Shown here: positions 1 through 64,000 of the stretch, piece by piece | Numbering within the stretch: position 1 is the first letter of the stretch | How the letters are laid out: each line of letters starts with the position of its first letter | Origin: Polyangiales bacterium | GTDB taxonomy: Bacteria > Myxococcota_A > Polyangia > Polyangiales > Ga0077539 | Length of the DNA: 64,000 bases | Assembly (NCBI GenBank): GCA_046351555.1 | Contig: JAXLYI010000029.1 | Coordinates: 45,727 to 109,726, forward strand | Reading direction: 5' to 3' | The notes under the pieces: model-generated | Seen by the model: only the letters and a program-made list of their open reading frames with translations | What the model was told of the DNA's origin: nothing | Databases searched by the model: none | Made by a program: the position numbers and the translations under genes

Positions 1-1713
1 CTGGTACTCGACGCCGAGCGACTCGATCGCGCGGTCGATCTCGCCGACGTCACCGCCGGCCGCGAGGTGGAGCTCGTGGTCCTCGACGCGGTCGCGGGCG
101 AAGCGGGCGCGCACCGCCCCGCTCCCCGCGGAGGGGGCCTCGGGCACGCGGAGGGTCTGCTCCCAGGTGCCGCGCTCCGTCTTGCCGCGGACGCGGATGG
201 ACGCGCCGGGCGCGCCGAGCTCGAGGGAGATGAGCACGGGCGACGCGGCGAAGAGGTCGGGCAGGCGCGCGGGGGCGACGACGGCGACGCCCGGCCCGTC
301 GACGGTGAGCTCGGTGACGAGCGGCGCGTTCGTCCGCTCGACGAGGCGGCGGGCGGCGCGCTCGGGGTCCTCGTCGATGCCCACCACCTGCTCGACGCCG
401 CGGCCCGCCTGCGCCGCAGGGCCGGTGAGCGCCCGGTTGACCGACGAGCCCACGCCGAGCGCGTGGAGCCGGCAGCCGCCGGGGAGCTTGCGGTAGACGG
501 TCTCGACGATCTCGCGTTCGAAGCCGATGTAGCCGTCGGTGATGAGCACCACCTGGCGCTGCGCCCCGGCGCGCAGGGGCTCGAGCGCGGCCATCAGCGC
601 CGCGCGCATCTCGGTGGAGCCGCCCGCGCGGAGCCCGCGCACCCACGCGATCGCCTCGCGCTTGTACGACTCGGTCGCGTACACCGGCGACATCTTCCAC
701 CGCCGCGGCTCCGACGAGAACTCGATCAGCTCGACGCGGTCGCGCTCGGTGAGCGTGTCGATCATCGCGGCGGCGACGCGGGCGGCCTGCTCCAGCGGGC
801 GCCCGCCCATCGAGCCCGACGTGTCGATGAGGAAGATGAGGTCGCGCGGCAGGGCCTTCATCTTCGCGGCCGGCGCAGGCGGCACCACGGTGAGGAGCCC
901 GTAGGCGCTCCCCGCGTCGGGGGCCCCGTCGGGGGCGCGGGCGACGTCGAGCGCGAGGCCCGGCAACGGCTCGGCCACGGGCCACCGCACCACCACGTCG
1001 CGGTCGAGGCGCGCGCCCTCCCCGTCGCGGAGGTTGACCACCGCCGCGCCGTCGCCGCGCACGACGTCGGTCGGGTGCGTGGGCGACTCGGGCATGTGCC
1101 CGCTCGGGATCGCGTCGGCCACGGTGAGCTCGAGCGCGAGGCGGTGCGGGAGGGGCTTGTCGCTGGCCTCGACGCGCACCTTGTCGGCGTCGGCGACGCG
1201 CCCCGGCGCGCCGAGGTAGCGGGCGCCGACCACCGTGGGGAAGCGCCACTCCCACGCGCCCTCGTCGAGCCAGGCGAGGCGCTGGTCGACAGTCACCTCG
1301 CACACGACGGTGCTGCGCGGCGGGATGTTGCCGACGCGCTGGGTGAAGAGGTTGGGGCGCTCCTGGTCGAGCAGGGCGGCGGTGCGGCCCTCGATCAGCG
1401 CCTGCTCGTAGCGCTCGCGGGCGCGGTGCTTGCGGTCGACCTCGCCCACCACCTCGACGCCGTCGAGTTCGAAGCGGAAGCCGCTGACGGCGCCGTCGGC
1501 GGGCAGCGGGAGCTGGTAGGTGACCTCCAGCGCGTCGGCGTGCGGGTTGACGAAGGTCTGGCGGACGACGGTGCGGGCGACGCCGCCCTTCGCGCGGGCC
1601 TGGAGGGCGGTGTGGCGCAGCGGGAGGGTGCGGCCGTCGGGGCAGACGAGCGTGCCCCCGGCGGGCGAGGAGGGCGTGAGGGGGGCGACGACGGGGTGCG
1701 CGGGCATGGCCAT
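1..1713 (-). CDS. VIT (vault protein inter-alpha-trypsin) + von Willebrand factor A domain protein, partial (C-terminus beyond left edge)
   Basis: Manual reverse-strand translation (frame not listed in track because it runs off the window): MAMPAHPVVAPLTPSSPAGGTLVCPDGRTLPLRHTALQARAKGGVARTVVRQTFVNPHADALEVTYQLPLPADGAVSGFRFELDGVEVVGEVDRKHRARERYEQALIEGRTAALLDQERPNLFTQRVGNIPP... = canonical VIT domain; later LIFLIDTSGSMGG ... VVLITDGY = vWA MIDAS (DxSxS, T, D). High GC3 throughout. ATG at rc of 1711-1713. Confidence 0.8.
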   Translation of the reverse strand, partial: MAMPAHPVVAPLTPSSPAGGTLVCPDGRTLPLRHTALQARAKGGVARTVVRQTFVNPHADALEVTYQLPLPADGAVSGFRFELDGVEVVGEVDRKHRARERYEQALIEGRTAALLDQERPNLFTQRVGNIPPRSTVVCEVTVDQRLAWLDEGAWEWRFPTVVGARYLGAPGRVADADKVRVEASDKPLPHRLALELTVADAIPSGHMPESPTHPTDVVRGDGAAVVNLRDGEGARLDRDVVVRWPVAEPLPGLALDVARAPDGAPDAGSAYGLLTVVPPAPAAKMKALPRDLIFLIDTSGSMGGRPLEQAARVAAAMIDTLTERDRVELIEFSSEPRRWKMSPVYATESYKREAIAWVRGLRAGGSTEMRAALMAALEPLRAGAQRQVVLITDGYIGFEREIVETVYRKLPGGCRLHALGVGSSVNRALTGPAAQAGRGVEQVVGIDEDPERAARRLVERTNAPLVTELTVDGPGVAVVAPARLPDLFAASPVLISLELGAPGASIRVRGKTERGTWEQTLRVPEAPSAGSGAVRARFARDRVEDHELHLAAGGDVGEIDRAIESLGVEYQ

Positions 1714-1911
1714 GGCGGGTGCTCCTTGGAAGCGGGTTCGAGCGGCCAACGCAAGGGCCCCGGCGCTTGTGACACGGGCCCCGAACTTTTTTCGAGGGGG
1801 TGCAACGCTCCGAATGGCCGACGAGCGGTGGCTGCTGTCGCGTCCGCCTACCCCGGGGCTCGGCGGGGGGTTAGGGCGTCCGACGCGCCTCGCGGTCAAC
1901 ACCCGCCGTCC

Positions 1912-3108
1912 CTACCGCTCGCACCGCGGCGCGACCTCGGCCCCCACCGTGCGGTCCCAGGCCGACGCGATCTGAGAGCCCACGGCCTCGGGGTCGATGT
2001 CGTCCCGGTTCGCCAGCACGACGACCATCGTCCCACGCGCGGGGGCCATGGCGACGTAGGTGCGGAAGCCCACGTAGCTGCCGTCGTGCGACACCTCCAG
2101 GCGGCTCCCCCGGCCCTCGACGCTCCACCCGAAGCCGTACCCCGTGGCCTCCCCGTCGCTGGTGCGCCCGGAGGTCCACGCACACTCGATCAGCGCGCGG
2201 GGGACGACGGCCTCGGTGGACCACGCGGCCTGCCAGCGCACGAAATCGCGGAGCGAGACCACCACGCCGCCGTCGCCCACCACGGGGCCCGCGTAGTCGT
2301 CGACGGTGAAGCGCCGCCCGGCGCGCGCGTACGGCACCGCGCGACCCGGGATCGCCACGCCAGCAACGTCCATCACCGTGGCGTCGGGCATCCCCAGCGG
2401 CTGGAAGATCCGCTCGCGGAGGAACCGCCCGTACGAGGAGCCTCCCGCCCGCGCGACCACCTCCGCGAGCAGGACGTAGTTCGAGTTGGAGTACTCGTAG
2501 CGCGCCCCCGGCGCGGAGCGAACGCGGCCGTCCGAGCGCAGCAGCCGGACGACCGCCGCGTTGTCGAGCGAGGCGTCGTCCTCGATGCCGAGGTCGTCCA
2601 TCATCTCGAGGTAGTCGGGGATGCCCGAGGTGTGGTGGAGGAGCTGTCGGATCGTCGCGTGACGTCCCGGGTGCGACCCCAGCTCGGTGACGTAGCGCCC
2701 GATGGGTTCGTCGAGGGAGACCTTCCCGTCGGCCACCAGCCGCATCACCGCGAGCGCGGTGAACTGCTTGCTCACCGACGCGAGTTCGAAGCGCGTCTCG
2801 GTCGTGATGGGGGCGCGCCGCGAGAGGTCGGCCAGCCCGTAGCCCCGCGCGAGCACCGGGCGCCCGCACCGCTGCACCAGCACCGCGCAGCCGGGCGTGT
2901 CCGCGCGGACCCCCGCGGCGGCGACGATCGCGGCGACGCGCGCTTCCAGGCGCCGCCGGGCGGCGGGGCTCCCGTCAGGCGCGGCAGGGGGGATCTGGGC
3001 GGCCCCGACGCTCGGCGCGGTGAGCAGCCCGAGCGTGGCGATCAGCGCGAGGCGGAGCGCGGTCGCAGGGCGGTTCGTCATGGCGCGTCTCCCTCCGGGG
3101 AGGAGCAT
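1912..3108 (-). CDS. Serine hydrolase, beta-lactamase/PBP (class C-like) family, secreted
   Basis: ORF 1912..3108 (-) 398 aa; SxxK motif (ASVSKQF), YxN (YSNSNY), HxSG-like region; N-terminal signal peptide (alternative start M at 3081). Confidence 0.8.
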   Translation of the reverse strand: MLLPGGRRAMTNRPATALRLALIATLGLLTAPSVGAAQIPPAAPDGSPAARRRLEARVAAIVAAAGVRADTPGCAVLVQRCGRPVLARGYGLADLSRRAPITTETRFELASVSKQFTALAVMRLVADGKVSLDEPIGRYVTELGSHPGRHATIRQLLHHTSGIPDYLEMMDDLGIEDDASLDNAAVVRLLRSDGRVRSAPGARYEYSNSNYVLLAEVVARAGGSSYGRFLRERIFQPLGMPDATVMDVAGVAIPGRAVPYARAGRRFTVDDYAGPVVGDGGVVVSLRDFVRWQAAWSTEAVVPRALIECAWTSGRTSDGEATGYGFGWSVEGRGSRLEVSHDGSYVGFRTYVAMAPARGTMVVVLANRDDIDPEAVGSQIASAWDRTVGAEVAPRCER

Positions 3109-3166
3109 ACGGGCGCCCGCCGCGGGATCTCACGCGGGCGGGCGCCTCTGGGGTATCGTCCGGCCG

Positions 3167-4870
3167 ATGCAGGACAGCGGGCCGCTTCGCCAGGGCCAGA
3201 TCTTCGCCGGAGATTTCACCGTCGTGCGCCTGATCGCGCGCGGGGGCATGGGGGCGGTGTACGAGGTCGAGCAGCGGAGCTCGGGGCACCGCCGCGCGCT
3301 CAAGGTGCTGCACCCCGACGTCCTGCAGAGCGGGCGCAACCGCGAGCTCTTCGTCAACGAGGCGCGGGTGGGCGCGCGCATCGGCAGCGACCACGTCGTC
3401 CAGGTGATCGCCGCGGGCATCGACGCGCAGAGCGAGCTGCCCTGGATGGCGATGGAGTACCTGGAGGGCGAGGACCTGGAGACGCTCCTCCGGCGCCGCG
3501 GGGCGCTGCCGCCGGGCGAGGCGCTGGCGCTGCTCGAACAGGTGGGCGACGCGCTGGCGGCGGCCCACGCGCGCGGCATCGTCCACTGCGACCTCAAGCC
3601 GCAGAACCTCTTCGTCGCCCGCTCGACGCTGCGGGGCGTCCCCTTCGTGGTGAAGGTGCTCGACTTCGGCATCGCGCGCGCGATCGCGGCCGACCACACG
3701 AGCGCGACGGTGACCCGGGCCATCGGCTCGCCGATGTGGATGGCGCCCGAGCAGAGCGAGACGGGCGCGCGGCTGCGGCCGGCGACCGACGTGTGGGCGC
3801 TGGGGCTCATCGCGTTCCGCATGCTGACGGGGCGGCCGTACTGGGTGGCGGCCAACGCGACGCCCTTCAACCTCAACGCGCTGATCGTCGAGGTGGTCGC
3901 GCACGCGCTGGAGCCCGCCTCCGCCCGCCTCGCGCGCCTCGGCGCCGGAGCGCCGCTGCCGCCGGGCTTCGACGCCTGGTTCGCCCGCTGCGTCCACCGC
4001 GCGATCGAGCAGCGCTACCCCGACGCGGGCGCCGCGATCGACGCGCTGCGCCCCGTGCTCCTGGGCACCGCCGCGCCGTCCTTCGCCCCGCCGCCTGCGG
4101 TCGGCGCCACGGTGCCGATGTCCTCCGCGCCGACGCCTCCCCCGACGCCCGCGACGGCGGACGCTTGGACGGTCGAGCGCGACGCCACCCGCCGCTCGAA
4201 GCTCCCCGTCGTCGCGGCCGCAGCCGGGCTCGCGCTGGTGGGCGTTGTGACCGTCGCGCTCTACCTCCGCACGCCGGCGACGCCGACGGGCGCCGCCCAC
4301 GCAGCGACGGAGGCCGGCGCGCCGCAGGTGGCCGCCGTCACGCCGCCCGCTCCGGCGCCCGCCCCCGCTGCGCCGCTCGAGGCTCAGCGACTCGATCCCG
4401 CGCCCCAGCCCGCGCCTCCGTTGCCGGTGGCGCCGCCGCCTGCGACGCCCGAAGCGCCCGTCCGCCAGACCCTCGAATCGCCCCGCGAGCGCCAGGCCCG
4501 CGAAGCCCGCGAGCGCGAGGCAGCGCGCACCGCGGACCGCGCGAATGGTCCGAACGTGCCGGCGGCTCCCGCGCCGGCGGCGCCAGCCGCCCCGGCGCCC
4601 GACGGCAACGCCAACATGACGCCGATGGAGCGCGTGGCGCAGTGCCGATCCTCCAGTGCCGATGAGACTGCCCGCAACAACTGCATCATCAACGCCCTCC
4701 GCGGTCGCGCCAGCACCGAACAGGAGCTGCGGATGCTCGCCGCGACCTACCAGGTTGCCGGTCGCACGCAGGACGCGATCCGCACGATGCGGACGTACAT
4801 CCAGCGCTACCCGCAGGGCTCCGCGGTGCGATCTTTCGAGCAGTACATCCTCCGCAACTCCGCGCACTGA
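3167..4870 (+). CDS. Eukaryotic-like Ser/Thr protein kinase with C-terminal TM segment and Pro/Ala-rich region
   Basis: Within ORF 2897..4870; start taken at M91 (MQDSGPLRQGQIF, 3167). Kinase subdomains: GxGxxG-like GGMGAVY, VAIK-like RALK, HCDLKPQN, DFG, APE (MAPEQ). TM helix LPVVAAAAGLALVGVVTVALYL. Confidence 0.85.
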   Translation: MQDSGPLRQGQIFAGDFTVVRLIARGGMGAVYEVEQRSSGHRRALKVLHPDVLQSGRNRELFVNEARVGARIGSDHVVQVIAAGIDAQSELPWMAMEYLEGEDLETLLRRRGALPPGEALALLEQVGDALAAAHARGIVHCDLKPQNLFVARSTLRGVPFVVKVLDFGIARAIAADHTSATVTRAIGSPMWMAPEQSETGARLRPATDVWALGLIAFRMLTGRPYWVAANATPFNLNALIVEVVAHALEPASARLARLGAGAPLPPGFDAWFARCVHRAIEQRYPDAGAAIDALRPVLLGTAAPSFAPPPAVGATVPMSSAPTPPPTPATADAWTVERDATRRSKLPVVAAAAGLALVGVVTVALYLRTPATPTGAAHAATEAGAPQVAAVTPPAPAPAPAAPLEAQRLDPAPQPAPPLPVAPPPATPEAPVRQTLESPRERQAREAREREAARTADRANGPNVPAAPAPAAPAAPAPDGNANMTPMERVAQCRSSSADETARNNCIINALRGRASTEQELRMLAATYQVAGRTQDAIRTMRTYIQRYPQGSAVRSFEQYILRNSAH

Positions 4871-4876
4871 CACGCC

Positions 4877-6037
4877 GTGACCCTCGCCGACGCGCACCCG
4901 ACGCCCCCGCACACCCTCCCCATGGAGCACGACCGCGCCCCGCACGGCCGCGCGCGCCTGCCCGACGCGCCGCCCGACGCGGTGGTTCGCCTCGGGCTCG
5001 GGCTGCGGCGCGCGATCCTGCGGCTGGCCGACGCCGTCGTGCCGCCCGAGCTCGCGCTCTTCGACCGCACCGTGGGCTCCGGTCGCACCGCGATGCTCGG
5101 CGCCGTCGCGCGCTGGCGCATCCCCGACCTCCTCGGCGACGTCGGGCTCACCGCCGACGAGCTCGCCGCGCGCACCGGGGCCTCGGCCGACGCGCTCCAC
5201 CGCGTGCTGCGGGCCCTCGCGCACGACGGCGTCTTCTGCCTCGGCGCCGACGGCCGCTGGCGCAACAACCGGGTCTCGTCGGCGATGCGCGCGGGCAACG
5301 GCCTGCGCATGCGCCACTGGGCGATGTACTGGGCCTCGCGGGCCAACCAGCGCACGTGGATGGCCGTCGACCACGCGCTCCGCGCGGGCGGCGGGGCCTA
5401 CCGCGAGGCCAACGGGGTCGGCGTGTGGGAGTGGTTCGACGCGCACCCCGACGAGCGCGCGTGCTTCGCCGAGGCGATGGCGGGCCTCACCGCGCAGTCC
5501 GCCGGGGGTGTGGCCGCGCGCTACCCCTTCGCCGAGGCGGGCTCGGTGTGCGACGTCGGCGGGGGCCGCGGGTTGCTGCTGTCGGAGGTGCTGCTGCGCC
5601 ATCCCCACCTGCGCGGGGTGGTCTGCGACAACGCGGGCCTCGCGCCGATGGCGAAGGAGATCTTCGAAGCGCGCGGCGTCGCCGACCGGGCGGGCTTCGT
5701 CGCCGGGAGCTTCTTCGAGTCCGTGCCCGAGGGCCACGACGTGTACCTGCTCAAGAACATCCTGCACGACTGGGGCGACGCCGAGTGCGTCCGCATCCTC
5801 GCGACGGTGCGCCGCGCGATGCGCCCCGGGGCCCGCGTGTTGGTGGTCGAGCACCTCCTCGACCGCGACGACGTGGGCAACCCCGCGGCGCTCGCCGACG
5901 TGATGATGATGCTCACCTGCGACGGCGGCCGCGAGCGCGACGCGGGGGAGTTCGCCGCGCTGTTCGAGCGGGCGGGGCTGCGGGCGGGGCGGACGTTCCC
6001 GTCGGCGCTGGAGGCGCTGCTGGAGGCGGTGGCGTAG
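4877..6037 (+). CDS. Class I SAM-dependent O-methyltransferase (COMT/plant-type OMT family 2)
   Basis: 386 aa; SAM motif I VCDVGGGRGLLL, acidic motif DVYLLKNILHDW typical of OMT family; GTG start 7 nt after kinase stop (alt ATG 4922). Confidence 0.8.
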   Translation: MTLADAHPTPPHTLPMEHDRAPHGRARLPDAPPDAVVRLGLGLRRAILRLADAVVPPELALFDRTVGSGRTAMLGAVARWRIPDLLGDVGLTADELAARTGASADALHRVLRALAHDGVFCLGADGRWRNNRVSSAMRAGNGLRMRHWAMYWASRANQRTWMAVDHALRAGGGAYREANGVGVWEWFDAHPDERACFAEAMAGLTAQSAGGVAARYPFAEAGSVCDVGGGRGLLLSEVLLRHPHLRGVVCDNAGLAPMAKEIFEARGVADRAGFVAGSFFESVPEGHDVYLLKNILHDWGDAECVRILATVRRAMRPGARVLVVEHLLDRDDVGNPAALADVMMMLTCDGGRERDAGEFAALFERAGLRAGRTFPSALEALLEAVA

Positions 6038-6071
6038 GGGCGCCGTCGGCGTTGCCTCGCGGCGGGCACCC

Positions 6072-7049
6072 GTGCTCCCATCGCGCGCCATGCCCAAGCC
6101 CCACATGTGCCCCCCCGAGCTCTTCCAGCAGGACCTCTCCGGCAAGACCTACGTGGTCACCGGCGGCAACTCCGGCATCGGCCTCGTCACCGTCGAGCAG
6201 CTCGCGAAGCAGGGAGCCACCGTGGTGCTCGCCTGCCGCCGCCCCGCCGAGGGCGAGCGCGAACGCGAGCGCATCACGGCCGCCGGCGCGAAGGGACGCA
6301 TCGAGGTGGCGGCCCTCGACCTCGCCGACCTCAAGTCCGTGCGCGCCTTCGCCGAGAACTTCCTGAAGTCGCACGACGCGCTCCACGGCCTCGTCAACAA
6401 CGCCGGCGTGATGAACACCGCCACCGGCAAGACGAAGGACGGCTTCGAAGTGCAGTTCGGCACCAACCACCTCGGGCACTACCTGCTCACCGAGCTGCTG
6501 CTCGGCGCGCTGGAGAAGGGCGCCCCCTCGCGCGTGGTGGTGCTCTCGAGCTGCTACCACGACAAGGCGCAGGGTCGGGAGGGCCACATCGACTTCGACG
6601 ACCTCCACTTCGAGCGCCGCCCCTACGACGGCTGGTCCGCCTACGCGCAGTCGAAGCTCGCCAACCTCCTCCACGCCAAGGGCCTCGCGGCGCGCGTGCG
6701 CGACAAGGGGATCACCGTCGTCAGCGTGCACCCGGGCTGGGTCCGCACCAACCTCATCCGCGGGTCGATGCCGGTGTGGGCGCAGGACTACCTCCTCCGG
6801 CCCTTCCTCCACCTCGCCGGGATGATCGAACCCTGGGAGGGCGCGCAGACCTCCCTCTACGCGCTGCTCTCGCCCGACGTCGCGCAGCACCCGGGCGCCT
6901 ACTACAGCCAGCTCGGGATGTACCGCGACAAGCGCTTCAACAAGGGCGGCTGGCCGATGGAGTCGCCCAACCCCGAGGCGTCGGACGTGAAGGTCGCCGA
7001 GCGCCTCGACGCGGTGTCGCGCAAGCTCGTGGGCCTCGCCTCGGCGTAG
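6072..7049 (+). CDS. Short-chain dehydrogenase/reductase (retinol-dehydrogenase/WWOX-like SDR)
   Basis: 325 aa; TGGNSGIG NAD(P)-binding motif, NNAG, catalytic YxxxK (YAQSK). Alt starts 6090/6105. Confidence 0.85.
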   Translation: MLPSRAMPKPHMCPPELFQQDLSGKTYVVTGGNSGIGLVTVEQLAKQGATVVLACRRPAEGERERERITAAGAKGRIEVAALDLADLKSVRAFAENFLKSHDALHGLVNNAGVMNTATGKTKDGFEVQFGTNHLGHYLLTELLLGALEKGAPSRVVVLSSCYHDKAQGREGHIDFDDLHFERRPYDGWSAYAQSKLANLLHAKGLAARVRDKGITVVSVHPGWVRTNLIRGSMPVWAQDYLLRPFLHLAGMIEPWEGAQTSLYALLSPDVAQHPGAYYSQLGMYRDKRFNKGGWPMESPNPEASDVKVAERLDAVSRKLVGLASA

Positions 7050-7054
7050 CGCGT

Positions 7055-7555
7055 TCAGCCCTGGATCACCGCGCCGTGCACCTGGCGCAGCGCGGCGACG
7101 ACGCGGTCGAAGCGCGGTCGGTCGAGCACGGCGCCCTCGCGGCGAACGGCGCCCGGCGCGACGTCGAGCAGGCGGTCGACCTTCGCGTAGCTCACGCGGC
7201 CCTCGCGATCCCAGGGGCCGACGCCCAGCTCCACCTGCGCGGCGCGCTCGTGGCGCTTCGACGTGAGCGGGACGCACGCGAGCTGCGCGCCGCGGCGGCC
7301 GACGATGAGCACCGGGCGGTCCTTGCCCTGCGCAGGGTCTTCCTCGTACGGGACCCACGTCCACACGACCTCGCCCGGGTCGGGCGCGCCGTCGAGGTTG
7401 GGCGCGTACACCACCTGCACCGCGTTCGGCGGCGCGTCGGGGCGCGGCGGGAGCGGCTGCGGCGCAGGGCCCGGCGGCATCTGGCCCGGCCCGCGCGAGC
7501 CCGCGAGCCAACGGACGAGGAACGTCACCAGGGTCTGGAGAATCCGCAGGAGCAT
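7055..7555 (-). CDS. PemK/MazF-family type II toxin-like protein with Pro-rich N-terminal extension
   Basis: C-terminal 166 aa of ORF 7055..9298 (-): GEVVWTWVPYEEDPAQGKDRPVLIVGRRGAQLACVPLTSK...RAAQVEL...VSYAKVDRLLDV matches the MazF/PemK signature (GExxWxxF/V-P...G-E-K-RPxLIV...VPLTS). No recognisable antitoxin immediately upstream. Start approximate (M at 7555, alt internal M at 7480). Confidence 0.55.
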   Translation of the reverse strand: MLLRILQTLVTFLVRWLAGSRGPGQMPPGPAPQPLPPRPDAPPNAVQVVYAPNLDGAPDPGEVVWTWVPYEEDPAQGKDRPVLIVGRRGAQLACVPLTSKRHERAAQVELGVGPWDREGRVSYAKVDRLLDVAPGAVRREGAVLDRPRFDRVVAALRQVHGAVIQG

Positions 7556-7717
7556 CGACGTGACGTCACCACGCGCGCTGCACGCTGCGCAACGGGCTTC
7601 GCAGCGCGCGAACGAAATCGGCGCGCGGTCCGTGGCGCGCGCGACGTCGTCTCCCCGCGCTTGACGAACGCGCGACGTTCGGGCGCCATGCGCGCAGCAA
7701 GGAAGGGAACCCCCGCG

Positions 7718-9403
7718 ATGGCACACAGCCGCGTGTTCGATCAACTGCGCAACCTCCTCCACCTCGCGCGCGACGCCGAGCGCCTCGGCGGCACGCTCGA
7801 CGACGCCCGCGCCGAGCGGGCCCGCGCGATCAGCCGACGTCAGCTCCTCGGCGGCGCCGCCGCGGCCGCGGGCCTCGCCGCGCTTGCGCCCCTCCGCGCG
7901 AAGGCGGGGCCCATTCGTGGACAGCCGCGCATCGCGATCGTGGGCGCCGGGCTCGCGGGGCTCGTGTGCGCCGACACGCTCTCGCGCCGCGGCGTCGCCT
8001 GTCGACTGTACGAGGCGCACCCGGGCCGCGTCGGCGGGCGCGTGCTGAGCGACCGCGACACCTTCCCCGGGCAGGCGTCGGAGTGCGGCGGCGAGATGAT
8101 CGACACGCTCCACACCACGATGCTGCGCTACGCGCGCGAGCTCGGCCTCGCCCGCGAGGACTACGAGCGCGCGCCGGGCGAGGAGCGCTACTACTTCTTC
8201 GGCCGGCACCACGCAGAGCGCGACGTCGTGGCGCAGTGGCGGGCCCTCGTGCCGCGGCTTCAGGACGACCTCCGCACGCTCTCGGGGGAGCCGACGTTCT
8301 TCTCCCACACGCGGCAGGACGAGATCCTCGACCAGACCGACCTCGCGTCGTACCTCGGCGACCGCGCGGCCGACCTCCCGCTCGCGCGCGAGGTGCTGAT
8401 CCAGGCGTACATCGCGGAGTACGGGCTCGAGCCGCACGAGCAGAGCTGCCTCAACTTCCTGCAGTTCATCCACCTCGACCGGCGCGGGCACTTCGCGGAG
8501 TTCGGGCAGTTCAGCGACGAGCGGTACCACCTCGTCGGGGGCAACGACGGCGTCGCCCGCGCCCTCGCCGCGCGCCTCACGGACTTCGGCAGCCCCGTGC
8601 TCCAGGGCGCCGCGCTCACCCGCCTCGCGCGCCGCGCGTCGGGCGAGTTCGAGCTCTACCTCAACGGGGCCTCGTCCCCCGAGGTGGCCGACGCCGTGGT
8701 GCTCACCCTCCCCTTCGGCGCGCTGCGCAACGTCGCCCTCGACGCCTCGCTCGGGCTCTCGGCCGACAAGCTCCGCGCCATCCGCGAGCTCGGCTACGGC
8801 GCCAACGTCAAGACCGCCGTCCGCTTCGACCGCCGCGTGTGGGCCGACCAGGGCGGCAACGGCGGCGCCTACACCGACCTCGACAACGTGCAGAACACCT
8901 GGGAGACCAACCGCGCGGGCTCCGTGGGCGGCGCGGGCATCCTCACCGACTACGCCGGCGGCGCGCGCGGCCTCGACCTCCAGGAAAACCCCTCGGGCAA
9001 CTTCTCCTGCGGCGGCTGCCACCAGGGCGCGCCCACCAACCACGTGCTCCACCCCGCGGGCCGCGCGTGGGTCAACGCGCAGGTGGAGGCCTTCGTCCAT
9101 GACCTCGACCGCGTGTTCCCCGGGGCGGCCGCGGCGGTGTCGCGACGGAGCGACGGCACCATCGTCGCGCGGCGCTCGCACTGGACGCCGCAGGGCTTCA
9201 GCCGCGGCTCGTACACGGCCTACCGGCCCGGGCAGTTCACCACCATCGCGGGGCTCGAAGGGCAGGCCGCGGGGGCGCTGAAGTTCGCCGGCGAGCACAC
9301 CGACTCCTTCTACGACTGGCAGGGCTACATGGAGGGCGCCTGCAACTCGGGCGTCCGCGCGGCCGGCGAGGTGCTCGACGACCTCCGCAACGGCCGGCTG
9401 TAG
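7718..9403 (+). CDS. Flavin-containing amine oxidase (MAO/L-amino-acid oxidase family), Tat-secreted
   Basis: In-frame part of giant ORF 6107..9403; start ATG 7718 preceded by GGAAGGGA RBS. Tat motif SRRQLLGGAAAAAGLAALAPLRAKA; FAD dinucleotide fold IAIVGAGLAGLVCAD...GGR; C-terminal FAGEHT amine-oxidase motif. Confidence 0.85.
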   Translation: MAHSRVFDQLRNLLHLARDAERLGGTLDDARAERARAISRRQLLGGAAAAAGLAALAPLRAKAGPIRGQPRIAIVGAGLAGLVCADTLSRRGVACRLYEAHPGRVGGRVLSDRDTFPGQASECGGEMIDTLHTTMLRYARELGLAREDYERAPGEERYYFFGRHHAERDVVAQWRALVPRLQDDLRTLSGEPTFFSHTRQDEILDQTDLASYLGDRAADLPLAREVLIQAYIAEYGLEPHEQSCLNFLQFIHLDRRGHFAEFGQFSDERYHLVGGNDGVARALAARLTDFGSPVLQGAALTRLARRASGEFELYLNGASSPEVADAVVLTLPFGALRNVALDASLGLSADKLRAIRELGYGANVKTAVRFDRRVWADQGGNGGAYTDLDNVQNTWETNRAGSVGGAGILTDYAGGARGLDLQENPSGNFSCGGCHQGAPTNHVLHPAGRAWVNAQVEAFVHDLDRVFPGAAAAVSRRSDGTIVARRSHWTPQGFSRGSYTAYRPGQFTTIAGLEGQAAGALKFAGEHTDSFYDWQGYMEGACNSGVRAAGEVLDDLRNGRL

Positions 9404-9439
9404 TCACCGCGCCCTTGCGGTAGGCTCGCGGGCCGCGCG

Positions 9440-10798
9440 ATGCCCGTCACCCGCCGCCTCGACCTCGACGACAACACCTCCCTCTGGGCCGCCACCGCGC
9501 GCCCCGTCGACCCGCTGCCAGCATTGCGCGGCGACGTGCGCGCCGACGTGGTGGTCATCGGCGCGGGCTTCACGGGCATCTCCACCGCGTACCACCTCTC
9601 CGCGCGCTACCCCGACCGCAAGGTGGTGGTGCTGGAGGCGAAGCGCGTCGGCAACGGGGCCTCTGGGCGCAACGGCGCGATGGCGCTCCACTGGGTCAAC
9701 GGCGTCGAGGTGCGCGACGCCGAGCGGGCCCGCCAGCTCTACGCCGTCACCACCGAGACGCTCGACTGGATCAAGAACGTCGGCCGCGAGCACGGCTTCC
9801 CGGTCCGCTTCCGCAGCAACGGCTGCCTGGAGATCGTCACCAGCGCGCAGCGCGCGGAGGAGGCCCACGAGCACGCCGAGCGGCTCGCGTCGTGGGGGCT
9901 GCCGATCCGCTTCCTCCAGGGCGCCGCGCTGGAGGAGAAGCTCCGCGCGCGGGGCGCCGTCGGGGCCACCTTCGACCCGACGACGGGCCAGCTCCATGGG
10001 CTCGACCTGCTCCACGGATTGCGCGGCGTCCTCCTCGGGCGCGGCGTGGACATCTACGAAGGTACGCCCGTCGTCCGCATCGACGAGGGCCGCGAGCACG
10101 TCGTCACCACGCCCCACGGCACGGTGCGCGCGCCCGCGCTGGTGCTCGCCACCAACGGCTACACGCCGGCGCTGGGGTATTTCCGCGGCGGGGTGATCCC
10201 GCTCCACTCGCACTGCGTCGCCACCGAGCCGCTGCCGCTCGAGCGCTGGCGCGAGCTCGGCTGGGGCGACGTCGCGGCCTTCAGCGACGACCTCGACCGC
10301 ATCGCCTACGCCAGCCTCACCGAGGACGGCCGGCTCCTCTTCGGCGGCGGCGGCAACGGCGCGTACTCGTACTACTACGGCGGCCGCACGGCGACGCCCG
10401 CGCCCCCCGAGCGCCAGTGGGCCTTCGTGCGCAGCGTGCTCGACCGGTACTTCCCCGGCGCGAAGGACGTCCGCCTCGCCCACCGCTGGACGGGCACGCT
10501 CGGCATCACGCTGAGCCGCGTGTGCAGCATGGGCGTGATGGGCGAGTACAAGAACGTCTACTACGCGCTCGGCTACAGCGGGCACGGCGTGGTGCTCGCC
10601 AACCTCGCGGGCCGCGTGCTCTGCGACCTCTACAGCGACCACCACGAGCCCTGGCGCGATCTCCCCTTCTACCAGGCGCCGCTCTGGGGCATCCCCCCGG
10701 AGCCCCTGCGCTGGATCGGCTACCACGCCTTCACCGCGGTGACCGGCCGCTCGCCGCGGCGCAACGAGGCCCGCGACTCGCTCGCGCGGAGGAGGTGA
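9440..10798 (+). CDS. FAD-dependent oxidoreductase (DAO family; D-amino-acid/glycine/sarcosine oxidase-like)
   Basis: 452 aa; N-terminal FAD fold DVVVIGAGFTGISTAYHL; overall DAO architecture; 36 nt downstream of amine oxidase (operon). Confidence 0.8.
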   Translation: MPVTRRLDLDDNTSLWAATARPVDPLPALRGDVRADVVVIGAGFTGISTAYHLSARYPDRKVVVLEAKRVGNGASGRNGAMALHWVNGVEVRDAERARQLYAVTTETLDWIKNVGREHGFPVRFRSNGCLEIVTSAQRAEEAHEHAERLASWGLPIRFLQGAALEEKLRARGAVGATFDPTTGQLHGLDLLHGLRGVLLGRGVDIYEGTPVVRIDEGREHVVTTPHGTVRAPALVLATNGYTPALGYFRGGVIPLHSHCVATEPLPLERWRELGWGDVAAFSDDLDRIAYASLTEDGRLLFGGGGNGAYSYYYGGRTATPAPPERQWAFVRSVLDRYFPGAKDVRLAHRWTGTLGITLSRVCSMGVMGEYKNVYYALGYSGHGVVLANLAGRVLCDLYSDHHEPWRDLPFYQAPLWGIPPEPLRWIGYHAFTAVTGRSPRRNEARDSLARRR

Positions 10799-10807
10799 GG
10801 CACGGCG

Positions 10808-11257
10808 ATGTCGAACCCGTTGTACCTCTGGGTCGCGTTCGCCGCGCTGGCGCTCGCCGCGCTGGTGGGGGCGCTGGTGTGGTGGTCGTCGGCCCCGCGC
10901 GAGCTGGCCGGCGCCGACGCGCGCCCCGGCGAGCCCGTGACGCTGGTGTTGCAGAGCGCGCCGGCGGGCGAGCTGGCGCTGTGGGTGCGCTACGAGCTCG
11001 CGACCGACGATGAGTTCGCGGCCGTGCGCGTGCGGTGGGAGGCGACGGCGGCGGGCGCGCGGGTGGGCGGCGGGGAGGCGACGCGCGACGGGCCGCGGGT
11101 GTGGCACGGCGGGCGCGAGGGGTGGGAGGCGTTCAGCGATCGCGTGGCGGTGATCCGCGGGGCGGCGCCGGGCGCGCGGGTGGAGGTGCGGGTGACGGTG
11201 GGGGAGTGCACGGTGCCCGCGCGCGTGCTGAAGGCGCGGGCGTACCTCGCGCGGTGA
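10808..11257 (+). CDS. Hypothetical membrane-anchored protein
   Basis: 149 aa; N-terminal TM helix LYLWVAFAALALAALVGALVWW; 9 nt after oxidase stop; GC3-rich. Confidence 0.5.
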   Translation: MSNPLYLWVAFAALALAALVGALVWWSSAPRELAGADARPGEPVTLVLQSAPAGELALWVRYELATDDEFAAVRVRWEATAAGARVGGGEATRDGPRVWHGGREGWEAFSDRVAVIRGAAPGARVEVRVTVGECTVPARVLKARAYLAR

Positions 11258-11260
11258 GCG

Positions 11261-13846
<2,586 letters not shown>

Positions 13847-13995
13847 AGATATACTCCGCTCCTCTCACGTCGGGGGAACAACGCATCGCGCGGGCGCCAC
13901 ACATCGCCGCGCAAAACAGACCGTAAGCATCGGGCGTTCCGGCGTCAATCCGGGCGGGCGGAGCCGAGGGTTGGAGAGGGAGCGGCGGGCCCCGG

Positions 13996-15246
13996 TCAGG
14001 GCGAGGCGTCGGCGGGTCGGTAGGTGATCTCGAGGCCGGCGTTGTCGGCGGGGAGCATCGACGGGTTGACGGTGACCCGGTTGGTCATCGCGTCGAAGGT
14101 CCACGCGCTCATGGGGAGGAGCGTGCGGCGGCCCTCGTTGTTGACGCTCCACACCTGCACGGTCTCGGCGCGGGCGGGGCGGGTGAGCTGCCAGAAGTTG
14201 GTGCGCCGCACGATCGCGTCGGCGAAGGAGCGGAAGATGGAGGTCCAGTCCATCGCGCAGACGCGGGCGCGCTCGCCGCCGGTGCGGTCGGTGAGCGTGA
14301 GGTACACGTTGCCGACGCGCGCGAGCGTGGGGCACTCGGTGGCGTTGTTGTACCCGACGATGCTGTGGAAGACGTAGCGCTCGAACGCGGGCTCGTTGCG
14401 GATGAGCCGATCGAAGGCGTCGGCCGGCATCGCGCTGTCGTCGTCGGTCACCGCGACGAAGAACTTCAGCGACTGGAGCCGCACGAAGTCGCGCCACTGC
14501 GGCAGGGTCGAGAGCACCAGGGAGAGGCCGTCGGTGCTCTCCACCTGCTGGTCGACGTGGCGGAAGCGGGCCGCGTCCCCGCACATCGTCCCGCCGAGCG
14601 GCGGCGGCACGCACACCTGGAGGGTGCCGGTGCCGCGGCGCGCCACCATGATCACGCGGTAGTCGAGCCCCGACGCCTGCATCACCGACGCGAAGGCGTT
14701 GAGGTTCATGTTGACGTAGCGGTTCTCTTCGACCATCGAGCCGGAGTTGTCGACGAACCACACGATGTCGACCGGCGGGCGGATGGCCGTGGCGTTGTTG
14801 TAGCCCTCGGTGAGCGCGCACTGCTGCTCGGCCTCGGGCAGCGGCAGCCACGAGCCCGCGCAGTCGCCCCAGCGCCCGAGCTCGCCCATGCCCTCGCAGC
14901 GCTGGCGCCCCATCCGACAGGGGTCGCGGAAGAGCTCGCCGGGGCGCTCGAAGCACATCTGCTCGGAGCCCGGCAGGCACGCGCAGTCCTCGTTGGCGCG
15001 GCCGTCGCCGTCGTCGTCGTAGGGGGTCTCGCAGTTCTCCCGGAGCTCGACGTCGGCCTCGGAGACCGCGTCGCGGCGCACCACCATCACGTCCTGGCGG
15101 TGCGCGATGTCGGGCGGCAGGTCGTCGAACGTCGGCACGTCGAACGGGGGCGCCGCGTCCGGCGTCGCGAACTGCGTCGGCGCCTGCGAGCACGACGCCA
15201 GCGCGACGCCGGTGAGGAACACGATCGGGTGTACGCGGCGCGCCAT
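13996..15246 (-). CDS. Lipoprotein with Cys-rich N-terminal region and vWA-like domain
   Basis: C-terminal 416 aa of ORF 13996..16461 (start MARRVHPIVFLTGVALASCSQ = lipobox); Cys-rich EGF-like stretch; VWFVDNSGSM MIDAS-like motif. Confidence 0.65.
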   Translation of the reverse strand: MARRVHPIVFLTGVALASCSQAPTQFATPDAAPPFDVPTFDDLPPDIAHRQDVMVVRRDAVSEADVELRENCETPYDDDGDGRANEDCACLPGSEQMCFERPGELFRDPCRMGRQRCEGMGELGRWGDCAGSWLPLPEAEQQCALTEGYNNATAIRPPVDIVWFVDNSGSMVEENRYVNMNLNAFASVMQASGLDYRVIMVARRGTGTLQVCVPPPLGGTMCGDAARFRHVDQQVESTDGLSLVLSTLPQWRDFVRLQSLKFFVAVTDDDSAMPADAFDRLIRNEPAFERYVFHSIVGYNNATECPTLARVGNVYLTLTDRTGGERARVCAMDWTSIFRSFADAIVRRTNFWQLTRPARAETVQVWSVNNEGRRTLLPMSAWTFDAMTNRVTVNPSMLPADNAGLEITYRPADASP

Positions 15247-15281
15247 GTCGGGGTGGAGTCTACACCACCCCCGCGGCGGGT

Positions 15282-16358
15282 TTACAGCGCCCGGGCGGCG
15301 GCCCGATCGAGCAGGCCGTCGAGCTCCTCGAGGAGGAGGCGGTTGCCGTTTTGCTGGTACCGGGACAGGGCCTCCTCGCAGGCGGGCACGCGATCGAGGA
15401 AGTCCTTCACCACCACCGGGTGCTCCAGCGTCGGGGCCTCCATCCCGTAGCCCAGGCGCTCGAGCCAGCGGGCGTTGAGCACCTGCTCGAACTGCCCCCG
15501 CAGCGGCACGGCCAGCATGGGCTTGTGCAGGTAGACGGCCTCGCCCATCAGGGTGAAGCCGCCGCCAGCGATCACCGCGCGCGACGAGGCCAGGTCGTCG
15601 ATGAAGCCCTTCTCGCTGAAGGGGCGGAAGCGCAACGACCCCTCGACCACCTCCTCCTTCAGGTCGCGCTTCATCCCGTAGATCCTGCACTCGCGGCCCG
15701 AGGCGCGGAGGGCGTCGAGGAGCGCGCCGTGTCCCTCCGCGGTCTGGTAGACGAGCAGGTGGTCGCCCCGCGAGCGCTCGGCCGCCAAAATCTCCGGCCG
15801 CAGGATGGGCGCGTGCAGCGACGTGTCGGGCTTGCGCAGCGGCGGGTAGAAGAACGTGGTGACGAGGTACCGCTTGCAGCCCGGCAGCTTCGCCTTGATG
15901 AAAGCCTTGGTGAGCTGAAACTCCGCCTCGTGCCCCGCGATCACCTCGGGCGGGTGCTCCGCCCGGTGGATGATCTGCATGTTGTCGATCGAGATGACGG
16001 GGATGCGGTGGAGCGAGCCGAAGAGGTACGTCCACGACTCGAAATCGCTGATCACCACGTCGGGGGAGAAGCCCCGGATGAGTTCGAAGTAGGCCGCGAT
16101 GTTGCCCGGCAGCCCCGCCGCGCCGGTGACCACGTTCGACCAGAGGGTGCGGCCGCGGCGGACGCGGTTCTCCTCGTAGATCATGTGGAGGCCGTGGATG
16201 CGGTTGACGTCTTCGAAGCGCTTCCCGAGGAAATCCACCGCGCGCCCCGAGGCCATGATCTCCACGTCGTGACCAGCAGCCACCAGGTGCTCGAGGACGA
16301 CGCGCGACCGCATCGCGTGCCCCATGCCTTCGCCCACCACGCCGTACAGGATCTTCAT
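15282..16358 (-). CDS. Glycosyltransferase, GT28/MGDG-synthase-like (TIGR00661-type)
   Basis: 358 aa from MKILYGVVGEGMGHAMRSRVV (N-terminal G-rich loop typical of MurG/MGDG-synthase-like GT-B enzymes) within ORF 15282..16913; 88 bp divergent from GT-C gene. Confidence 0.75.
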   Translation of the reverse strand: MKILYGVVGEGMGHAMRSRVVLEHLVAAGHDVEIMASGRAVDFLGKRFEDVNRIHGLHMIYEENRVRRGRTLWSNVVTGAAGLPGNIAAYFELIRGFSPDVVISDFESWTYLFGSLHRIPVISIDNMQIIHRAEHPPEVIAGHEAEFQLTKAFIKAKLPGCKRYLVTTFFYPPLRKPDTSLHAPILRPEILAAERSRGDHLLVYQTAEGHGALLDALRASGRECRIYGMKRDLKEEVVEGSLRFRPFSEKGFIDDLASSRAVIAGGGFTLMGEAVYLHKPMLAVPLRGQFEQVLNARWLERLGYGMEAPTLEHPVVVKDFLDRVPACEEALSRYQQNGNRLLLEELDGLLDRAAARAL

Positions 16359-16445
16359 GGTCCAATGGGGTACAGCGCCCCGCGCGCCCGTGTCCAGCGC
16401 ACCGTTGACGGCGCCCGCGCCTTCGGTGCACGTCGCCTCGCACCG

Positions 16446-18200
16446 ATGACCCCGCCGCCACCCGCCGCCGCCGTTCGAGGGGCCGTCGCCGCGATGGCCG
16501 CCGCAGCCGCGGCCGTCACGTACGCGTGGTGGGCGCTCGCGCTGCGCGGCGCGCCGAAGGTGATCGACGCGACGATGTACTGGCTCCAGGCGCGGGCGCT
16601 GGCCGCGGGGTCGTTCACGTGGCGCCTGCCCGACGCGACGGCGAGCTTCGCGGGGCGCTTCCTCCTGGTGGGTGACGATGGGCGCGCGGCGGGGGTGTTT
16701 CCCCCGGGGCACCCGCTCGCGCTCGCCGCGGGATTCGCGCTCGGCGCCCCGTGGCTGACGGGCTGCGCGCTCGCCGCGGGCCTCGTCGCAGCGACCTCCT
16801 GGCTCGCCGCCGAGCTCGCCCCCGCGCGTGCCGACCGCGCGCGTCTCGTCGGCGCGGCCCTCTCGCTCGCGTGCGTCGCGCTCCGCTACCACACCGCGGA
16901 GACGCTCTCCCACGGCTCCGCGGCGCTCGCGCTCACGCTCGCCCTGTGGGGCGCGCTCGTCACCGCGCGCACCAGCTCACGAACGCACGCGCTCGCCTCG
17001 GGGCTCGCGCTCGGCTGGCTCGCCTCGACGCGCCCCGTCTCCGCGCTCGCCGTCGGCGCGGCCTGCGCGGCGCTCACGTGGCGCGGGCGTCGCCCCCTCG
17101 CCTGGGCCCTCGCGACGCTGCCGGGCCTCGCGCTGTATGTCGCTGCGCAGCGCCTCTCGACGGGCCGCTGGGGCGTGAGCACCCACGCGGCCTACTACGC
17201 CGTCGCCGATGGTCCCGCCGGGTGCTTCCGCTACGGCTTCGGCGCGGGCGTCGGCTGCCTCGTCGAGCACGGGGACTTCGTCGCCCGCCACCTCCCGCAC
17301 GGGCACGGCCTGCGGGAGGCGCTCGCGTCCACGGGGCGCCGGCTCGCGGCCCACGTCACCGACGTCGCCAACGCCTGGCCCCTGATCGCGCTGCCGCTGT
17401 GGGCCGCGTGGCGGCTGCGCGCGGAGGCGTCGGCGCGCTGGTGCACCGGCGTGGTGTGGGCGCACTTCGCGGCCTACGCGCCCTTCTATTTCGACGGCAA
17501 CCTCGTCGGGGGCGGGGCGAGGATGTTCGTCGACGTGATCCCCGTCGAGCACGCGCTCGCGGCGGCGGCACTGAGCGCGTTCTCGACGCGTCAGGCGGCG
17601 GGGGCGGTGGCGCTGGTGGCGGCGCTCGGCGCGTGGCGCGGCGCGGCGGTGGCCCGCGGGGTGAGGGCGCTCGACGACCACGGGGTCACGGGGTTTCTGC
17701 GCGCGCCGCCCGAGCGGGGGCTGGTGTTCGTCGGCGATGAGCGGGCCTTCAACGCGCTCTACGACCCGCGCGGCGACGGCGACGCGTGGGGGCACGCGGT
17801 CGTCGCACGCTGGAAGGGCGACGCCCACGACGCGGTCCTCTATGAGCGGCTCGGGCGCCCGCCGGCGTGGCGGCTGCGCGACGACGGGCGGCTCGATCGG
17901 TGGGCGCCGGAGGCGGGCGCGCTCCGGTGGTTCCGCGGGGCGGGGCTGTGGCCGCCGCGGGCGCAGGCGGGGGGCTACGCGCGGCCACGCGGGAGCGCGA
18001 TCGCAGTGGTGGCGACGGGGGGCGAGGCGCGGGTGCGCTTCATCGTGCCGGTGCCGCGCCCGGGGCCGTGGTGCCTGCGGCGGCTCTTCGACGACGGCGC
18101 GCGCGTGGAGCACTGCGATTTCGCGCAGCGTGCGATGGACGTGGTGGTGACCACGCGCGGCCGGCGCGCGCTGGAGGGCGTGTGGTTGTTCGCGCCGTAG
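16446..18200 (+). CDS. Integral-membrane GT-C fold glycosyltransferase (ArnT/PMT/GT39-83-like)
   Basis: 584 aa in-frame part of ORF 15351..18200; about 10 predicted TM helices in N-terminal 400 aa followed by soluble C-terminal domain, as in 4-amino-arabinose/mannosyl transferases. Confidence 0.65.
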   Translation: MTPPPPAAAVRGAVAAMAAAAAAVTYAWWALALRGAPKVIDATMYWLQARALAAGSFTWRLPDATASFAGRFLLVGDDGRAAGVFPPGHPLALAAGFALGAPWLTGCALAAGLVAATSWLAAELAPARADRARLVGAALSLACVALRYHTAETLSHGSAALALTLALWGALVTARTSSRTHALASGLALGWLASTRPVSALAVGAACAALTWRGRRPLAWALATLPGLALYVAAQRLSTGRWGVSTHAAYYAVADGPAGCFRYGFGAGVGCLVEHGDFVARHLPHGHGLREALASTGRRLAAHVTDVANAWPLIALPLWAAWRLRAEASARWCTGVVWAHFAAYAPFYFDGNLVGGGARMFVDVIPVEHALAAAALSAFSTRQAAGAVALVAALGAWRGAAVARGVRALDDHGVTGFLRAPPERGLVFVGDERAFNALYDPRGDGDAWGHAVVARWKGDAHDAVLYERLGRPPAWRLRDDGRLDRWAPEAGALRWFRGAGLWPPRAQAGGYARPRGSAIAVVATGGEARVRFIVPVPRPGPWCLRRLFDDGARVEHCDFAQRAMDVVVTTRGRRALEGVWLFAP

Positions 18201-18223
18201 CGTTGACGGGATAGGATCGCCGC

Positions 18224-20296
18224 GTGCGACACGACATCGGGCTCCTCGCGGCCGTCGGGCTCCTCGCGCTGGTTGGGTGCGACGGCGCGCCCACGCCCGC
18301 CGACGCGACGGCGGAGGCGAACTCGGATGACGTGACGGAGAAAGACGCCGCGCCCGACGCGACGAGCACCGCAGACGTCACCGCCGAAGCGACGTCGGAC
18401 GCGCCTTCGGAAGCATCGGCCGACGGGGCAACGGACGGTGGCGCGCCGGGGCCGCACGTGCTCCGCGAGGACTTCAACGCGATGCCCGCGGACGCGGCGC
18501 CCGCGGGGCGGTGGACGAGCACGCCGGGGGTGACGGTGCGGGCCTTCCCCTTCGCCGACGACCACAGCGTCGAGGTGACGCGACCGACCGGGGCGATGAC
18601 GGCGTCGCTCGCGACGTCGCTGCCCGGCCTGCGCGGGCGCGTGGCGTTCGAGGCGAAGGTGATGGCGCGCGAGGCGGCGGGCTTCAAGGCCATCCCGTAC
18701 GTGTACGACCGCGCGGGGACGGCGGTGGCCTCGGTCGCCTTCCTCGACGGCGACCTCGTCGCGTGGGTCGGCGCGACGCGAACCGTGGTGCAGCCCTTCG
18801 CCCCGGGCGTCTGGTACCTCGTCCGCGTGGTGGTCGACACCGCGGCGGGCACCTTCGACCTCTTCGTCGACGGCGTGCGGAAGCTCCAGGGCCGCCCCCT
18901 CCGCAACGCGGCCGACGCGCTCGACCGGGTGCAGTACTACGTCGACGGCGCGGGCGACGGGCTCCTCCGCGTCGACAACGTGCGGGTGTACCGCGAGGCC
19001 GACCTCATCGGCGCGCCGCCCGCCCCGGTGTTCGACGCGCGTCGCTTCGGCGCGGCGGGCGACGGCGCGCGCGACGACACCGCGGCGCTCCAGCGGGCCG
19101 TCGACGCGGCGGCGGGCACCGGCGGGTCGGTTCTCCTCTCGGGCGGGGTCTTCCTGAGCGGGACGCTCACCCTGCGGAGCCGCATGACGCTCTTCATCGA
19201 TCCGTCGGCCACGCTCCGCGGCACCACCAGCGTCGCGGCCTACCCCGCGCAGTCGCCCGCGACCGGCAACACCCAGCTCGGCAACTGCCGGCGCGCGTTG
19301 CTCTACGCGCACGAGGCCGCCGACCTCCGCGTCGACGGCGGCGGCACGGTGGATGGTCAGGGCGGGGCGTTCACCGGCGCCGAGCGCGAGCGCCCGATGC
19401 TCCTGTGGGCCGTCCGGTCGAGCGGGGTCACGGTGCAGAACGTCTACTTCCAACGCGGCGCCGTGTGGGGCGTCGTCGCGATGGAGTCCGACGGCGTCGT
19501 GTTCCGCAACCTCAACGTGCAGAGCAGCGGGATCACGCACGACGGCATCGACGTCGTCGACGGCTCGGACGTCACCGTCGAGGACTGCGCGGTGCGGAGC
19601 GGCGACGACGCGATGTGCCTGAAGAGCGGCGTGCGGCGCGGGCTGACGGGGGTCGCGGTGCGGCGGTCGTTCTTCAGCGGCGACAACGGCGGGTCGAACG
19701 GGGTGAAGTTCGGCACGGCGAGCTACGGGGCCTTCCGCGACGTCACCGTCGAGGACGTCTACGTGAAGGACGTGCAGTACGCCGCGATGGCCGTGGAGTC
19801 GCGGCAGGGCGCGGACGTGGCGCGCGTGGCCTTCCGCCGCGTGGAGTTCGCCAACGCGGGCTCGGCCTTCTTCGTCTACCTCGCCCAGCAGGACGAGACG
19901 CACCCCGACGGCGACGTCCCGCGGCTCGGGAGCATGGCGGGGGTGTCGTTCACCGACGTGCTCGGCCGCACCGCGTCGTGGCCCAACTCCCCGCACCAGG
20001 CGGCGCTCGTCACGGGCCACGTCTTCCGGGGCGTCACGTACCGCGTCACCGACCTCGCCTTCACCCGCGTCGCGGTGTCGTTCGCGGGCGGCCGTGCGAG
20101 CGTGCCGGGCGATCCCCCCGAGGCGACGCCCAACCAGTACCCCGAGTCCAACATGTTCGGCGACCTCCCCGCGTGGGGGTATTTCCTCCGCCACGTCGAC
20201 GGCGTCCGCTTCGAAGGGAGCCGCGCGAGCGTGGCCGCCCCCGACGCCCGCCCGCGCCTCGCGACCCGCGACGTGAGCGGCCTCGTCGAGCGGTAG
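18224..20296 (+). CDS. Secreted lipoprotein, glycoside hydrolase family 28 / pectin-lyase-fold (right-handed beta-helix) protein with N-terminal beta-sandwich domain
   Basis: 690 aa; lipobox LALVGCDG; Ala/Thr/Asp-rich linker; GH28-like motifs (NxDG-like GITHDGIDV, GDDAMCLKSG, RSFFSG) in parallel beta-helix repeats. Confidence 0.75.
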   Translation: MRHDIGLLAAVGLLALVGCDGAPTPADATAEANSDDVTEKDAAPDATSTADVTAEATSDAPSEASADGATDGGAPGPHVLREDFNAMPADAAPAGRWTSTPGVTVRAFPFADDHSVEVTRPTGAMTASLATSLPGLRGRVAFEAKVMAREAAGFKAIPYVYDRAGTAVASVAFLDGDLVAWVGATRTVVQPFAPGVWYLVRVVVDTAAGTFDLFVDGVRKLQGRPLRNAADALDRVQYYVDGAGDGLLRVDNVRVYREADLIGAPPAPVFDARRFGAAGDGARDDTAALQRAVDAAAGTGGSVLLSGGVFLSGTLTLRSRMTLFIDPSATLRGTTSVAAYPAQSPATGNTQLGNCRRALLYAHEAADLRVDGGGTVDGQGGAFTGAERERPMLLWAVRSSGVTVQNVYFQRGAVWGVVAMESDGVVFRNLNVQSSGITHDGIDVVDGSDVTVEDCAVRSGDDAMCLKSGVRRGLTGVAVRRSFFSGDNGGSNGVKFGTASYGAFRDVTVEDVYVKDVQYAAMAVESRQGADVARVAFRRVEFANAGSAFFVYLAQQDETHPDGDVPRLGSMAGVSFTDVLGRTASWPNSPHQAALVTGHVFRGVTYRVTDLAFTRVAVSFAGGRASVPGDPPEATPNQYPESNMFGDLPAWGYFLRHVDGVRFEGSRASVAAPDARPRLATRDVSGLVER

Positions 20297-20346
20297 CGCC
20301 CGTCGTTTGTCCCGCCCCGGCGCGCCCGCTTCGTTACCATCGCGGC

Positions 20347-21174
20347 GTGAATCGCATCACTCCGCTCGCCCTCGCGCTGCCCCTCGCGGGCTGCGGCCCC
20401 ATGCTCTCGACCATGACCCCGGCCCAGGTGACGCCGCACCGGAGCGTCCGGGCCGCCGCGGGCATGGGCATCGGGCTCCCCGTCGGCCAGATCATCGACG
20501 CCATCGACACGGCGACCACCCTCGCCGAGCGCGTGAGCAACAACCAGCCGCTCACCGCCGACGAGCAGAACACCCTCACCGCGCAGGCCGTCGGCCTCGT
20601 GATCTCGCCGCCCACGTACAACTACGAGCTCCAGGCCCGCTACGGCTTCTACCCGCGGTGGGACGCCGGGCTCCGGCTGGTGGGCTCCAACGTGCGGCTC
20701 GACGGGCGCTTCCTGGTGCTCGACGCGGCCCACGGGGCGCCGCTCGACCTGAGCGTGGGCCTCGGCCTGGGCCTCGGGCTGTCGGGGATCTCGCTCGGCA
20801 GCGTGCTCGGCTCGGTGATCTCCGTCGACGACTACCGGGTGTTCGCCGTCGACGTGCCGGTGCTCGCGGGGTGGAGCGGGCGCTTCGGGCACTTCTGGTT
20901 CGGCGCGAAGGTGGTCGCGGCCTTCCAGCACACGGGGATGTCGGTGCGGGTCTCGTCGAGCGAGCTGCGCGTCCTCGACGTGAGCGGCTCCACCGTCCAC
21001 TACGGCGGGGTGGTCGGCGGCGCCGTGGGCTACCGCTGGGTGTGGGTGGCCGCCGAGCTGAGCGTGCTCGGGATGAGCGGCGGCGCCGACATCACCTGGC
21101 CGGGCGGGCGCTTCGCCCCCAGCTTCGGCGGCGTGGTGTTCGCGCCGTCGTTCGCGGTGCTCGTGCAGATCTGA
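20347..21174 (+). CDS. Hypothetical lipoprotein (Gly-rich, possible beta-barrel/outer-membrane)
   Basis: 275 aa from GTG 20347 (VNRITPLALALPLAGCG lipobox) to 21174 inside ORF 18511..21174; alternating hydrophobic pattern and C-terminal F-containing tail. Confidence 0.55.
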   Translation: MNRITPLALALPLAGCGPMLSTMTPAQVTPHRSVRAAAGMGIGLPVGQIIDAIDTATTLAERVSNNQPLTADEQNTLTAQAVGLVISPPTYNYELQARYGFYPRWDAGLRLVGSNVRLDGRFLVLDAAHGAPLDLSVGLGLGLGLSGISLGSVLGSVISVDDYRVFAVDVPVLAGWSGRFGHFWFGAKVVAAFQHTGMSVRVSSSELRVLDVSGSTVHYGGVVGGAVGYRWVWVAAELSVLGMSGGADITWPGGRFAPSFGGVVFAPSFAVLVQI

Positions 21175-21897
21175 TCAGCGCGCGGCGTCCCAGTCGCCGT
21201 TGCGGAAGTAGCGGGCCTCCATCCGCGCGAGGTACCCGTTGAGGTTCTCGTGCCCGCGCACGATGCCGATCAGCGGCGTGTCGAAGACGGGCGCGGCGCA
21301 CGCGCTGAGCACGCCGAAGGCCGCGGCGTCGAGGGCGGTGGGGCGGTCGCCGAAGAGGTAGGGCTTGCCGCCGAGCTGCGCGGCCACGGCCCCGACGTCG
21401 CGCGCCGCGAGGGCCATCCGCTCGTCGCGCGTGTGGCGGCCGATGCCCTGGCTGTGCAGGCGCTTCCGCGTGTCGGCGAGGACGCCCTCGATCACGGCGG
21501 CCCGCGCGGCCTCGGGCACGCGGCCGAAGAAGAGCGCCGGGCCGCGGCGGAAGTTGTCCCCCTCCAGCCAGCGCTCGTGCACCATGATGAAGCTGAGGCG
21601 GTCTTCGAGCATCCGCTCGAGGCCCCACGCGGCCGCCCGCTGCTCGGCGGAGAGGCCCTCGTCGAGGTCGCGGCCGAGGGCCTCTTCGAAGTGGAAGCGG
21701 ATGAAGGTCGAGTCCTCGAGGACGCGGCCGTCGTCGAGGCGGACGTACGGGGCCTTGTGCTTCGAAACCGAGTCGAGGTCGGCGAGCGCGCGGCCGTACG
21801 CGACGCCCAGCATCTGGAGCTGGACCTCGGCCTTGAGCACGAACGGGCTCGGCCCGCGGATGCCGAACATGGGTCCCCAACCGTAGAGCGTGGTCAT
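21175..21897 (-). CDS. Glutathione S-transferase-like protein
   Basis: 240 aa from MTTLYGWGPMFGIRGPSPFVLKAEV (GST N-terminal thioredoxin-like fold) within ORF 21175..22668; C-terminal alpha-helical GST_C-like domain. Confidence 0.7.
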   Translation of the reverse strand: MTTLYGWGPMFGIRGPSPFVLKAEVQLQMLGVAYGRALADLDSVSKHKAPYVRLDDGRVLEDSTFIRFHFEEALGRDLDEGLSAEQRAAAWGLERMLEDRLSFIMVHERWLEGDNFRRGPALFFGRVPEAARAAVIEGVLADTRKRLHSQGIGRHTRDERMALAARDVGAVAAQLGGKPYLFGDRPTALDAAAFGVLSACAAPVFDTPLIGIVRGHENLNGYLARMEARYFRNGDWDAAR

Positions 21898-21987
21898 GAT
21901 GTGCGTGTCTCCCTTTCGAGGAAGAGGTGTAGCGGGTTGCTGCTGACAGCGTGCTGTCAGTAGGATGGCGGCACCCTCCCGAACGCC

Positions 21988-22689
21988 ATGCGACGCACCG
22001 AGCGACTCTTCCGCGTCATCCAGATCCTCCGCCGCAAGCGGCGCCCCGTCACCGGCCAGGAGCTCGCCGACGAGCTGGAGGTGTCGCTCCGCACGCTCTA
22101 CCGCGACGTGGCCGAGCTCCTCGCGCAGCGCGTCCCGATCCGCGGCGAGGCCGGCGCGGGCTACGTGCTCGACACCACGTACGACATGCCGCCGCTGATG
22201 CTCACGCCCGACGAGCTCGAGGCCGCGGTGCTCGGCGCCGCCTGGGTGGCCCAGCGCGGCGACGCCTCCCTCGCCCGCGCCGCGCAGGACCTCGTGTCGA
22301 AGCTCACCCACGCCGTCCCGCAGCACCTCCGCCCGGTGCTGCTCGACGCGACGCTCCACCCGGTGTCGTTCCGCGCGCGGGCGAGCGACGGGGTCGACGT
22401 GGCGGTGCTGCGCCGCGCGATCCGCGACCGCGAGAAGCTGCGCGTCGCCTACCGCGACGAGAAGGGCGCGGAGACCGAGCGCGTCGTCTGGCCCTTCCTC
22501 CTCGCCTACATGGAAGACCTGCGGATCGTCGCCGCGTGGTGCGAGCTGCGCGGGGGCTTCCGGCACTTTCGCACCGACCGGATCGCGAGCGCGACGCCGC
22601 TCGGCGAGCGCTACCCGGAGGCCCGCGGCGCGCTCCGCAAGCGCTGGGAGGTCGCCCGGCTCGAGCACCGGCGCCCGCAGCCCGGTTGA
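21988..22689 (+). CDS. YafY-family transcriptional regulator (HTH + WYL domain)
   Basis: 233 aa; N-terminal HTH (RLFRVIQILRRKRRPVTGQELADELEVSLRTLYRDV) and WYL-type C-terminal domain; divergent from GST-like gene. Confidence 0.85.
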   Translation: MRRTERLFRVIQILRRKRRPVTGQELADELEVSLRTLYRDVAELLAQRVPIRGEAGAGYVLDTTYDMPPLMLTPDELEAAVLGAAWVAQRGDASLARAAQDLVSKLTHAVPQHLRPVLLDATLHPVSFRARASDGVDVAVLRRAIRDREKLRVAYRDEKGAETERVVWPFLLAYMEDLRIVAAWCELRGGFRHFRTDRIASATPLGERYPEARGALRKRWEVARLEHRRPQPG

Positions 22690-22690
22690 C

Positions 22691-24586
22691 TCACGCCGCG
22701 GGCTGCTCGTCGAGCGCGAACTCGATGCGGCCGAGCGTCGCGTCGGCCGACACCACCCTCACCCGCAGCGCCGTGCCGATGGCGAAGGTGCGCGACGCCG
22801 AGCGCGCGTGCGACTCGCCCGCGTCGACCTCCCAGGGCCCGCCCGGCAGCTTGTCGAAGGGGACCGTCCCCTCGATGAGGGACGTGTCGATCTGGGCCAT
22901 CAGCCCGAAGGGCCTCACGCGCGTCACGCGGGCGTCGAAGGACTCCCCCACACGCCCGGCCATGTACGCCGCGGTGACCATGCGGCGGCGGTCGTTCTCG
23001 GCGCGGGTGGCGGCGCGGGCGCGGGCGTTGATGTGCTTCGCGAGCGCCTCGGTGGCCGCGTCGCCGGGGACGAAGCCGCGGTCGCCGTGCAGGTAGCGCC
23101 GCACCACGCGGTGGACGGCGAGGTCGGCGTAGCGGCGGATGGGCGACGTGAAGTGCAGGTAGAGCGGCGCGGCGAGCCCGAAGTGCGGCGACGGGTGCAC
23201 CGTGTAGCGCGCGGGCCCGAGCGAGCGGAGCAGCACCGAGCGCAGCGCGGGCTCGAGCGGCGAGCCCGAGATCTGGTGGTCGAAAGCCGCCAGCGCGAGC
23301 GGCGAGAGCCGCGGCCCGAAGCCCGCTTCGAAGCCGAAGTTGCGCGCGAACTCCGCGATCTCCGCCGCCCGCTCGGGCGTCGGCTCGTCGTGGACGCGGA
23401 AGACGCCCGGCACGCCGCGCTCGACCAGCCAGCGCGCGACCGCCTCGTTGGCCGCCACCATCGCCCGCTCGATCAGCAGGTGCGCGCTCGTCGGCCGGTA
23501 CGCCGCCACGCCCGTCACCACGCCGCGCGCGACGTCGAACACGATCGACGCCTCCTCGCGCTGGATCTCCACGCCCCCGCGGCGCGCGCGGGAGAGCCCG
23601 AGCCGCGCCGACACCGTCCGCAGCCACGGCAGCATCGCCCGCACCGGCGCGAGGTTGTCGCTCACCACTGCCCCGTCGAGGAAGGCCGCCACCTCGTCGT
23701 AGGTGGCCCGCGCATCCGAGCGGATCACGCTCTCGTACACGTCGACGGAGGTCACCGCGCCCTCCGGGTCGATCCGCAGCTCCGCGGTGAGGCACGCGCG
23801 GTCGACGCCCGGCAGGAGGCTGATCCACTCGGCCGAGAGCGCGTCGGGCAGCATCGGGATCACCTTGCCCGCGAGGTACACGCTCGTCGCCCGCTCGCGC
23901 GCCGCCCGGTCGAGCGCCGACCCCTCGGGCACGAAGGCCCCGACGTCGGCGATCGACACCAGCAGCCGGACGGCCCCGTCGGAGGGCGCCGGGAGCACCG
24001 ACACGGCGTCGTCGATGTCGCGCGTCGAGGCCGCGTCGATGGTGATCGTCGGCACGTCGCGCAGGTCCCGGCGGAAGCCCGCCACCGCGTGCGGGGTGGC
24101 GAGCGCGTCGGCCACCCCGGCGAGCGCGGCCTCGTCGAAGGCGGTGGGGACGCCGTGGCGGGCCACCACCTGCGCGAGGGCGCGCTCGTCGGCGCTCTCC
24201 ACCTGGCGCAGCGCGCGCGCGCGGAGCCCCGGGCCCACCGCGGCGACGACGTGCGCGCCGAGCGCCACGGCCGCGCCCCCCGCGTCGAGCGGGAGGTCGG
24301 TGTTGGCCACCTCGCGGTCGACCCGGAGGTGGAGCTCGCCGCGGTGCTGGACCACCTCCCCGTAGACCTCGCGGCGCGTCCGCTCGACGAGCGCGAGGGC
24401 CGTCGCGGTGAGCCGACCGTCGACCGCCTCGGTGACCGCCGCCTCGACGCGGTCGTCGGCGAGGTGGGCGTTGAGCAGCGGCGGCGGGACGAAGGCCGAC
24501 GGCGCGCCCTCGCCCTCCCCGTTGACGAAGCCGAAGCCCCGCGGGTTGATGCTCACCGTCCCGACGATCGTGCGTGTGGCGCTCAT
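22691..24586 (-). CDS. rnr: RNase II/RNase R-family 3'-5' exoribonuclease (CSD + RNB + S1)
   Basis: 631 aa from MSATRTIVGTVSINPRGFGFV (cold-shock-like OB) inside ORF 22691..26020; RNB catalytic motifs DIDDAVSV...and C-terminal S1-like domain. Alt start 24649. Confidence 0.8.
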   Translation of the reverse strand: MSATRTIVGTVSINPRGFGFVNGEGEGAPSAFVPPPLLNAHLADDRVEAAVTEAVDGRLTATALALVERTRREVYGEVVQHRGELHLRVDREVANTDLPLDAGGAAVALGAHVVAAVGPGLRARALRQVESADERALAQVVARHGVPTAFDEAALAGVADALATPHAVAGFRRDLRDVPTITIDAASTRDIDDAVSVLPAPSDGAVRLLVSIADVGAFVPEGSALDRAARERATSVYLAGKVIPMLPDALSAEWISLLPGVDRACLTAELRIDPEGAVTSVDVYESVIRSDARATYDEVAAFLDGAVVSDNLAPVRAMLPWLRTVSARLGLSRARRGGVEIQREEASIVFDVARGVVTGVAAYRPTSAHLLIERAMVAANEAVARWLVERGVPGVFRVHDEPTPERAAEIAEFARNFGFEAGFGPRLSPLALAAFDHQISGSPLEPALRSVLLRSLGPARYTVHPSPHFGLAAPLYLHFTSPIRRYADLAVHRVVRRYLHGDRGFVPGDAATEALAKHINARARAATRAENDRRRMVTAAYMAGRVGESFDARVTRVRPFGLMAQIDTSLIEGTVPFDKLPGGPWEVDAGESHARSASRTFAIGTALRVRVVSADATLGRIEFALDEQPAA

Positions 24587-24658
24587 GGAGGGGGGCGGAG
24601 TCTGCGGCCCGGGGCGCTTTTTGTGAAGGCTCGACGTCGCCCCGGCCATGGAGCCCGC

Positions 24659-25801
24659 ATGATGCTTTCGAAGACGCGGCGACCGGCGCCCCTGCTCGCG
24701 GCCCTGGCGGCCCTCTCCCTGGCGGGCTGCGGCGCGAAGACGGGGCTGCTGGTGCCCGACGTGCTGTCCTTCCCCGACGCCGACGTGCCCGACGTCGAGG
24801 ACGTGATGGACGTGCCGGAGGCCGAGGTTCCGCGCTGCCGGCCGGGCACCTTCCCGCTCACCGAGCGGGCCGCCGACATCCTCCTGGTGCTCGACCGCTC
24901 GGGCTCGATGAACCAGACGCTCAACAACGCGGGCGGCGTGAGCAAGTGGCGCCTCCTGCGCGACGCCCTGGCCGCGACGCTGCCGCGGGTGGCCTCGCGG
25001 GTGCGCGTCGGCGCGCTCTTCTTCCCGGAGTACGGCGCGGCGTCGCGCGGCGCGGCCTGCGCGCTGGCCAACATCCCGAGCATCGACGTCGGCCTCGCCT
25101 CGGGCACCACGGGGCAGATCCTCAGCGTGTTCGACGACACCGGGACGGCCGGGGGCACGCCCACCGCGCCCGCCCTCCTCCGCGCGTACACCTACCTCGT
25201 GCGCAACCCCGACCGGACGCGCGCCCGCTACCTCGTGCTCGCCACCGACGGCGCGCCCAACTGCAACGCCGCGCTCGACCCGGCCACCTGCATCTGCGGC
25301 GGCCCCGGCGGCGGCGGGCGCGGCTGCGGCACCGACGCCGAGCGCTGCCTCGACGACACCCGCGCGGTCAGCGACATCACGCAGATCGCCAGCAACGCCG
25401 TCACCTCGATGCCCGTGTACGTCATCGGCCTCGCGGACAACACCGACTCCACCTTCGCCACCACGCTGCGCCGCATGGCCGTCGCGGGGGGCCGCCCCAA
25501 CCGCGCCACCGGCACGCCCACCTACTACGACGTGCAGCGCCCCGAGGAGCTCACCGCCGCCCTCTCGGCCATCCAGAACGAGGTGGCCCGCTGCACCTTC
25601 GTCGCGCCGTCGCGCCCCACCGACCCCGACGCGATCACCCTCACCGTCAACGGCGTTTCGGTGCCGCGCGACACCTCGCGGGTCAACGGCTGGGACTGGA
25701 CGGACATGGGCTTCGGCGAGCTCACCCTCTTCGGCGCCGCGTGCCCGCGCGACACCGAGACCAACACCGCCACCGCCACGGTCGGGTGCGGCGATGAGTA
25801 G
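24659..25801 (+). CDS. vWA-domain lipoprotein
   Basis: 380 aa (in-frame tail of ORF 22808..25801); lipobox LSLAGCG; MIDAS LLVLDRSGSM ... LVLATDGAPN. Confidence 0.75.
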   Translation: MMLSKTRRPAPLLAALAALSLAGCGAKTGLLVPDVLSFPDADVPDVEDVMDVPEAEVPRCRPGTFPLTERAADILLVLDRSGSMNQTLNNAGGVSKWRLLRDALAATLPRVASRVRVGALFFPEYGAASRGAACALANIPSIDVGLASGTTGQILSVFDDTGTAGGTPTAPALLRAYTYLVRNPDRTRARYLVLATDGAPNCNAALDPATCICGGPGGGGRGCGTDAERCLDDTRAVSDITQIASNAVTSMPVYVIGLADNTDSTFATTLRRMAVAGGRPNRATGTPTYYDVQRPEELTAALSAIQNEVARCTFVAPSRPTDPDAITLTVNGVSVPRDTSRVNGWDWTDMGFGELTLFGAACPRDTETNTATATVGCGDE

Positions 25802-26300
25802 GCCCCCGCTCGCCGCCCTCGCGCTCGCGCTCCTCGCCGACTGCACCACGTCGGACTCGTGCGACCCGGGCACGCAGCAGCCCTGCGCCCTCTCGCTCGA
25901 CGGCGGCGCGATGCAGCGGGGCTTCCAGGCGTGCTCGGCGTCGGGCCGCTGGTCGGCCTGCATCGCCGTGGGCGCGTGCTCCGGCGCGGCGGGCGCGCGG
26001 CCGGTGTACTCGCGCTGCACCGCGAGCTCGCAGTGCGGGCCCGACTCCTGCGCGGCCTGCGGGCACTACACCGGCGTGGCCAACCCCGAGGGCTACGAGG
26101 TCTGCTACGCGTACTGCCAGGCCGACGCCGACTGCGCCCCCACCACGGCCGCGGCGGGCGTGACGCCGCGCTGCGTGCTCGGGCAGTGCACCCTCCTCTG
26201 CGCGGCCGGCGCGACCTGCCCCAACGACTCGCGCTGCCTCCCGTGGAACACCCCCGAGCTCACCGCGGCCAACCCGGGCTTCGCGGGGCTCTGCGAGTAG
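25794..26300 (+). CDS. Small Cys-rich secreted/lipoprotein (16 Cys)
   Basis: 168 aa; lipobox LLADC; overlaps upstream vWA gene stop by 8 nt (translational coupling); GC3-rich. Confidence 0.6.
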   Translation: MSRPPLAALALALLADCTTSDSCDPGTQQPCALSLDGGAMQRGFQACSASGRWSACIAVGACSGAAGARPVYSRCTASSQCGPDSCAACGHYTGVANPEGYEVCYAYCQADADCAPTTAAAGVTPRCVLGQCTLLCAAGATCPNDSRCLPWNTPELTAANPGFAGLCE

Positions 26301-26399
26301 CGTCGCGGTCCGCGCGCTCACGCGCTGCGGTTTGCCTTACGCGCGGTGGCAGCCGTAGGTCGCTTGCGAGCGGCGTTTCCGCGTTAGCATCGCGCGCCG

Positions 26400-28637
26400 A
26401 TGCGCCTCGCCCTCGCCTCCGTCCTCGCGCTCGCCGCCTGCCGCGCCGCGCCCGCCCCCGCGCCCCGCGCCCCCGCCGCGCGACGCGCGCCCGTCGACGT
26501 TCGCCGTGGTGTCGATGCGGCCCCGCTCGAGCAGTACGCCCGCACCGAACGGTTCACCGTCGGGCGCCCGTCGCGCTTCACCGTCACCGACGACGGGCAG
26601 GCGGTGTTCTTCCTCCGCGCCGTCGCGGGGAGCCCGGCGCGGGCGCTCCACGTGTGGGAGCGGTCGACGGGGCAGGAGCGCGTGCTGGTGACGGCGGCGC
26701 AGCTCCTGGGTAGCGGCGAGGAGGTGCTCGACGCGGCTGAGCGGGCGCGCCGCGAGCGCCAGCGGGTGATGGGCCGCGGGGTCACGCAGTACCGCGTCTC
26801 GCCCGACGGCGCGCGGGTGCTCGTCGCCCTCTCGGGCCGACTGTTCGTGGTCGAACGATCGGGCGGCGCGGTGACCGAGCTCCCCTCCGCGGGGGGCCCT
26901 CCCGTCGACGCCCGCTTCTCGCCCGACGGCCGCGCGGTGAGCCTCGTGCGCGGCGGCGAGCTCCACGTCATCGACCTCGCGACGCGCGCGGAGCGGGCCG
27001 TCACGCAGGGCGCCACCGACGACCGGACGCACGCGGTGGCGGAGTTCGTCGCGCAGGAGGAGCTCGACCGGATGGAGGGCTACTGGTGGTCGCCCGACGC
27101 CACGAAGCTGCTCTACCAGGAGACCGACCTCTCCCACGTCGAGCGCCTCCGCATCGCCGATCCTTCGCACCCCGAACAATCCCCCGAGGCCACCGCGTAC
27201 CCGCGCGCCGGCACGCCCAACGCCGTGGTGCGACTGGGCATCGTGCCCGCGGCCGGCGGCGACACCACCTGGGTCCGCTGGGACGCCGCGCGCTACCCCT
27301 ACCTCGTCACGGTGCGCTGGCAGCCCAACGCGCCGCTCACCCTCGTGGTGATGACCCGCGCGCAGGACGAGGTCGCCCTCCTCGCAGCGCTCCCCGACGG
27401 GCGGACGCGGGTGTTCCACACCGAACGCGATGTGGCCTGGGTCAACACGGAGCAGGGGCTCCCGCGCTGGTCGCGCGACGGGCGGAGCTTCCTCTGGCGC
27501 GCCGAGCGCGAGGGCCGCGGCGTGGTCGAGAGGTACGACCGCGACGGGATGCTCCTCGCGACGCTCACCCCCCGCTCGCTCGACGCGCGTGCGCTGCTCG
27601 GGTGGGACGAGGCGCGCAACGAGCTCTACGTCGCCGCGTCCGACGACCCCACGCAGACCCACGTCGTGCGCGTGAGCGAAGGCCCCGAGGGACCGCGCGC
27701 CGACGACCTCACCCCGGAGGCCGGCGAGCACGACCTCGCGGTCGCCGACGACGGGTCGCTCCAGGTCCGGACGGCCCACACGCTCGGCGCGCTCCCGGCC
27801 ACCACCCTGCACGACCACGACGGCCAGCGCCTCACGGAGATCGCCTCGAACGTCGAAGCCCCCGCGGCGCTCCCGCGCGTCGAGCTCCGGACGGTGGGCG
27901 CCGAGCGCTTCCGCACCGCGATCGTTCGCCCCTCCAACTTCCAGCCCGGCCGGCGCTACCCGGTGGTCGTGTGGGTGTACGGCGGGCCCGGCAGCCGGAT
28001 GGTGACGAGCGCGGCCGAGCGCTATTTCGTGCAGCAGTGGATCGCCGACCAGGGCTTCGTCGTGGCGCTCGCCGACGGCCGCGGCACGCCGTGGCGGGGC
28101 CGCGACTGGGAGCGCGCGATCCGGCTCCACCTCGGGGACGTCCCCCTCGACGACCAGGTGAGCGCGCTCCAGGCGCTCGCCGCGGGCGACCCTTCGCTCG
28201 ACCTCTCGCGCGTCGGGATCATCGGGTGGTCGTTCGGCGGCTACCTCGCGGCGCGCGCGGTGATCGAGCGGCCCGACGTTTTCCACGCCGCGGTGTCGGG
28301 CGCGCCCGTCACCGACTGGCGCGAGTACGACACGTGTTACACCGAGCGCTTCCTCGGCCTCCCCGACGGTGAGCCCGCCGCGTACGAGCAAGCCTCGCTG
28401 CTCCCGCACGCCGCGTCGCTTCGGCGCCCGCTGCTCCTCGTGCACGAGACGGCCGACGACAACGTGTATTTCCACAACGGGCTCCGCCTCGCCGACGCGC
28501 TCTTCCGCGCAGGGAGGCGCTTCGAGTTCCTCCCGCTGGCGGGGCAGACGCACCTCGTGAACTCGCCTGAGCTCATCGTCGCGTGGCTCCTGCGGGCGCG
28601 GCAGTTCTTCGTCGAGAACCTCCGCGCCCCTTCGTAG
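26400..28637 (+). CDS. Dipeptidyl aminopeptidase / prolyl oligopeptidase family S9 (DPP-IV-like) lipoprotein
   Basis: 745 aa; lipobox LALAAC; N-terminal beta-propeller region; C-terminal alpha/beta hydrolase with GWSFGGY nucleophile elbow and Asp/His downstream. Confidence 0.9.
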   Translation: MRLALASVLALAACRAAPAPAPRAPAARRAPVDVRRGVDAAPLEQYARTERFTVGRPSRFTVTDDGQAVFFLRAVAGSPARALHVWERSTGQERVLVTAAQLLGSGEEVLDAAERARRERQRVMGRGVTQYRVSPDGARVLVALSGRLFVVERSGGAVTELPSAGGPPVDARFSPDGRAVSLVRGGELHVIDLATRAERAVTQGATDDRTHAVAEFVAQEELDRMEGYWWSPDATKLLYQETDLSHVERLRIADPSHPEQSPEATAYPRAGTPNAVVRLGIVPAAGGDTTWVRWDAARYPYLVTVRWQPNAPLTLVVMTRAQDEVALLAALPDGRTRVFHTERDVAWVNTEQGLPRWSRDGRSFLWRAEREGRGVVERYDRDGMLLATLTPRSLDARALLGWDEARNELYVAASDDPTQTHVVRVSEGPEGPRADDLTPEAGEHDLAVADDGSLQVRTAHTLGALPATTLHDHDGQRLTEIASNVEAPAALPRVELRTVGAERFRTAIVRPSNFQPGRRYPVVVWVYGGPGSRMVTSAAERYFVQQWIADQGFVVALADGRGTPWRGRDWERAIRLHLGDVPLDDQVSALQALAAGDPSLDLSRVGIIGWSFGGYLAARAVIERPDVFHAAVSGAPVTDWREYDTCYTERFLGLPDGEPAAYEQASLLPHAASLRRPLLLVHETADDNVYFHNGLRLADALFRAGRRFEFLPLAGQTHLVNSPELIVAWLLRARQFFVENLRAPS

Positions 28638-28692
28638 GACGACGTCCGATTCCGGCGAGACCGGCGCCCCGCCCCGGGCCTATAGCTCTCGC

Positions 28693-30126
28693 ATGAACCT
28701 CGACCCCGCCGCCTGCCACGCCGCCGTCGACGCGCGCGACCGGCGCTACGACGGGCTCTTCTTCACCGGCGTCACCTCCACCGGCGTCTACTGCCGCTGC
28801 GTCTGCCCCGCCCGCACGCCGAAGCCCGCCAACCGCGCCTTCTTCCCCTCCGCGGCCGCCGCCGAGGGCGCAGGCTTCCGCCCCTGCCTGATGTGCCGGC
28901 CCGAGTGCGCGCCGGGCGCCGCGCCCATCGACGCCACCGAGCGCCTCGCCCACGACGCGCTCCGCCGCATCGAGGCCGGCGCGCTCGAAGAGCAGGGCCT
29001 CGAAGCGCTCGCCGCCGACCTCGGCGTCTCCGACCGCCACCTCCGCCGCGCGATGATCGACACCTTCGGCGCCGCGCCCGTCGCCATCGCCCAGACGCAC
29101 CGGCTCCTCACCGCGAAGCGCCTCCTCCGCGAGACGTCCCTCCCCGTCACGCAGGTGGCCTTCGCCGCGGGCTTCCAGAGCCTCCGGCGCTTCAACGCGC
29201 TCTTCCGCGAGCGCTACGGGATGCCGCCCTCGCGCGTCCGAGAGCGCGCCGCCGCGAGCGCCGGGCTCACCGTCACCCTCGCGCCGCGCGGCGTGTTCGA
29301 CGGCGCCGCGCCGAGCGCGCACTTCCGCCTCCGCGGCGTCACGCGCATGGAGCTGCCCGTCGGCGACCGCGGCTGGACGCGCACCTTCGCGATCGACGGC
29401 CACGCCGGCTGGATCGCGCTCGACCTCTCCGGCGAGGCCCCGCGCCTCACGCTCTCCGACGGCCTCGCGCCCGCCTTCCGCGCGGTGATCGCCGCGGTGC
29501 GGGGCGCCCTCGACCTCGACGCGAACCTCGACGCCATCCACGCCTCGCTCGCGCGCGACGCGGCCTTCGCGAAGGAGATCGCCGCCGACCCCACCGTCCG
29601 CCTCCCTGTCGCCCTCGACCCCTTCGAACTCGCCGTCCGCGCCGTCGTCGGGCAGCAGGTGACCGTGAAGGCCGCGACCGGCGTGGTGAGCCGCCTCGTC
29701 GAGCGCTTCGGCGCGCCGATCGAGACGGGCGTCCCCGGCCTCGACCGCCTCTTCCCCACGCCCGAGCGCCTCGCCGACGCCACCGCCTCGGAGTTCGAAG
29801 GGCTCGGCCAGCCTGGGGCGCGCACCGCCACCGTGCAGCGGATCGCCCGCGCCGTCGCCGACAAGAAGCTCCGCCTCGCGCGCGGCGCGGTCGCGGTGGG
29901 GCGCGCGGGCCTCTCGGAGATCGCAGGCGTCGGCCCGTGGACGCTGGAGTACGTCGCGCTGCGCGGCCTCGGCGACCCCGACGCCTTCCCGCTCGGCGAC
30001 AGCGCGCTGCGCGCCGCGCACCCGGGCGACCTGAAGCGCGACTGCGAGTTCTGGCGGCCGTGGCGCGCGTACGCCGCCGCCCGCCTCTGGCGCCGCCCGA
30101 TCACCCCGCGAAAGAGCACCCCATGA
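28693..30126 (+). CDS. alkA: Ada-like regulatory domain / AraC-HTH / DNA-3-methyladenine glycosylase II (AlkA) fusion
   Basis: 477 aa; N-terminal Ada Zn-binding Cys cluster (CRCVCPAR...CLMCRPEC), AraC-type HTH, C-terminal HhH-GPD glycosylase domain. Confidence 0.85.
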   Translation: MNLDPAACHAAVDARDRRYDGLFFTGVTSTGVYCRCVCPARTPKPANRAFFPSAAAAEGAGFRPCLMCRPECAPGAAPIDATERLAHDALRRIEAGALEEQGLEALAADLGVSDRHLRRAMIDTFGAAPVAIAQTHRLLTAKRLLRETSLPVTQVAFAAGFQSLRRFNALFRERYGMPPSRVRERAAASAGLTVTLAPRGVFDGAAPSAHFRLRGVTRMELPVGDRGWTRTFAIDGHAGWIALDLSGEAPRLTLSDGLAPAFRAVIAAVRGALDLDANLDAIHASLARDAAFAKEIAADPTVRLPVALDPFELAVRAVVGQQVTVKAATGVVSRLVERFGAPIETGVPGLDRLFPTPERLADATASEFEGLGQPGARTATVQRIARAVADKKLRLARGAVAVGRAGLSEIAGVGPWTLEYVALRGLGDPDAFPLGDSALRAAHPGDLKRDCEFWRPWRAYAAARLWRRPITPRKSTP

Positions 30127-30650
30127 ACCTCGTCGAGGAGCACCCCGTGATGAACGTCGTCGTCCACCCCACGCCCGTCGGCCCGCTCCACCTCGCGAGC
30201 GACGGCGCCTCGCTCGTCGCGTGCGAGTTCGAAGGCTACGAGCGCGGCATCGCCCATCGCATCCTCCGTGAGCGGACGGCGTCGAGCGCTGACGCGGTGA
30301 TCGACCTCGCCCGGCGCGAGCTCGACGGATTCTTCGCCGGGCGCCTGCGCGCCTTCACGGTGCCCGTGGCGCCGCGCGGGACGGACTTCCAGCGCAAGGT
30401 GTGGGCGGCGCTGCGGGAGATCCCCTACGGCGAGACGTGGAGCTACGGCGCGCTGGCGAAGCACATCCACAGCCCCGCCGCGGTGCGCGCGGTGGGCGCG
30501 GCCAACGGGCAGAACCCGGTGTGCATCATCGTCCCCTGCCACCGGGTCATCGGCGCCGACGGGTCGCTGACGGGCTTCGGCGGGGGACTCCCGCGCAAGC
30601 GCTACCTGCTCGCGCTCGAGCGCGGCGAGCGCCCGCTGATGATGGCCTGA
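30123..30650 (+). CDS. ogt: O6-methylguanine-DNA methyltransferase
   Basis: 175 aa; active-site PCHRV motif; ATGA overlap with upstream alkA stop. Confidence 0.9.
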   Translation: MNLVEEHPVMNVVVHPTPVGPLHLASDGASLVACEFEGYERGIAHRILRERTASSADAVIDLARRELDGFFAGRLRAFTVPVAPRGTDFQRKVWAALREIPYGETWSYGALAKHIHSPAAVRAVGAANGQNPVCIIVPCHRVIGADGSLTGFGGGLPRKRYLLALERGERPLMMA

Positions 30651-30758
30651 GGGGGGCCGCAGATTCCGCGCCGCGTGCGCGACCGGCCCCTCGCGCTTTC
30701 CCTTTGCCTTCGGGGCCGCGGCGCCCTATCACCCTGCGCGCCGTGCCCGCCGCGCGGC

Positions 30759-30765
30759 GGAGGAG
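30759..30765 (+). promoter_or_regulatory. Shine-Dalgarno (GGAGGAG) for MVP-homolog gene
   Basis: GGAGGAG 8 nt upstream of ATG 30774. Confidence 0.5.
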
Positions 30766-30773
30766 TGACTGCG

Positions 30774-33227
30774 ATGGGAGACAACGACCGCGGCCGCGAG
30801 CGCGACCTGGTGCTCGCGCCGAACGAGTTCGCCTTCATCTCCGACGAGACGAAGGGGAACATCAACGTCTACGTCGGGCCGCACAAGACGAGCCTCGCCA
30901 ACACCGACCGGCCGGTGGTGTTCAACAACGACTCGAAGCGCTTCGACCGCTGCTCGCTGGAGCAGGCCACCCAGACGCTCGCCGTCGCCCCCGAGGGCTG
31001 GTACCTCGTCCTCAAGAACCCCGCGCGCGACGGCTCCCACCCCCGCACGGGCGCGCTCAACAACCTCCCCGACCTCAACGTCGGGCGGAAGGTCAACGTC
31101 CCTGGCCCCATCTCCTTCGCGCTCTGGCCCGGCCAGATGGTGCGCGTCATCCAGGGGCACCACCTCCGCTCCAACCAGTACCTCGTGGTGCGCGTCTACG
31201 ACGAGGAGGCCGCGCGCGCCAACTGGAAGGACGCCGTCTTCAAGCCGCAGCGGACGGGTGACGGCGCGCCCGAGCCCGAGGAGCCGCCCATCCGCCCCGA
31301 CGACCTCACCATGGGCAAGCTCATGGTCATCAAGGGGACGGAGGTGGCCTTCCACATGCCGCCGACGGGCATCGAGGTGGTGGCCGACGCGGGCGGGCGC
31401 TACGTGCGCGAGGCCGTCACGCTCGAGCGCCTCGAGTACTGCATCCTGCTCGACGAGGACGGCAACAAGCGCTTCATCCGCGGGCCCGCGGTGGTGTTCC
31501 CGCGGCCGACGGAGGGCTTCGTCGAGCGCGGCGGGGCGAGGAAGTTCCGCGCGATCGAGCTCAGCGAGACCTCGGGCATCTACGTGAAGGTGATCGCGCC
31601 CTACGAGGACGAGTCGGGCGCGCACAAGGTCGGCGAGGAGCTCTTCCTCACCGGCAAGGAGCAGATGATCTACTTCCCGCGGCCCGAGCACGCGGTGGTG
31701 AAGTACGGCGACCACGAGATCCACTACGCCATCGCGATCCCTGCGGGCGAAGGGCGCTACGTGCTCGACCGCCACACCGGGAGCATCCGCCTGGAGCGCG
31801 GGCCGTCGATCTTCCTGCCCGACCCGCGGCACCAGGTGATCATCCGCCGCGTGCTGCCGCCGCGCACGGTGTCGCTGTGGTTCCCGGGCAACGCCGACGC
31901 GCTGGCGGTGAACCAGCAGCTCGCGTCGATGAAGGAGTCGCAGGGCGAGGGCAAGCACCTCGTCGACCGGCTCCAGCAGAGCAACATCGCGCAGCGCGCC
32001 GTCGCCGCCGACGAGGCCGCGGCCGAGAAGGTGGGCCACGCCTTCGCCGGCGACGACTTCAACCGCTCGCAGACCTTCACCCGCCCCCGCACCGTCGTCC
32101 TCGACACCAAGTACGAGGGGGCCGTCTCCATCGACGTGTGGACGGGCTACGCCGTGATGGTGGTGAGCCGCTCGGGCGAGCGCAAGGTGATCGAGGGGCC
32201 GCACACGCACCTGATGGAGTACGACGAGACGCTCCAGTCGCTGGAGCTGTCGTCGGGCACGCCCAAGAGCGACGACCGGCTCGTGCGCACGGTGTACCTC
32301 CGCACGCTCAACAACAAGGTGAGCGACGCGGTGGAGGCCGAGACGCGCGACCTCTGCAAGGTGCGCCTGCTGCTCTCCTACCGGGTCAACTTCGAGGGCG
32401 ACCACGCGCGCTGGTTCAACGTCGAGAACTACGTGAAGTTCCTCTGCGACCACCTGCGCTCGCTGCTGCGGCACGCGGTGAAGCAGCACGGGGTGGAGGA
32501 CTTCTACGCCCGCGCCGCCGCGGTGGTGCGCGACGCGATCCTCGGCGGCGCCGCCGACGGCAAGCGCGCGGGCCGCTCCTTCGACGAGAACGGCATGCGC
32601 GTCTACGACGTCGAGGTGCTCGACGTCTCCCTCGGCGACGACAGCATCGCGAAGATGCTGGTCGAGGCCCAGCACGCGGCGGTGAGCGGCGCCCTCCACG
32701 TCGCCACCGAGCAGCGCAAGCTGGAGATGGTGCGCCACAGCGAGGAGACCAAGCAGCGCGTCGGCGAGATGCAGGCCGCGTCGCGCCTCGCCGAGATCGA
32801 CGCGCGCCTCCGCGAGGTGGAGCGCCAGCGCGAGCTCAGCGCCGCCGAGGCCGCCGCGGAGTCGGCCCTCGACCGCCAGCGCCACGAGTCCCGCCGCGAC
32901 GCCCAGGCGCTGATCGACGCCGTCCACGCCGCCGAGCTCGCCCGCAAGCGCGCCGAAGGGGACCAGGAGAACGAACGCGAGCGCCAGCGCCTCGAGCGCG
33001 ACCTCGCCCGCCTCGCCGCGGAGGTGCGCGCCACGGTGGAGCGGGCCGGCGCGGTGTCGCCCGACCTCGTCGCCGCGCTCCAGGCCTTCAGCGACCGCGC
33101 CCTCGCCGAGCGCATGGCCGAGAGCATGGCGCCCCTCGCGATCCTCGGGGGCGAGAGCGTCTCCGAGGTGCTCGCGCGGCTGATCCAGGGCACGCCCGCG
33201 GCCAAGGCGCTCGCGAAGAAGGCGTAG
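30774..33227 (+). CDS. Major vault protein (MVP) homolog - MVP repeat-like N-terminal region, shoulder domain, cap-helix coiled coil
   Basis: 817 aa; direct similarity to vertebrate MVP: SLELSSGTPKSD...RLLLSYRVNFEGDHARWFNVENYVKF vs human VLSLSAGRPKRP...[30 protein letters not shown]; repeated ~55-aa modules with the F/V-P-x-P...VV pattern (NKRFIRGPAVVFPRPTEGFVE, KEQMIYFPRPEHAVVKYGDHE, GPSIFLPDPRHQVII); C-terminal 150 aa Ala/Glu/Arg-rich heptad coiled coil like the MVP cap helix. Confidence 0.85.
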   Translation: MGDNDRGRERDLVLAPNEFAFISDETKGNINVYVGPHKTSLANTDRPVVFNNDSKRFDRCSLEQATQTLAVAPEGWYLVLKNPARDGSHPRTGALNNLPDLNVGRKVNVPGPISFALWPGQMVRVIQGHHLRSNQYLVVRVYDEEAARANWKDAVFKPQRTGDGAPEPEEPPIRPDDLTMGKLMVIKGTEVAFHMPPTGIEVVADAGGRYVREAVTLERLEYCILLDEDGNKRFIRGPAVVFPRPTEGFVERGGARKFRAIELSETSGIYVKVIAPYEDESGAHKVGEELFLTGKEQMIYFPRPEHAVVKYGDHEIHYAIAIPAGEGRYVLDRHTGSIRLERGPSIFLPDPRHQVIIRRVLPPRTVSLWFPGNADALAVNQQLASMKESQGEGKHLVDRLQQSNIAQRAVAADEAAAEKVGHAFAGDDFNRSQTFTRPRTVVLDTKYEGAVSIDVWTGYAVMVVSRSGERKVIEGPHTHLMEYDETLQSLELSSGTPKSDDRLVRTVYLRTLNNKVSDAVEAETRDLCKVRLLLSYRVNFEGDHARWFNVENYVKFLCDHLRSLLRHAVKQHGVEDFYARAAAVVRDAILGGAADGKRAGRSFDENGMRVYDVEVLDVSLGDDSIAKMLVEAQHAAVSGALHVATEQRKLEMVRHSEETKQRVGEMQAASRLAEIDARLREVERQRELSAAEAAAESALDRQRHESRRDAQALIDAVHAAELARKRAEGDQENERERQRLERDLARLAAEVRATVERAGAVSPDLVAALQAFSDRALAERMAESMAPLAILGGESVSEVLARLIQGTPAAKALAKKA

Positions 33228-33298
33228 CCGCACCCGAACACCAGAACCGCGCCGGGGAGTTGACCCCGGCCGCGTGTCTGGTGCTCACTCCGCGCGAG

Positions 33299-34354
33299 AT
33301 GCCTGCCCAATCTCGCGAGATCCCCGTCGAGAAGCTACACCTGGACATCCGCAACCCCCGGCTTCCCGAGGTGCTCCAGGGACGCAGCGAAGCGGAGTTG
33401 CTGCGCTTCCTCTACGAAAAAGAGGAGCTCACCGAGCTGGCTGTGTCCATGTGCGACAACGGCTTCTTCGCGCACGAGCCGCTCCTCGTGGTGAAGGCGG
33501 CGAAGGGTGGCGACGATTTCACGGTCCTCGAAGGCAACCGTCGACTCGCGACCCTCAAGATCCTCCTCGGCGACCCCATCGCGGAGGACATCCAATTCGA
33601 CGGGCTCGCGCTCGATGGGGAGCGACGCGCGGAGCTGCTTCAAGTCCCCTGCGTCGAGGTAAGCGGGCGATCGGAGATCCTGTCGTTCCTTGGCTTTCGC
33701 CACATCGAGGGGCCTCGACCTTGGAGCCCCGAAGCGAAGGCGCGGTACATCGTCGACGCAGTCGATCAGGCCGTCAAGGAGGGATCACAGCGCCCTTTTT
33801 ACGAGGTCGGTCGACGCACCGGCGGCAACACGCCGGGCGTTCGAAACCTCTACGTCGCGCTCAAGGTACTGCGGGTCGCGCGCGAGGAGCACGGGTTGGA
33901 GGTTGATCCCGTCCTCGACCAGCGCTTCGGCTTCTGGCAGCGCTGCATGAACTCCCCGGAGATTCGACAGTTCATCGGTTTCGAGAGCGCGGACGACATC
34001 GACGAGATCAAGCGGAGCCTCAAGAGGCTGCGGCCAGAGGAGTTCAAGAAGGTTCTGGACGACGTTCGCCCGGGGGGGCGCCTCAAGGACTCTCGTCAGA
34101 TCACGGAGTACGGCAAGGTTCTCGTCAACCCCGCAGCCTACGAGCGCTTCCGCGAGACCGATAGCCTGGAGGAGGCGCGTCGCGTACTCAAGGCGGACTC
34201 GATCGTTGCCCGTGTGACACAGCTTCAACATGACTGTGAGAAGGTCGGCCAGGAGATCAACGGACTGGAGTCCATCGACGATCCCCTGCGTCAGGCCGTC
34301 AGCCGACTGCAGCGTGTGGTGAAGGGCATGTGGGCCGCCGTCAAGGAGGATTGA
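33299..34354 (+). CDS. ParB/Sulfiredoxin-like nuclease/NTPase-domain protein (DUF262/GmrS-like or DndB/DpdB-like)
   Basis: 351 aa in-frame tail of ORF 31877..34354; N-terminal ParB-type motif FTVLEGNRRLATLKIL (xGxRRxxA); gene has reduced GC and atypical codons (aaa, cgt, cga, tca, gat) versus flanks. Confidence 0.65.
   Translation: MPAQSREIPVEKLHLDIRNPRLPEVLQGRSEAELLRFLYEKEELTELAVSMCDNGFFAHEPLLVVKAAKGGDDFTVLEGNRRLATLKILLGDPIAEDIQFDGLALDGERRAELLQVPCVEVSGRSEILSFLGFRHIEGPRPWSPEAKARYIVDAVDQAVKEGSQRPFYEVGRRTGGNTPGVRNLYVALKVLRVAREEHGLEVDPVLDQRFGFWQRCMNSPEIRQFIGFESADDIDEIKRSLKRLRPEEFKKVLDDVRPGGRLKDSRQITEYGKVLVNPAAYERFRETDSLEEARRVLKADSIVARVTQLQHDCEKVGQEINGLESIDDPLRQAVSRLQRVVKGMWAAVKED
34343..34350 (+). 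promoter_or_regulatory. Strong Shine-Dalgarno (AAGGAGGA) for island gene 2
   Basis: AAGGAGGA 6 nt upstream of GTG 34357, inside the 3' end of the ParB-like gene (translational coupling). Confidence 0.55.
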
Positions 34355-34356
34355 GC

Positions 34357-35328
34357 GTGTCACCGATCCCTCCTCGCATCGATGCCGATGCTGTGGCTGA
34401 GCGACGTCCCATGCTTGCCGACCTCGTGGAGCAGGAGGTGTTGCGTGGCGGAAAGATGTCTCGCGCAAGGCTCGCAACATGGATCCGGAAAGCAGGCGTT
34501 ATCCGTCAACTCGCCGAGACCTATGAAGCCGACCGCCCTGAGATAGATCCCGCGGATGGTGAGGACGATCGAGCGGATGGCGCCGAGCCTGGCCCTCACG
34601 ACGTGGCAGATGAGGCCGCAGGGCGTGTGTTCGATCAACTCACGGAGCGGGCGCGGTGCTTGGCAGAACGATACCCATTTGCACTCACCGCCAGCGGTGA
34701 GTTGCGGCGAGCGGCTGGAGCTGCTCTGGGCTGGTATGACTTCTTGCTCGCACTGTCGGTTGCGCATCGCTACGCAGTCCCGGTTGAAGGGGTCCAGCTC
34801 GATCGCCTCTTCGAGCGCCTCGTAGCGAGCTGCCTGCCGAAACTCGGCTTCCAGGTCAAGCACTTCGGCACCGCGGCGACGCGATCGGGAGGCCCCATCG
34901 AACGCATCGATGCAGCCGCGAGGGAGTTGCGGCTGTTGCCACGCTGGCAAGGCAACCGCTCTCTGATTCGACGCCGCGCCAACGATGCTGGTGTCGATGC
35001 ATTAGGCCGGCTAGGAGCGGGTGATGGCAGGCCCGGGGACTGGGTGCTACTCGCGCAGACCACCGTCGCCCGGAGTGACGACTGGAACGCGAAAGCGTCG
35101 GAGGCGTTGCACTCTCCACTCCACAAAATCTTTGACGACCACCCGAGGGTGGCTGCCCTCGCGGTTCCCTATCACGTCGCAACGGAACGTTTGCTCGACT
35201 TGACACGCAACTACGAGATCGTCGTGTTCGATCGACTGCGCCTGACGCTGCTGCTCGACGCGAGGCCAACGAGCGATGGCGCGACGCTGTGCGAGGCAGT
35301 CCGCTCCGTCGAATTCGAGTGGAGCTGA
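34357..35328 (+). CDS. Hypothetical protein, island gene 2 (possible PD-(D/E)XK/Mrr-like nuclease partner)
   Basis: ~323 aa from GTG 34357 (ORF 34330..35328); lowest GC in window with ttg/cgt/gga/tat/att codons; weak motif DAGVDALGRL...GDWVLLAQ reminiscent of Mrr_cat D-G-x-(I/V)-D-G...D-(V/I)-x-x-x-Q-x-K core but catalytic Lys not conserved. Confidence 0.5.
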   Translation: MSPIPPRIDADAVAERRPMLADLVEQEVLRGGKMSRARLATWIRKAGVIRQLAETYEADRPEIDPADGEDDRADGAEPGPHDVADEAAGRVFDQLTERARCLAERYPFALTASGELRRAAGAALGWYDFLLALSVAHRYAVPVEGVQLDRLFERLVASCLPKLGFQVKHFGTAATRSGGPIERIDAAARELRLLPRWQGNRSLIRRRANDAGVDALGRLGAGDGRPGDWVLLAQTTVARSDDWNAKASEALHSPLHKIFDDHPRVAALAVPYHVATERLLDLTRNYEIVVFDRLRLTLLLDARPTSDGATLCEAVRSVEFEWS

Positions 35329-35331
35329 TGC

Positions 35332-36591
35332 GTGGCTGACGGCCAGTCCAAGCCACTGTCGGGTGAGCAGCGCAGCACCGTTCAAGACGCACCGCTGCGG
35401 AGCATGGTGTCGCTCTTCTCGGGCGTCGGGGGGCTCGACGTCGGCCTGGAGCACGCAGGCTATCAGGTGCGCTGGTGTGTCGAGCACAATGAGACGGCAC
35501 GGCGAGCGCTCAACGCTCTGCACCCCGAATGGCCGCTCGATCCCGAAGGGGACGTGAGCCGGGTGGACGCGCGGGGATGGATGAAGTCAGTGGGACTCCG
35601 TGCCGGGGACCTCGACCTGCTCGCCGCTGGCCCACCCTGCCAGCCCTTCTCACACGCGAGCGCGTGGCGGCAGGCACCGAGCCGCATCGATGACGATCGC
35701 GTCGAGCCGTTTCGCGCGCTGTTCCGCACGGTAGCGGCGCAGCTCAAGCCGCGGGTGATCCTCCTCGAGAACGTACCTTCCCTCGGCAATGAGGCCGGGC
35801 AGCGCTGGCTCCGCGCGTGGTTTCAACGGCTCAACAAGGCCGCGGGCACCGCCTATTCCCCCTCCTTCGTCACCCTCAACGCCGTCGAGCACGGTGTGCC
35901 TCAATGCCGGCGTCGTCTGTTCATCGTTGCAGAACGTAGCGGGCGATCGTTTGCCGCGCCCGCCGCCACACACCACCCGCCCGAGGCCATCCCCCCCGGA
36001 GGCCGCCGCTACGTGACCGCGTGGGACGCTATCGGCACCCTCGAAGATGATCCTGATCCGAGGCTGCGATGCACCGGCCGTTGGGCCGATCTGCTCCCCT
36101 CCATCCCCGAGGGCTTGAACTACTACCACCACACCCCTCAGGGTGAGGGGCTTCCCCTCTTCGGTTACCGTACACGGTACTGGAGCTTCCTCCTCAAGCT
36201 CGCGAAAGATCGCCCTGCCTGGACCCTCCCCGCAAGCCCCGGCCCCGCAACTGGCCCCTTCCATTGGAAGAGCCGCAAGCTCTCTGCGCGCGAACTCGCC
36301 GCGCTCCAGACGATTCCACTTCCGCACGCTCTTGACCTCCCGCTCCATGTCGCGCAGCGCCTGCTTGGCAATGCGGTTCCGGGCGCGCTCGGAGAGCTGA
36401 TGGGATTCCAAGTTCGCACTCAACTCTTCGGCGAAACTCTATCCTGGCAACCTCGCCTCGTCCCGGCACCACGCAACGACTGCCCGGCCCCCATGCCTCC
36501 TGCGCCCGTCCCCTCACGCTTCGCCATCGCCCGTTCCGCGCCCGAAGCTCACCCCGGTGCCGGACGAGGCCCGCGCCCCTGGCAGCGCTGA
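35332..36591 (+). CDS. dcm: DNA (cytosine-5)-methyltransferase
   Basis: 419 aa; motif I LFSGVGG, motif IV PPCQPFS, motif VI ENVPSL, motif VIII QCRRRLFIV; start 4 nt after gene 2 stop (alt start ATG 35404 at MVSLFSGVGG). Confidence 0.9.
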   Translation: MADGQSKPLSGEQRSTVQDAPLRSMVSLFSGVGGLDVGLEHAGYQVRWCVEHNETARRALNALHPEWPLDPEGDVSRVDARGWMKSVGLRAGDLDLLAAGPPCQPFSHASAWRQAPSRIDDDRVEPFRALFRTVAAQLKPRVILLENVPSLGNEAGQRWLRAWFQRLNKAAGTAYSPSFVTLNAVEHGVPQCRRRLFIVAERSGRSFAAPAATHHPPEAIPPGGRRYVTAWDAIGTLEDDPDPRLRCTGRWADLLPSIPEGLNYYHHTPQGEGLPLFGYRTRYWSFLLKLAKDRPAWTLPASPGPATGPFHWKSRKLSARELAALQTIPLPHALDLPLHVAQRLLGNAVPGALGELMGFQVRTQLFGETLSWQPRLVPAPRNDCPAPMPPAPVPSRFAIARSAPEAHPGAGRGPRPWQR

Positions 36592-36637
36592 CGAGCGCCC
36601 CATTGCCCCCCCGCGCGCGGCGCCTTACAGCACCGCG

Positions 36638-38341
36638 ATGCTCGCAGCCCTCACCGCCAACGCCGTCCGCGGCGCCTTCTACCCCCTCCTCCTCGCCCGC
36701 CGCGGGTCGCTGGTGCCGAAGGGCGCCTGGGTCGAGCTCACCCTCGACGGCCCCGTCACCGAGCTCGAGCGCCCGATGCGCCGCTTCCGCTCGCCGCGCG
36801 AGCTGCTCATGGGCGGGCCCGCGGCGAAGCCCCCCACCACCGTCGCCGCCGTCCGCGAGCTCTGCGAGGCGATCGCGGAGGACGGCGACGTCGGCGGGCT
36901 CCTCCTCACCGTGCGCAACGTCGGCTGCGGGTCGGCCGTCGCCACCAGCCTCCGCGACGCGTTCCTCGCGCTGCGGGCCGCGGGCAAGAAGGTGGTCGCG
37001 TGGCTCCCCGACGGCGCCTCGACGCGCGAGTACGTCGTCGCCGTCGCCGCGGACAAGGTGCTCGCCACCCCGCAGGCCACCGTCGCGCCGCTCGGCTACG
37101 CCGCGGGGATGACCTTCCTCCGCTCGCTCCTCGCGCGCGGGGGCGTCGAGGCCGAGGTGTTCGCCCGGCGCGAGTACAAGAGCGCGGCCGAGGCCTTCAC
37201 GCGCGACTCGTTCTCCGAGGCCAACCGCCGGCAGACGGAGGCGCTCCTCGACCGCGCGTACGAGGCCGCCGTCCGCGCGATCGCCGAGGGCCGCAAGGTC
37301 GACCCCGACCGCGCCCGCCGCGCCATCAACGAGGGCCCCTGGCGCGCGCCCGACGCCGTCCGCGAGGGCCTGCTCGACGCGACCGCCTACGACGACGAGC
37401 TCGCCACTCACCTCGACAACGCGCCCAAGCGCGTGCCCGCGCGCGCGTACCTCGCCCTCGCCCGCGCGATGCGCTTCCGCCCGCTCGGGGCCGAGCGCCG
37501 CGTCGGCGTGGTGGAGGTGCGCGGTCCCATCGTCTCCGAGGCGGGGATGGCCTTCGGCGCGGTGGCCGACGCCCGCCGCATCACCGGCGCCCTCCGCGCC
37601 GCGCGCGAAGACCGCTCGCTCGGCGCGGTGGTTCTCCACGTCGACACGCGCGGCGGGAGCGCGCTCGCCAGCGACGTGATCGCCCGCGAGGTCGAGCGCC
37701 TCCGCGAGAAGAAGCCCGTCGTCGCGTACTTCGCCGACGTCGCCGCGTCGGGCGGGTACTACGTGTCCGCCCTCGCCCGCGAGATCGTCGCGCAGCCGCT
37801 GACGGTGACGGGCTCCATCGGCGTGATCGCGCTGCGGCTCACGGCGTCGCGCGCGCTGGAGAAGGTCGGCGTGAACCACGAGGTGATCCGCCGGGGCGAG
37901 CGGGCCGACCTCGGCTCGCCCTTCCGCGCGCTCGACGACGGCGACCGGGCGGCCTTCGACCGCGAGATCGACGGGCTCTACGACGACTTCGTCGGCGTCG
38001 TGGCGCGCGGCCGCGGGCGCCCCGCGGGCGAGGTGGAGCCGCTCGCGCGTGGCCGGGTGTACGCCGGCGTCGACGCACACGCGGTGGGCCTCGTCGACCA
38101 CCTCGGCGGGCTCGACGTCGCCCTCGCCCGCGCCCGGGCCCTCGACGGCGGCCGCTTCGCCCCCGAGCCCGTGGTGGTGACGCCCCCGCGCCACACGCCG
38201 CCCCCCGCGGAGGCGCCCGCGCCCGTCCGCGCCGCGCTGGCGGCCTTCGGCGACGCCGCGGGCTCGCTCGACCTGCTCACGCTGCTGCTGTCGTCACCGC
38301 ACGACCACCTGTTCGCGTGGGAAGACGCGCCGGGGCTGTGA
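36638..38341 (+). CDS. sppA: Signal peptide peptidase SppA (protease IV, 67K type, tandem ClpP/crotonase-fold domains)
   Basis: 568 aa from M28 of ORF 36557..38341; two S49 repeats, catalytic Ser/Lys region in second repeat (ADVAASGGYYVS...). Confidence 0.8.
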   Translation: MLAALTANAVRGAFYPLLLARRGSLVPKGAWVELTLDGPVTELERPMRRFRSPRELLMGGPAAKPPTTVAAVRELCEAIAEDGDVGGLLLTVRNVGCGSAVATSLRDAFLALRAAGKKVVAWLPDGASTREYVVAVAADKVLATPQATVAPLGYAAGMTFLRSLLARGGVEAEVFARREYKSAAEAFTRDSFSEANRRQTEALLDRAYEAAVRAIAEGRKVDPDRARRAINEGPWRAPDAVREGLLDATAYDDELATHLDNAPKRVPARAYLALARAMRFRPLGAERRVGVVEVRGPIVSEAGMAFGAVADARRITGALRAAREDRSLGAVVLHVDTRGGSALASDVIAREVERLREKKPVVAYFADVAASGGYYVSALAREIVAQPLTVTGSIGVIALRLTASRALEKVGVNHEVIRRGERADLGSPFRALDDGDRAAFDREIDGLYDDFVGVVARGRGRPAGEVEPLARGRVYAGVDAHAVGLVDHLGGLDVALARARALDGGRFAPEPVVVTPPRHTPPPAEAPAPVRAALAAFGDAAGSLDLLTLLLSSPHDHLFAWEDAPGL

Positions 38342-38902
38342 CTACCGCCGCACGGCGTCGAAGGCGTAGGTGACCTCGCAGGGGAGCTGCGTGTACTGCC
38401 CCTCGGCCGCGCCCAGGATGGCCCGGCAGTCCCCCGCCGCGACGCCGTACGTGATGGTCTCGGTCGCGGTGAACGACCGCACCTGCGTCGCGCCGGCGTC
38501 CGCGGACCCCGCGTCGGGCACGCCGCCGTCGGCGCCGCCGGCCATCTCGACCACGCCCTCGATCACGTCGCTCCGGCGCAGCGTGCAGCCGACGATCTCG
38601 CGGCGCCGGTCGGGCGCCCACGCGACGACGTCCTCCTCCTGAAACAAGCGGAAGGAGCGGGCGGGGCCGTTCCAGACGCCGCGGGTGACGGAGGAGTTGG
38701 CGGGCGTCCAACTGAGCGCGCCCTGCCCGGTGAGCTGGAGGCTCACGTCGAACTCCGCGCGCTGGAAGTACGCGTTCGACTGCGGGCCGCAGGTGGCGGT
38801 GCGCCGCGTGGCGACGACGCGGAAGGTGCCGAGCTCGACCGGCTCGGGGCCGAGGCACGCGCAGAGCAGGGCAGACGCGAGGAGGGCGCGGCGGAGGAGC
38901 AT
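38342..38902 (-). CDS. Hypothetical lipoprotein
   Basis: 186 aa C-terminal part of ORF 38342..40291 starting MLLRRALLASALLCACLG (lipobox); GC3-rich. Confidence 0.55.
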   Translation of the reverse strand: MLLRRALLASALLCACLGPEPVELGTFRVVATRRTATCGPQSNAYFQRAEFDVSLQLTGQGALSWTPANSSVTRGVWNGPARSFRLFQEEDVVAWAPDRRREIVGCTLRRSDVIEGVVEMAGGADGGVPDAGSADAGATQVRSFTATETITYGVAAGDCRAILGAAEGQYTQLPCEVTYAFDAVRR

Positions 38903-38946
38903 GGAGGGCTCGTACGGGATCGCCCCGCGCCGAAGCAACTTTCCGA

Positions 38947-41331
38947 CTACTCCACGCGCCCGTCGGCGTGGAGCGTCACGGCCACCGCGCCCATGAGGTC
39001 GGTGCGGCGCACGTCGATGCCGCGCGCCCGCAGCCGCGCGACGACCTCGGGGTGGGGATGGCCGAAGGGCGAAGGGTGCCCGCAGCTCACCAGCGCCACG
39101 TGCGGACGGAGCGCGTCGAGCCACGCGTCCGTCGTCGACGTTCTGCTGCCGTGGTGGCCCACCTTCAGCACGCTCACCGGGCGCATCGACGCGAGGAGCG
39201 CCGCCTCGCCGTCGCGCTCGAGGTCGCCCGGCAGCAGCACGCTCGCCCGCCCGTACGAGAGCCTGATGACGAACGACGCGTCGTTGGGCGGCGTGTCGTC
39301 GCGCGCCGACGGGCACGGCGACAGCACCTCCAGCATGACCCCGTGGAAGGGCCGCGGCGGCCCGCACAACGACGCCGGACCGCGCACCCGCGCGCCACCC
39401 CGACGCGCCGCCGCGAGCGCGTCCGCGTAGAAGCCGCCGGTGCCGAGCGCGGCGCCCTGGCCGGTGTCCCAGAGTTCCACGGTGTGGACGGTGCTGAGCA
39501 CCGCCGCGAGGCCGCCGCCGTGGTCGGGGTGCGGGTGCGAGAGGACCACCGCCGCGAGCTCCCCGCGCCGCCGGAGCGCGAGCCACGGCGCCACCACGCG
39601 CTCGCCCGGGTCGGGGCCGCCGGTGATCGCGCCGCCCGCATCGATGAGCATCGCCGTGCCGTCGGGGAGCTCGACCACCAGCGCGTCGCCCTGCCCGACG
39701 TCGAGCGCCGTCACCCGCAACACACCACGCGGGTGGAGGCCGCGCCGGTGGTGGAGCTCGATCGCGCCGAGCGTCGCCACGCACATCAGCGCCAGCATCA
39801 ACCGAGCCTTCGCGCGGCACCCGCACGCGGCGACGCCAAACGCGGTCGCCACCACCCACTCCGCGGGCGTCGGCGCGGGCAGTGCCACCGACGCGAGCGG
39901 CAACCGCGCGGCCGCCGACGGCAACGCGAACAGGGCCCCGAGCAGCGCCCCCACGACGCGCCCCGGGAGGCCCAACGCCCACGTCGGGAGCACGGCCCCC
40001 GCGAGCGCGGCGCCGAGCACCGCGGGGAGCAGAAGCGCCTCGCCCACCGGCGCGGCGACGGCGTTGAGCACCACGGCGGAGAGCGGCGCCCGGCCGAAGT
40101 GCCACGCGAGCGCGGGGGCCACGGCGAAGCCCACGCGCGCGCTGGCGGCGAGGGCGGCGGTGAGCTCGCCGCGGAGGTACGCGACGAGCCCCTCGGGCGG
40201 CGGCGCGGGGTCGGCCGAACCGCGCGCGAGGGCCCACGACGCTGCGACGGAGAGGACCCAGCCCACGTCGGTCACGAGCACGGGGTCGCACGCGCCCATC
40301 GCGAGCGCGACGCCGGCGACCACGGCCTCACCGCGCGCACGGCGCCCCGCGAGCGAGGCCACCGCGCCGACGAGGGCCGTGAGCAGCGCGCGGAGCGACG
40401 AGGGTGCCTCGCCCGTCACCAGGATGAAGAAGCCCACCAGCGGGAGCGGCAGCGTCGCGGCGAGGCGCGGGGCAAATCCCTCCACCGCGAGCCGAGGCCA
40501 CCGGAGCGCGAGGGCCCGCAGCGCGGCGCCCGCGAGCCCGAGCAGGAGCGAGACGTGCGCGCCCGACACCGCGAGCAGGTGCGCCATGCCCGTCTCGCGG
40601 AAGGCCTCGTGCTCGTCGGGGCGCAGGCCCGATCGGTCGCCGAACAGGAGCGCCCGGGCGCGGGCGGCGTGCTCGGGCGCGAGGGCCCGCGCGAGCGAAC
40701 GTTCGGTGCGCTGACGGACGCGGAGTGCGGCCGTTCGAAGCGCGTCGAGGGGCGTCGCGCGGCGGCCGGTGACCACGCACGCGGCGGCGTCGGCGGTCCA
40801 ACGGACGCCGCGGAGCGCGCGGGTGTGCTCGGGCGGGTCGCGCGGCGGGTTGCGCACCGGGACGAGCGGGCGGACGGTCATCGCGGCCTCGATGAGGTCG
40901 CCGGGCGTCGCGGCGCAGCGGCCCGGCGGCAGGCGGACGTCGACAATGCCCCACGCGGGCATCTCGACGAGGCAGCGGTCGTGCTCGCCGTCGCTCGCGC
41001 AGCCCTGCACGACGCGCCCCGCGAGGAGCTCGGCGTCGGCCGTCGGCACGCGCGTCCAGGCCGGGAGCATGAGCGAAGCGCGTCGCGAAGACCCCGCGAG
41101 GAGCGCCGCCGCGAGCAGGAGCGCGGCCCCGAGCGCGCCGCGGCGACGACGCGCGGCGAGCGAGCCTCCGAGCGCGAGGATGATGGCGAGCGGCGCGGCG
41201 ACACGCGCGTCGGGCGACCACGGGAGCGCGAGCCCGAGCAGGAAGCCGAGCGCGACGAGGGGGAGCGGACCATTCATGGCTAGCGAGACGAGCGCATTCC
41301 ACGCGGCGTGCCGCACGGGAAAACAAGGCAA
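38947..41331 (-). CDS. comEC: DNA internalization-related competence protein ComEC/Rec2 (DUF4131 + competence + metallo-beta-lactamase domains)
   Basis: 794 aa; polytopic membrane region with HLLAVSGAHVSLL motif; C-terminal MBL domain (ALDVGQGDA, LSHPHPDHGGG, VGHHGS). Possible start at internal M (41277). Confidence 0.85.
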   Translation of the reverse strand: MPCFPVRHAAWNALVSLAMNGPLPLVALGFLLGLALPWSPDARVAAPLAIILALGGSLAARRRRGALGAALLLAAALLAGSSRRASLMLPAWTRVPTADAELLAGRVVQGCASDGEHDRCLVEMPAWGIVDVRLPPGRCAATPGDLIEAAMTVRPLVPVRNPPRDPPEHTRALRGVRWTADAAACVVTGRRATPLDALRTAALRVRQRTERSLARALAPEHAARARALLFGDRSGLRPDEHEAFRETGMAHLLAVSGAHVSLLLGLAGAALRALALRWPRLAVEGFAPRLAATLPLPLVGFFILVTGEAPSSLRALLTALVGAVASLAGRRARGEAVVAGVALAMGACDPVLVTDVGWVLSVAASWALARGSADPAPPPEGLVAYLRGELTAALAASARVGFAVAPALAWHFGRAPLSAVVLNAVAAPVGEALLLPAVLGAALAGAVLPTWALGLPGRVVGALLGALFALPSAAARLPLASVALPAPTPAEWVVATAFGVAACGCRAKARLMLALMCVATLGAIELHHRRGLHPRGVLRVTALDVGQGDALVVELPDGTAMLIDAGGAITGGPDPGERVVAPWLALRRRGELAAVVLSHPHPDHGGGLAAVLSTVHTVELWDTGQGAALGTGGFYADALAAARRGGARVRGPASLCGPPRPFHGVMLEVLSPCPSARDDTPPNDASFVIRLSYGRASVLLPGDLERDGEAALLASMRPVSVLKVGHHGSRTSTTDAWLDALRPHVALVSCGHPSPFGHPHPEVVARLRARGIDVRRTDLMGAVAVTLHADGRVE

Positions 41332-41471
41332 TGCGGGGTGGCGGAGGGGTGGCGATGGGTGGCGGCCGCCAGTGGCGGGGGGGTGGCGGGGCGATTCGTC
41401 GCCAGAGAATGTCCACCGTGCCGCGGCGCACGCTTGCGGCGAGTGCGCCCCGCGGCTACGGGTGCTCCCCC

Positions 41472-42413
41472 ATGCCCGGCGCCGCGCACGAAACCCTGGT
41501 GGGGGTGATCCGCTCGAACCCCGCGTGCTTCGAAGCGCTGTTGGAGGCGCTCGACCACACGCCCTCGCCGCCCGGGTTGACGGTAGCGGACAGCGCGGTG
41601 CGGGTGGCCGACCCGGTGGAGGTGCACCCCGACATTCTCTTCGCGCGGGGGAAGAAGCGCGGCCCGTGGCGGGTGGTCGAGCTCCAACGCGACGACGACG
41701 CGGGCAAGCAGCGTCGCTGGCTCCTCACGGCGGCGGCGCTCTTCGATCAGCGCGGGGAGATGGGCGACGTGTTCGTCGTCACCCACACGCGGGCCACGGC
41801 GCGGTGGGCCGCCGCCGTCGCCTCCGTCGTTGGGCCGCAGGGGACGCGGCTCTCCCTGGAGCCCGTGGTGATCCTGCTGACGCGCGACGTCGCCCGGCGG
41901 CTGCTGGCGACGGGGCGGCCCGAGCTCGCGGTGTTCGCGACGTGGGCGGTGCACCACCAGAAGGGCCCGCAAGCCGTCAAGGTGGTCGAGCGCGCGCTCC
42001 TCACGGTGAACCGGGCGAGGGCGGGGGCGTTGCGCGACGCCGCGATCCGCGCGATCTTCAACATGCTCGACGGCAGGCTCCGAGAGGCGGCGCGCAAGAT
42101 GACCATGGACTTCAGCAAGATCCCCGAGGGCCCCGTCCACAAGTACCTCCGCCAGATCTTCACCAGGATCGGTGTGAAGCAGGGCGAGGAGCGCGGCGAG
42201 AAGCGCGGCAAGAAGCTCGGCGAGGCGGAGGCGCTCCTGCGCGTGCTCGCGGCGCGTGGGTTCACCGTGAGCGCCGCCACCCGCAAGCGCGTCCTGGCGT
42301 GCGGCGACAAGCGCACGCTCGACCGCTGGATCGACCGCGCCGTCACCGCCACCACGCTCGAGGCGGTGTTCGGCACGACCGCGCGTGCGAAGCGCAAGAC
42401 CACCGCGGGGTAG
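41472..42413 (+). CDS. Rpn/YhgA-like PD-(D/E)XK nuclease family protein with C-terminal DUF4351
   Basis: 314 aa from MPGAAHETL (ORF 41331..42413); C-terminal EALLRVLAARGFTVSAATRKRVLACGDKRTLDRWIDRAVTATTLEAVF is the typical DUF4351 tail; N-terminal region with D...E-L-Q core. Confidence 0.55.
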   Translation: MPGAAHETLVGVIRSNPACFEALLEALDHTPSPPGLTVADSAVRVADPVEVHPDILFARGKKRGPWRVVELQRDDDAGKQRRWLLTAAALFDQRGEMGDVFVVTHTRATARWAAAVASVVGPQGTRLSLEPVVILLTRDVARRLLATGRPELAVFATWAVHHQKGPQAVKVVERALLTVNRARAGALRDAAIRAIFNMLDGRLREAARKMTMDFSKIPEGPVHKYLRQIFTRIGVKQGEERGEKRGKKLGEAEALLRVLAARGFTVSAATRKRVLACGDKRTLDRWIDRAVTATTLEAVFGTTARAKRKTTAG

Positions 42414-42583
42414 CGTCGGGCTCCGTCGTGGCGGGGCCCACCCCCTCCCGCTCTCCAACACGCGTAAGGTACACGCCGACGCGACGCGCCCAGGCGAGCC
42501 TGTCGCGCCAGTCTGGGCGCGGAGCTGAGGCGACCGCCGCCCGCCGCACTCCCCGCCGCGCTCCCCGCCGCCCGTGGCGATGC

Positions 42584-44425
42584 TCAGCGCGGCGCGTCGG
42601 GGACGATCTGGCGTAGCTGCCAGGCGAACACATGGAGCCGCTGCGAGGCGTCGGCGAAGGCGTCGCGGATGCGCCAGAAGAGGCGCGTCGAGGTGACGAG
42701 GGTGGCGACGTGGATCGCCAGGATGCCGAGGAAGGTGAGCGTCGGCGGGAGGTCGGTCATGCGGGGGACGAGCACCACGGTGTTGTCGCGGAACAGCAGC
42801 GACGGCGCGACGAGGCCCGACACATCAGCCAGTGCAGGCGCGATCATCCCGGCGGCGGCGAGGAGCAGAAACACCGGGCGCCGCGCGCGGTCGGGCATCA
42901 TCGCGAAGGGCGCGGCGCAGGCCACCACCGCGGCGGGCACGAGCATGAAGGGCCCGAAGAGCCGCGACGACGACGCGATGCCCAGGATGGTGAGCGCCAT
43001 CAGCGCGTACTGCCCGGCGCCGCCGAAGCGCCCGCCGCGCGAGAACCGCCAGCTCAGCGCGCCCGCCCCCGCGATGAAGACCGCCGCCGCGACCAGCGGA
43101 CGCGCGTCGCGCAGCCCGAGGACGAGCGCCGCGGGCACGAAGGCCAGCCACGTCACATACGCGCGGATGCCGCCGCGCGCGCCGTCGCGGAGCTGCGCCT
43201 CCTCCTCGGCGGCGAGGCGGGCGCGCACCTCAGGGGGCAGCTCCTTCGGCGGCGCGAGGAGGAGCCGGACGAAGGTGCGGAGCGCGTCGACGTTGTCGGC
43301 GTCGAGCGCGAGGGCGCGGCCCACGTCGCGCAGGGCCTCGGCGCGGCGCGGCTCGTCGCCCGCGAGCACGCGCTCGGTGGCCTCGGCGGCGCGGCCTGCG
43401 AGGTCGCCGGCGAGCGCGCGGCGGCGCTCGACGTCGCGGTCGCCGTCGAGGTAGCGCTCGAGGGCCTCGCGCATCGCCTGGGCGCTGGTGGTCCGTTGCG
43501 TCCGGTCGCGCGCGGTGGCCCCGCGGCAGAGGGCGTCGAGCTCGGGCGGGACGTCGACCGCGGGCGGCGGCGGCGGGGCCGAGAGCGTCGCGGCCATCAG
43601 CGCCTCCACCGTCGCGCCCTCGTGCAGCGGGCGGAGCGTGAGCACCTCGTACAAGATGGCCCCGAGCGCGTAGACGTCCGCGCGGCCGTCGAGGTCGGCG
43701 ACGGCCAGCAGTTGCTCGGGCGCCATGTAGCCGGGCGTGCCGAGGATCGCGCCCTGGGCGGTCTTGCGGTCGGGTGAGACGGGCGCGTGGACGCGGCTTT
43801 CGGGAGCGGCGTCGGGCGCGGGGTCGTCGGCGAGGCGGGCGATGCCCCAGTCGAGCACGTACACCTCGCCGAAGTCGCCGAGCATGACGTTGCCGGGCTT
43901 GAGGTCGCGGTGGACGACGCCGCGCGCGTGGGCGTACGCGACGGCGCCGCAGACGGTGCTGAGGTCGGCGAGGAGCCTGCGGCGCGACCAGCGCTTGCGG
44001 GCCTCGGCGTCGCCCGCGCGCAGGGCCTCGAGCACCGACTCCAGCGTGTGGCCGCGGACGCGCTTCATCGTGAAGTACGTGGCCCCGTCGGCGTTGAAGC
44101 CGATGTCGTACACCGGCACGATGCACGGGTGCTCGAGCTGCCCCTGCACCCGCGCCTCGCGGAGGAAGCGCTCGCGCAGCCCGACGTCGCCGTGGTGCGC
44201 GGGGCGGACCACCTTCATCGCGATCTCGCGGCCGACGCGCCGGTCGCGGCACGCGCGCACCTCGCCCATGCCGCCCTCGCCGAGCAGGTCGCCGACGCGG
44301 TAGCGCGTGGCGTGGCCCGCGTCGTCGAGCGTGGTCGCGTGGACGTCGACCCGCCCCGAGGCCGGCGCGGGCGAGGCGTGGGGGGCGTTCTGCTGGAGCG
44401 TCGGGGCGTCGTCGCGCACGGTCAT
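42584..44425 (-). CDS. Ser/Thr protein kinase with C-terminal multi-TM domain
   Basis: From M11 of ORF 42584..44455; GEGGMGEV, AMK, HRDLKPGN, DFG (DWG variant), APE; C-terminal 200 aa contains 4-5 hydrophobic helices. Confidence 0.85.
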   Translation of the reverse strand: MTVRDDAPTLQQNAPHASPAPASGRVDVHATTLDDAGHATRYRVGDLLGEGGMGEVRACRDRRVGREIAMKVVRPAHHGDVGLRERFLREARVQGQLEHPCIVPVYDIGFNADGATYFTMKRVRGHTLESVLEALRAGDAEARKRWSRRRLLADLSTVCGAVAYAHARGVVHRDLKPGNVMLGDFGEVYVLDWGIARLADDPAPDAAPESRVHAPVSPDRKTAQGAILGTPGYMAPEQLLAVADLDGRADVYALGAILYEVLTLRPLHEGATVEALMAATLSAPPPPPAVDVPPELDALCRGATARDRTQRTTSAQAMREALERYLDGDRDVERRRALAGDLAGRAAEATERVLAGDEPRRAEALRDVGRALALDADNVDALRTFVRLLLAPPKELPPEVRARLAAEEEAQLRDGARGGIRAYVTWLAFVPAALVLGLRDARPLVAAAVFIAGAGALSWRFSRGGRFGGAGQYALMALTILGIASSSRLFGPFMLVPAAVVACAAPFAMMPDRARRPVFLLLAAAGMIAPALADVSGLVAPSLLFRDNTVVLVPRMTDLPPTLTFLGILAIHVATLVTSTRLFWRIRDAFADASQRLHVFAWQLRQIVPDAPR

Positions 44426-44514
44426 GGCGGGGCGAGCATAGGCCGCGTCGGGCACCGGGTGCGCCGCGGAGCGTGTGTTCAGTGGCGCGGCGCGCGGTGG
44501 TAGCCTCCGCGGCG

Positions 44515-45453
44515 ATGGCCAGACGACGCGTGGTGGTCGCCCTCGGCGGCAACGCCTTCGCCGACGAGGATCGCGGGCTGACGATGGCGGGGCAGTTCCG
44601 CTTCGCGCACCGGGCGATGGCGTCGCTCGGGCCGCTGCTCGACGACGACGTCGCGCTCGCGCTGGTGCACGGCAACGGGCCGCAGGTGGGGCACATGCTC
44701 GTCCGCGTGGAGGAGTCGCTCGGCAAGGCGTACGCGCTCCCGCTGGAGGTGTGCGTGGCCGAGTCCGAGGGCGAGCTCGGGTACGTGCTGGCCCAGTCGC
44801 TCCGCAACGTGCTCGCCGACCGCGGATCGCGCCGCCCGGTGGCGTCGGTGCTCACGCAGGTGGTGGTCGACGCCGACGATCCGGGCTTCGCGCGCCCCAC
44901 CAAGCCCATCGGGCCCTGGTACGACGCCGCGCAGGGCGAGGCGCTGCGCGCGCGGGGCTTCGCGCTCGTCGAAGACGCGGGCCGCGGGCTGCGACGCGTG
45001 GTCCCCTCGCCCGAGCCGCGCGCGGTGGTCGAGGCGCCCGTGGTGACGCTCCTGCTCGACGCGGGCGCGGTGGCGGTGTGCGCGGGCGGCGGCGGCGTCC
45101 CCGTGCTCGAGCGCGACGGTCGCCTGCACGGCGTCGACGCGGTGGTCGACAAGGACTTCACGGCCTCGCTCCTCGCCGCGGAGATCGGCGCCGAGCAGCT
45201 CGTGGTGCTCACCGCCGTCCCCTGCGCCTACCTCGACTACCGCGGGCCGAACGAGCGCCCGCTCCGCCGCGTCACGCCCGCGGAGGTGAGGCGCCTCGCG
45301 GCCGCGGGGCACTTCCCGCCCGGGAGCATGGGCCCCAAGGTGGAGGCCTGCGCCCGCTTCGCCGAACGGACCGGGCGCCGCGCGATCATCACGTCACCCC
45401 CGCGCCTCGCCGCCGCCCTCGCCGGCGACGACGGGACCGCGGTCACCCCCTGA
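44515..45453 (+). CDS. arcC: Carbamate kinase
   Basis: 312 aa; VVALGGNA N-terminal motif, HGNGPQVG, amino-acid kinase fold; M15 of ORF 44473..45453. Confidence 0.85.
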   Translation: MARRRVVVALGGNAFADEDRGLTMAGQFRFAHRAMASLGPLLDDDVALALVHGNGPQVGHMLVRVEESLGKAYALPLEVCVAESEGELGYVLAQSLRNVLADRGSRRPVASVLTQVVVDADDPGFARPTKPIGPWYDAAQGEALRARGFALVEDAGRGLRRVVPSPEPRAVVEAPVVTLLLDAGAVAVCAGGGGVPVLERDGRLHGVDAVVDKDFTASLLAAEIGAEQLVVLTAVPCAYLDYRGPNERPLRRVTPAEVRRLAAAGHFPPGSMGPKVEACARFAERTGRRAIITSPPRLAAALAGDDGTAVTP

Positions 45454-45468
45454 GGCCAAGGACTCCCG

Positions 45469-46779
45469 ATGAGGTCACCCCTTCGCTGCATGGTGCTCGG
45501 CGCGGCCGGGCGCGATTTCCACGACGCGCAGCGCCTCGCCCGCGGTGACGCGCGCTTCCACCTGGTCGCCTTCACCGCGGCGCAGATCCCGGGCATCGAC
45601 ACGCGGAGCTTCCCCGGCGAGCTCGTGGGCTACCCCGAGGACGTGCCCGTCTTCCCCGAGTCGCGGCTGGAAGCGCTCGTGCGCGAGCTCGACGTCGACC
45701 TCGTTCTCCTCTCGTACAGCGACCTCGCCCACGAGGACGTGATGCACCTCGCGTCGCGGGTGCACGCGGCGGGGGCGTCGTTCATGCTGCTCGGGCCGCG
45801 CGACACCGAGCTCGCGAGCGAGCGCCCGGTGGTGGCGGTGACGGCCGTGCGGACGGGCGTGGGCAAGAGCCCGCTCACCCAACGCATCGCCGCGCACCTG
45901 CGAGAGAAGGGCGTCCGCGCGTCGGTGCTCCGCCACCCGATGCCCTACGGCGACCTGCGACGTCAGCGCGTGCAGCGCCTCGCGACGCCGGCCGACCTCG
46001 ACGCGGCCCGCTGCACCATCGAGGAGCGCGAGGAGTACACGCCCTACGTCGACCGCGGGATGGTGGTGTGGGCGGGCGTCGACTACGAGGCGATCCTGCG
46101 CGCGGCGGAGGCCGAGTGCGACGTGGTGCTGTGGGACGGCGGCAACAACGACCAGCCCTTCGTGCGCCCGACGCTCCACCTCACGCTGGTCGACCCGCTG
46201 CGGCCGGGCCACGAGGTGCGGTACTACCCCGGCGAGGCCAACCTCCGCCGCGCGCACGTCGTCGTCGCCACCAAGGTCCGCTCGGCGCGCCCCGACGACC
46301 TCGCCGCCGTGCGCGAGCGCGTCCGCGCGGTGAACCCCGGCGCCGACTGGGTCGAGGCCGACCTCGCCGTGGAGGTGAGCGAGCCCGAGCGCCTCCGCGG
46401 CCGGCGCGTCCTCGTCGTGGAGGACGGGCCCACCACCACGCATGGCGGCATGACCTTCGGCGCCGCCACCGTGGCCGCGAAGCGCTACGGCGCCGTCCCG
46501 ATCGACCCGCGCCCCTTCGCCGTCGGGAGCATCGCAGCAGCGCTCGACGCGCACCCAAAGCTCGTGGGCGTGCTCCCGGCGCTCGGCTACTCCGACGCGC
46601 AGCGGGCCGACCTCGCGGCCACCGTCGCGGCCTCGGGCGCCGAGCTCGTCCTCGACGGAAGCCCCGCGCGGCTCGACCGCGTGATCGACGTCTCCGTCCC
46701 GGTGGTCCGCGTAGACTACCGCTTCGAACAGCTCGCGGGCCCTGACATCCTGGCCCGCGTGGAAGAGGTGATCCGGTGA
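45469..46779 (+). CDS. P-loop NTPase of unknown function (COG2403 / cyclic-2,3-diphosphoglycerate-synthetase-like)
   Basis: 436 aa; Walker A VRTGVGKSP; domain order resembles archaeal cDPG synthetase-like predicted GTPases; sits between arcC and rocD with 15-nt and -4-nt junctions. Confidence 0.55.
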   Translation: MRSPLRCMVLGAAGRDFHDAQRLARGDARFHLVAFTAAQIPGIDTRSFPGELVGYPEDVPVFPESRLEALVRELDVDLVLLSYSDLAHEDVMHLASRVHAAGASFMLLGPRDTELASERPVVAVTAVRTGVGKSPLTQRIAAHLREKGVRASVLRHPMPYGDLRRQRVQRLATPADLDAARCTIEEREEYTPYVDRGMVVWAGVDYEAILRAAEAECDVVLWDGGNNDQPFVRPTLHLTLVDPLRPGHEVRYYPGEANLRRAHVVVATKVRSARPDDLAAVRERVRAVNPGADWVEADLAVEVSEPERLRGRRVLVVEDGPTTTHGGMTFGAATVAAKRYGAVPIDPRPFAVGSIAAALDAHPKLVGVLPALGYSDAQRADLAATVAASGAELVLDGSPARLDRVIDVSVPVVRVDYRFEQLAGPDILARVEEVIR

Positions 46780-47999
46780 AGCTCTCGCCCGCGACGCAGT
46801 CCCACATCGCCTCGGCCGAGGCGCACGGCGCCAGGAACTACGCCCCGCTCCCCGTCGTCCTCACGCGCGGCGAAGGGTGCTTCGTCTGGGACGTCGACGG
46901 CCGGCGCTACTTCGACTTCCTGAGCGCGTACTCGGCGCTCAACCAGGGGCACAACCACCCGGCGATCGTCGCGGCCCTGGTCGAACAGGCGGGCCGCCTC
47001 GCGCTCACCTCGCGCGCCTTCCACCACGACAAGATGGGCGCGATGCTCACGCGCATCGCCGCGGCGACGGGCTTCGACCGCGTCCTCCCGATGAACTCCG
47101 GCGCCGAGGCCGTCGAGACCGCCATCAAATGCATCCGCCGCTGGGGCCACGAGCGCAAGGGCGTGCCCGACGGCGAAGGGCGCGTGGTGGTGGCCGAAGG
47201 CAACTTCCACGGCCGAACCACCACGATGGTGAGCCTGTCCACCGACCCGTCGAGCTACGGGGGCTACGGGCCGCTCACGCCGGGCTTCGTGAAGGTCCCC
47301 TTCGGCGACGCCGACGCGCTCGCCCGCGCGCTGGATGATCGCACCGTGGGCGTTCTCCTCGAGCCCATCCAGGGCGAGGCGGGCGTGCGCATCCCGCCGG
47401 CGGGCTACCTCCGCGCGGTGCGGGAGGCGTGCACGGGCGCGAAGGTGGCGCTGTGCTTCGACGAGATCCAGACGGGCCTCGGGCGCACGGGGGCGATGTT
47501 CGCGTGGCAGCACGAGGGCGCGCGGCCCGACGCGGTGACGCTCGGCAAGGCGCTCTCGGGCGGGCTCTACCCGGTGTCGGCCTTCTGCGCCGAGCCGTGG
47601 CTGATGGAGGTCTTCACGCCCGGCACGCACGGCTCGACGTACGGTGCCAACCCCCTCGCGGCGGCGGTGGCCGTGGCGGCGCTCGACGTGATCGAGCGCG
47701 AGGGCCTCGCGGCGCGTGCGAAGTCCCTCGGCGAGCGCGCGATGGCGCGGCTGCGCGCGGAGGTGACGGGCCCCGGGCTCCGCGAGGTGCGGGGCCGGGG
47801 GCTGTTGATCGCGGTGGAGTTCGCGTCGGCGGTGGCGCACGACGCCTGCGAGGCGCTGGCGGAGGTGGGGGTGCTGGCGAAGGACACGCACGGGGTCACC
47901 GTGCGCCTCGCGCCGCCGCTGGTGATCACGGAGCCGCAGCTCGACGAGGCGCTCGACCTCGCCGTGCCCGTTCTCGCGCGGTACGCCCGCGGCGGGTGA
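46776..47999 (+). CDS. rocD: Ornithine aminotransferase (class III PLP aminotransferase)
   Basis: 407 aa; GTGA overlap with upstream gene; PLP-lysine region DEIQTGLGRTG...; overall OAT-like motifs (GNFHGRT, LLEPIQGEAG). Confidence 0.85.
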   Translation: MKLSPATQSHIASAEAHGARNYAPLPVVLTRGEGCFVWDVDGRRYFDFLSAYSALNQGHNHPAIVAALVEQAGRLALTSRAFHHDKMGAMLTRIAAATGFDRVLPMNSGAEAVETAIKCIRRWGHERKGVPDGEGRVVVAEGNFHGRTTTMVSLSTDPSSYGGYGPLTPGFVKVPFGDADALARALDDRTVGVLLEPIQGEAGVRIPPAGYLRAVREACTGAKVALCFDEIQTGLGRTGAMFAWQHEGARPDAVTLGKALSGGLYPVSAFCAEPWLMEVFTPGTHGSTYGANPLAAAVAVAALDVIEREGLAARAKSLGERAMARLRAEVTGPGLREVRGRGLLIAVEFASAVAHDACEALAEVGVLAKDTHGVTVRLAPPLVITEPQLDEALDLAVPVLARYARGG

Positions 48000-48004
48000 C
48001 CACG

Positions 48005-48240
48005 CGCCCAGGGTTCGCCCGAGGTGCCCTCGCTAAGTGGCTTGGGCTCACCCTGGGCTTCGAGCATGGGATCATCCGCCCGGTGGCGGATTCCGGGAGC
48101 AGGCGCGAGTTGCGTGCGTTGTCCGTCGCTTACGCTGGCCCGTTGGGAGCCCGGTACCGACCGGGCGATCCCATGCTCGAAGCCCAGGGTGAGCCTTCGC
48201 AACTATGTGGGAGCAGGTCGGGCGAACCCTGGGCGACAGG
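48005..48240. repeat. Highly structured nested inverted-repeat element (possible MITE/REP-like element or structured sRNA)
   Basis: Perfect 29-bp inverted repeat GGCTCACCCTGGGCTTCGAGCATGGGATC (about 48045..48073) vs GATCCCATGCTCGAAGCCCAGGGTGAGCC (about 48167..48195); outer 12-bp IR CAGGGTTCGCCC / GGGCGAACCCTG (about 48010..48021 / 48220..48231); inner hairpin CCCGGTACCGACCGGG (about 48149..48164). Explains mirror ORFs with identical LTLGFEHGI peptides on both strands. Confidence 0.7.
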
Positions 48241-48307
48241 GCGTACGACGAGAAATCCCGGTCGAATCGCGCCTGCGAACGCACCTCGGGCGAGGTGCGG
48301 GTGACGG

Positions 48308-48616
48308 TCACTCCTTCTCGTCCTCGTCGTCGTCGGCCGAGCCGTTGAGGGCCACGGCCATCTCGGTGGAGGCCTTGAAGGCCACCTTCTTGCGCTCGGG
48401 GATGTCCATCTCGACGCCGGTGAGGGGGTTCTTGAGGCGGCGCGCCTTGGTGGTCTTGATGCGGAAGGTGCCCACCCCCTCGACCGGCACCTTCCCGTCC
48501 CCTTCCTTCAGCGCGCGCGCGAGCGTCTGGAACACCCCGTCGAGCGCCCTCGCCGCCTGGTCGCGGGAGACGTTCATGGTCTGCATGGCGAGCTCTACGA
48601 GTTCCTTCTGTCGCAT
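48308..48616 (-). CDS. hup: HU/IHF-family DNA-binding protein with acidic C-terminal tail
   Basis: 102 aa MRQKELVELAMQTMNVSRDQAARALDGVFQTLARALKEGDGKVPVEGVGTFRIKTTKARRLKNPLTGVEMDIPERKKVAFKAS... (HU arm RNPxTG) + DDDEDEKE tail. Confidence 0.9.
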   Translation of the reverse strand: MRQKELVELAMQTMNVSRDQAARALDGVFQTLARALKEGDGKVPVEGVGTFRIKTTKARRLKNPLTGVEMDIPERKKVAFKASTEMAVALNGSADDDEDEKE

Positions 48617-49869
48617 CACTGACTCCTGTCTGTATGGCCGAGCACGATGACGTGCTCGCGCTTCGGTCGCTTCGAAAAAGCACGGACGCTTTCCGTGTCG
48701 AACACCCTTCGCTCCTGCGAGGCGCGCGCCACCACGGCGAGGCCCGCGCCCTCCGCCGCCTCGCGCAGCATCTTGTCCGCGCGCAACGCTTCCCCACCCG
48801 CGGCCCCGTCGCCGATCACCACGGCCGCCCGCGCCCCCGGCGCCAGCACCCGCGCGAAGGCCGCGCACATCGCCCCGAGCTCCCGCCGGAAGCGCAGCGC
48901 CCCCGCCTCGGGCACCTCGAACCACCGCGCCGCACCGACCTCGCCCGCGCCCATCCGCGCCGCGTCGAGCCCGAGCCACGCGTAGCGCCGCGCGTGGTGG
49001 GCCGCGTAGTCGTAGGTGTTCGCGTACGGCGGCGACGTCACGATCGCGTCGGCCGCCCCGTCGGGAACCGTCGCGAGCGAGGTCGCGTCGTCCTCCCGCA
49101 CGTCTGCACGCGCGCCCCCGGGCAACGCCTCGGCGAGCGCCGCGAGGCAGCGGTCGAGCTCGCGCGCCTTGTACGCGAAGAAGTGGATCGCCTCGCCGGG
49201 CGCGACCCGCTTCTTCACCAGCCGCGTGTCGCTGTCGGAGGCCTGGAGGCTCACCTTCACCAGCACCGACGAGAGCAGCATCCGGAGCGCCGGCCGCACC
49301 GCCGACGGCGCCTTGCGCACCGCCTCCGCCAGGGCAGCCACCTCGCGCAGCGTGTGGGGCGTGAACCACCGCGCCTCGCCCGGCGGCACCGGCAGCTTCG
49401 CCCCCGCCTCGCACGCCGCCCGCGCCCGCTCCGCCGCCGCGCGCGTCGCCTCGACGATCGCACGCCGCGCGTCGGGCTTGAGCACGTGCGTCTTCACCGA
49501 CGCCAGCTCCACCGCGAGCGGCGAGAGGTCGCGCCCCATCGCGCGGTGCCCCGCCACCAGCGCCTCAACAAGCACCGTGCCCGAGCCGCAGAAGGGGTCG
49601 AGCACGATCGCACCCGGCGCCAGCGCGAGCGCCGCGATCAGCGAACGGGCCACCTCCGGGTGGAGCCGCGCCGGGTAGGCGTGGAAGGGGTGCGTCAGCG
49701 TCGCGTCGCGCTCGCCGGGCCGCAGCGTGAGGGCCGCGACGAGCCGCGCGGCGAGCGCGGGGTCGCCGGCGGTCTCCACCTCGCCGCCGACGTTGACCAG
49801 CGCGCGCTTCACGCCCTTACGCTGGATCAGCGGGCGGTGCGCGGTCGGCTTTTCGCGGGGGGCGACCAT
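48616..49869 (-). CDS. UPF0020/RlmL-like SAM-dependent (guanine-N2) RNA methyltransferase (COG0116)
   Basis: 417 aa from MVAPREKPTAH within ORF 48616..50394; motif I LDPFCGSGTVLVEA, motif IV TSPPY; stop overlaps hup start by 1 nt. Confidence 0.7.
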   Translation of the reverse strand: MVAPREKPTAHRPLIQRKGVKRALVNVGGEVETAGDPALAARLVAALTLRPGERDATLTHPFHAYPARLHPEVARSLIAALALAPGAIVLDPFCGSGTVLVEALVAGHRAMGRDLSPLAVELASVKTHVLKPDARRAIVEATRAAAERARAACEAGAKLPVPPGEARWFTPHTLREVAALAEAVRKAPSAVRPALRMLLSSVLVKVSLQASDSDTRLVKKRVAPGEAIHFFAYKARELDRCLAALAEALPGGARADVREDDATSLATVPDGAADAIVTSPPYANTYDYAAHHARRYAWLGLDAARMGAGEVGAARWFEVPEAGALRFRRELGAMCAAFARVLAPGARAAVVIGDGAAGGEALRADKMLREAAEGAGLAVVARASQERRVFDTESVRAFSKRPKREHVIVLGHTDRSQ

Positions 49870-49969
49870 CGGGGGGCGCCACCGATAGCGCGAACGAGCG
49901 CTTGTGCAAAGCGGGATTCGTGCCGCCCCCTGGCGGCCGCCGTGCGGACGTGAGACCGTCCGCGCGCCG

Positions 49970-51280
49970 ATGCGTGCGACGATCCTTCTCGCGATGATCC
50001 TCCTCACGGCGTGCGCGGAGACGCCCCCCGCGGGCGTGACGCCGCCGCCCCCCGACGCCGCCGGCGACACGGCCGCGCAGCCCGACGACGCCGCGCCCGA
50101 CCAGCCCCCCGCGCTCGACGACGTCGCCCCCGCCGACGCGAGCTCCCCGGGCGACGTCGCCCCCGACCTCGCCGCGCCGCCCGATGCGCCCGCGCCCGAT
50201 GCGCCCACACCCGACGCGCCCACACCCGACGCACCTGCGCCCGACGCACCGCCGGCCGACGCCGCAGTGGCCCCGGCGGACGTGCCCGCCGACGGGTTCG
50301 CCGATGCTTCGGCAGACGCTCCTCCCGACGCGTCCGTGGCCTCCTGCCCGCCGCCCCCGGCATGCAACGTCGCGCCGCCGACCCTCGGCGCCACCGCGTC
50401 GTGGCGCCACCTGACGACGCGCGTGACGGTGGCCCTCGGCGCGGCGCGTCACCGCGGGCGCGACCTGCTCCTGCGCGAGGGCGACCCCCAGTGGGCGCTC
50501 GGGAAGTTCGCCTACGGCATCAACGACGACGACCTCAACGACGAGGACATCGACGTGTGGCTCCTGCGCGACTGCACGCGCTGGGAGAGCCTCGGCACGG
50601 TGGCCACCAGCCGCGACGCCGCCCCGCACGCGCCCGTCGAGGGCGTGAGCGACGACGGGGGCCGGGTGTACCTGGAGATCCCCGCGGCCCGGCGGCTCGC
50701 GGTGGGCTGGCACAAGGTGCTCTTCGTCGTCCGCGGCGACCACACCACCGCGGAGCAGTGGATCCGCGTCGCCCCCGCCGGCGCCCGCGTCGCCGTCACC
50801 GACGTCGACGGCACCCTCACCGAGAGCGAGAACGCCGCCTTCCTCGCGCTCCTCACCGGGCCGCCGCCGGCCGCCAACCCGGGCGGGCCCGAGGTGATCC
50901 GCGCCCTCGTCGACCGCGGCTACGAGGTGATGTACCTCACCGCGCGCCCCGAGTGGCTCGAGCCCGGGACGCACCAGTGGCTCGCGCTGCGGGGCTTCCC
51001 GCGCAGCGTCGTCCACACCACGCTCGGGCTCACGGGCGCGCTCGGCGCGGCGGCGGAGACCTTCAAGACCGAGGAGCTCCGCGCGCTGCGAACGCGCTTC
51101 GGGATGGCGCCCGACATCGGCATCGGCAACACGGACTCCGACGTGGGCGCGTACACCGGCGTGATGGTCGGCGCGCGGTACTACTACCGCTTCGCGGGCG
51201 ACGTGCGCGGCGGCTCGCGCGTCGACGACTACAACATGCTCGCGGCGCGCCTCCGGGCGCTCGCGCCGGTGTGCCGCTGA
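49970..51280 (+). CDS. HAD-superfamily (LNS2/App1-like) phosphatase lipoprotein with (PDAP)n tandem repeat
   Basis: From M23 (MRATILLAMILLTACAE lipobox) of ORF 49904..51280; HAD motif I VTDVDGTLTESE; low-complexity DAPAPDAPTPDAPTPDAPAPDAP. Confidence 0.7.
   Translation: MRATILLAMILLTACAETPPAGVTPPPPDAAGDTAAQPDDAAPDQPPALDDVAPADASSPGDVAPDLAAPPDAPAPDAPTPDAPTPDAPAPDAPPADAAVAPADVPADGFADASADAPPDASVASCPPPPACNVAPPTLGATASWRHLTTRVTVALGAARHRGRDLLLREGDPQWALGKFAYGINDDDLNDEDIDVWLLRDCTRWESLGTVATSRDAAPHAPVEGVSDDGGRVYLEIPAARRLAVGWHKVLFVVRGDHTTAEQWIRVAPAGARVAVTDVDGTLTESENAAFLALLTGPPPAANPGGPEVIRALVDRGYEVMYLTARPEWLEPGTHQWLALRGFPRSVVHTTLGLTGALGAAAETFKTEELRALRTRFGMAPDIGIGNTDSDVGAYTGVMVGARYYYRFAGDVRGGSRVDDYNMLAARLRALAPVCR
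50183..50264 (+). repeat. Tandem 12-nt repeat encoding (P-D-A-P/T)n
   Basis: gatgcgcccgcgcccgatgcgcccacacccgacgcgcccacacccgacgcacctgcgcccgacgcaccg within HAD lipoprotein gene. Confidence 0.7.
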
Positions 51281-51301
51281 CGGGCCTCAGCCCGCGAGGC
51301 G
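51248..51301. repeat. Direct repeat copy A (~54 bp, 2-3 mismatches to copy B)
   Basis: CGCCTCCGGGCGCTCGCGCCGGTGTGCCGCTGACGGGCCTCAGCCCGCGAGGCGC; contains stop of HAD lipoprotein gene and GTG start of downstream lipoprotein gene. Confidence 0.7.
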
Positions 51302-52488
51302 CGCGGCGCGACGGGCCCGCCGTCGCTCTGCTGCTGCTTGCGGCCTGTCGAAGCGCGCCACAGGCAGCACCTCCGCCCGAGGCGACGCGCGCCCCCGACG
51401 CGCTCGTCGACGCTTCGGACGCCTCGATCGACGGCGGGTCGGGGGGCGACGCAGGCGTCGACGACGCGGCGCTCTCGTCGAGGCCCGAGGTCCTGCTCGC
51501 ATCCTTCGACGCGCCCGCACCCCGCCCCTTCGAGGCGTTCGGTGCCGCGCCGGCGCCGGGGGGGTGCCGCGGGGTGCGTGCCCTGCCCCTCGGCGCGAGG
51601 CCCGTCGAGCTGCTCCGCGACCGCGTCCGCCTCCGACTCCCCGCGCGCTTCGAATACGACGAGCCCGTCCGGTACGCGCTGAGCGACACGCGACGCGTCA
51701 CCCTGCGGCTCCCGCTGGGGCGTTCGTGGATGGTCGTCGAGGTGGAGGACCGCTTCCGCCGCGACGAGGGCACGCTCCGGGAGGCCGCCGACCGGTTCAG
51801 CTTCGGGCGGCTGCCGGCGCGCGCGTGGACGACCCCGCCGGGGCTTCGCGCCGTCGCGGTGATGCCTCGGCCGGGCACCGACGACCTCCGCGGCGATCCG
51901 GGGCCGGGGACCAACGTGTTCCGCGCCTGGGTCGCGACGCCCGACGGCTCCATCGTGACCCTGTTCTTCTTCGTGCTGCCCGAGGCGACAGCCCGCGACC
52001 CGGGCTGCGCGGCCCTCGCGTCGTCGATCGTCGAAGGGCTCTCGGCGGGCTCGCGCGCGCTCGACACGCAGGCCACGACCTTCTCGCCGTTGTCCGGCTG
52101 GCGCATGGACGTCCCCGCGGGGTGGGCGCGCGGCACCACCGGCTTCGTCGACTACGCCCACGTCACCTTCGAGCGGGCGGCCCCGCTCATCGGCCCGACC
52201 TCGAGGATGCACTTCACCGTGGGGACCCACGTGGCCGCGGAGGAGTCCGACTGGCCGACGACGGCGGGCGAGATCGACGGGGTCCCGGTGACCTGGCGCG
52301 AGGTCGACAACGGCAGCTGGCGGGTACGCGAAACCACGCTCGCCGTGGGCGGGGAGCGGGTCGTGATCCGCTACGAGTCCACCGACCCCGACGGCTTCCG
52401 CGAGGTCGAACGGATCGTGGGGACCCTCCGGCGGGTGCCCGACGACCGCGACGCGGGCTGCGCGCACTGCGCGACCGACGGCGGGTGA
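51271..52488 (+). CDS. Hypothetical lipoprotein
   Basis: 405 aa from GTG 51271 (MPLTGLSPRGARRDGPAVALLLLAACRS, good lipoprotein signal) in frame of ORF 50011..52488; overlaps upstream stop by 10 nt. Confidence 0.6.
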   Translation: MPLTGLSPRGARRDGPAVALLLLAACRSAPQAAPPPEATRAPDALVDASDASIDGGSGGDAGVDDAALSSRPEVLLASFDAPAPRPFEAFGAAPAPGGCRGVRALPLGARPVELLRDRVRLRLPARFEYDEPVRYALSDTRRVTLRLPLGRSWMVVEVEDRFRRDEGTLREAADRFSFGRLPARAWTTPPGLRAVAVMPRPGTDDLRGDPGPGTNVFRAWVATPDGSIVTLFFFVLPEATARDPGCAALASSIVEGLSAGSRALDTQATTFSPLSGWRMDVPAGWARGTTGFVDYAHVTFERAAPLIGPTSRMHFTVGTHVAAEESDWPTTAGEIDGVPVTWREVDNGSWRVRETTLAVGGERVVIRYESTDPDGFREVERIVGTLRRVPDDRDAGCAHCATDGG

Positions 52489-52574
52489 AGGCCGGGGAGG
52501 GGCCGCCGCGCTCGCGCTGGACCTCGGTCGACCGCCGCGCCGCGCGAACGCTCGTGCCACAGCCGAAGCCCCGC

Positions 52575-52628
52575 CGCCTCCGGGCGCTCCCGCCGGTGTG
52601 CCGCTGACGGGGCTCAGCCCGCGAGGCG
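52575..52628. repeat. Direct repeat copy B
   Basis: CGCCTCCGGGCGCTCCCGCCGGTGTGCCGCTGACGGGGCTCAGCCCGCGAGGCGC; would encode an orphan duplicate C-terminus ...LRALPPVCR* and a 16-codon pseudo-start VPLTGLSPRGARPARA*. Confidence 0.7.
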
Positions 52629-53264
52629 CTCGGCCTGCGCGCGCGTGAGCACCACCCGCACCTCGTCGCCCACCACCTGCACCGCCGGCCGCCCGACGCC
52701 CGCGCCGCGCAGCGCCTCGCGGACGGCCTTCGCGAGCGCCTCGTCCTCGCGCGACCGCTCGCGGCGGGCCTCGGCGCGCGGGCCTTCGTCGGCGGCGCGG
52801 GCGCGGGCCTCGCGGGTGGCGGCCTCGATCTCGCGGAGCGACGCCTCCACGGCGGGCTTCCCCGCGACGGTGGCGGCGCCGGTGACGAGCTCGGCCACCG
52901 TCGTGTCGTTGGCGGCCTCGGCGTAGGCGCTGAGGGCGTAGGCGCGCTCGTGCCCGAGGCGGAGCGCGTGCTCGCGCGGAACCCTGCGCGCCACGGCGAT
53001 GAGCTTCGTGGCCTGGCGGCGGCCCATCAGCCCCTCGGCGGCGAGGAAGTCGTCGAAGGTCGCGTGCCCCGCCGCGGCGAAGAGGCCCTTGTCCATCACC
53101 TCGCGCAGCGCCTCGCCGATGTCGTAGAAGCTCTCGACGGCGGCGGTCATCTTGCGGCGGACGAGCGCCGTCAGCTCGGCGAGGCGGGCGGCGTGGCGCT
53201 CGGCGGCGGCGGCCTTCGTGCGTTCGATGAGGGGGTTCGGTTCGGTGCGCTTGGGGGTCATCAC
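52614..53264 (-). CDS. Hypothetical protein (alpha-helical, Ala/Arg/Glu-rich)
   Basis: 216 aa ORF, GC3-rich; no recognisable domain. Confidence 0.45.
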   Translation of the reverse strand: MMTPKRTEPNPLIERTKAAAAERHAARLAELTALVRRKMTAAVESFYDIGEALREVMDKGLFAAAGHATFDDFLAAEGLMGRRQATKLIAVARRVPREHALRLGHERAYALSAYAEAANDTTVAELVTGAATVAGKPAVEASLREIEAATREARARAADEGPRAEARRERSREDEALAKAVREALRGAGVGRPAVQVVGDEVRVVLTRAQAERLAG

Positions 53265-53633
53265 CGGGCTTCAACGGCGACCGCGCGGGGGATCGTGAGG
53301 GCGCGCCGTGCGAGGAAACGAGGGGTGTGCGCGTTCTACGGACGAGCCATGGCAGGCGCCTGCCACGGCTCGTCCGTAGCCTCGTCGCAGAGCTCGACGT
53401 CGTCTCCGAGAGCGAGCGCGACGACCACCTCCGCGTCTTCAGCCACCACGACGTTCGCGGGAGGAGCGTGCGGCTGCACGAAGTCGGCGGCTGGCTGCCG
53501 ACGCTGCAGGTGCTGCCGTGCGATCGCGGGGTGCTGGTCGCGTCGACCGGCGACGCCCCGCAGTGGACCGCGGTGAGCGGGGAGCGGCTGCGCGCGCCGG
53601 ACGCCCTGACACTCACGCCGCGGCGCGCGAGCG

Positions 53634-54941
53634 TCACCGCGGTGGCGTCATCGGCGCCCACGCGAGGTCGCCCGTGGGGAACACCCGGCACTCCGCCGCC
53701 CCGCCGCGCCCGCGCGTCGCGACGAGCACCCAGCGCGCGTCGAACGACAGCGCGATCGTGCCGCACCGCCCGGCGAGCATCGCGACCTCGGCGGCGCGCA
53801 TCCCCGCGTGCCCCGCGCGGAGGTCGACCATGCGGACGGCCACCTCGTCCGGCGAGCCCTCCGCCCCGGTGAGGAGCGCGACGAAGCCCGCGGCGCTGGC
53901 AGCGTGGTTCATCGCCTCTTCCTCCTCGTCCTCCCACCCGCCCGCGCGGCGCCACGGGAGCAGGCACGCGACGCGTCCGGCGCCCTCGTCGAAGCGAAGG
54001 CCCCAATGGGTGCGCGGCGGTGCCGGGCCCGAGAGGTCGGTCGCGATGCAGAGCGTGATGCGGGCCGCCGGCTCGTCGGCGAGCTCGCGGCAGCAGACGT
54101 CGTCGCACCGGAAGGAGTTGTCGTCCTCCGTCACGACGCACCGGCCGCCGCGCGGGTCGACGCGCGCGATGTCCCGCTGCCCGTAGAACTCGACCCGGTC
54201 GGCGCTCGACCACCGCGCGCCGTGCACGAGGGGCCTGCCGAACTCGTCGCCGAAGTACTCCGCGCGGCCGCGCATCCGCTCGACCGCGATCCAACGCACC
54301 GGCGCCGCGCCGCTCCACGAGGCGATCACCACGTGCGTCTGGCGTCGGGACGTCTGCCCCCGCGGGAACCACAGCGCCACGGACCGGCCGTCGGGGTCCA
54401 GCGCCATCACGTCGAAGTACGGCGAGGCGGATCCCGGGTTCAGCGCGGCGGCGTCCACCGTGTGGAGGAGGCGAAGCTCCGGGTCGAGCGCGCACAGGGC
54501 GGGCCTCTCTCTCACGCCGTCGCCGGAGACGTCGCCTCGGATGACGAGCCACCTCGCGGCGGGGAGCCACGCGGCGCGCACCGGACTCTCCGCGCGGAAC
54601 GGCAGTCTCCCCGACGCGATCACCCCGCCGTCGGGGACCGCGAGGAGGTCGACGCGCACCGCGCCGCCCCCGCGATGGACGCGCGCCAGCTCCTCGTCGC
54701 CGACCCACGCGAGGTCGCGCGTCTCCCCGTCGACGCGCTGCGCGACCAGCACGCGCGCCGACGCGACGTCGAGCACCGACCACCACTCCGCCGCGGCCTC
54801 GCCGCCCGTCGCGCGGTGCACGAGGGCGATCCACGGGCGGCGGGGGTGCCACACGTGCCACGCGAGCCCCTCGCGGCACAGCCGCAGCCCCCGCGCCTCC
54901 TCCGCGACCCAGGCGGGCGACGAGTCCTCGGCGTTCGACAC
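53634..54941 (-). CDS. Hypothetical protein
   Basis: 435 aa ORF with high GC3 and W/Asp-rich beta-strand-like segments; no recognisable domain. Confidence 0.5.
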   Translation of the reverse strand: MSNAEDSSPAWVAEEARGLRLCREGLAWHVWHPRRPWIALVHRATGGEAAAEWWSVLDVASARVLVAQRVDGETRDLAWVGDEELARVHRGGGAVRVDLLAVPDGGVIASGRLPFRAESPVRAAWLPAARWLVIRGDVSGDGVRERPALCALDPELRLLHTVDAAALNPGSASPYFDVMALDPDGRSVALWFPRGQTSRRQTHVVIASWSGAAPVRWIAVERMRGRAEYFGDEFGRPLVHGARWSSADRVEFYGQRDIARVDPRGGRCVVTEDDNSFRCDDVCCRELADEPAARITLCIATDLSGPAPPRTHWGLRFDEGAGRVACLLPWRRAGGWEDEEEEAMNHAASAAGFVALLTGAEGSPDEVAVRMVDLRAGHAGMRAAEVAMLAGRCGTIALSFDARWVLVATRGRGGAAECRVFPTGDLAWAPMTPPR

Positions 54942-54996
54942 GCCGCGACCGTACCGCGGACCGCGCCGAAGCGGCAGTGGCAGTAGCTCGGTGTCG

Positions 54997-55262
54997 CGGG
55001 CCCCGGAGGAGGTCGGGGTTGGCCAGCAGCGGGCGGGCCATCGAGACGAGGTCGCAGTCGCACTCCGCGAGCGCGCGCTCGATGTCCGCGCGGCGCTGGA
55101 AGCCCCCGTTGGCGATCACCGGGATCTTCAGCGCCCGCTTGAACTCCCGCGCGAGGCGCGCGTTGTCCCCGTCGCTCTTGCGCCACCCGGCGCCCATCAC
55201 GGCCCTGAGCACCGCGTCGGGGATCGCGTTGAGCAGGGCGGCCCGCACGGCGGCCTTGGCGC
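54997..55262 (-). pseudogene. 3' remnant of an Old-Yellow-Enzyme / 2,4-dienoyl-CoA-reductase-like (FMN TIM-barrel) gene
   Basis: Open frame immediately downstream of Rieske gene stop encodes ...MGAGWRKSDGDNARLAREFKRALKIPVIANGGFQRRADIERALAECDCDLVSMARPLLANPDLLRGP, matching the C-terminal beta8/alpha8 segment of OYE/FadH (IPVIxxGxI...G.aDlVsmaRpfLAdPdl); N-terminal ~250 aa absent. Confidence 0.55.
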
Positions 55263-55982
55263 TCAGGGGACGGGCGTGCGGGTGCCCATCGCCACGCTGC
55301 GCGTCTTGTCGACGTAGACGTTGCCGCCGCAGACGTAGACCGGGTAGTTGCGCAGCGGGGTGGAGGTGGGGCCGCTCACGACGGCGCCCTCGCTGGTGAA
55401 GGTCGCGCCGTGGCAGGGGCAGCGGGAGGTCGCCGCGGCCGACGCCGGGGCGGGCACCGCGCAGCTCCGGTGGGTGCAGACGTTGGTGTACGCGAAGATG
55501 CCGCGCGCGTCGCGCCCGACGATGATCGCCTGCGCGGTGACCGCGACCCAGCGGCCGACCGCGAAGCTCGCGATCGGACCGATGCGCGTCGCCGTGCTCG
55601 GCGGGGTGCACGGCACGCCCGTGTCGACGGGCCCCGCATCGACGGGAACGTCTGGGCGGCTCGCGTCGGCGACGGCGGCGTCGGGGCGGGCGACGTCCAT
55701 CGCGGCCGCGTCGGGCAGCGAGACGTCGGGGCGGGCGGCGTCCATCGCGCTCGCGTCGGGGGCCGATGCGTCGGGGCGGGCAGCGTCGAGCGGGCCGTCG
55801 TCTCGCACGGCGACGTCGGTGCGCGCGGCGTCGCCGAGGCCCGCCTCGCGTGGCGCGTCGCCGGTCGTGCTCGCGTCGACGTCGGCGCCTTCGACGTCGG
55901 CCCCGCACGCCGCCAGCGCAGCCGAAGCGCCGAGGAGGAGCAGCGCGCGTCTCGATCGATCCGGTGAAGATTCAGTGGTCAT
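55263..55982 (-). CDS. Rieske [2Fe-2S] domain protein, Tat-secreted lipoprotein-like with Asp/Ala-rich repeats
   Basis: 240 aa from M35 of ORF 55263..56084; Tat/lipobox SRRALLLLGASAALAAC; Rieske boxes CTHRSC and CPCHGA; repeat region DAARPDASAPDASAMDAARPDVSLPDAAAMDVARPDAAVADASRPD. Confidence 0.8.
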   Translation of the reverse strand: MTTESSPDRSRRALLLLGASAALAACGADVEGADVDASTTGDAPREAGLGDAARTDVAVRDDGPLDAARPDASAPDASAMDAARPDVSLPDAAAMDVARPDAAVADASRPDVPVDAGPVDTGVPCTPPSTATRIGPIASFAVGRWVAVTAQAIIVGRDARGIFAYTNVCTHRSCAVPAPASAAATSRCPCHGATFTSEGAVVSGPTSTPLRNYPVYVCGGNVYVDKTRSVAMGTRTPVP

Positions 55983-56124
55983 GCGCAGGACGGTTCCGCC
56001 GGGTGAATTGGACGGAACCGGTGCGCTCCCTATACAACGTCTCCTGCGCGCTGGGGCCGAGGAACAGGAGAAAACACAGACCACTGGCGCAATGGAGGTG
56101 ATGCGCGGAGGCGCCTGCGTTCGC

Positions 56125-57567
56125 TCAGGGCAGGGCGTAGACGCTGTCGGCGAGGTCCATCGGGAAGCGGGCGCCGTTCTCGTCGACGATGGGCATCCCC
56201 GCCGCGTCGGTGGCGGTGGTGCACGGGTACGGCGTCGCGCGCATCGCCCGCGGCGCGATGAACATCGGCTGGACGAGCCAGCGGTCCATCGCGTTCCCGT
56301 AGGCGTTGCACATGAGCTGGACCTTGCCGCGGTTGAGCACCAGCTTGAGCGCCGTCGCGTCCTGCACGAAGGCGAGGTCGGTGTCGGAGTCGCCCGCCGC
56401 GAACACCGGCCGGCGCCCCTCGGGCTGCCGCTCCATCTGCTGCGCGGGGGCGACCCCGAAGATCACCCGGTTGATCCAGCACCGCTTGCCGCGGTCGAAG
56501 GTGATGAGCGTGTTGGCGCCGTCGGCGACGGTGCCACACCCCTGGAAGTTGTACGTCGCGCGCCCGTTCTCGAACACCGAGCGGATGCCGATGACGTGGT
56601 CGGCCCGCACGCCGACCTGCTCGGCGGCGACCTCCACCACCTGCTGGGGCGAGGCCGACACCACCCAGACGTCGAAGCCGTTCTGCTGGAGCGTCCCCAC
56701 GAGGTCGCGCATCGCGTCGTAGACGCGGACGTAGGCGTTGAGCCCCGTCACGCTCCCGATGCTCTGCGTCGCGCCGATCGCGTTGTTGTGGTTCTCGTCG
56801 AAGGCCGCCCGCGCGAACGAGCGGATCTCGCCCGCCGTGTAGCCGCCGAGGAGCTGCGCCGCCCAGGCGTAGGGCTGGTTCGTGGTGTAGGTGACCTCGT
56901 TGGCCCAGGCCGCCATCCCGCCGATGGTGCGGGCGTTGTAGTAGATGTTGACGATCTCGCTCGCGCACGCGCTCGCCGTGCCGCGGCTCGTCGGCAGGGG
57001 CGCGCCGGCGTCGGCCAGCGCGTCGCACGCGGCGTTGAGGGCGGCGCGCGCGGCGGGCGTGAGGGCCGCGCTCGTGCGGGACCAGTCGCGCCCCGGCGGC
57101 TGGAGCACCTTGTCGTTGCGCACCATCCAGAAGAAGGTCGCGTCGCCGATGTCGTTCTTGAGCATCGTGTTGTCCCAGTCGAACGCGGCGACGGGGCGGT
57201 TCATCGGGTCGTAGCCGGGCGAGGTGATCCCGCGCGCGGCGATCATCGCGTTGATGCGCTCCCGGTTGCGGGGGATCCAGCCGGCGATGCGCGCGTCGAG
57301 CAGGCGCGTCGGACGCGGCGCCGACGCGTCGACCACGCCCGCATCGACGCCCGGGCCCGTCGGTCCTGCGGGGCCGGCGGGGCCCGTCGCGCCCGTCGCG
57401 CCCATCGCACCCGTCGCGCCCGTCGCGCCCGTCGCGCCCATCGCGCCCTGCGGTCCTTGCGGCCCTTGCGGCCCCTCAGGGCCGACGCAGGCCGAGGCCA
57501 TCGCCGTCACCACCAGCCACCGCGTCGCGCGCGCGCCGCCCGATCGAGTCCACCTCACGGAGCACAT
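56125..57567 (-). CDS. Collagen-like triple-helix repeat protein fused to HAD-like phosphatase domain
   Basis: 480 aa; [45 protein letters not shown] (14 G-X-Y triplets); HAD motif I FDWDNTM. Confidence 0.65.
57352..57480 (-). repeat. Collagen-like G-X-Y coding repeat
   Basis: Residues ~30-72 of the collagen/HAD protein. Confidence 0.7.
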
Positions 57568-57716
57568 CCTTCCATGCGCGGCGAGCGTGTCGGGGAAATG
57601 CTCCCGGTGCGATGCTCCCGCGTGCCCGCTGCGGAGCACGCCACATGCCGCCCGCGAGAGCCCCGCGACGCCGGCGCCTCCCCGCGCGGCGTGCGATGCA
57701 GCGCTGTCACGGTGCG

Positions 57717-58895
57717 CTACGTCGACGCCACGGTGGGCGCGGCGCGCGCCATCGCCCGCAGCAGCACCGGCTTCTCCCCGTACCGCGCGAGCGCCGCGCG
57801 CAGCGTCGCCGCGGCGTCGTCGCGCGCCCCCGCCCACCGCTGGTAGCGCGCGCACCGCGCCCAGGTGCCCGCCGTGCACCGCGGGTGCCCCAGCACCATG
57901 GAGAGCACCGCCGCGGCGCGCGCGGCGTGCTTCTTCCGCGGGCGGTCGAAGCCCGGCGTGTCGTGCGCCATCGTGCTGGCCATCATCACGGCGAGCGGGA
58001 CCGCGGCGCGGTCGGCCTCCGGGGGCAGCGCCGCGACGAGCGCGCGCACCGCCCCCGCGGGGTCGGCGAGGCGGTCGACCGCGCGCCGCGACGACGCCGC
58101 GTAGCTCGCGAGGTACACCAGCCGCGTGGCCGGCGCGAGGCGCGCGAACCGGGCGGCGTCGTCGGGCGCGTCGCCGAGGTAGCGCGCGACGAGTTCGCCC
58201 ACCGCGAGGAGGTCGTGCTCCTGATACGAGAGCCGCGACACGTAACGTCGCGGGAGGGCCTTCGCGGCGGCGGCGTCGAGCGTCGCGACGGAGCGCGCGT
58301 CGCCCCGCGCGTCCTTCGCGGGCGGCGCGACGAGCAGGTCGTCGCAGATCGTCCGGATGAACCCGAGGTACGTCTTGCCCGCGCGGGTGGCGGGCCGGCA
58401 CGCGCCGACGCGCTCGTACATGACCTCGGCGAAGCGCGCGACGCTGTCGGCGTGCCACGGGTCATCTTCGGGGCCCCCGGTGGGCCCCCAGAACAGCGCC
58501 ACCGGGACGACGTCGTGGACGCCGCGCACCCAGCGCTCGACCTCGTCGGCGAAGCGAGCGACCGACGCCGACAGCGAGTCTTGCAGCCGCGCGTGGGCGG
58601 CGCGCCACGCCTTGACGTCGCGGCCCGGGGACGTGCGCTCGAAGCCCTCGCGTAGCGCCTTCGGCGCGTACTCGAACAGCAGCGTGGACTCGTACGAGTC
58701 GCCGTCGCTGCCGAAGTAGCAGAACGTGTCGTCCCAGTGGGCGAAGTGGGCGATGGGCGCGGGGCAGCCTTGCATCACCCGCGCGCGCTCGGCGGGCGTC
58801 ACCGCGCGCTCGAACCACAGGAACACCTCCTCGCACTTGCCCACCGACTCGACGTCGGGGACGCCATGGTTCACGTACAGGAACGGGTACGTCAT
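57717..58895 (-). CDS. Hypothetical protein
   Basis: 392 aa, GC3-rich, no recognisable domain; divergent from PQQ-repeat gene. Confidence 0.5.
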
Positions 58896-58972
58896 CGCGG
58901 CCGCGACGGTACCACCGCCCGCGGCGCCCGATCTCGCGTGCGGCCGCGCCCGATCCGCGCGAGGATCGCGGG

Positions 58973-60013
58973 ATGTTCAGGGCCAACGCGCGTCGGACGG
59001 GGCACTACGAGGTCACGGGGCTCCCCGCGCGCGGTCGCACGCGCTGGAAGTTCGCGTACCCGTCGGGCGCGGGCACCCCCTCGACGCCGCTCGTGCTGGG
59101 CGATCGCATCATCGCGGCCGACCGGGGCGGCGTCGTCACGGCGTTGGAGCCGAAGAAGGGCGCCGCCCTATGGACCGCGAACCTCGGCGGGGAGACCTAC
59201 TCCTCGCCGTGCGCCGCGGACGGGCTGGTGTTCATCGCCACCTGCGCGAAGACCCTCGCGGCGCTCGACGCGCAGACCGGCGCGACGCGGTGGTCGGCGC
59301 CGCTCGGCGACGCGACGTACGCCTCGCCCGTCGCGGCCGACGGCCTCGTGGTGGTGGGCGACCACGGCGGGCACCTGCACGCGTTCGACGCATCCAGCGG
59401 CGCCCCGCGCTGGACGCTGGCGTTCTCGGGCTACCAGGCCGACGGGCTCGCGGCGTACGAGGGGCGCGTGTATTTCAACTCGGCGGGGCCGGGGACGCCA
59501 CCCACGGCCGGCGCCCTCCACTGCGTGGAGCTCGCGACGGGGCGCCTCGTCTACAAGGTCGCCGCGGGCGACGCCTGGTACTCCTCCGCGTGCGCGATCG
59601 GCGGCGGGCGGGTCTACTGCCCCGGCGGCAGGAGCCTCAAGCTCCACGCGATCGACCTCGCGACCCGCGCGGAGGCGTGGAGCCACGCGACCGGCAACGT
59701 CGTGGTGGCGGCGCCCGCGCTCGCGGGGGACGCGGTGGTGTTCGGGAGCTACGACCGCGCGCTGCGCGCCCTCGACGCGGCCACCGGCCAACTGCGGTGG
59801 AGCCTCGCGACCAGGCAGATCTTCCTGGTGGGCCCGTCGGTGGCGGCGGGGGTCGTGTACGCCGCGAGCGGCAAGGAGCTGCGCGCCGTCGACCTCGCGA
59901 CGGGGGGCGAGCTGTGGCTCCAGAAGTTTCCGAAGGACGTCTCCGCGTCGCCCGTGCCCGCGGACGGGGCGCTCTACGTGACGCTCTCCGACGCGCTCGT
60001 CGCGCTCGGGTGA
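58973..60013 (+). CDS. PQQ-like beta-propeller repeat protein (BamB-like)
   Basis: 346 aa; repeated A-x-D-x-x-T-G-x-x-x-W motifs (ALDAQTGATRWS, AFDASSGAPRWT, AIDLATRAEAWS, ALDAATGQLRWS, AVDLATGGELW). Confidence 0.8.
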   Translation: MFRANARRTGHYEVTGLPARGRTRWKFAYPSGAGTPSTPLVLGDRIIAADRGGVVTALEPKKGAALWTANLGGETYSSPCAADGLVFIATCAKTLAALDAQTGATRWSAPLGDATYASPVAADGLVVVGDHGGHLHAFDASSGAPRWTLAFSGYQADGLAAYEGRVYFNSAGPGTPPTAGALHCVELATGRLVYKVAAGDAWYSSACAIGGGRVYCPGGRSLKLHAIDLATRAEAWSHATGNVVVAAPALAGDAVVFGSYDRALRALDAATGQLRWSLATRQIFLVGPSVAAGVVYAASGKELRAVDLATGGELWLQKFPKDVSASPVPADGALYVTLSDALVALG

Positions 60014-60020
60014 CCGCGGC

Positions 60021-60842
60021 CTACTGCGCCGCGCGCGCGTACGCGCCGGGCGTCGTGCCGACGATGCGGCGGAAGTGGCGGTTCAACTGGCTCTGGTCGT
60101 ACAGCCCCACGCGCGGCGCGACCTCGCCCGGCCTCACGCCGTCGGCGAGCAGCTCCTTCGCGCGCATGATCCGCAGCCGCGTGAGGTAGGCGTGGGGCGG
60201 CAGACCGACCTGCGCCCGGAACGCGCGGCACAGGTGGAATTTGTCCATCCCTGCGTGGTCGGCGAGCGCGTCGAGCGTCACCGCGTCGGCCAGGCGCTCG
60301 CGGAGGAGCTCGATCGCCCGCCGCACCGCGCGCGGGTGCTCGCACGTCGCGTCTCCGACCGCGGCGAGCGCGGCGATCGCCTCGGTGACGGCGACGTCGA
60401 GCGCGAGCCGATCCGCGCCGGCCCGCACCGCGTCGTGGAGGCGCTGGAAGGCGGCGCCCCGCGCGTCCCCCGCCGCCAGGACGGGGTGGACGCGCGCCTT
60501 GCCGACCGCGCCCTCCACGGCGCGCGGCGGGAAGGCGACGATCTGGCACGTCGTCCGGCCGTCGCGCGCGAGGTCGCGGACGACGTCGCCGGGCTCCTGG
60601 ACGCGGAGCGAGCCGGGGGCGCTCGACCAGAGCTTCCCGCGCGTGAAGAAGGTGGCGCGCCCGGCCTCGACGCGGGTGATCGTGTAGGTCTCCTTCATCC
60701 CGATGTAGAGCTCGTCGCTCGTCCACCGCAGCGCGCGGAGGCCGGGGAGGGAGACGGAGAGGATGTCCTTGCGGGCCGCCACTGCCCCGTGACTGTAGTC
60801 GCGCGCGGGCCGCGGGGCTTGGGCGTTCTTGGCGGGAAGCAC
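60021..60842 (-). CDS. AraC-family transcriptional regulator
   Basis: 273 aa; C-terminal AraC HTH (DALADHAGMDKFHLCRAFRAQVGLPPHAYLTRLRIMRAKELL); divergent from SDR gene. Alt GTG start ~60782. Confidence 0.8.
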   Translation of the reverse strand: MLPAKNAQAPRPARDYSHGAVAARKDILSVSLPGLRALRWTSDELYIGMKETYTITRVEAGRATFFTRGKLWSSAPGSLRVQEPGDVVRDLARDGRTTCQIVAFPPRAVEGAVGKARVHPVLAAGDARGAAFQRLHDAVRAGADRLALDVAVTEAIAALAAVGDATCEHPRAVRRAIELLRERLADAVTLDALADHAGMDKFHLCRAFRAQVGLPPHAYLTRLRIMRAKELLADGVRPGEVAPRVGLYDQSQLNRHFRRIVGTTPGAYARAAQ

Positions 60843-60905
60843 CGTCCCGGTTTCGCGCCAAGAATCCCCAAGGCGGCGCCTCGGTCACGCCGCAACCTCC
60901 GGGGC

Positions 60906-61658
60906 ATGAACGACCCCAGAGTCGCGCTCGTCACGGGCGCCAACAAAGGCATCGGGTATGCGATCGCGAGCGAGCTCGCGGCGCGGGGCCTCACCGTCCT
61001 CGTCGGCGCGCGCGACGCCGCGCGCGGCGAGGCGGCGGCGAAACGGATCGGCAACGGCGCCCGCGCGATCGTGATCGACGTCACCGACGCCGCGTCGATC
61101 GCGGCGGCGGCGGGGCGCGTCCGCCGCGAGCTCGGGCGCCTCGACGTCCTCGTCAACAACGCCGCGATCGCGGTGAACGCCCCGCGCGTGGAGGGCGTCG
61201 CCGCGATGCGGCGGAGCGGGACGCCGAGCGAGGCGGCGCTCGACGACGTCCGCGCGGTGTTCGAGACCAACGTGTTCGGCGTGATCGCCGTGACCCAGGC
61301 GATGCTGCCGCTCCTCCGCGAATCGCCCGCGGGGCGGATCGTCAACCTGTCGAGCCGCATCGGCTCGCTCACCGTGATCACCGACCCGGCGTTCCCGATG
61401 CGGGGGGTCGGCGGCGTGGCGTACGGCCCTTCGAAGACGGCCCTCAACGCGGTGACGGTCGCCTTCGCGCAGGAGCTCGCGGGCACCGCGATCAAGGTGA
61501 ACCTCGCCTGCCCCGGCCACACCGCGACCGACCTCAACGGCCACAGCGGCCCGCGGACGCCCGCGGAAGCTGCCCGCGAGCCGGTGCGCCTCGCGCTGCT
61601 CGGGCCCGACGGCCCCACGGGGAGCTTCTCGAACGAGGGCGGCCCGATCCCGTGGTGA
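60906..61658 (+). CDS. Short-chain dehydrogenase/reductase
   Basis: 250 aa; TGANKGIG, NNAA, catalytic Y(GPS)K. Confidence 0.85.
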   Translation: MNDPRVALVTGANKGIGYAIASELAARGLTVLVGARDAARGEAAAKRIGNGARAIVIDVTDAASIAAAAGRVRRELGRLDVLVNNAAIAVNAPRVEGVAAMRRSGTPSEAALDDVRAVFETNVFGVIAVTQAMLPLLRESPAGRIVNLSSRIGSLTVITDPAFPMRGVGGVAYGPSKTALNAVTVAFAQELAGTAIKVNLACPGHTATDLNGHSGPRTPAEAAREPVRLALLGPDGPTGSFSNEGGPIPW

Positions 61659-61767
61659 GCGTCCGCGCGCGCCGACGATTCCGCAACGGGTCGCGGGGCG
61701 CGCGGCCATTTCCGTGCGGTGCGATCGACCCCGCGGCGCGGGGCGGCGCGCGCCACGGAGGTGTGCG

Positions 61768-63054
61768 ATGGTGACGACGAGGATGAGCAGAGCGAGCGCG
61801 GTGGCGAAGGCGTCGTGGGTCGCGGTGGGCGCGCTGCTCACCGGCTGCCCGTACGACGTCGTGGTGGGGGGCAACGCGCCGAAGGGCCTCGCGTTCGCGG
61901 ACGGCGACGCGGGCGACGCGGCGACCGCCCCGACGGTCCACTGCGCGCGGGAAGCGCTGCCGAGCCCCGAGGGGGACGTCGTCGAGGAGATCGGCGTCTC
62001 GCTGGGCGGCGCCTCGTGCGCGCGCACCCGGCGCGGCGAGGTGCTCTGCTGGGGGCTCGCGCCGTCCTGGGGCGCCGCGCCCGCCGTGCGGGTGGCGGGG
62101 CTCTCGTGCGTCCGCGCGCTCGCGAGCGGGCGGGCCGGCGCGGCCGTGCTCGAGGACGGCACCGTCCGCACGTACCGCGCGGCCGACGCGCTGCTCCCGC
62201 CGCTGCCGGGGCCCGACGGGGGGCTGCCGGACGCGCCGACGTTCAGCCGCGGGACGGTCGTCGAGCGCCCCGCGGGGCTCGGCGCGGTCGCCGGCGTCGA
62301 CGTCGGACGCGCGCGCTTCTGCGCGTGGGGCGAGGACGGCGCGGTGCGCTGCTGGGGCGCCCCCTTCTTCGGCGCGCCCGGGGAGCCGTCCGCGCCGCCG
62401 AGCGACGGGCGCAGGCCGATCGAGGCGCCGACGCTGGTCCCCTCGCTCACGGACGTGGCCCAGATGTCGACGAGCGTCGACGTGACCTCGGGCCACGGGT
62501 GCGCGCTCCACCGCGACGGCGCCGTGAGCTGCCTCGGGCAGAACGGGTCGCAGCAGCTCGGCGACGGCACCTTCACCGCGCGCGCGACGCCGCGGCGCGT
62601 CGCCGGGCTCGGCGACGTCGTCCAGGTGTCGGTGGCGCAGGGGACCTCCTGCGCGGTGCGGCGCGACGGGCGGGTGATGTGCTGGGGGGGGGTGGTCGGC
62701 GACCTCCCGACCGGCGTCGCGGGGCCGGTGAACTTCGTGGAGATGCGCGGCATCGTCGATGCGACGCAGGTCTCCGTCGGCGGCCCGCACGCGTGCGCCC
62801 GGACGGCGCGCGGAGGCGTGTTCTGCTGGGGCGACAACCAGCACGGGGCCCTCGGCGACGGGACGCTCGACGCCCACAACTACCCCGTGGAGGTGCCCGG
62901 CCTCACGGAGGTCGTCCAGGTGGCCGTGAGCGCCTTGCACTCGTGCGCCCTCCGCGCCGACCACACCGTGTGGTGCTGGGGCACGGGGGCCGGCGCGAGC
63001 ACCGACCCCGCCGCGAGTGGGCCCACGCTCCGCCCGCAGCAGATCGTCCTCTGA
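61768..63054 (+). CDS. RCC1-repeat (beta-propeller) lipoprotein
   Basis: From M19 of ORF 61714..63054 (MVTTRMSRASAVAKASWVAVGALLTGC lipobox); repeated CWG...GxLGDG motifs (CWGDNQHGALGDGT, CLGQNGSQQLGDGT). Confidence 0.75.
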   Translation: MVTTRMSRASAVAKASWVAVGALLTGCPYDVVVGGNAPKGLAFADGDAGDAATAPTVHCAREALPSPEGDVVEEIGVSLGGASCARTRRGEVLCWGLAPSWGAAPAVRVAGLSCVRALASGRAGAAVLEDGTVRTYRAADALLPPLPGPDGGLPDAPTFSRGTVVERPAGLGAVAGVDVGRARFCAWGEDGAVRCWGAPFFGAPGEPSAPPSDGRRPIEAPTLVPSLTDVAQMSTSVDVTSGHGCALHRDGAVSCLGQNGSQQLGDGTFTARATPRRVAGLGDVVQVSVAQGTSCAVRRDGRVMCWGGVVGDLPTGVAGPVNFVEMRGIVDATQVSVGGPHACARTARGGVFCWGDNQHGALGDGTLDAHNYPVEVPGLTEVVQVAVSALHSCALRADHTVWCWGTGAGASTDPAASGPTLRPQQIVL

Positions 63055-63081
63055 CGGCGCCCGCGCGCCGCGTGGTACGGT

Positions 63082-64000
63082 GCGCGCGGCGATGAAGGCG
63101 CGACGCACCTGGCTCCCCACGGCGGCGGCCGCGCTCGCCTTCGCCGGCGCCTCCGACGCGCAGGCGCGCGGCCCGCTCTCGCTCCGCTGGAGCGCGCCCG
63201 CGGGGTGCCCCACGGGCGAGGCCGTACTGACGTCCGTCGAGCGGCTCCGCCCGCACGCGTTTCAGCGCCCGCCCACCCGACCGCTCGCCGCGGAGGGAGC
63301 CGTCACACCCGACGGTGCCCGCTGGTCGCTCACCCTCGCCATCCACGCCGCGGAGGAGACGGGCGCCCGCTCCCTCACCGCCGACACCTGCGCGGAGGCT
63401 GCGGACGCCGCCGCGGTGGTGCTCGCGCTCGCGATCGACCCCACCGCCCGCCGCCCGCCGCCCGCACCCGAACCGCCGCCCGCGGCGCCCCCGCCGACGC
63501 GCGACGACCGCCCGCGCGTCGGCGGCGGGGTGCACGGCGCGCTCGACCTCGGCTCCCTCCCGGCGCCCGCGTGGGGCGTCGGCGCGGGCGTCGGCTTCGC
63601 GCGTTCGTGGCTGCGCCTGGAGCTCGGCGCGACGTGGTTCCCCGCGCAGCGCGCGGGCGGGGCGGCGGGCACCGCGGGCGACGTCGGGCTCGTCACGGGC
63701 GAGCTCCGGGCGTGCGCGATGCTCCTGCGGGGGGCCGCGGTCGGCGCGGGGCTCTGCGCGGGCGTCGCGGGCGGCGCGATGTACGCGCGGGGCGTCGGCT
63801 TCGACCGCAACGAGGCCGACGTCACGCCGTGGTGGACGGCCCTGGCGGGCGCCACCCTCCGGGTCTCCCTGCGCCGCGAGGTGGCGGCGTGGGCGCGGCT
63901 CGACCTCGGCGCCTCGCTCGGCGACGCGCGCTTCCTCGCCGCCGACGGCGCCGAGCTCCACCACCCCGCGCGCCTCGTCGGCCGCGGGGGCGTCGGCGTC
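63082..64000 (+). CDS. Hypothetical secreted protein, partial (continues beyond right edge)
   Basis: Manual translation from ATG 63082: MKARRTWLPTAAAALAFAGASDAQARGPLSLRWSAPAGCPTGEAV... signal peptide + GC3-rich open frame to window end; not in track because truncated. Confidence 0.45.

Follow-up and report, generated by a model that had tools for sequence, protein, structure and literature searches.

The LlaJI and BsuMI restriction-modification systems place one or more C5 methylases beside an McrBC-like NTPase and a PD-(D/E)XK nuclease, and the DNA they target is unmethylated. The known system closest to the locus described here is PD-lambda-5, which is annotated 'ParB/HEPN, methyltransferase', gives validated broad anti-phage protection, required an mrr-deleted host for cloning and was read by its authors as a compacted RM+Abi system (PMC9519451, Vassallo et al. 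2022). The DUF262-type defence proteins (GmrSD, BrxU, SspE, Menshen NsnA, PD-T4-2 and Dazbog) link an NTP-binding domain of the ParB superfamily to a nuclease; they sense modified DNA, carry DGxQR and QRxxxW motifs, and their effectors are of HNH (DUF1524) or other types (PMC12065111).

The window, by which we mean the whole 64-kb stretch of Polyangiales DNA analysed, holds an island of three genes, g1 to g3, that we regard with a probability of roughly two in three as a self-contained, mobile, R-M-type anti-phage defence cassette. The cassette is widespread but uncharacterised and most likely related to PD-lambda-5, and no description of it was found in the libraries or literature searched. 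Its features are as follows.

33244..36591, strand not applicable: the island (3.35 kb), delimited by GC content and by homology ends shared with an independent copy (L003/L004)
33239..33284, + strand: hairpin predicted by RNA folding, straddling the left junction just 3′ of the stop of the MVP-like gene
33244..33298, + strand: conserved 55-nt leader 5′ of g1, containing TTGAC
33299..34354, + strand: g1, 351 aa, predicted ParB-CTPase-fold protein (profile, AF2 model, Foldseek)
34343..34350, + strand: AAGGAGGA, Shine-Dalgarno sequence for g2 within the 3′ end of g1 (exact match, 6 nt before GTG 34357)
34357..35328, + strand: g2, 323 aa, predicted nuclease effector (GTG start, PD-(D/E)XK-like model)
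35332..36591, + strand: g3, 419 aa, C5-cytosine DNA methyltransferase of Dcm type (profile matches, motifs)

The island is foreign in composition and horizontally acquired. Its GC content over 33244-36591 is 0.656, against 0.750 in the remaining window (z = −5.9), and lies below every one of the 540 equal-sized windows outside it, for which the minimum is 0.700. GC3 is 0.81, 0.69 and 0.76 in g1, g2 and g3 but 0.99 in the flanking MVP-like gene and 0.98 in sppA, and the codons AAA, CGT, CGA, TTG, TAT, ATT and GAT have frequencies of 3-27 per 1000 inside the island but 0-0.7 per 1000 in these two flanking genes. The independent copy is 75.6% identical over 3384 nt and aligns by blastn exactly to window positions 33244-36592, with flanks unrelated to those of the window, and in a near-identical strain (L051) the island is found at this site too. 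The island interrupts a spacer of ~62 nt that separates the MVP-like gene (stop 33227) from sppA (probable ATG 36638). It contains no integrase, no tRNA was found anywhere in the 64-kb window, and no convincing direct repeat flanks the island. A preliminary description of this DNA had placed a compositionally distinct island at 33240-36600, with non-host codons inside it, host-like usage returning at sppA and neither integrase nor tRNA at its borders; those borders prove essentially exact and the remaining points hold.

The protein encoded by g1 consists of an N-terminal ParB/Srx nucleotide-binding domain (residues ~1-125) with the motif E78-G-N-R-R82, a helical, HTH-like middle part (~140-289) and a variable helical hairpin at the C-terminus (290-349). 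The start codon agrees with the N-termini of homologues, and an alignment of 30 homologues contains 45 invariant columns, with E78-G-N-R-R82 invariant. The PADLOC model PD-Lambda-5_A matches the N-domain (residues ~1-156) at E 1.4e-19 and phrog_3694 matches the full length at 9e-54. The AF2 model (pLDDT 90.6) aligns in Foldseek with ParB, KorB and Noc over ~258 columns (E 2e-6), spanning N-domain and HTH domain alike, and the Foldseek probability is 1.00 for ParB, KorB, Noc and Srx. The canonical CTP-dependent clamps ParB, KorB and Noc are thus its best structural matches, and their GxRR is kept as EGNRR, which profile alignment sets against GERR of Spo0J. As modelled, g1 folds like the N-domain of ParB/Srx proteins and carries the Box II motif GxRR, which binds phosphate. 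Members of this fold bind CTP, ATP or GTP, with a specificity that is unpredictable from sequence or from AlphaFold3 models (PMC12704722). In contrast to canonical ParB, g1 has no third Arg of GERRxRA, no detected ParB-type dimerisation domain at its C-terminus, and a nuclease-fold protein as its partner.

Sequence similarity to ParB is slight: the best ParB match in the PDB is Spo0J at E 0.063, a Pfam search of g1 returns no domain, ParBc included, and TIGR00180 parB scores 14.4 bits (E 0.024) with a cut-off of 58.45. That weak match, one plasmid copy of g1 annotated 'ParB/RepB/Spo0J family partition protein' and the visible decay of three other loci (L006, L021 and L036) would fit an orphan Dcm beside a ParB-type protein for partition or regulation plus an unrelated hypothetical gene, or a decaying cassette that no longer has a function. 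We hold this to be very improbable, since 14 bits is far under 58, no parA flanks the island and no parA-type family is among the recurrent neighbours of the other loci; the island is also foreign in composition, its three ORFs are intact and, being part of the family alignments, keep every residue that is invariant there, and the three genes stay together across phyla and at phage defence hotspots. A partition ParB of a ParABS system is rejected for g1 on the same profile scores and the missing adjacent parA, and neither g1 nor g2 matched a housekeeping family. Of the findings that the preliminary description had named as refuting it (uniform composition, vertical synteny across the family, housekeeping profiles for g1 and g2), none was obtained.

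The three genes are closely packed. The stop of g1 (34352-34354) is followed by the GTG of g2 at 34357, and the Shine-Dalgarno sequence AAGGAGGA that had been proposed inside the end of g1 is present, with 3 copies in 64 kb against 0.55 expected. Alternative starts of g2 are TTG 34351 and ATG 34411, the latter being the NCBI call. From the g2 stop (35326-35328) to the GTG of g3 at 35332 the gap is 3 nt, rather than the 4 nt first given.

The g2 protein is predicted to combine an N-terminal helical domain with a C-terminal core of the PD-(D/E)XK restriction-endonuclease-like fold, in which E153, D214, Q234 and K246 are invariant and D210 nearly so. No match to g2 was found in Pfam or PADLOC, in keeping with the earlier view that the middle protein has no confident domain; other methods nevertheless predict the restriction-nuclease fold for it, and in this respect that view does not stand. 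The structure model was built from only 6 sequences, and its Foldseek comparison with the PDB gave nothing significant (best E 3e-3); the MspJI profile is likewise not significant (E 1.5). D214 and Q234 align with the catalytic residues D334 and Q355 of MspJI. The canonical Lys of MspJI (K357) corresponds to Thr236 in g2, with the invariant K246 following 10 residues later. The whole g2 family is without the canonical Lys of D..(Q/E)xK, position 236 being Thr here and Cys or Gly in the phage copies, and catalysis would therefore have to use K246. The MspJI family cuts methylated DNA, the opposite of what is expected of the cassette.

The assignment of g3 as a C5-cytosine methyltransferase, also made in the preliminary description, is borne out by PF00145 (5.2e-35, profile positions 3-314 of 324) and TIGR00675 (113 bits, cut-off 100.65); the ParB/Srx-like call made there for g1 holds as well (Foldseek E 2e-6, PD-Lambda-5_A N-domain E 1e-19). 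PADLOC DruM/MTase_II models match at ~1e-50, and the PDB sequence matches are M.HaeIII and M.HhaI. FSGVGG, PPCQPFS, ENV, QCRRR and GNAV can be read in the translation. As judged from these motifs, g3 is a DNA methyltransferase with its catalytic motifs present, and it is the predicted self-protecting modification enzyme of the cassette.

A comparison with 43 other loci shows how the genes travel. Directly 3′ of g1 lies g2 in 41 of the 43, usually with an available start codon that abuts or overlaps the g1 stop, and the g2 family comprises 2505 clusters at 50% identity. The g1-g2 pair spans at least six phyla plus P2-like phages and sits in unrelated housekeeping contexts, not in vertical synteny. 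In an E. coli P2-like phage (L049) the cassette occupies the interval between portal Q and gpA, a known defence hotspot of P2 (PMC9519451); it lies beside gpA in a Yersinia phage (L047) and is carried by a Pseudomonas Peduoviridae phage (L048). GC is lower in the cassette than in the host flanks at all 34 loci tested. In 37 of the 43 loci the fetched flank includes a full-length Dcm, downstream on the same strand in 21, convergent in 5, upstream on the same strand in 7 and divergent in 4. Similarity across loci is strongly correlated between g1 and g2 (Spearman 0.84) and less so between either of them and Dcm (0.38-0.42), and Dcm has been swapped between subfamilies of the cassette. The cassette is thus mobile, with tight linkage of g1 to g2 and looser linkage to Dcm.

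The extra neighbours that recur are 5mC-deamination repair genes only: an HhH-GPD/EndoIII-like glycosylase (at least 5 loci), Vsr (2 loci) and a Dcm-Vsr fusion (L044). The recurrence of g1-g2, the occurrence of Dcm on either side and in either orientation, and these Vsr and glycosylase companions together point to restriction-modification logic, and the locus behaves genomically as R-M systems do: a mobile unit with a methylase of variable orientation and Vsr-type companions. The same neighbours bear on a scheme in which g1 would act in regulation or as an ATPase, like DndB or DpdB, g2 would serve as a nickase or in processing, and the two, with Dcm, would install or edit a modification beyond methylation. 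The E-G-N-R-R of g1 does resemble a D-G-Q-H-R type motif. DndB and DpdB are ParB-superfamily proteins of DNA-modification clusters (PMC11662687, PMC10164549). We nevertheless rate such a pathway as highly unlikely, because no further modification enzyme recurs beside the cassette (no sulfur transfer, transglycosylase, dioxygenase or glycosyltransferase gene), no DndB or DpdB model matched g1, and the mobile unit consists of the three genes alone. Membership of Dnd or Dpd is rejected, as there is no DndB (PF14072) match and the accompanying genes (dndACDE or dpdA-K) are absent from the island and from the recurrent neighbours.

Some loci depart from the three-gene arrangement. In two Dcm-less loci g2 is disrupted, by a frameshift in L021 and by truncation in L036, a pattern of loss that favours the R-M reading. 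In L017, g1-g2 is intact with no Dcm within 6 kb, and in L006 an intact g1-g2 lies beside an IS-truncated Dcm; these two loci should not persist if the pair is strictly lethal, unless the genome is protected by a methylase encoded elsewhere or the assembly contains an error. Two near-identical strains differ by exchange of g2 for a 60%-identical allele while Dcm is still 94% identical, and g2 is therefore not the sole determinant of a specificity matched to the methylase. An alternative to classical restriction is a sensor-effector or abortive-infection system, in which g1-g2 would answer a phage cue (for example a protein of the phage, replication intermediates or modified DNA of foreign origin), and Dcm would mask the host DNA from other nucleases, mark it epigenetically or act only as an addiction partner. 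L017 and L006, with an intact pair and no functional neighbouring Dcm, and the exchange of g2 independently of Dcm, as for an arms-race effector, would suit it; so would the description of PD-lambda-5 as 'RM+Abi' with a HEPN effector, and the sensing of modified DNA by other ParB-superfamily (DUF262) defence proteins (PMC12065111). We think it rather unlikely, however: the pair has a Dcm beside it in 37 of 43 loci, in phages as well as across phyla, the Vsr and glycosylase companions show the methylase acting on the host genome, g1 resembles canonical ParB CTPases more closely than it does the DUF262 proteins that sense modification, and the predicted effector fold is of DNase type, not HEPN.

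Comparison with PD-lambda-5 shows both kinship and divergence. A ParB-like N-domain is common to g1 and PD-lambda-5 protein A, a methyltransferase gene adjoins in both, and both are carried on prophages or mobile elements. PD-lambda-5 has two genes, whereas the cassette has three, the added nuclease-fold protein being kept in 41 of 43 loci. Protein A is a ~430-610 aa protein annotated as a ParB/HEPN fusion, while g1 is shorter, at 351 aa, and its C-terminal two-helix hairpin showed no HEPN. Most of the 25 PD-Lambda-5_A models listed as matches are covered by g1 over about their first 160 positions, and one to position 237 of 454; a bona fide protein A, gp27 of phage AS1 (486 aa), extends over profile positions 4-381 of 473. 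The methylase also differs, being a D12-class N6-adenine enzyme in the phage AS1 example, where gp26 matches PD-Lambda-5_B at 4e-103 and PF02086, and a C5-cytosine enzyme in the cassette; PD-Lambda-5_B is not among the top PADLOC hits of g3. Unlike that of PD-lambda-5, the effector of the cassette is a separate protein of predicted PD-(D/E)XK fold that matches no PADLOC model. The cassette is not a member of PD-lambda-5, since HEPN and PD-Lambda-5_B are both missing; protein A, protein B and the number of genes all disagree.

Other relatives suggested in the preliminary description, namely GmrSD/DUF262, DndB and DpdB, lie further off than PD-lambda-5, and no such model matched g1. In Pfam neither g1 nor g2 matches PF03235 or PF07510 at E ≤ 0.1, and GmrSD and BrxU are absent among the PADLOC hits listed. 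Type IV membership of the GmrSD/DUF262 kind is rejected for want of a DUF262 or DUF1524 match in g1 or g2; g1 differs from that group in that its fold matches are canonical ParBs and in that it travels with a methylase. The broader proposal of a horizontally acquired R-M-like or defence module is supported by the gene calls, the mobility and the recurrence, from which its function is inferred.

As an R-M-type defence cassette, the locus could work as follows. The Dcm-type g3 would methylate cytosines of the host genome at a target motif, and g1 and g2, co-translated, would together form the restriction component. The N-domain of g1 would bind an NTP, and g1 would act in the manner of ParB or KorB as a switch or clamp that engages DNA, while the g2 nuclease would cut DNA that does not carry this methylation, for example DNA entering from a phage or plasmid. 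From context, folds and analogy we infer that g1 and g2 form a complex, that their action depends on an NTP, that unmethylated DNA is cut and that the cassette acts against phages. LlaJI and BsuMI are similar in having a cytosine-5 methylase and a two-protein restriction component. They differ in that their NTPase is an AAA+ GTPase (McrB-like) with no sequence relationship to the ParB/Srx-fold protein of the cassette; the ParB-fold switch would replace that GTPase of NTP-dependent R-M systems. A bolder version, to which we give less than even odds and offer tentatively, is that the cassette represents a distinct, widespread class of NTP-dependent R-M in which a ParB-fold clamp loads and then delivers or licenses the PD-(D/E)XK nuclease, the nuclease being an arms-race module exchangeable between strains. 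If true, restriction would have a third way of communicating over long distances on DNA, besides the SF2 motors of Type I/III and AAA+ McrB.

At the left border, the 55-nt leader is kept in both the window and the L003/L004 copy despite their differing flanks, and it ends at the g1 ATG (within 2 nt). It may serve the cassette as promoter or operator; a sigma-70 consensus scan of 33244..33298 gave no match, so a promoter role is putative. The hairpin at 33239..33284 is strong, with a folding energy of −36.4 kcal/mol (z −3.8; none of 200 shuffles equals it), and the L003 copy does not preserve it (z 0.04). It probably lies outside the mechanism of the cassette and may be a terminator for the upstream MVP-like gene.

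Between a gene for a protein resembling the major vault protein (MVP) and sppA, the window carries a three-gene cassette (33244–36591) that we classify as a probable R-M-type defence system with a ParB-fold subunit, a sister to the validated two-gene system PD-lambda-5.

Features of the cassette and its flanks (window coordinates)
30675–33227, + strand, MVP-like gene (Pfam MVP_shoulder 1.7e-27, Vault_3 2e-5)
33299–34354, + strand, g1, 351-aa ORF, ParB-CTPase-fold protein
34343–34350, + strand, Shine-Dalgarno sequence AAGGAGGA, within the g1 3′ end, 6 nt ahead of the g2 GTG
34357–35328, + strand, g2, 323 aa counted from GTG
35332–36591, + strand, g3, 419-aa ORF, Dcm-type methyltransferase
Downstream flank of the island, same strand as g1–g3, sppA (Peptidase_S49 8e-69)

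The Shine-Dalgarno sequence that the preliminary description placed inside the g1 3′ end is present as an exact match, and the tight spacing that it saw between g2 and dcm is real, the gap being 3 nt and not 4 nt. An identical g2 protein is deposited at NCBI (locus tag U0324_34695), called as a 305-aa form from ATG 34411, which traces the window to a Polyangiales MAG. The three genes had also been taken for an island of distinct composition, and computation agrees. GC is 0.62–0.66 over 33200–36400 and ~0.75 on either side, and the value for 33244–36591 (0.656) is lower than that of 540/540 equal-sized windows elsewhere (mean 0.749, s.d. 0.016, z −5.9). GC3 is 0.81, 0.69 and 0.76 in g1, g2 and g3, respectively, while the two flanking genes reach 0.99 and 0.98 and are essentially devoid of the A/T-ending codons that had been singled out. 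An independent copy seen in two metagenomes with one common context (L003 and L004) is 75.6% identical to the window over exactly 33244–36592, with unrelated flanks, a NUDIX gene upstream and a gene for 936 aa downstream. Because the homology has these limits, the mobile unit comprises the three genes plus a conserved 55-nt leader. The insertion point is a spacer of about 62 nt, so that sppA most likely starts at ATG 36638 and not at GTG 36557, which falls within the island. As first described, neither an integrase nor a tRNA marks the borders: the 64-kb window holds no tRNA and the island no integrase. A search for flanking direct or inverted repeats (att sites, target duplication) gave only matches at chance level for GC-rich DNA, and a sigma-70 promoter scan gave no match within the island. 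A hairpin at 33239–33284 (−36.4 kcal/mol, z −3.8), just past the MVP-like stop and straddling the left junction of the island, is missing from the L003 copy; it may be a U-tract-less terminator of the MVP-like gene.

Proteins of the ParB-CTPase fold are known mainly as clamps in chromosome segregation. The AlphaFold model of g1 is confident (pLDDT 90.6), and in the PDB it comes closest to the CTP-dependent clamps ParB, KorB and Noc, aligned over ~258 columns that span the N-domain and the HTH domain, with sulfiredoxin ranking next over the N-domain only. A profile search aligns EGNRR of g1 to GERR of Spo0J. While g1 has no match in Pfam, PHROG 3694 covers the whole protein (9e-54), and many PADLOC PD-Lambda-5_A models align through their N-terminal ~160 positions (best 1.4e-19). 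A word-indexed search returned 528 homologues, mostly of 350–375 aa, and those with names are called ‘ParB N-terminal domain-containing protein’ or bear comparable ParB-nuclease labels. Across 30 homologues, 45 alignment columns are invariant, with motifs that include NPRLP (19–23), EGNRR (78–82), GFRHI (132–136), AKAR (146–149), RFG.W (209–213) and DSR..T.Y (264–271), while the C-terminal 60 residues, a helical hairpin, are the least conserved part (mean identity 0.29). The most conserved motif, residues 132–139 (33692–33715; L-G-F-R-H-I-x-G, then W142), is the sole segment with pLDDT below 50 and may serve as a flexible loop for catalysis or for binding a nucleotide or a partner. Membership tests rejected g1 both as a partition ParB and as a GmrSD/DUF262 protein, and a housekeeping or inert role for the cassette is highly improbable.

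The middle protein had been described as having no confident domain. This stands for Pfam, NCBIfam and PADLOC v2, which give g2 no match and hold no model for it, and a nuclease fold is now accepted for it with fair confidence. Among 31 positional homologues, E153, D214, Q234, K246, D292 and R293 are invariant and D210, T236 and W243 nearly so. In a profile search, D214 and Q234 fall on the D..QxK motif of MspJI, only at E 1.5, with Thr at the canonical Lys position; Foldseek found nothing significant for the g2 model, which was built from a shallow alignment of six sequences. Catalytic competence is considered likely. The apparent rarity of g2 is a sensitivity artefact, because the word-indexed search yielded five relatives with the single sequence and the 31-sequence profile alike, and an exhaustive HMMER search 2505 50%-identity clusters (E ≤ 1e-3). 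Nearly all of the 150 clusters listed are 280–340 aa long, and the protein collection searched holds no informative names for g2 homologues.

For g3, PF00145 is covered at profile positions 3–314 of 324, TIGR00675 scores above cut-off, and the best PDB relatives include M.HaeIII and M.HhaI, all pointing to an ordinary C5-cytosine methyltransferase. The Dnd/Dpd reading of the cassette was rejected by membership tests, and a modification pathway that goes beyond 5mC has very little probability. The nearest functional analogy is LlaJI/BsuMI, which combine C5 methylases with a McrBC-like NTPase and nuclease. In the R-M reading of the window cassette, to which we give a probability of about 0.68, Dcm would mark self DNA and g1–g2 would restrict unmarked DNA. 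Translational coupling would supply g1 and g2 in fixed proportion as the restriction component, with g1 binding DNA and NTP to work as a switch or clamp and g2 cutting DNA that lacks the mark. The nucleotide used by a ParB fold is not predictable (PMC12704722).

A profile scan of one genome per species located 41 loci in Acidobacteriota, Alpha- and Gammaproteobacteria, Actinomycetota, Myxococcota, Chloroflexota and Latescibacterota, and context look-ups added copies from Rhodococcus, Curtobacterium and metagenomes. The bacteria with the cassette belong to at least six phyla and come from soil and the sea, and further copies lie in P2-like phages of E. coli, Yersinia and Pseudomonas. In the 43 loci used for linkage counts (the window left out), g2 lies directly downstream of g1 in 41, the two exceptions being a contig end and a positional analogue too divergent for scoring. 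A full-length Dcm is found within the fetched flank in 37/43, placed downstream on the same strand (21 loci), downstream and convergent (5), upstream on the same strand (7) or upstream and divergent (4). For g2, a start codon that overlaps the g1 stop or directly adjoins it can usually be found, a statistic biased by the choice, in these other loci, of the candidate start nearest the g1 stop. The g1–g2 segment is GC-poorer than the host flanks in 34/34 testable loci. Similarity matrices of g1 and g2 correlate tightly (Spearman 0.84) and either of them much less tightly with Dcm (0.38–0.42), and Dcm forms seven clusters against two for g1; the g1–g2 restriction pair is therefore the stable core, with a methylase that is sometimes exchanged. 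Compared with g2 divergence, the similarities of all three g1 sub-domains are correlated (rho 0.69–0.82) and do not discriminate the interaction surface.

At two loci (L021 and L036) Dcm is absent and g2 is broken; many of the loci are MAGs, in which frameshifts can be assembly errors. L017 has an intact g1–g2 pair with no Dcm nearby, and at L006 (7982–10596) an IS element has cut dcm to a 119-aa remnant, a DDE transposase lying next to it, while g1 and g2 look intact. Among the contextual evidence, these last two loci speak most strongly against a strict R-M reading, the main rival to which, a sensor–effector or Abi-type system where methylation is not the sole control, we regard as unlikely. 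At L015 (8569–11073), IS66-family genes lie between g2 and dcm.

In functional terms, the recurrent neighbours that matter most are an HhH-GPD/EndoIII-type glycosylase and Vsr, enzymes for the repair of T:G mismatches that arise from 5mC deamination. The glycosylase, recognized by eye with its 4Fe-4S cysteine motif, lies between g2 and dcm on the opposite strand at six loci (L007, L009, L010, L011, L018 and L020), Vsr is encoded at L028 (8021–8428), and L044 (8021–9481) encodes a Dcm-Vsr fusion as a single 487-aa protein. Often, then, a gene for 5mC-deamination repair is the fourth member of the cassette; the window copy has neither glycosylase, Vsr nor fusion. The remaining neighbours are unrelated housekeeping genes and occasional integrases or transposases, with a few unrelated families seen 2–3 times.

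Replacement at one site dissects the cassette further. L051, from a near-identical strain with 98% identical flanks, spans window 33175–36632 at the same insertion site. Its g1 is 96% identical to that of the window at both the nucleotide and amino acid levels and its Dcm 92% and 94%, whereas g2 is merely 61% and 60% identical. The drop in identity starts at ~34160 in the C-terminal hairpin of g1 and stops at the g2 stop (window 34160–35328, L051 985–2162), with g2 and the last ~60 g1 codons 61–83% identical. Because the drop is confined to this stretch, g2 and the g1 tail have been replaced as one cassette with the methylase unchanged. By inference, the swap suggests that the g1 hairpin touches g2 and that g2 alone does not set a specificity needing a match with the methylase, a role that may fall to the HTH-like domain of g1 or to the methylase itself. 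It also suggests that g2, the most divergent of the three proteins across loci, is the side of the system that evolves fast, in keeping with an effector against which phages direct inhibitors.

Viral contigs scanned with g1 as a single sequence gave no match, whereas tblastn against GenBank phages detected homologues of g1 in 16 records, most of them Peduoviridae. For E. coli phage vB_EcoM-12474III (NC_049457), gp04–06 are a 372-aa ParB-N protein, a 330-aa hypothetical protein and a 312-aa methylase in convergent orientation. Portal gene Q lies on one side of this trio and replication gene A on the other, a position that in P2 is a defence hotspot according to Vassallo et al. (PMC9519451). The g1–g2 pair also occurs in Yersinia phage HQ103 and Pseudomonas phage D14A, the latter with an annotated DNA-cytosine methyltransferase beside it and the former without. 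The middle proteins of the phage copies are true g2 homologues (g2 profile, E 1e-26 to 1e-31), and the methylases tested, from the E. coli and Pseudomonas phage copies, are C5-type.

The closest known system is PD-lambda-5, a pair of genes that its authors annotate as ‘ParB/HEPN, methyltransferase’ and interpret as a compacted prophage RM+Abi system; it protects broadly against phages, and its cloning was done in an mrr-deleted host (PMC9519451). In a bona fide example from Marinobacter phage AS1, protein A (486 aa) matches PD-Lambda-5_A over ~400 residues and the methylase is a D12-class N6-adenine enzyme (PD-Lambda-5_B, 4e-103). The window cassette has only the ParB-like N-domain in common with PD-lambda-5. 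In place of a fused HEPN it has a separate DNase-fold effector, and in place of an N6 methylase a C5 methylase. It is thus a sister architecture and not a member. Of the three proteins, PADLOC v2 models catch just the methylase and, in g1, the ParB-like N-domain. Since a PD-lambda-5 call needs PD-Lambda-5_B, absent here, cassette loci would probably be taken for orphan methylases or be missed altogether. The g1–g2–Dcm trio is not described in the literature searched, with REBASE and subscription journals outside the search and an earlier mention possible; the related matter there concerns PD-lambda-5, Menshen, DUF262 systems, the ParB-fold survey and the P2/P4 hotspot paper.

A 2025 survey reports many orphan ParB-CTPase-fold copies of unknown role on mobile elements (PMC12704722). 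In the cassette, a large orphan clade of this fold (~360 aa) is joined by a cytosine methylase and a partner with a restriction-nuclease fold. The E. coli phage version opens the mechanism to direct tests in a model host, and the outcome would also bear on how the validated PD-lambda-5 works. For this genome, it means a probable barrier against incoming DNA and a 5mC methylome motif.

Several further observations concern relatives of g1 and the surroundings of the island. The PADLOC model PDC-M38A, an unnamed defence candidate of 715 aa, has a ParB-like plus middle domain in common with g1 residues 40–294 (E 2.5e-12 for g1, 2e-21 for the E. coli phage copy) and no match to g2; it may represent a third architecture on the same ParB-like module. 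Four plasmid matches (H17–H20, from Persicobacter, Neorhizobium, Vibrio campbellii and Mesorhizobium) are g1 homologues of 26–30% identity on large plasmids or chromids. One of them is labelled a ParB/RepB/Spo0J partition protein, an annotation that would probably be wrong should g2 and Dcm prove to be its neighbours. The MVP-like gene directly upstream of the island is host-like in composition; its bacterial product is homologous to the major vault protein of eukaryotes and has a long C-terminal helical region rich in Glu, Arg and Ala. Just upstream of this gene, 28693–30650 (+) encodes a 477-aa protein resembling an Ada/AlkA-type regulator–glycosylase fusion and, after it, a short protein in which the PCHRV motif of O6-methylguanine-DNA methyltransferase can be recognized; read from their translations, the two would be a DNA-alkylation repair pair.

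Follow-up and report, generated by a model that had tools for sequence, protein, structure and literature searches.

What is the 323-aa protein encoded between a ParB-like gene and a Dcm gene in the window (the whole 64,000-nt stretch of DNA that was analysed), and could it be the nuclease of a restriction system? A sequence-only reading had noted a faint Mrr/PD-(D/E)xK-like signature and left three options, namely a divergent nuclease, an inactivated nuclease, or an unrelated protein.

The target gene and its neighbours

The genes and signals of the locus are as follows.

33299..34354, + strand: ParB/KorB-like partner gene, 351 aa
34343..34350, + strand: Shine-Dalgarno sequence AAGGAGGA of the target gene, read directly from the sequence, within the 3' end of the ParB-like gene
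34357..35328, + strand: target gene, 323 aa, encoding a divergent Mrr-like PD-(D/E)xK protein, presumed nuclease subunit
35332..36591, + strand: C5 cytosine DNA methyltransferase (MTase) gene, 419 aa, presumed self-protection component (Pfam DNA_methylase, E 5.2e-35; TIGR00675, E 1.9e-32), co-diverging with the other two genes

The open reading frame containing the target spans 34330..35328 (+), and translation from the GTG at 34357 gives 323 aa. Homologues P0002-P0004 align with the target from residue 1 of this start, whereas NCBI annotates this MAG gene with a length of 305 aa (P0001), probably from the ATG at 34411. The ParB-like stop codon occupies 34352-34354, and the target GTG begins 2 nt later; at the other end, the target stop (35326-35328) is separated by 3 nt from the Dcm GTG at 35332, which has a GGAG 7 nt upstream. 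The tight coupling between the ParB-like and Dcm genes proposed earlier is thus borne out by spacers of 2 nt and 3 nt, respectively. Because the 3' end of the ParB-like gene contains the Shine-Dalgarno sequence of the target, translational coupling of these two genes is indicated.

The target had also been described as the lowest-GC gene of the window. Its GC content is indeed far below the window mean (63.9% vs. 74.5%); however, that of the ParB-like gene is marginally lower (63.5%), and the description is therefore a near tie and not strictly correct. The deepest 972-nt GC trough (33894-34865, 62.7%) covers parts of both genes, and GC3, at 0.98 in the flanking genes, falls to approximately 0.7-0.8 across the three genes of the island (target, 0.69).

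Predicted fold and candidate active site

The structure of the target was predicted with confidence, except for a linker at residues ~56-79, and the model was divided into the following regions and motifs.

34357..34521, + strand: N-terminal helical module, residues ~1-55 (helices 13-29, 36-46, and 49-53), with the invariant E25
34522-34593, + strand: acidic, low-confidence linker, residues ~56-79
34594..35325, + strand: PD-(D/E)xK-fold domain, residues ~80-323
34813..34815, + strand: E153 codon, in the "FE" motif of core helix 1, counterpart of Mrr E171; E in 139/146 family members
34984..34998, + strand: D210-A-G-V-D214 at the start of b2, counterpart of Mrr D199-G-G-I-D203; D214 in 146/146, D or E at position 210 in all
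35056..35064, + strand: Q234-T-T236 in b3, at the canonical (D/E/Q)-x-K position with Thr for Lys; Q234 in 146/146, T236 in 145/146
35083..35094, + strand: W243-N-A-K246 in the helix after b3; W243 and K246 in 146/146, and kept in the phage homologues

The predicted structure contains the alpha-beta-beta-beta-alpha-beta core of the PD-(D/E)xK superfamily (helix 148-163, b1 166-169, b2 215-219, b3 229-235, helix 240-251, and b4 264-269), and the N-terminal helical module is possibly a winged helix. The best structural matches were Type IIS/FokI-like and N.BspD6I-type restriction nucleases, at 8-13% identity and with a large rmsd for the multi-domain superpositions. Of the folds against which the protein was to be checked, the PD-(D/E)xK core was recovered, although no Foldseek match of the target fell below E 1e-3. 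An HNH or DUF1524 nuclease was rejected because there were no matches to such folds.

Sequence searches with the target returned little. Pfam gave only a spurious SPAM match (E 0.013), NCBIfam gave no match, and PADLOC gave none among the matches listed; phmmer and family-profile searches of PDB sequences found nothing meaningful. In PHROGs, only two families of unknown function were matched, phrog_14650 (5e-8) and phrog_3984 (7e-6). The target nevertheless belongs to a family of proteins of ~300-330 aa that comprises 1,612 representative clusters at E≤1e-3 (50% identity clustering), 162 of them at E≤1e-30. The family is spread over Myxococcota, Actinomycetota, Acidobacteriota, Pseudomonadota, and P2-like phages, is without annotation in Pfam, NCBIfam, PADLOC, and RefSeq, and is labelled "hypothetical" wherever it is found.

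Conservation was evaluated in 146 family sequences whose identity to the window protein is 23-71% (25-35% for most of them); seven residues, D214, Q234, W243, K246, E25, R98, and Y127, were invariant in all of them. The stretch quoted earlier as Mrr-like, NDAGVDALGRLGAGDGRPGDWVLLAQTT, is present at residues 209-236 and includes the invariant D214 and Q234, and the replacement of Lys noticed within it is confirmed as a family trait, Thr occupying position 236 in all members but one. The P2-like phage homologues have Q-C-A or Q-C-G at the Q234-T-T236 position and the exact, classic GDGGID at the D-x-G-x-D position.

The acidic residues expected of a PD-(D/E)xK site are in place, with D214 at the start of strand 2 and E153 in core helix 1, as positioned by the secondary structure of the model. 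In contrast, the canonical (D/E)-x-K of strand 3 is absent and replaced by Q234-x-T236, and the strand Lys is missing family-wide. PD-(D/E)xK enzymes without the canonical triad are known, such as BamHI, BglII, and NgoMIV-type enzymes; therefore, the missing Lys lowers the claim to canonical membership but not the fold assignment. K246 is a candidate for a relocated catalytic Lys, its nearness to the active site being suggested by the topology and by analogy with NgoMIV/Cfr10I-type enzymes.

The order of motifs in the target, FE153...D210xGxD214...Q234, is equivalent to FE171...D199GGID203...Q217AK219 in E. coli Mrr. Furthermore, the two proteins are similar in architecture, both running from a small DNA-binding-type module at the N-terminus through a linker to a PD-(D/E)xK domain at the C-terminus, and in size (304 aa in EcoKMrr vs. 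323 aa). They differ in that the Lys of Q-x-K is Thr in the target and Ala or Gly in the phage members, an invariant Lys following 12 residues downstream, and in that the target has an insertion of ~30 residues between helix 1 and b2. The window protein had no match to Pfam Mrr_cat (PF04471) at the gathering threshold, and 2 of the 146 family members matched it weakly (best E 7e-4). An hhalign comparison of the family profile with E. coli Mrr was not significant (probability 0.4%) and aligned the FE helix alone. Among the three options, a divergent nuclease is supported, whereas inactivation is unlikely because Q-x-T is near-invariant across the family and is accompanied by the invariant K246 in the following helix.

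Synteny, co-divergence, and mobility of the three genes

The ParB-like gene lies directly upstream of the nuclease gene in all 28 loci in which that side is visible; these consist of 11 curated loci and 17/17 loci found by scanning for a degenerate DNA pattern of FLAVPHHV(E/D). It is an obligate, translationally coupled partner of the target. Within 8-kb blocks, an intact C5 MTase gene occurs in 15 of 22 scan loci; it also occurs in Curtobacterium, Poriferisocius, Rhodococcus qingshengii, the P2-like phages D14A, 12474III, and Wphi, and 36 E. coli genomes. In many loci, the ORFs of the module abut or overlap. The pairwise identities among the three proteins were correlated across 14 complete loci, with Spearman coefficients of 0.93, 0.88, and 0.81, those involving the MTase being 0.81-0.88. 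The earlier proposal that the gene sits where a cognate restriction endonuclease would be expected holds because the synteny and the co-divergence with the C5 MTase are conserved across phyla and phages. A Type I specificity subunit was rejected, as there is no HsdS/HsdR/HsdM context.

The arrangement is not uniform. The MTase and nuclease genes do not have the same relative orientation in all loci, and the nuclease gene is disrupted in two loci (L022 and L039). In a Bryobacterales locus (L042), the ParB-like and nuclease genes are intact and the MTase gene is reduced to fragments beside an IS, which argues against strict lethality in the absence of the MTase. Loci of these two kinds bear in opposite directions on whether the nuclease would be toxic without the MTase. 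In six related loci, an HhH-GPD glycosylase is encoded between the nuclease and the MTase. In the Mig/Vsr logic, deaminated m5C is repaired, and the glycosylase is therefore an independent sign of real m5C methylation.

In P2-like phages, the trio is located in the variable cargo region, as in Wphi (orf98/orf96/mth) and the E. coli O145:H28 prophages, and in other hosts it forms three-gene insertions between housekeeping genes. The phage homologues were reached solely via the ParB-like neighbour and profile comparison; tblastn with the window protein against phage and plasmid collections gave no match. The island is not bordered by convincing direct or inverted repeats, and the 64,000-nt window contains no tRNA gene. 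The module is compact and probably horizontally acquired, and it recurs in many bacterial phyla and P2-like phages.

The partner was modelled using its database homologues. It has an N-terminal ParB/Srx NTP-pocket fold with the invariant motifs NPR (N19-P20-R21) and E-G-N-R-R (78-82), R81 and R82 belonging to Box II of ParB, followed by an HTH in the centre and a pair of long helices (290-321 and 328-349) at the C-terminus, and it resembles a KorB/Spo0J-type NTP switch with an HTH. The partner gene matches the PADLOC PD-Lambda-5_A models, corresponding to the N-terminal part of PD-lambda-5_A, with E values down to 1.4e-19. A HEPN domain in this protein was rejected, with no such fold matches. 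That the ParB-like gene is a partner of the target and that the module resembles PD-lambda-5 had not been foreseen in the sequence-only reading.

Proposed role, alternatives, and known systems

We consider that the target is probably the effector of a self-contained, horizontally moving, three-gene restriction-modification (R-M)-like module composed of a ParB/KorB-like protein, a divergent Mrr-like nuclease, and a C5 MTase. The nuclease domain, preceded by the helical module and a flexible acidic linker, would have descended from the Mrr type, and its site would have been remodelled by keeping E153, D210, D214, and the Gln of Q-x-K, changing the strand Lys to Thr, and supplying K246 from the next helix. 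Because their genes are translationally coupled or overlapping, the target and the ParB/KorB-like protein would be made in a fixed ratio, and they would probably act as a complex. The partner, with its NTP-binding ParB fold, HTH, and dimerising C-terminus, may bind or clamp DNA in an NTP-dependent manner and license or position the nuclease on DNA without the m5C mark of the module, and the linked C5 MTase would protect the host. The module would then cleave DNA in a methylation-sensitive manner and may act against phages. Our literature search on the trio, on Wphi orf96/orf98, and on ParB, nuclease, and methylase defence found no characterisation, including of cleavage, toxicity, or defence.

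The absence of the strand Lys of (D/E/Q)xK throughout the family could instead mean that the PD-(D/E)xK domain is a non-catalytic reader of DNA or its modification, or a scaffold, and that the ParB-like protein is the enzyme, whether as a nuclease or as an effector that degrades NTPs. DNA is cut by some ParB/Srx proteins, and the ParB-like partner is the more conserved protein (mean pairwise identity, 0.47 vs. 0.42). For proteins of the ParB/Srx fold, a role as nucleases or NTPases in conflict systems has been put forward (PMC10853773, citing Maindola 2014; PMC3710099). However, the invariant acidic and Gln residues of the target lie exactly at metal-site positions, and the helix that follows carries a Lys and a Trp that are likewise invariant, which is the pattern expected of a catalytic site and not of a scaffold. 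The partner model, as an NTP switch with an HTH, is moreover unlike known nucleases, and we regard this alternative as unlikely.

Quite improbable, in our judgement, is a modification-dependent, Type IV Mrr-like nuclease directed against foreign modified DNA, the MTase being either a passenger without relation to it or a methylase by which a phage counters restriction. Mrr acts alone and depends on modification, and EcoKMrr, the closest relative of the target in motif and architecture, is a Type IV restriction endonuclease; the variable orientation of the MTase gene and the locus with a decayed MTase and an intact nuclease (L042) also fit this explanation. Type IV Mrr enzymes have no cognate MTase, whereas members of the target family are always accompanied by a ParB-like gene and usually by a C5 MTase, which is linked in most loci, in several phyla and phages, and co-diverges with both other genes. 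In addition, if the nuclease required m5C for cleavage, the linked m5C methylase would turn it against its own host. The non-canonical motif and the "hypothetical" annotation everywhere might also be those of a decayed, inactive remnant without function in the present MAG. This is very improbable: the ORF is intact and has a strong ribosome-binding site, the predicted fold is confident, and the substitution is a conserved signature of a family in which seven residues are invariant across 146 diverse members.

Returning to the preferred reading, in which the target is the effector of an R-M-like module, adjacent and co-inherited nuclease and MTase genes, as in Type II R-M systems, are found in the window and >20 other loci; Type II systems have no NTP-binding accessory subunit, whereas here a ParB/KorB-like gene is upstream in 28/28 informative loci. 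It is conceivable, although somewhat doubtful, that the trio is a distinct R-M class, in which an NTP-dependent ParB/KorB clamp senses unmethylated sites, closes or slides, and delivers or activates an Mrr-derived nuclease with a relocated Lys, and that PD-lambda-5 is a version of this chassis that has received a HEPN effector in exchange. If so, restriction would here be built on a ParB-CTPase switch and not on a helicase/translocase (Type I/III) or a stand-alone dimer (Type II). Through the present analysis, a large unannotated family (at least 1,600 clusters), with members in the long-known coliphage Wphi and in EHEC O145:H28 prophages, obtains a fold, a candidate for its active site, and a place in a system. 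Because the Wphi and O145 prophage cassettes exist in E. coli, the module is directly testable there. It connects the growing ParB-CTPase-fold field, in which it is still being asked what "orphan" prophage ParBs do (PMC12704722), with restriction and defence.

When the module is compared with known systems, the FokI-like and N.BspD6I-type nucleases differ in having canonical D...D/E-x-K sites and no ParB-like partner. GmrSD/BrxU/SspE-type systems (DUF262 ParB-like NTPase plus nuclease) also couple a ParB/Srx NTP-binding module to a DNA nuclease in defence, a likeness drawn from established knowledge; each of them is one polypeptide whose nuclease is of the His-Me (DUF1524/HNH) type, and they are modification-dependent, whereas in the present system the ParB-like protein and the nuclease are separate, the nuclease is of the PD-(D/E)xK type, and an MTase is linked. 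Operons that join genes for HEPN (MAE_28990 family), a ParB nuclease, and a DNA methylase were noted computationally (Anantharaman et al. 2013, PMC3710099) and likewise unite, as three parts, a ParB-like gene with an effector and a DNA methylase, but their effector is a HEPN RNase and not a PD-(D/E)xK protein. PD-lambda-5 ("ParB/HEPN, methyltransferase") is an experimentally validated defence system (Vassallo et al. 2022, PMC9519451), described by its authors as a compacted prophage RM+Abi system (PMC9519451). Like the present trio, which occurs in P2-like prophages, it is a prophage system, and in it a DNA MTase accompanies a ParB-N-domain protein that the same PADLOC models recognise, in an R-M-plus-effector logic; for the C5 MTase beside the target, a PD-Lambda-5_B match was not among the best 25 PADLOC matches. 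PD-lambda-5 consists of two genes, and its ParB domain carries a fused HEPN effector of the RNase type, whereas the present module has three, with a ParB-like protein that carries an HTH and coiled helices without HEPN, and with a separate PD-(D/E)xK effector that had no PADLOC match among those listed. PD-lambda-5 may be one member of a broader design in which a ParB-like sensor is combined with a swappable effector and a methyltransferase.

Gene boundaries and composition of the island

The gene for the 323-aa protein lies between a ParB/KorB-like gene and a C5 methyltransferase (Dcm) gene, all on the same strand:

33299..34354, +, ParB/KorB-like gene (stop codon at 34352–34354)
34330..35328, +, ORF of the candidate nuclease; the GTG at 34357 gives 323 aa
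34343–34350, +, ribosome-binding stretch AAGGAGGA, 5′ of the GTG at 34357
35332..36591, +, C5 methyltransferase gene, with its GTG start at 35332

The tight placement noted in the sequence-only reading was confirmed, with the nuclease GTG 2 nt beyond the ParB-like stop codon and the methyltransferase start 3 nt past the nuclease stop codon. The deposited GenBank protein (U0324_34695, from a Polyangiales MAG) is a 305-aa hypothetical protein, 100% identical to that of the window, and probably starts at the ATG at 34411. Because the upstream GTG has a strong ribosome-binding site and the N-terminal residues are conserved, the sequence suggests that the deposited start is 18 codons short. Residue 1 of the GTG start is where the alignment begins for the three closest homologues (57–71% identity).

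The overall GC content of the window is approximately 74.5%, and the three genes form a distinct trough (ParB-like, 63.5%; candidate nuclease, 63.9%; Dcm, 68.1%), with a GC3 of approximately 0.7–0.8 versus 0.98 in the flanking genes. The candidate nuclease gene, which had been described as the lowest in GC, does lie within this trough but is in a near tie with the slightly lower ParB-like gene. These contrasts indicate, on compositional grounds, that the trio is a small island acquired horizontally. No repeats flanking the island and no tRNA gene in the window were found. Directly upstream of the island, an 850-aa protein (30675–33227, +) resembles a bacterial major vault protein (MVP_shoulder PF11978, E = 1.7e−27; Vault_3; weak Band_7), and the codon bias of its gene is native (GC3 0.98). 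Many long antisense or alternative-frame ORFs also cover the trio and its neighbors (e.g., 34360–34950, 34770–35126, and 34856–35500, all on the minus strand); these were rejected as genes, being the stop-codon-poor artefacts usual at approximately 75% GC.

Fold and candidate active site of the 323-aa protein

Searches of Pfam, NCBIfam, PADLOC, and PDB sequences gave nothing significant for the protein, which weakly matched two PHROG families of similar length and unknown function. An exhaustive HMMER search, with a profile built from five sequences, detected 1,612 representative clusters at E ≤1e−3, 503 at 1e−10, and 162 at 1e−30; among the best 150 matches listed, nearly all were 270–340 aa, with alignments spanning most of their length. 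When 146 members were aligned (23–71% identity to the window protein, most 25–35%), E25, R98, Y127, D214, Q234, W243, and K246 were invariant, and H137, E153, D210 (D or E), D223, R225, T236 (145/146), S240, H273, D292, and R293 were nearly so.

The AlphaFold2 model based on this alignment was confident (mean pLDDT 93.1, pTM 0.91), with low confidence limited to an acidic linker (residues ~55–79). In the fold comparison, the leading scores were those of N.BspD6I (10.0), AF1548 (8.3), NucS (8.1), and VC1899 (7.6), followed by Upx, FokI, and BsmI (7.5 each); HamA, SdaI, the R.BspD6I small subunit, Hjc, Can2, CdiA-CT, NgoMIV, PaqCI, and HindIII were also matched. The Foldseek check proposed earlier likewise returned PD-(D/E)xK-class proteins as its best matches (VC1899, Can2, Cdn1, N.BspD6I, Card1, and EcoO109I), but none fell below E = 1e−3. 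The core elements of the model follow the canonical order (helix 148–163, strands 166–169, 215–219, and 229–235, helix 240–251, and strand 264–269), with E153 in helix 1, D214 at the start of strand 2, and Q234-x-T236 in strand 3. The model shows a predicted PD-(D/E)xK fold, in which the variant site is conserved.

The motif quoted in the sequence-only reading occupies residues 209–236, and its counterparts occur in the same order in E. coli Mrr:

Core helix 1: Mrr F170-E171; window protein F152-E153
Start of strand 2: Mrr D199-G-G-I-D203; window protein D210-A-G-V-D214
Strand 3: Mrr Q217-A-K219; window protein Q234-T-T236

Because of this correspondence, and because GDGG(I/F/L)D occurs literally in homologues from P2-like phages, the motif observation was correct. 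In both proteins, an N-terminal module and a linker precede the C-terminal nuclease domain, which is predicted in the window protein. At the profile level the link to Mrr was not significant for the window protein, and Pfam Mrr_cat was touched by just two of the 146 members (best E = 7e−4). Overall, the finding holds, and a nuclease reading of the protein is supported.

The replacement of the Lys, also pointed out earlier, holds for the window protein, and the alignment indicates that it is a family signature (Thr in the window protein, Ala/Gly in phage members) rather than a defect particular to the copy in the window; an invariant W-x-x-K in the helix after strand 3 accompanies it. A dead remnant was rated lower than the mechanism proposed below, as were a non-catalytic reader subunit, in which the protein would not itself cut, and a Type IV nuclease.

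Partner proteins and distribution of the trio

The 351-aa upstream protein matched the PADLOC PD-Lambda-5_A models, mostly over the first ~160 model positions (best E = 1.4e−19), and phrog_3694 (9e−54). The ParB signatures N-P-R (19–21) and E-G-N-R-R (78–82, Box II) were invariant among 113 homologues, and its fold matches included sigma region 4 and the HTH domains of KorB, SopB, and ParB, with no HEPN or nuclease fold among them. These features identify an NTP-switch protein of the KorB/ParB type that carries an HTH and has a helical C-terminal part.

A distant Curtobacterium homologue of the nuclease (33% identity) is flanked by a ParB-like gene (39% identical to that of the window) and a convergent C5 methyltransferase gene. 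In Curtobacterium sp. ER1/6, the trio is inserted between two OsmC-family paralogues (6240–6683 and 10021–10398), which suggests insertion into or beside a duplicated locus. The trio also occurs in a Poriferisocius chromosome, a GCA_054017915.1 locus, a soil locus in three assemblies, a complete Rhodococcus qingshengii genome, and the P2-like phages D14A (Pseudomonas), 12474III (E. coli), and Wphi (orf98/orf96/mth); in Yersinia phage HQ103, the first two genes are present and a methyltransferase is not annotated. In the P2-like phages it occupies a variable cargo region; in 12474III its neighbors are the portal gene (Q) on one side and the replication gene (A) on the other. The E. coli cassette is at least 99% identical in 36 of 5,426 complete genomes, the records listed being serogroup O145 prophages, including O145:H28, and 104 further genomes have partial matches (90–95% identity); PGAP labels the genes “ParB N-terminal domain-containing protein”, “hypothetical protein”, and “DNA cytosine methyltransferase”.

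When one genome per species was scanned with a degenerate motif, 27 matches were obtained, 22 of which were true members by custom HMMs. Wherever the upstream side of a member was visible (17 of 17), the ParB-like gene was directly upstream (28/28 informative cases with curated loci added); its ORF and that of the nuclease often overlap by 1–20 nt. A C5 methyltransferase lay within the 8-kb block in 15 of the 22, most others being cut by block edges. Across 14 complete loci, pairwise identities of the three proteins were strongly rank-correlated (ParB–nuclease, 0.93; ParB–methyltransferase, 0.88; nuclease–methyltransferase, 0.81), although the pairs are not independent and the p-values are therefore inflated; the trend nevertheless indicates that the three genes travel together. 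Judged from these sequences, the ParB/KorB-like neighbor is obligate and translationally coupled, the methylase is co-inherited, and the trio behaves as a mobile island.

Six related loci carry an HhH-GPD/endonuclease III-like glycosylase ORF between the nuclease and methyltransferase genes (Pfam HhH-GPD, E ~5e−9; C-terminal Cys cluster), which the window island does not:

L029: 4746–5534, −, glycosylase ORF
L031: 2271–3188, −, glycosylase ORF
L018, L027, L033, and L026: glycosylase ORF

Such glycosylases are classical companions of active m5C methylases, and these ORFs resemble the Mig/Vsr-type repair companions. In L026, an insertion of approximately 3 kb (2396–5372), with long ORFs that by eye resemble an IS66-type transposase, separates a seemingly 5′-truncated glycosylase remnant from the methyltransferase. 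In L022 (5584–6566) and L039 (1450–2477), the gene for the nuclease homologue is broken into two or three overlapping ORFs, reflecting frameshifts or assembly errors; the rest of the L039 block (5.5 kb) showed no methyltransferase. L042 (a Bryobacterales MAG; same contig as L017) has an intact ParB-like gene and an intact nuclease gene, but of the methyltransferase only fragments are left at 9957–10640 (HMM positions 3–34, 82–106, and 288–322), ahead of a DDE_Tnp_1 transposase. The surrounding region is mobile, with integrases, a resolvase, RepA_C, and a gene pair of MZB and helicase. L042 is thus an exception to strict R-M dependence.

Proposed function and relation to PD-lambda-5

Literature searches for the trio and for Wphi orf96/orf98 found no characterization, and a survey from 2025 that covered the ParB-CTPase fold stressed the lack of a functional explanation for orphan prophage ParBs (PMC12704722). 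In the proposed mechanism, the ParB-like partner would act in complex with the 323-aa protein, using NTP-dependent sensing or clamping of unmethylated DNA to license cleavage by it. The methylase would protect self DNA; the net role would be defence or addiction. The trio may thus couple a ParB NTP switch to restriction, and this widespread, unannotated family has members in tractable E. coli phages.

PD-lambda-5, which Vassallo et al. list as “ParB/HEPN, methyltransferase”, gave broad protection against a phage panel when cloned in an mrr-deleted host, and these authors regard it as a prophage RM+Abi system in compacted form (PMC9519451). The trio has the same chassis, whereas its effector is encoded separately and is a predicted PD-(D/E)xK protein where PD-lambda-5 has HEPN; it therefore differs from PD-lambda-5 in the HEPN domain of protein A and in gene number. 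The trio is an R-M-like, PD-lambda-5-like module, the effector of which belongs to an uncharacterized, Mrr-derived family of predicted nucleases.
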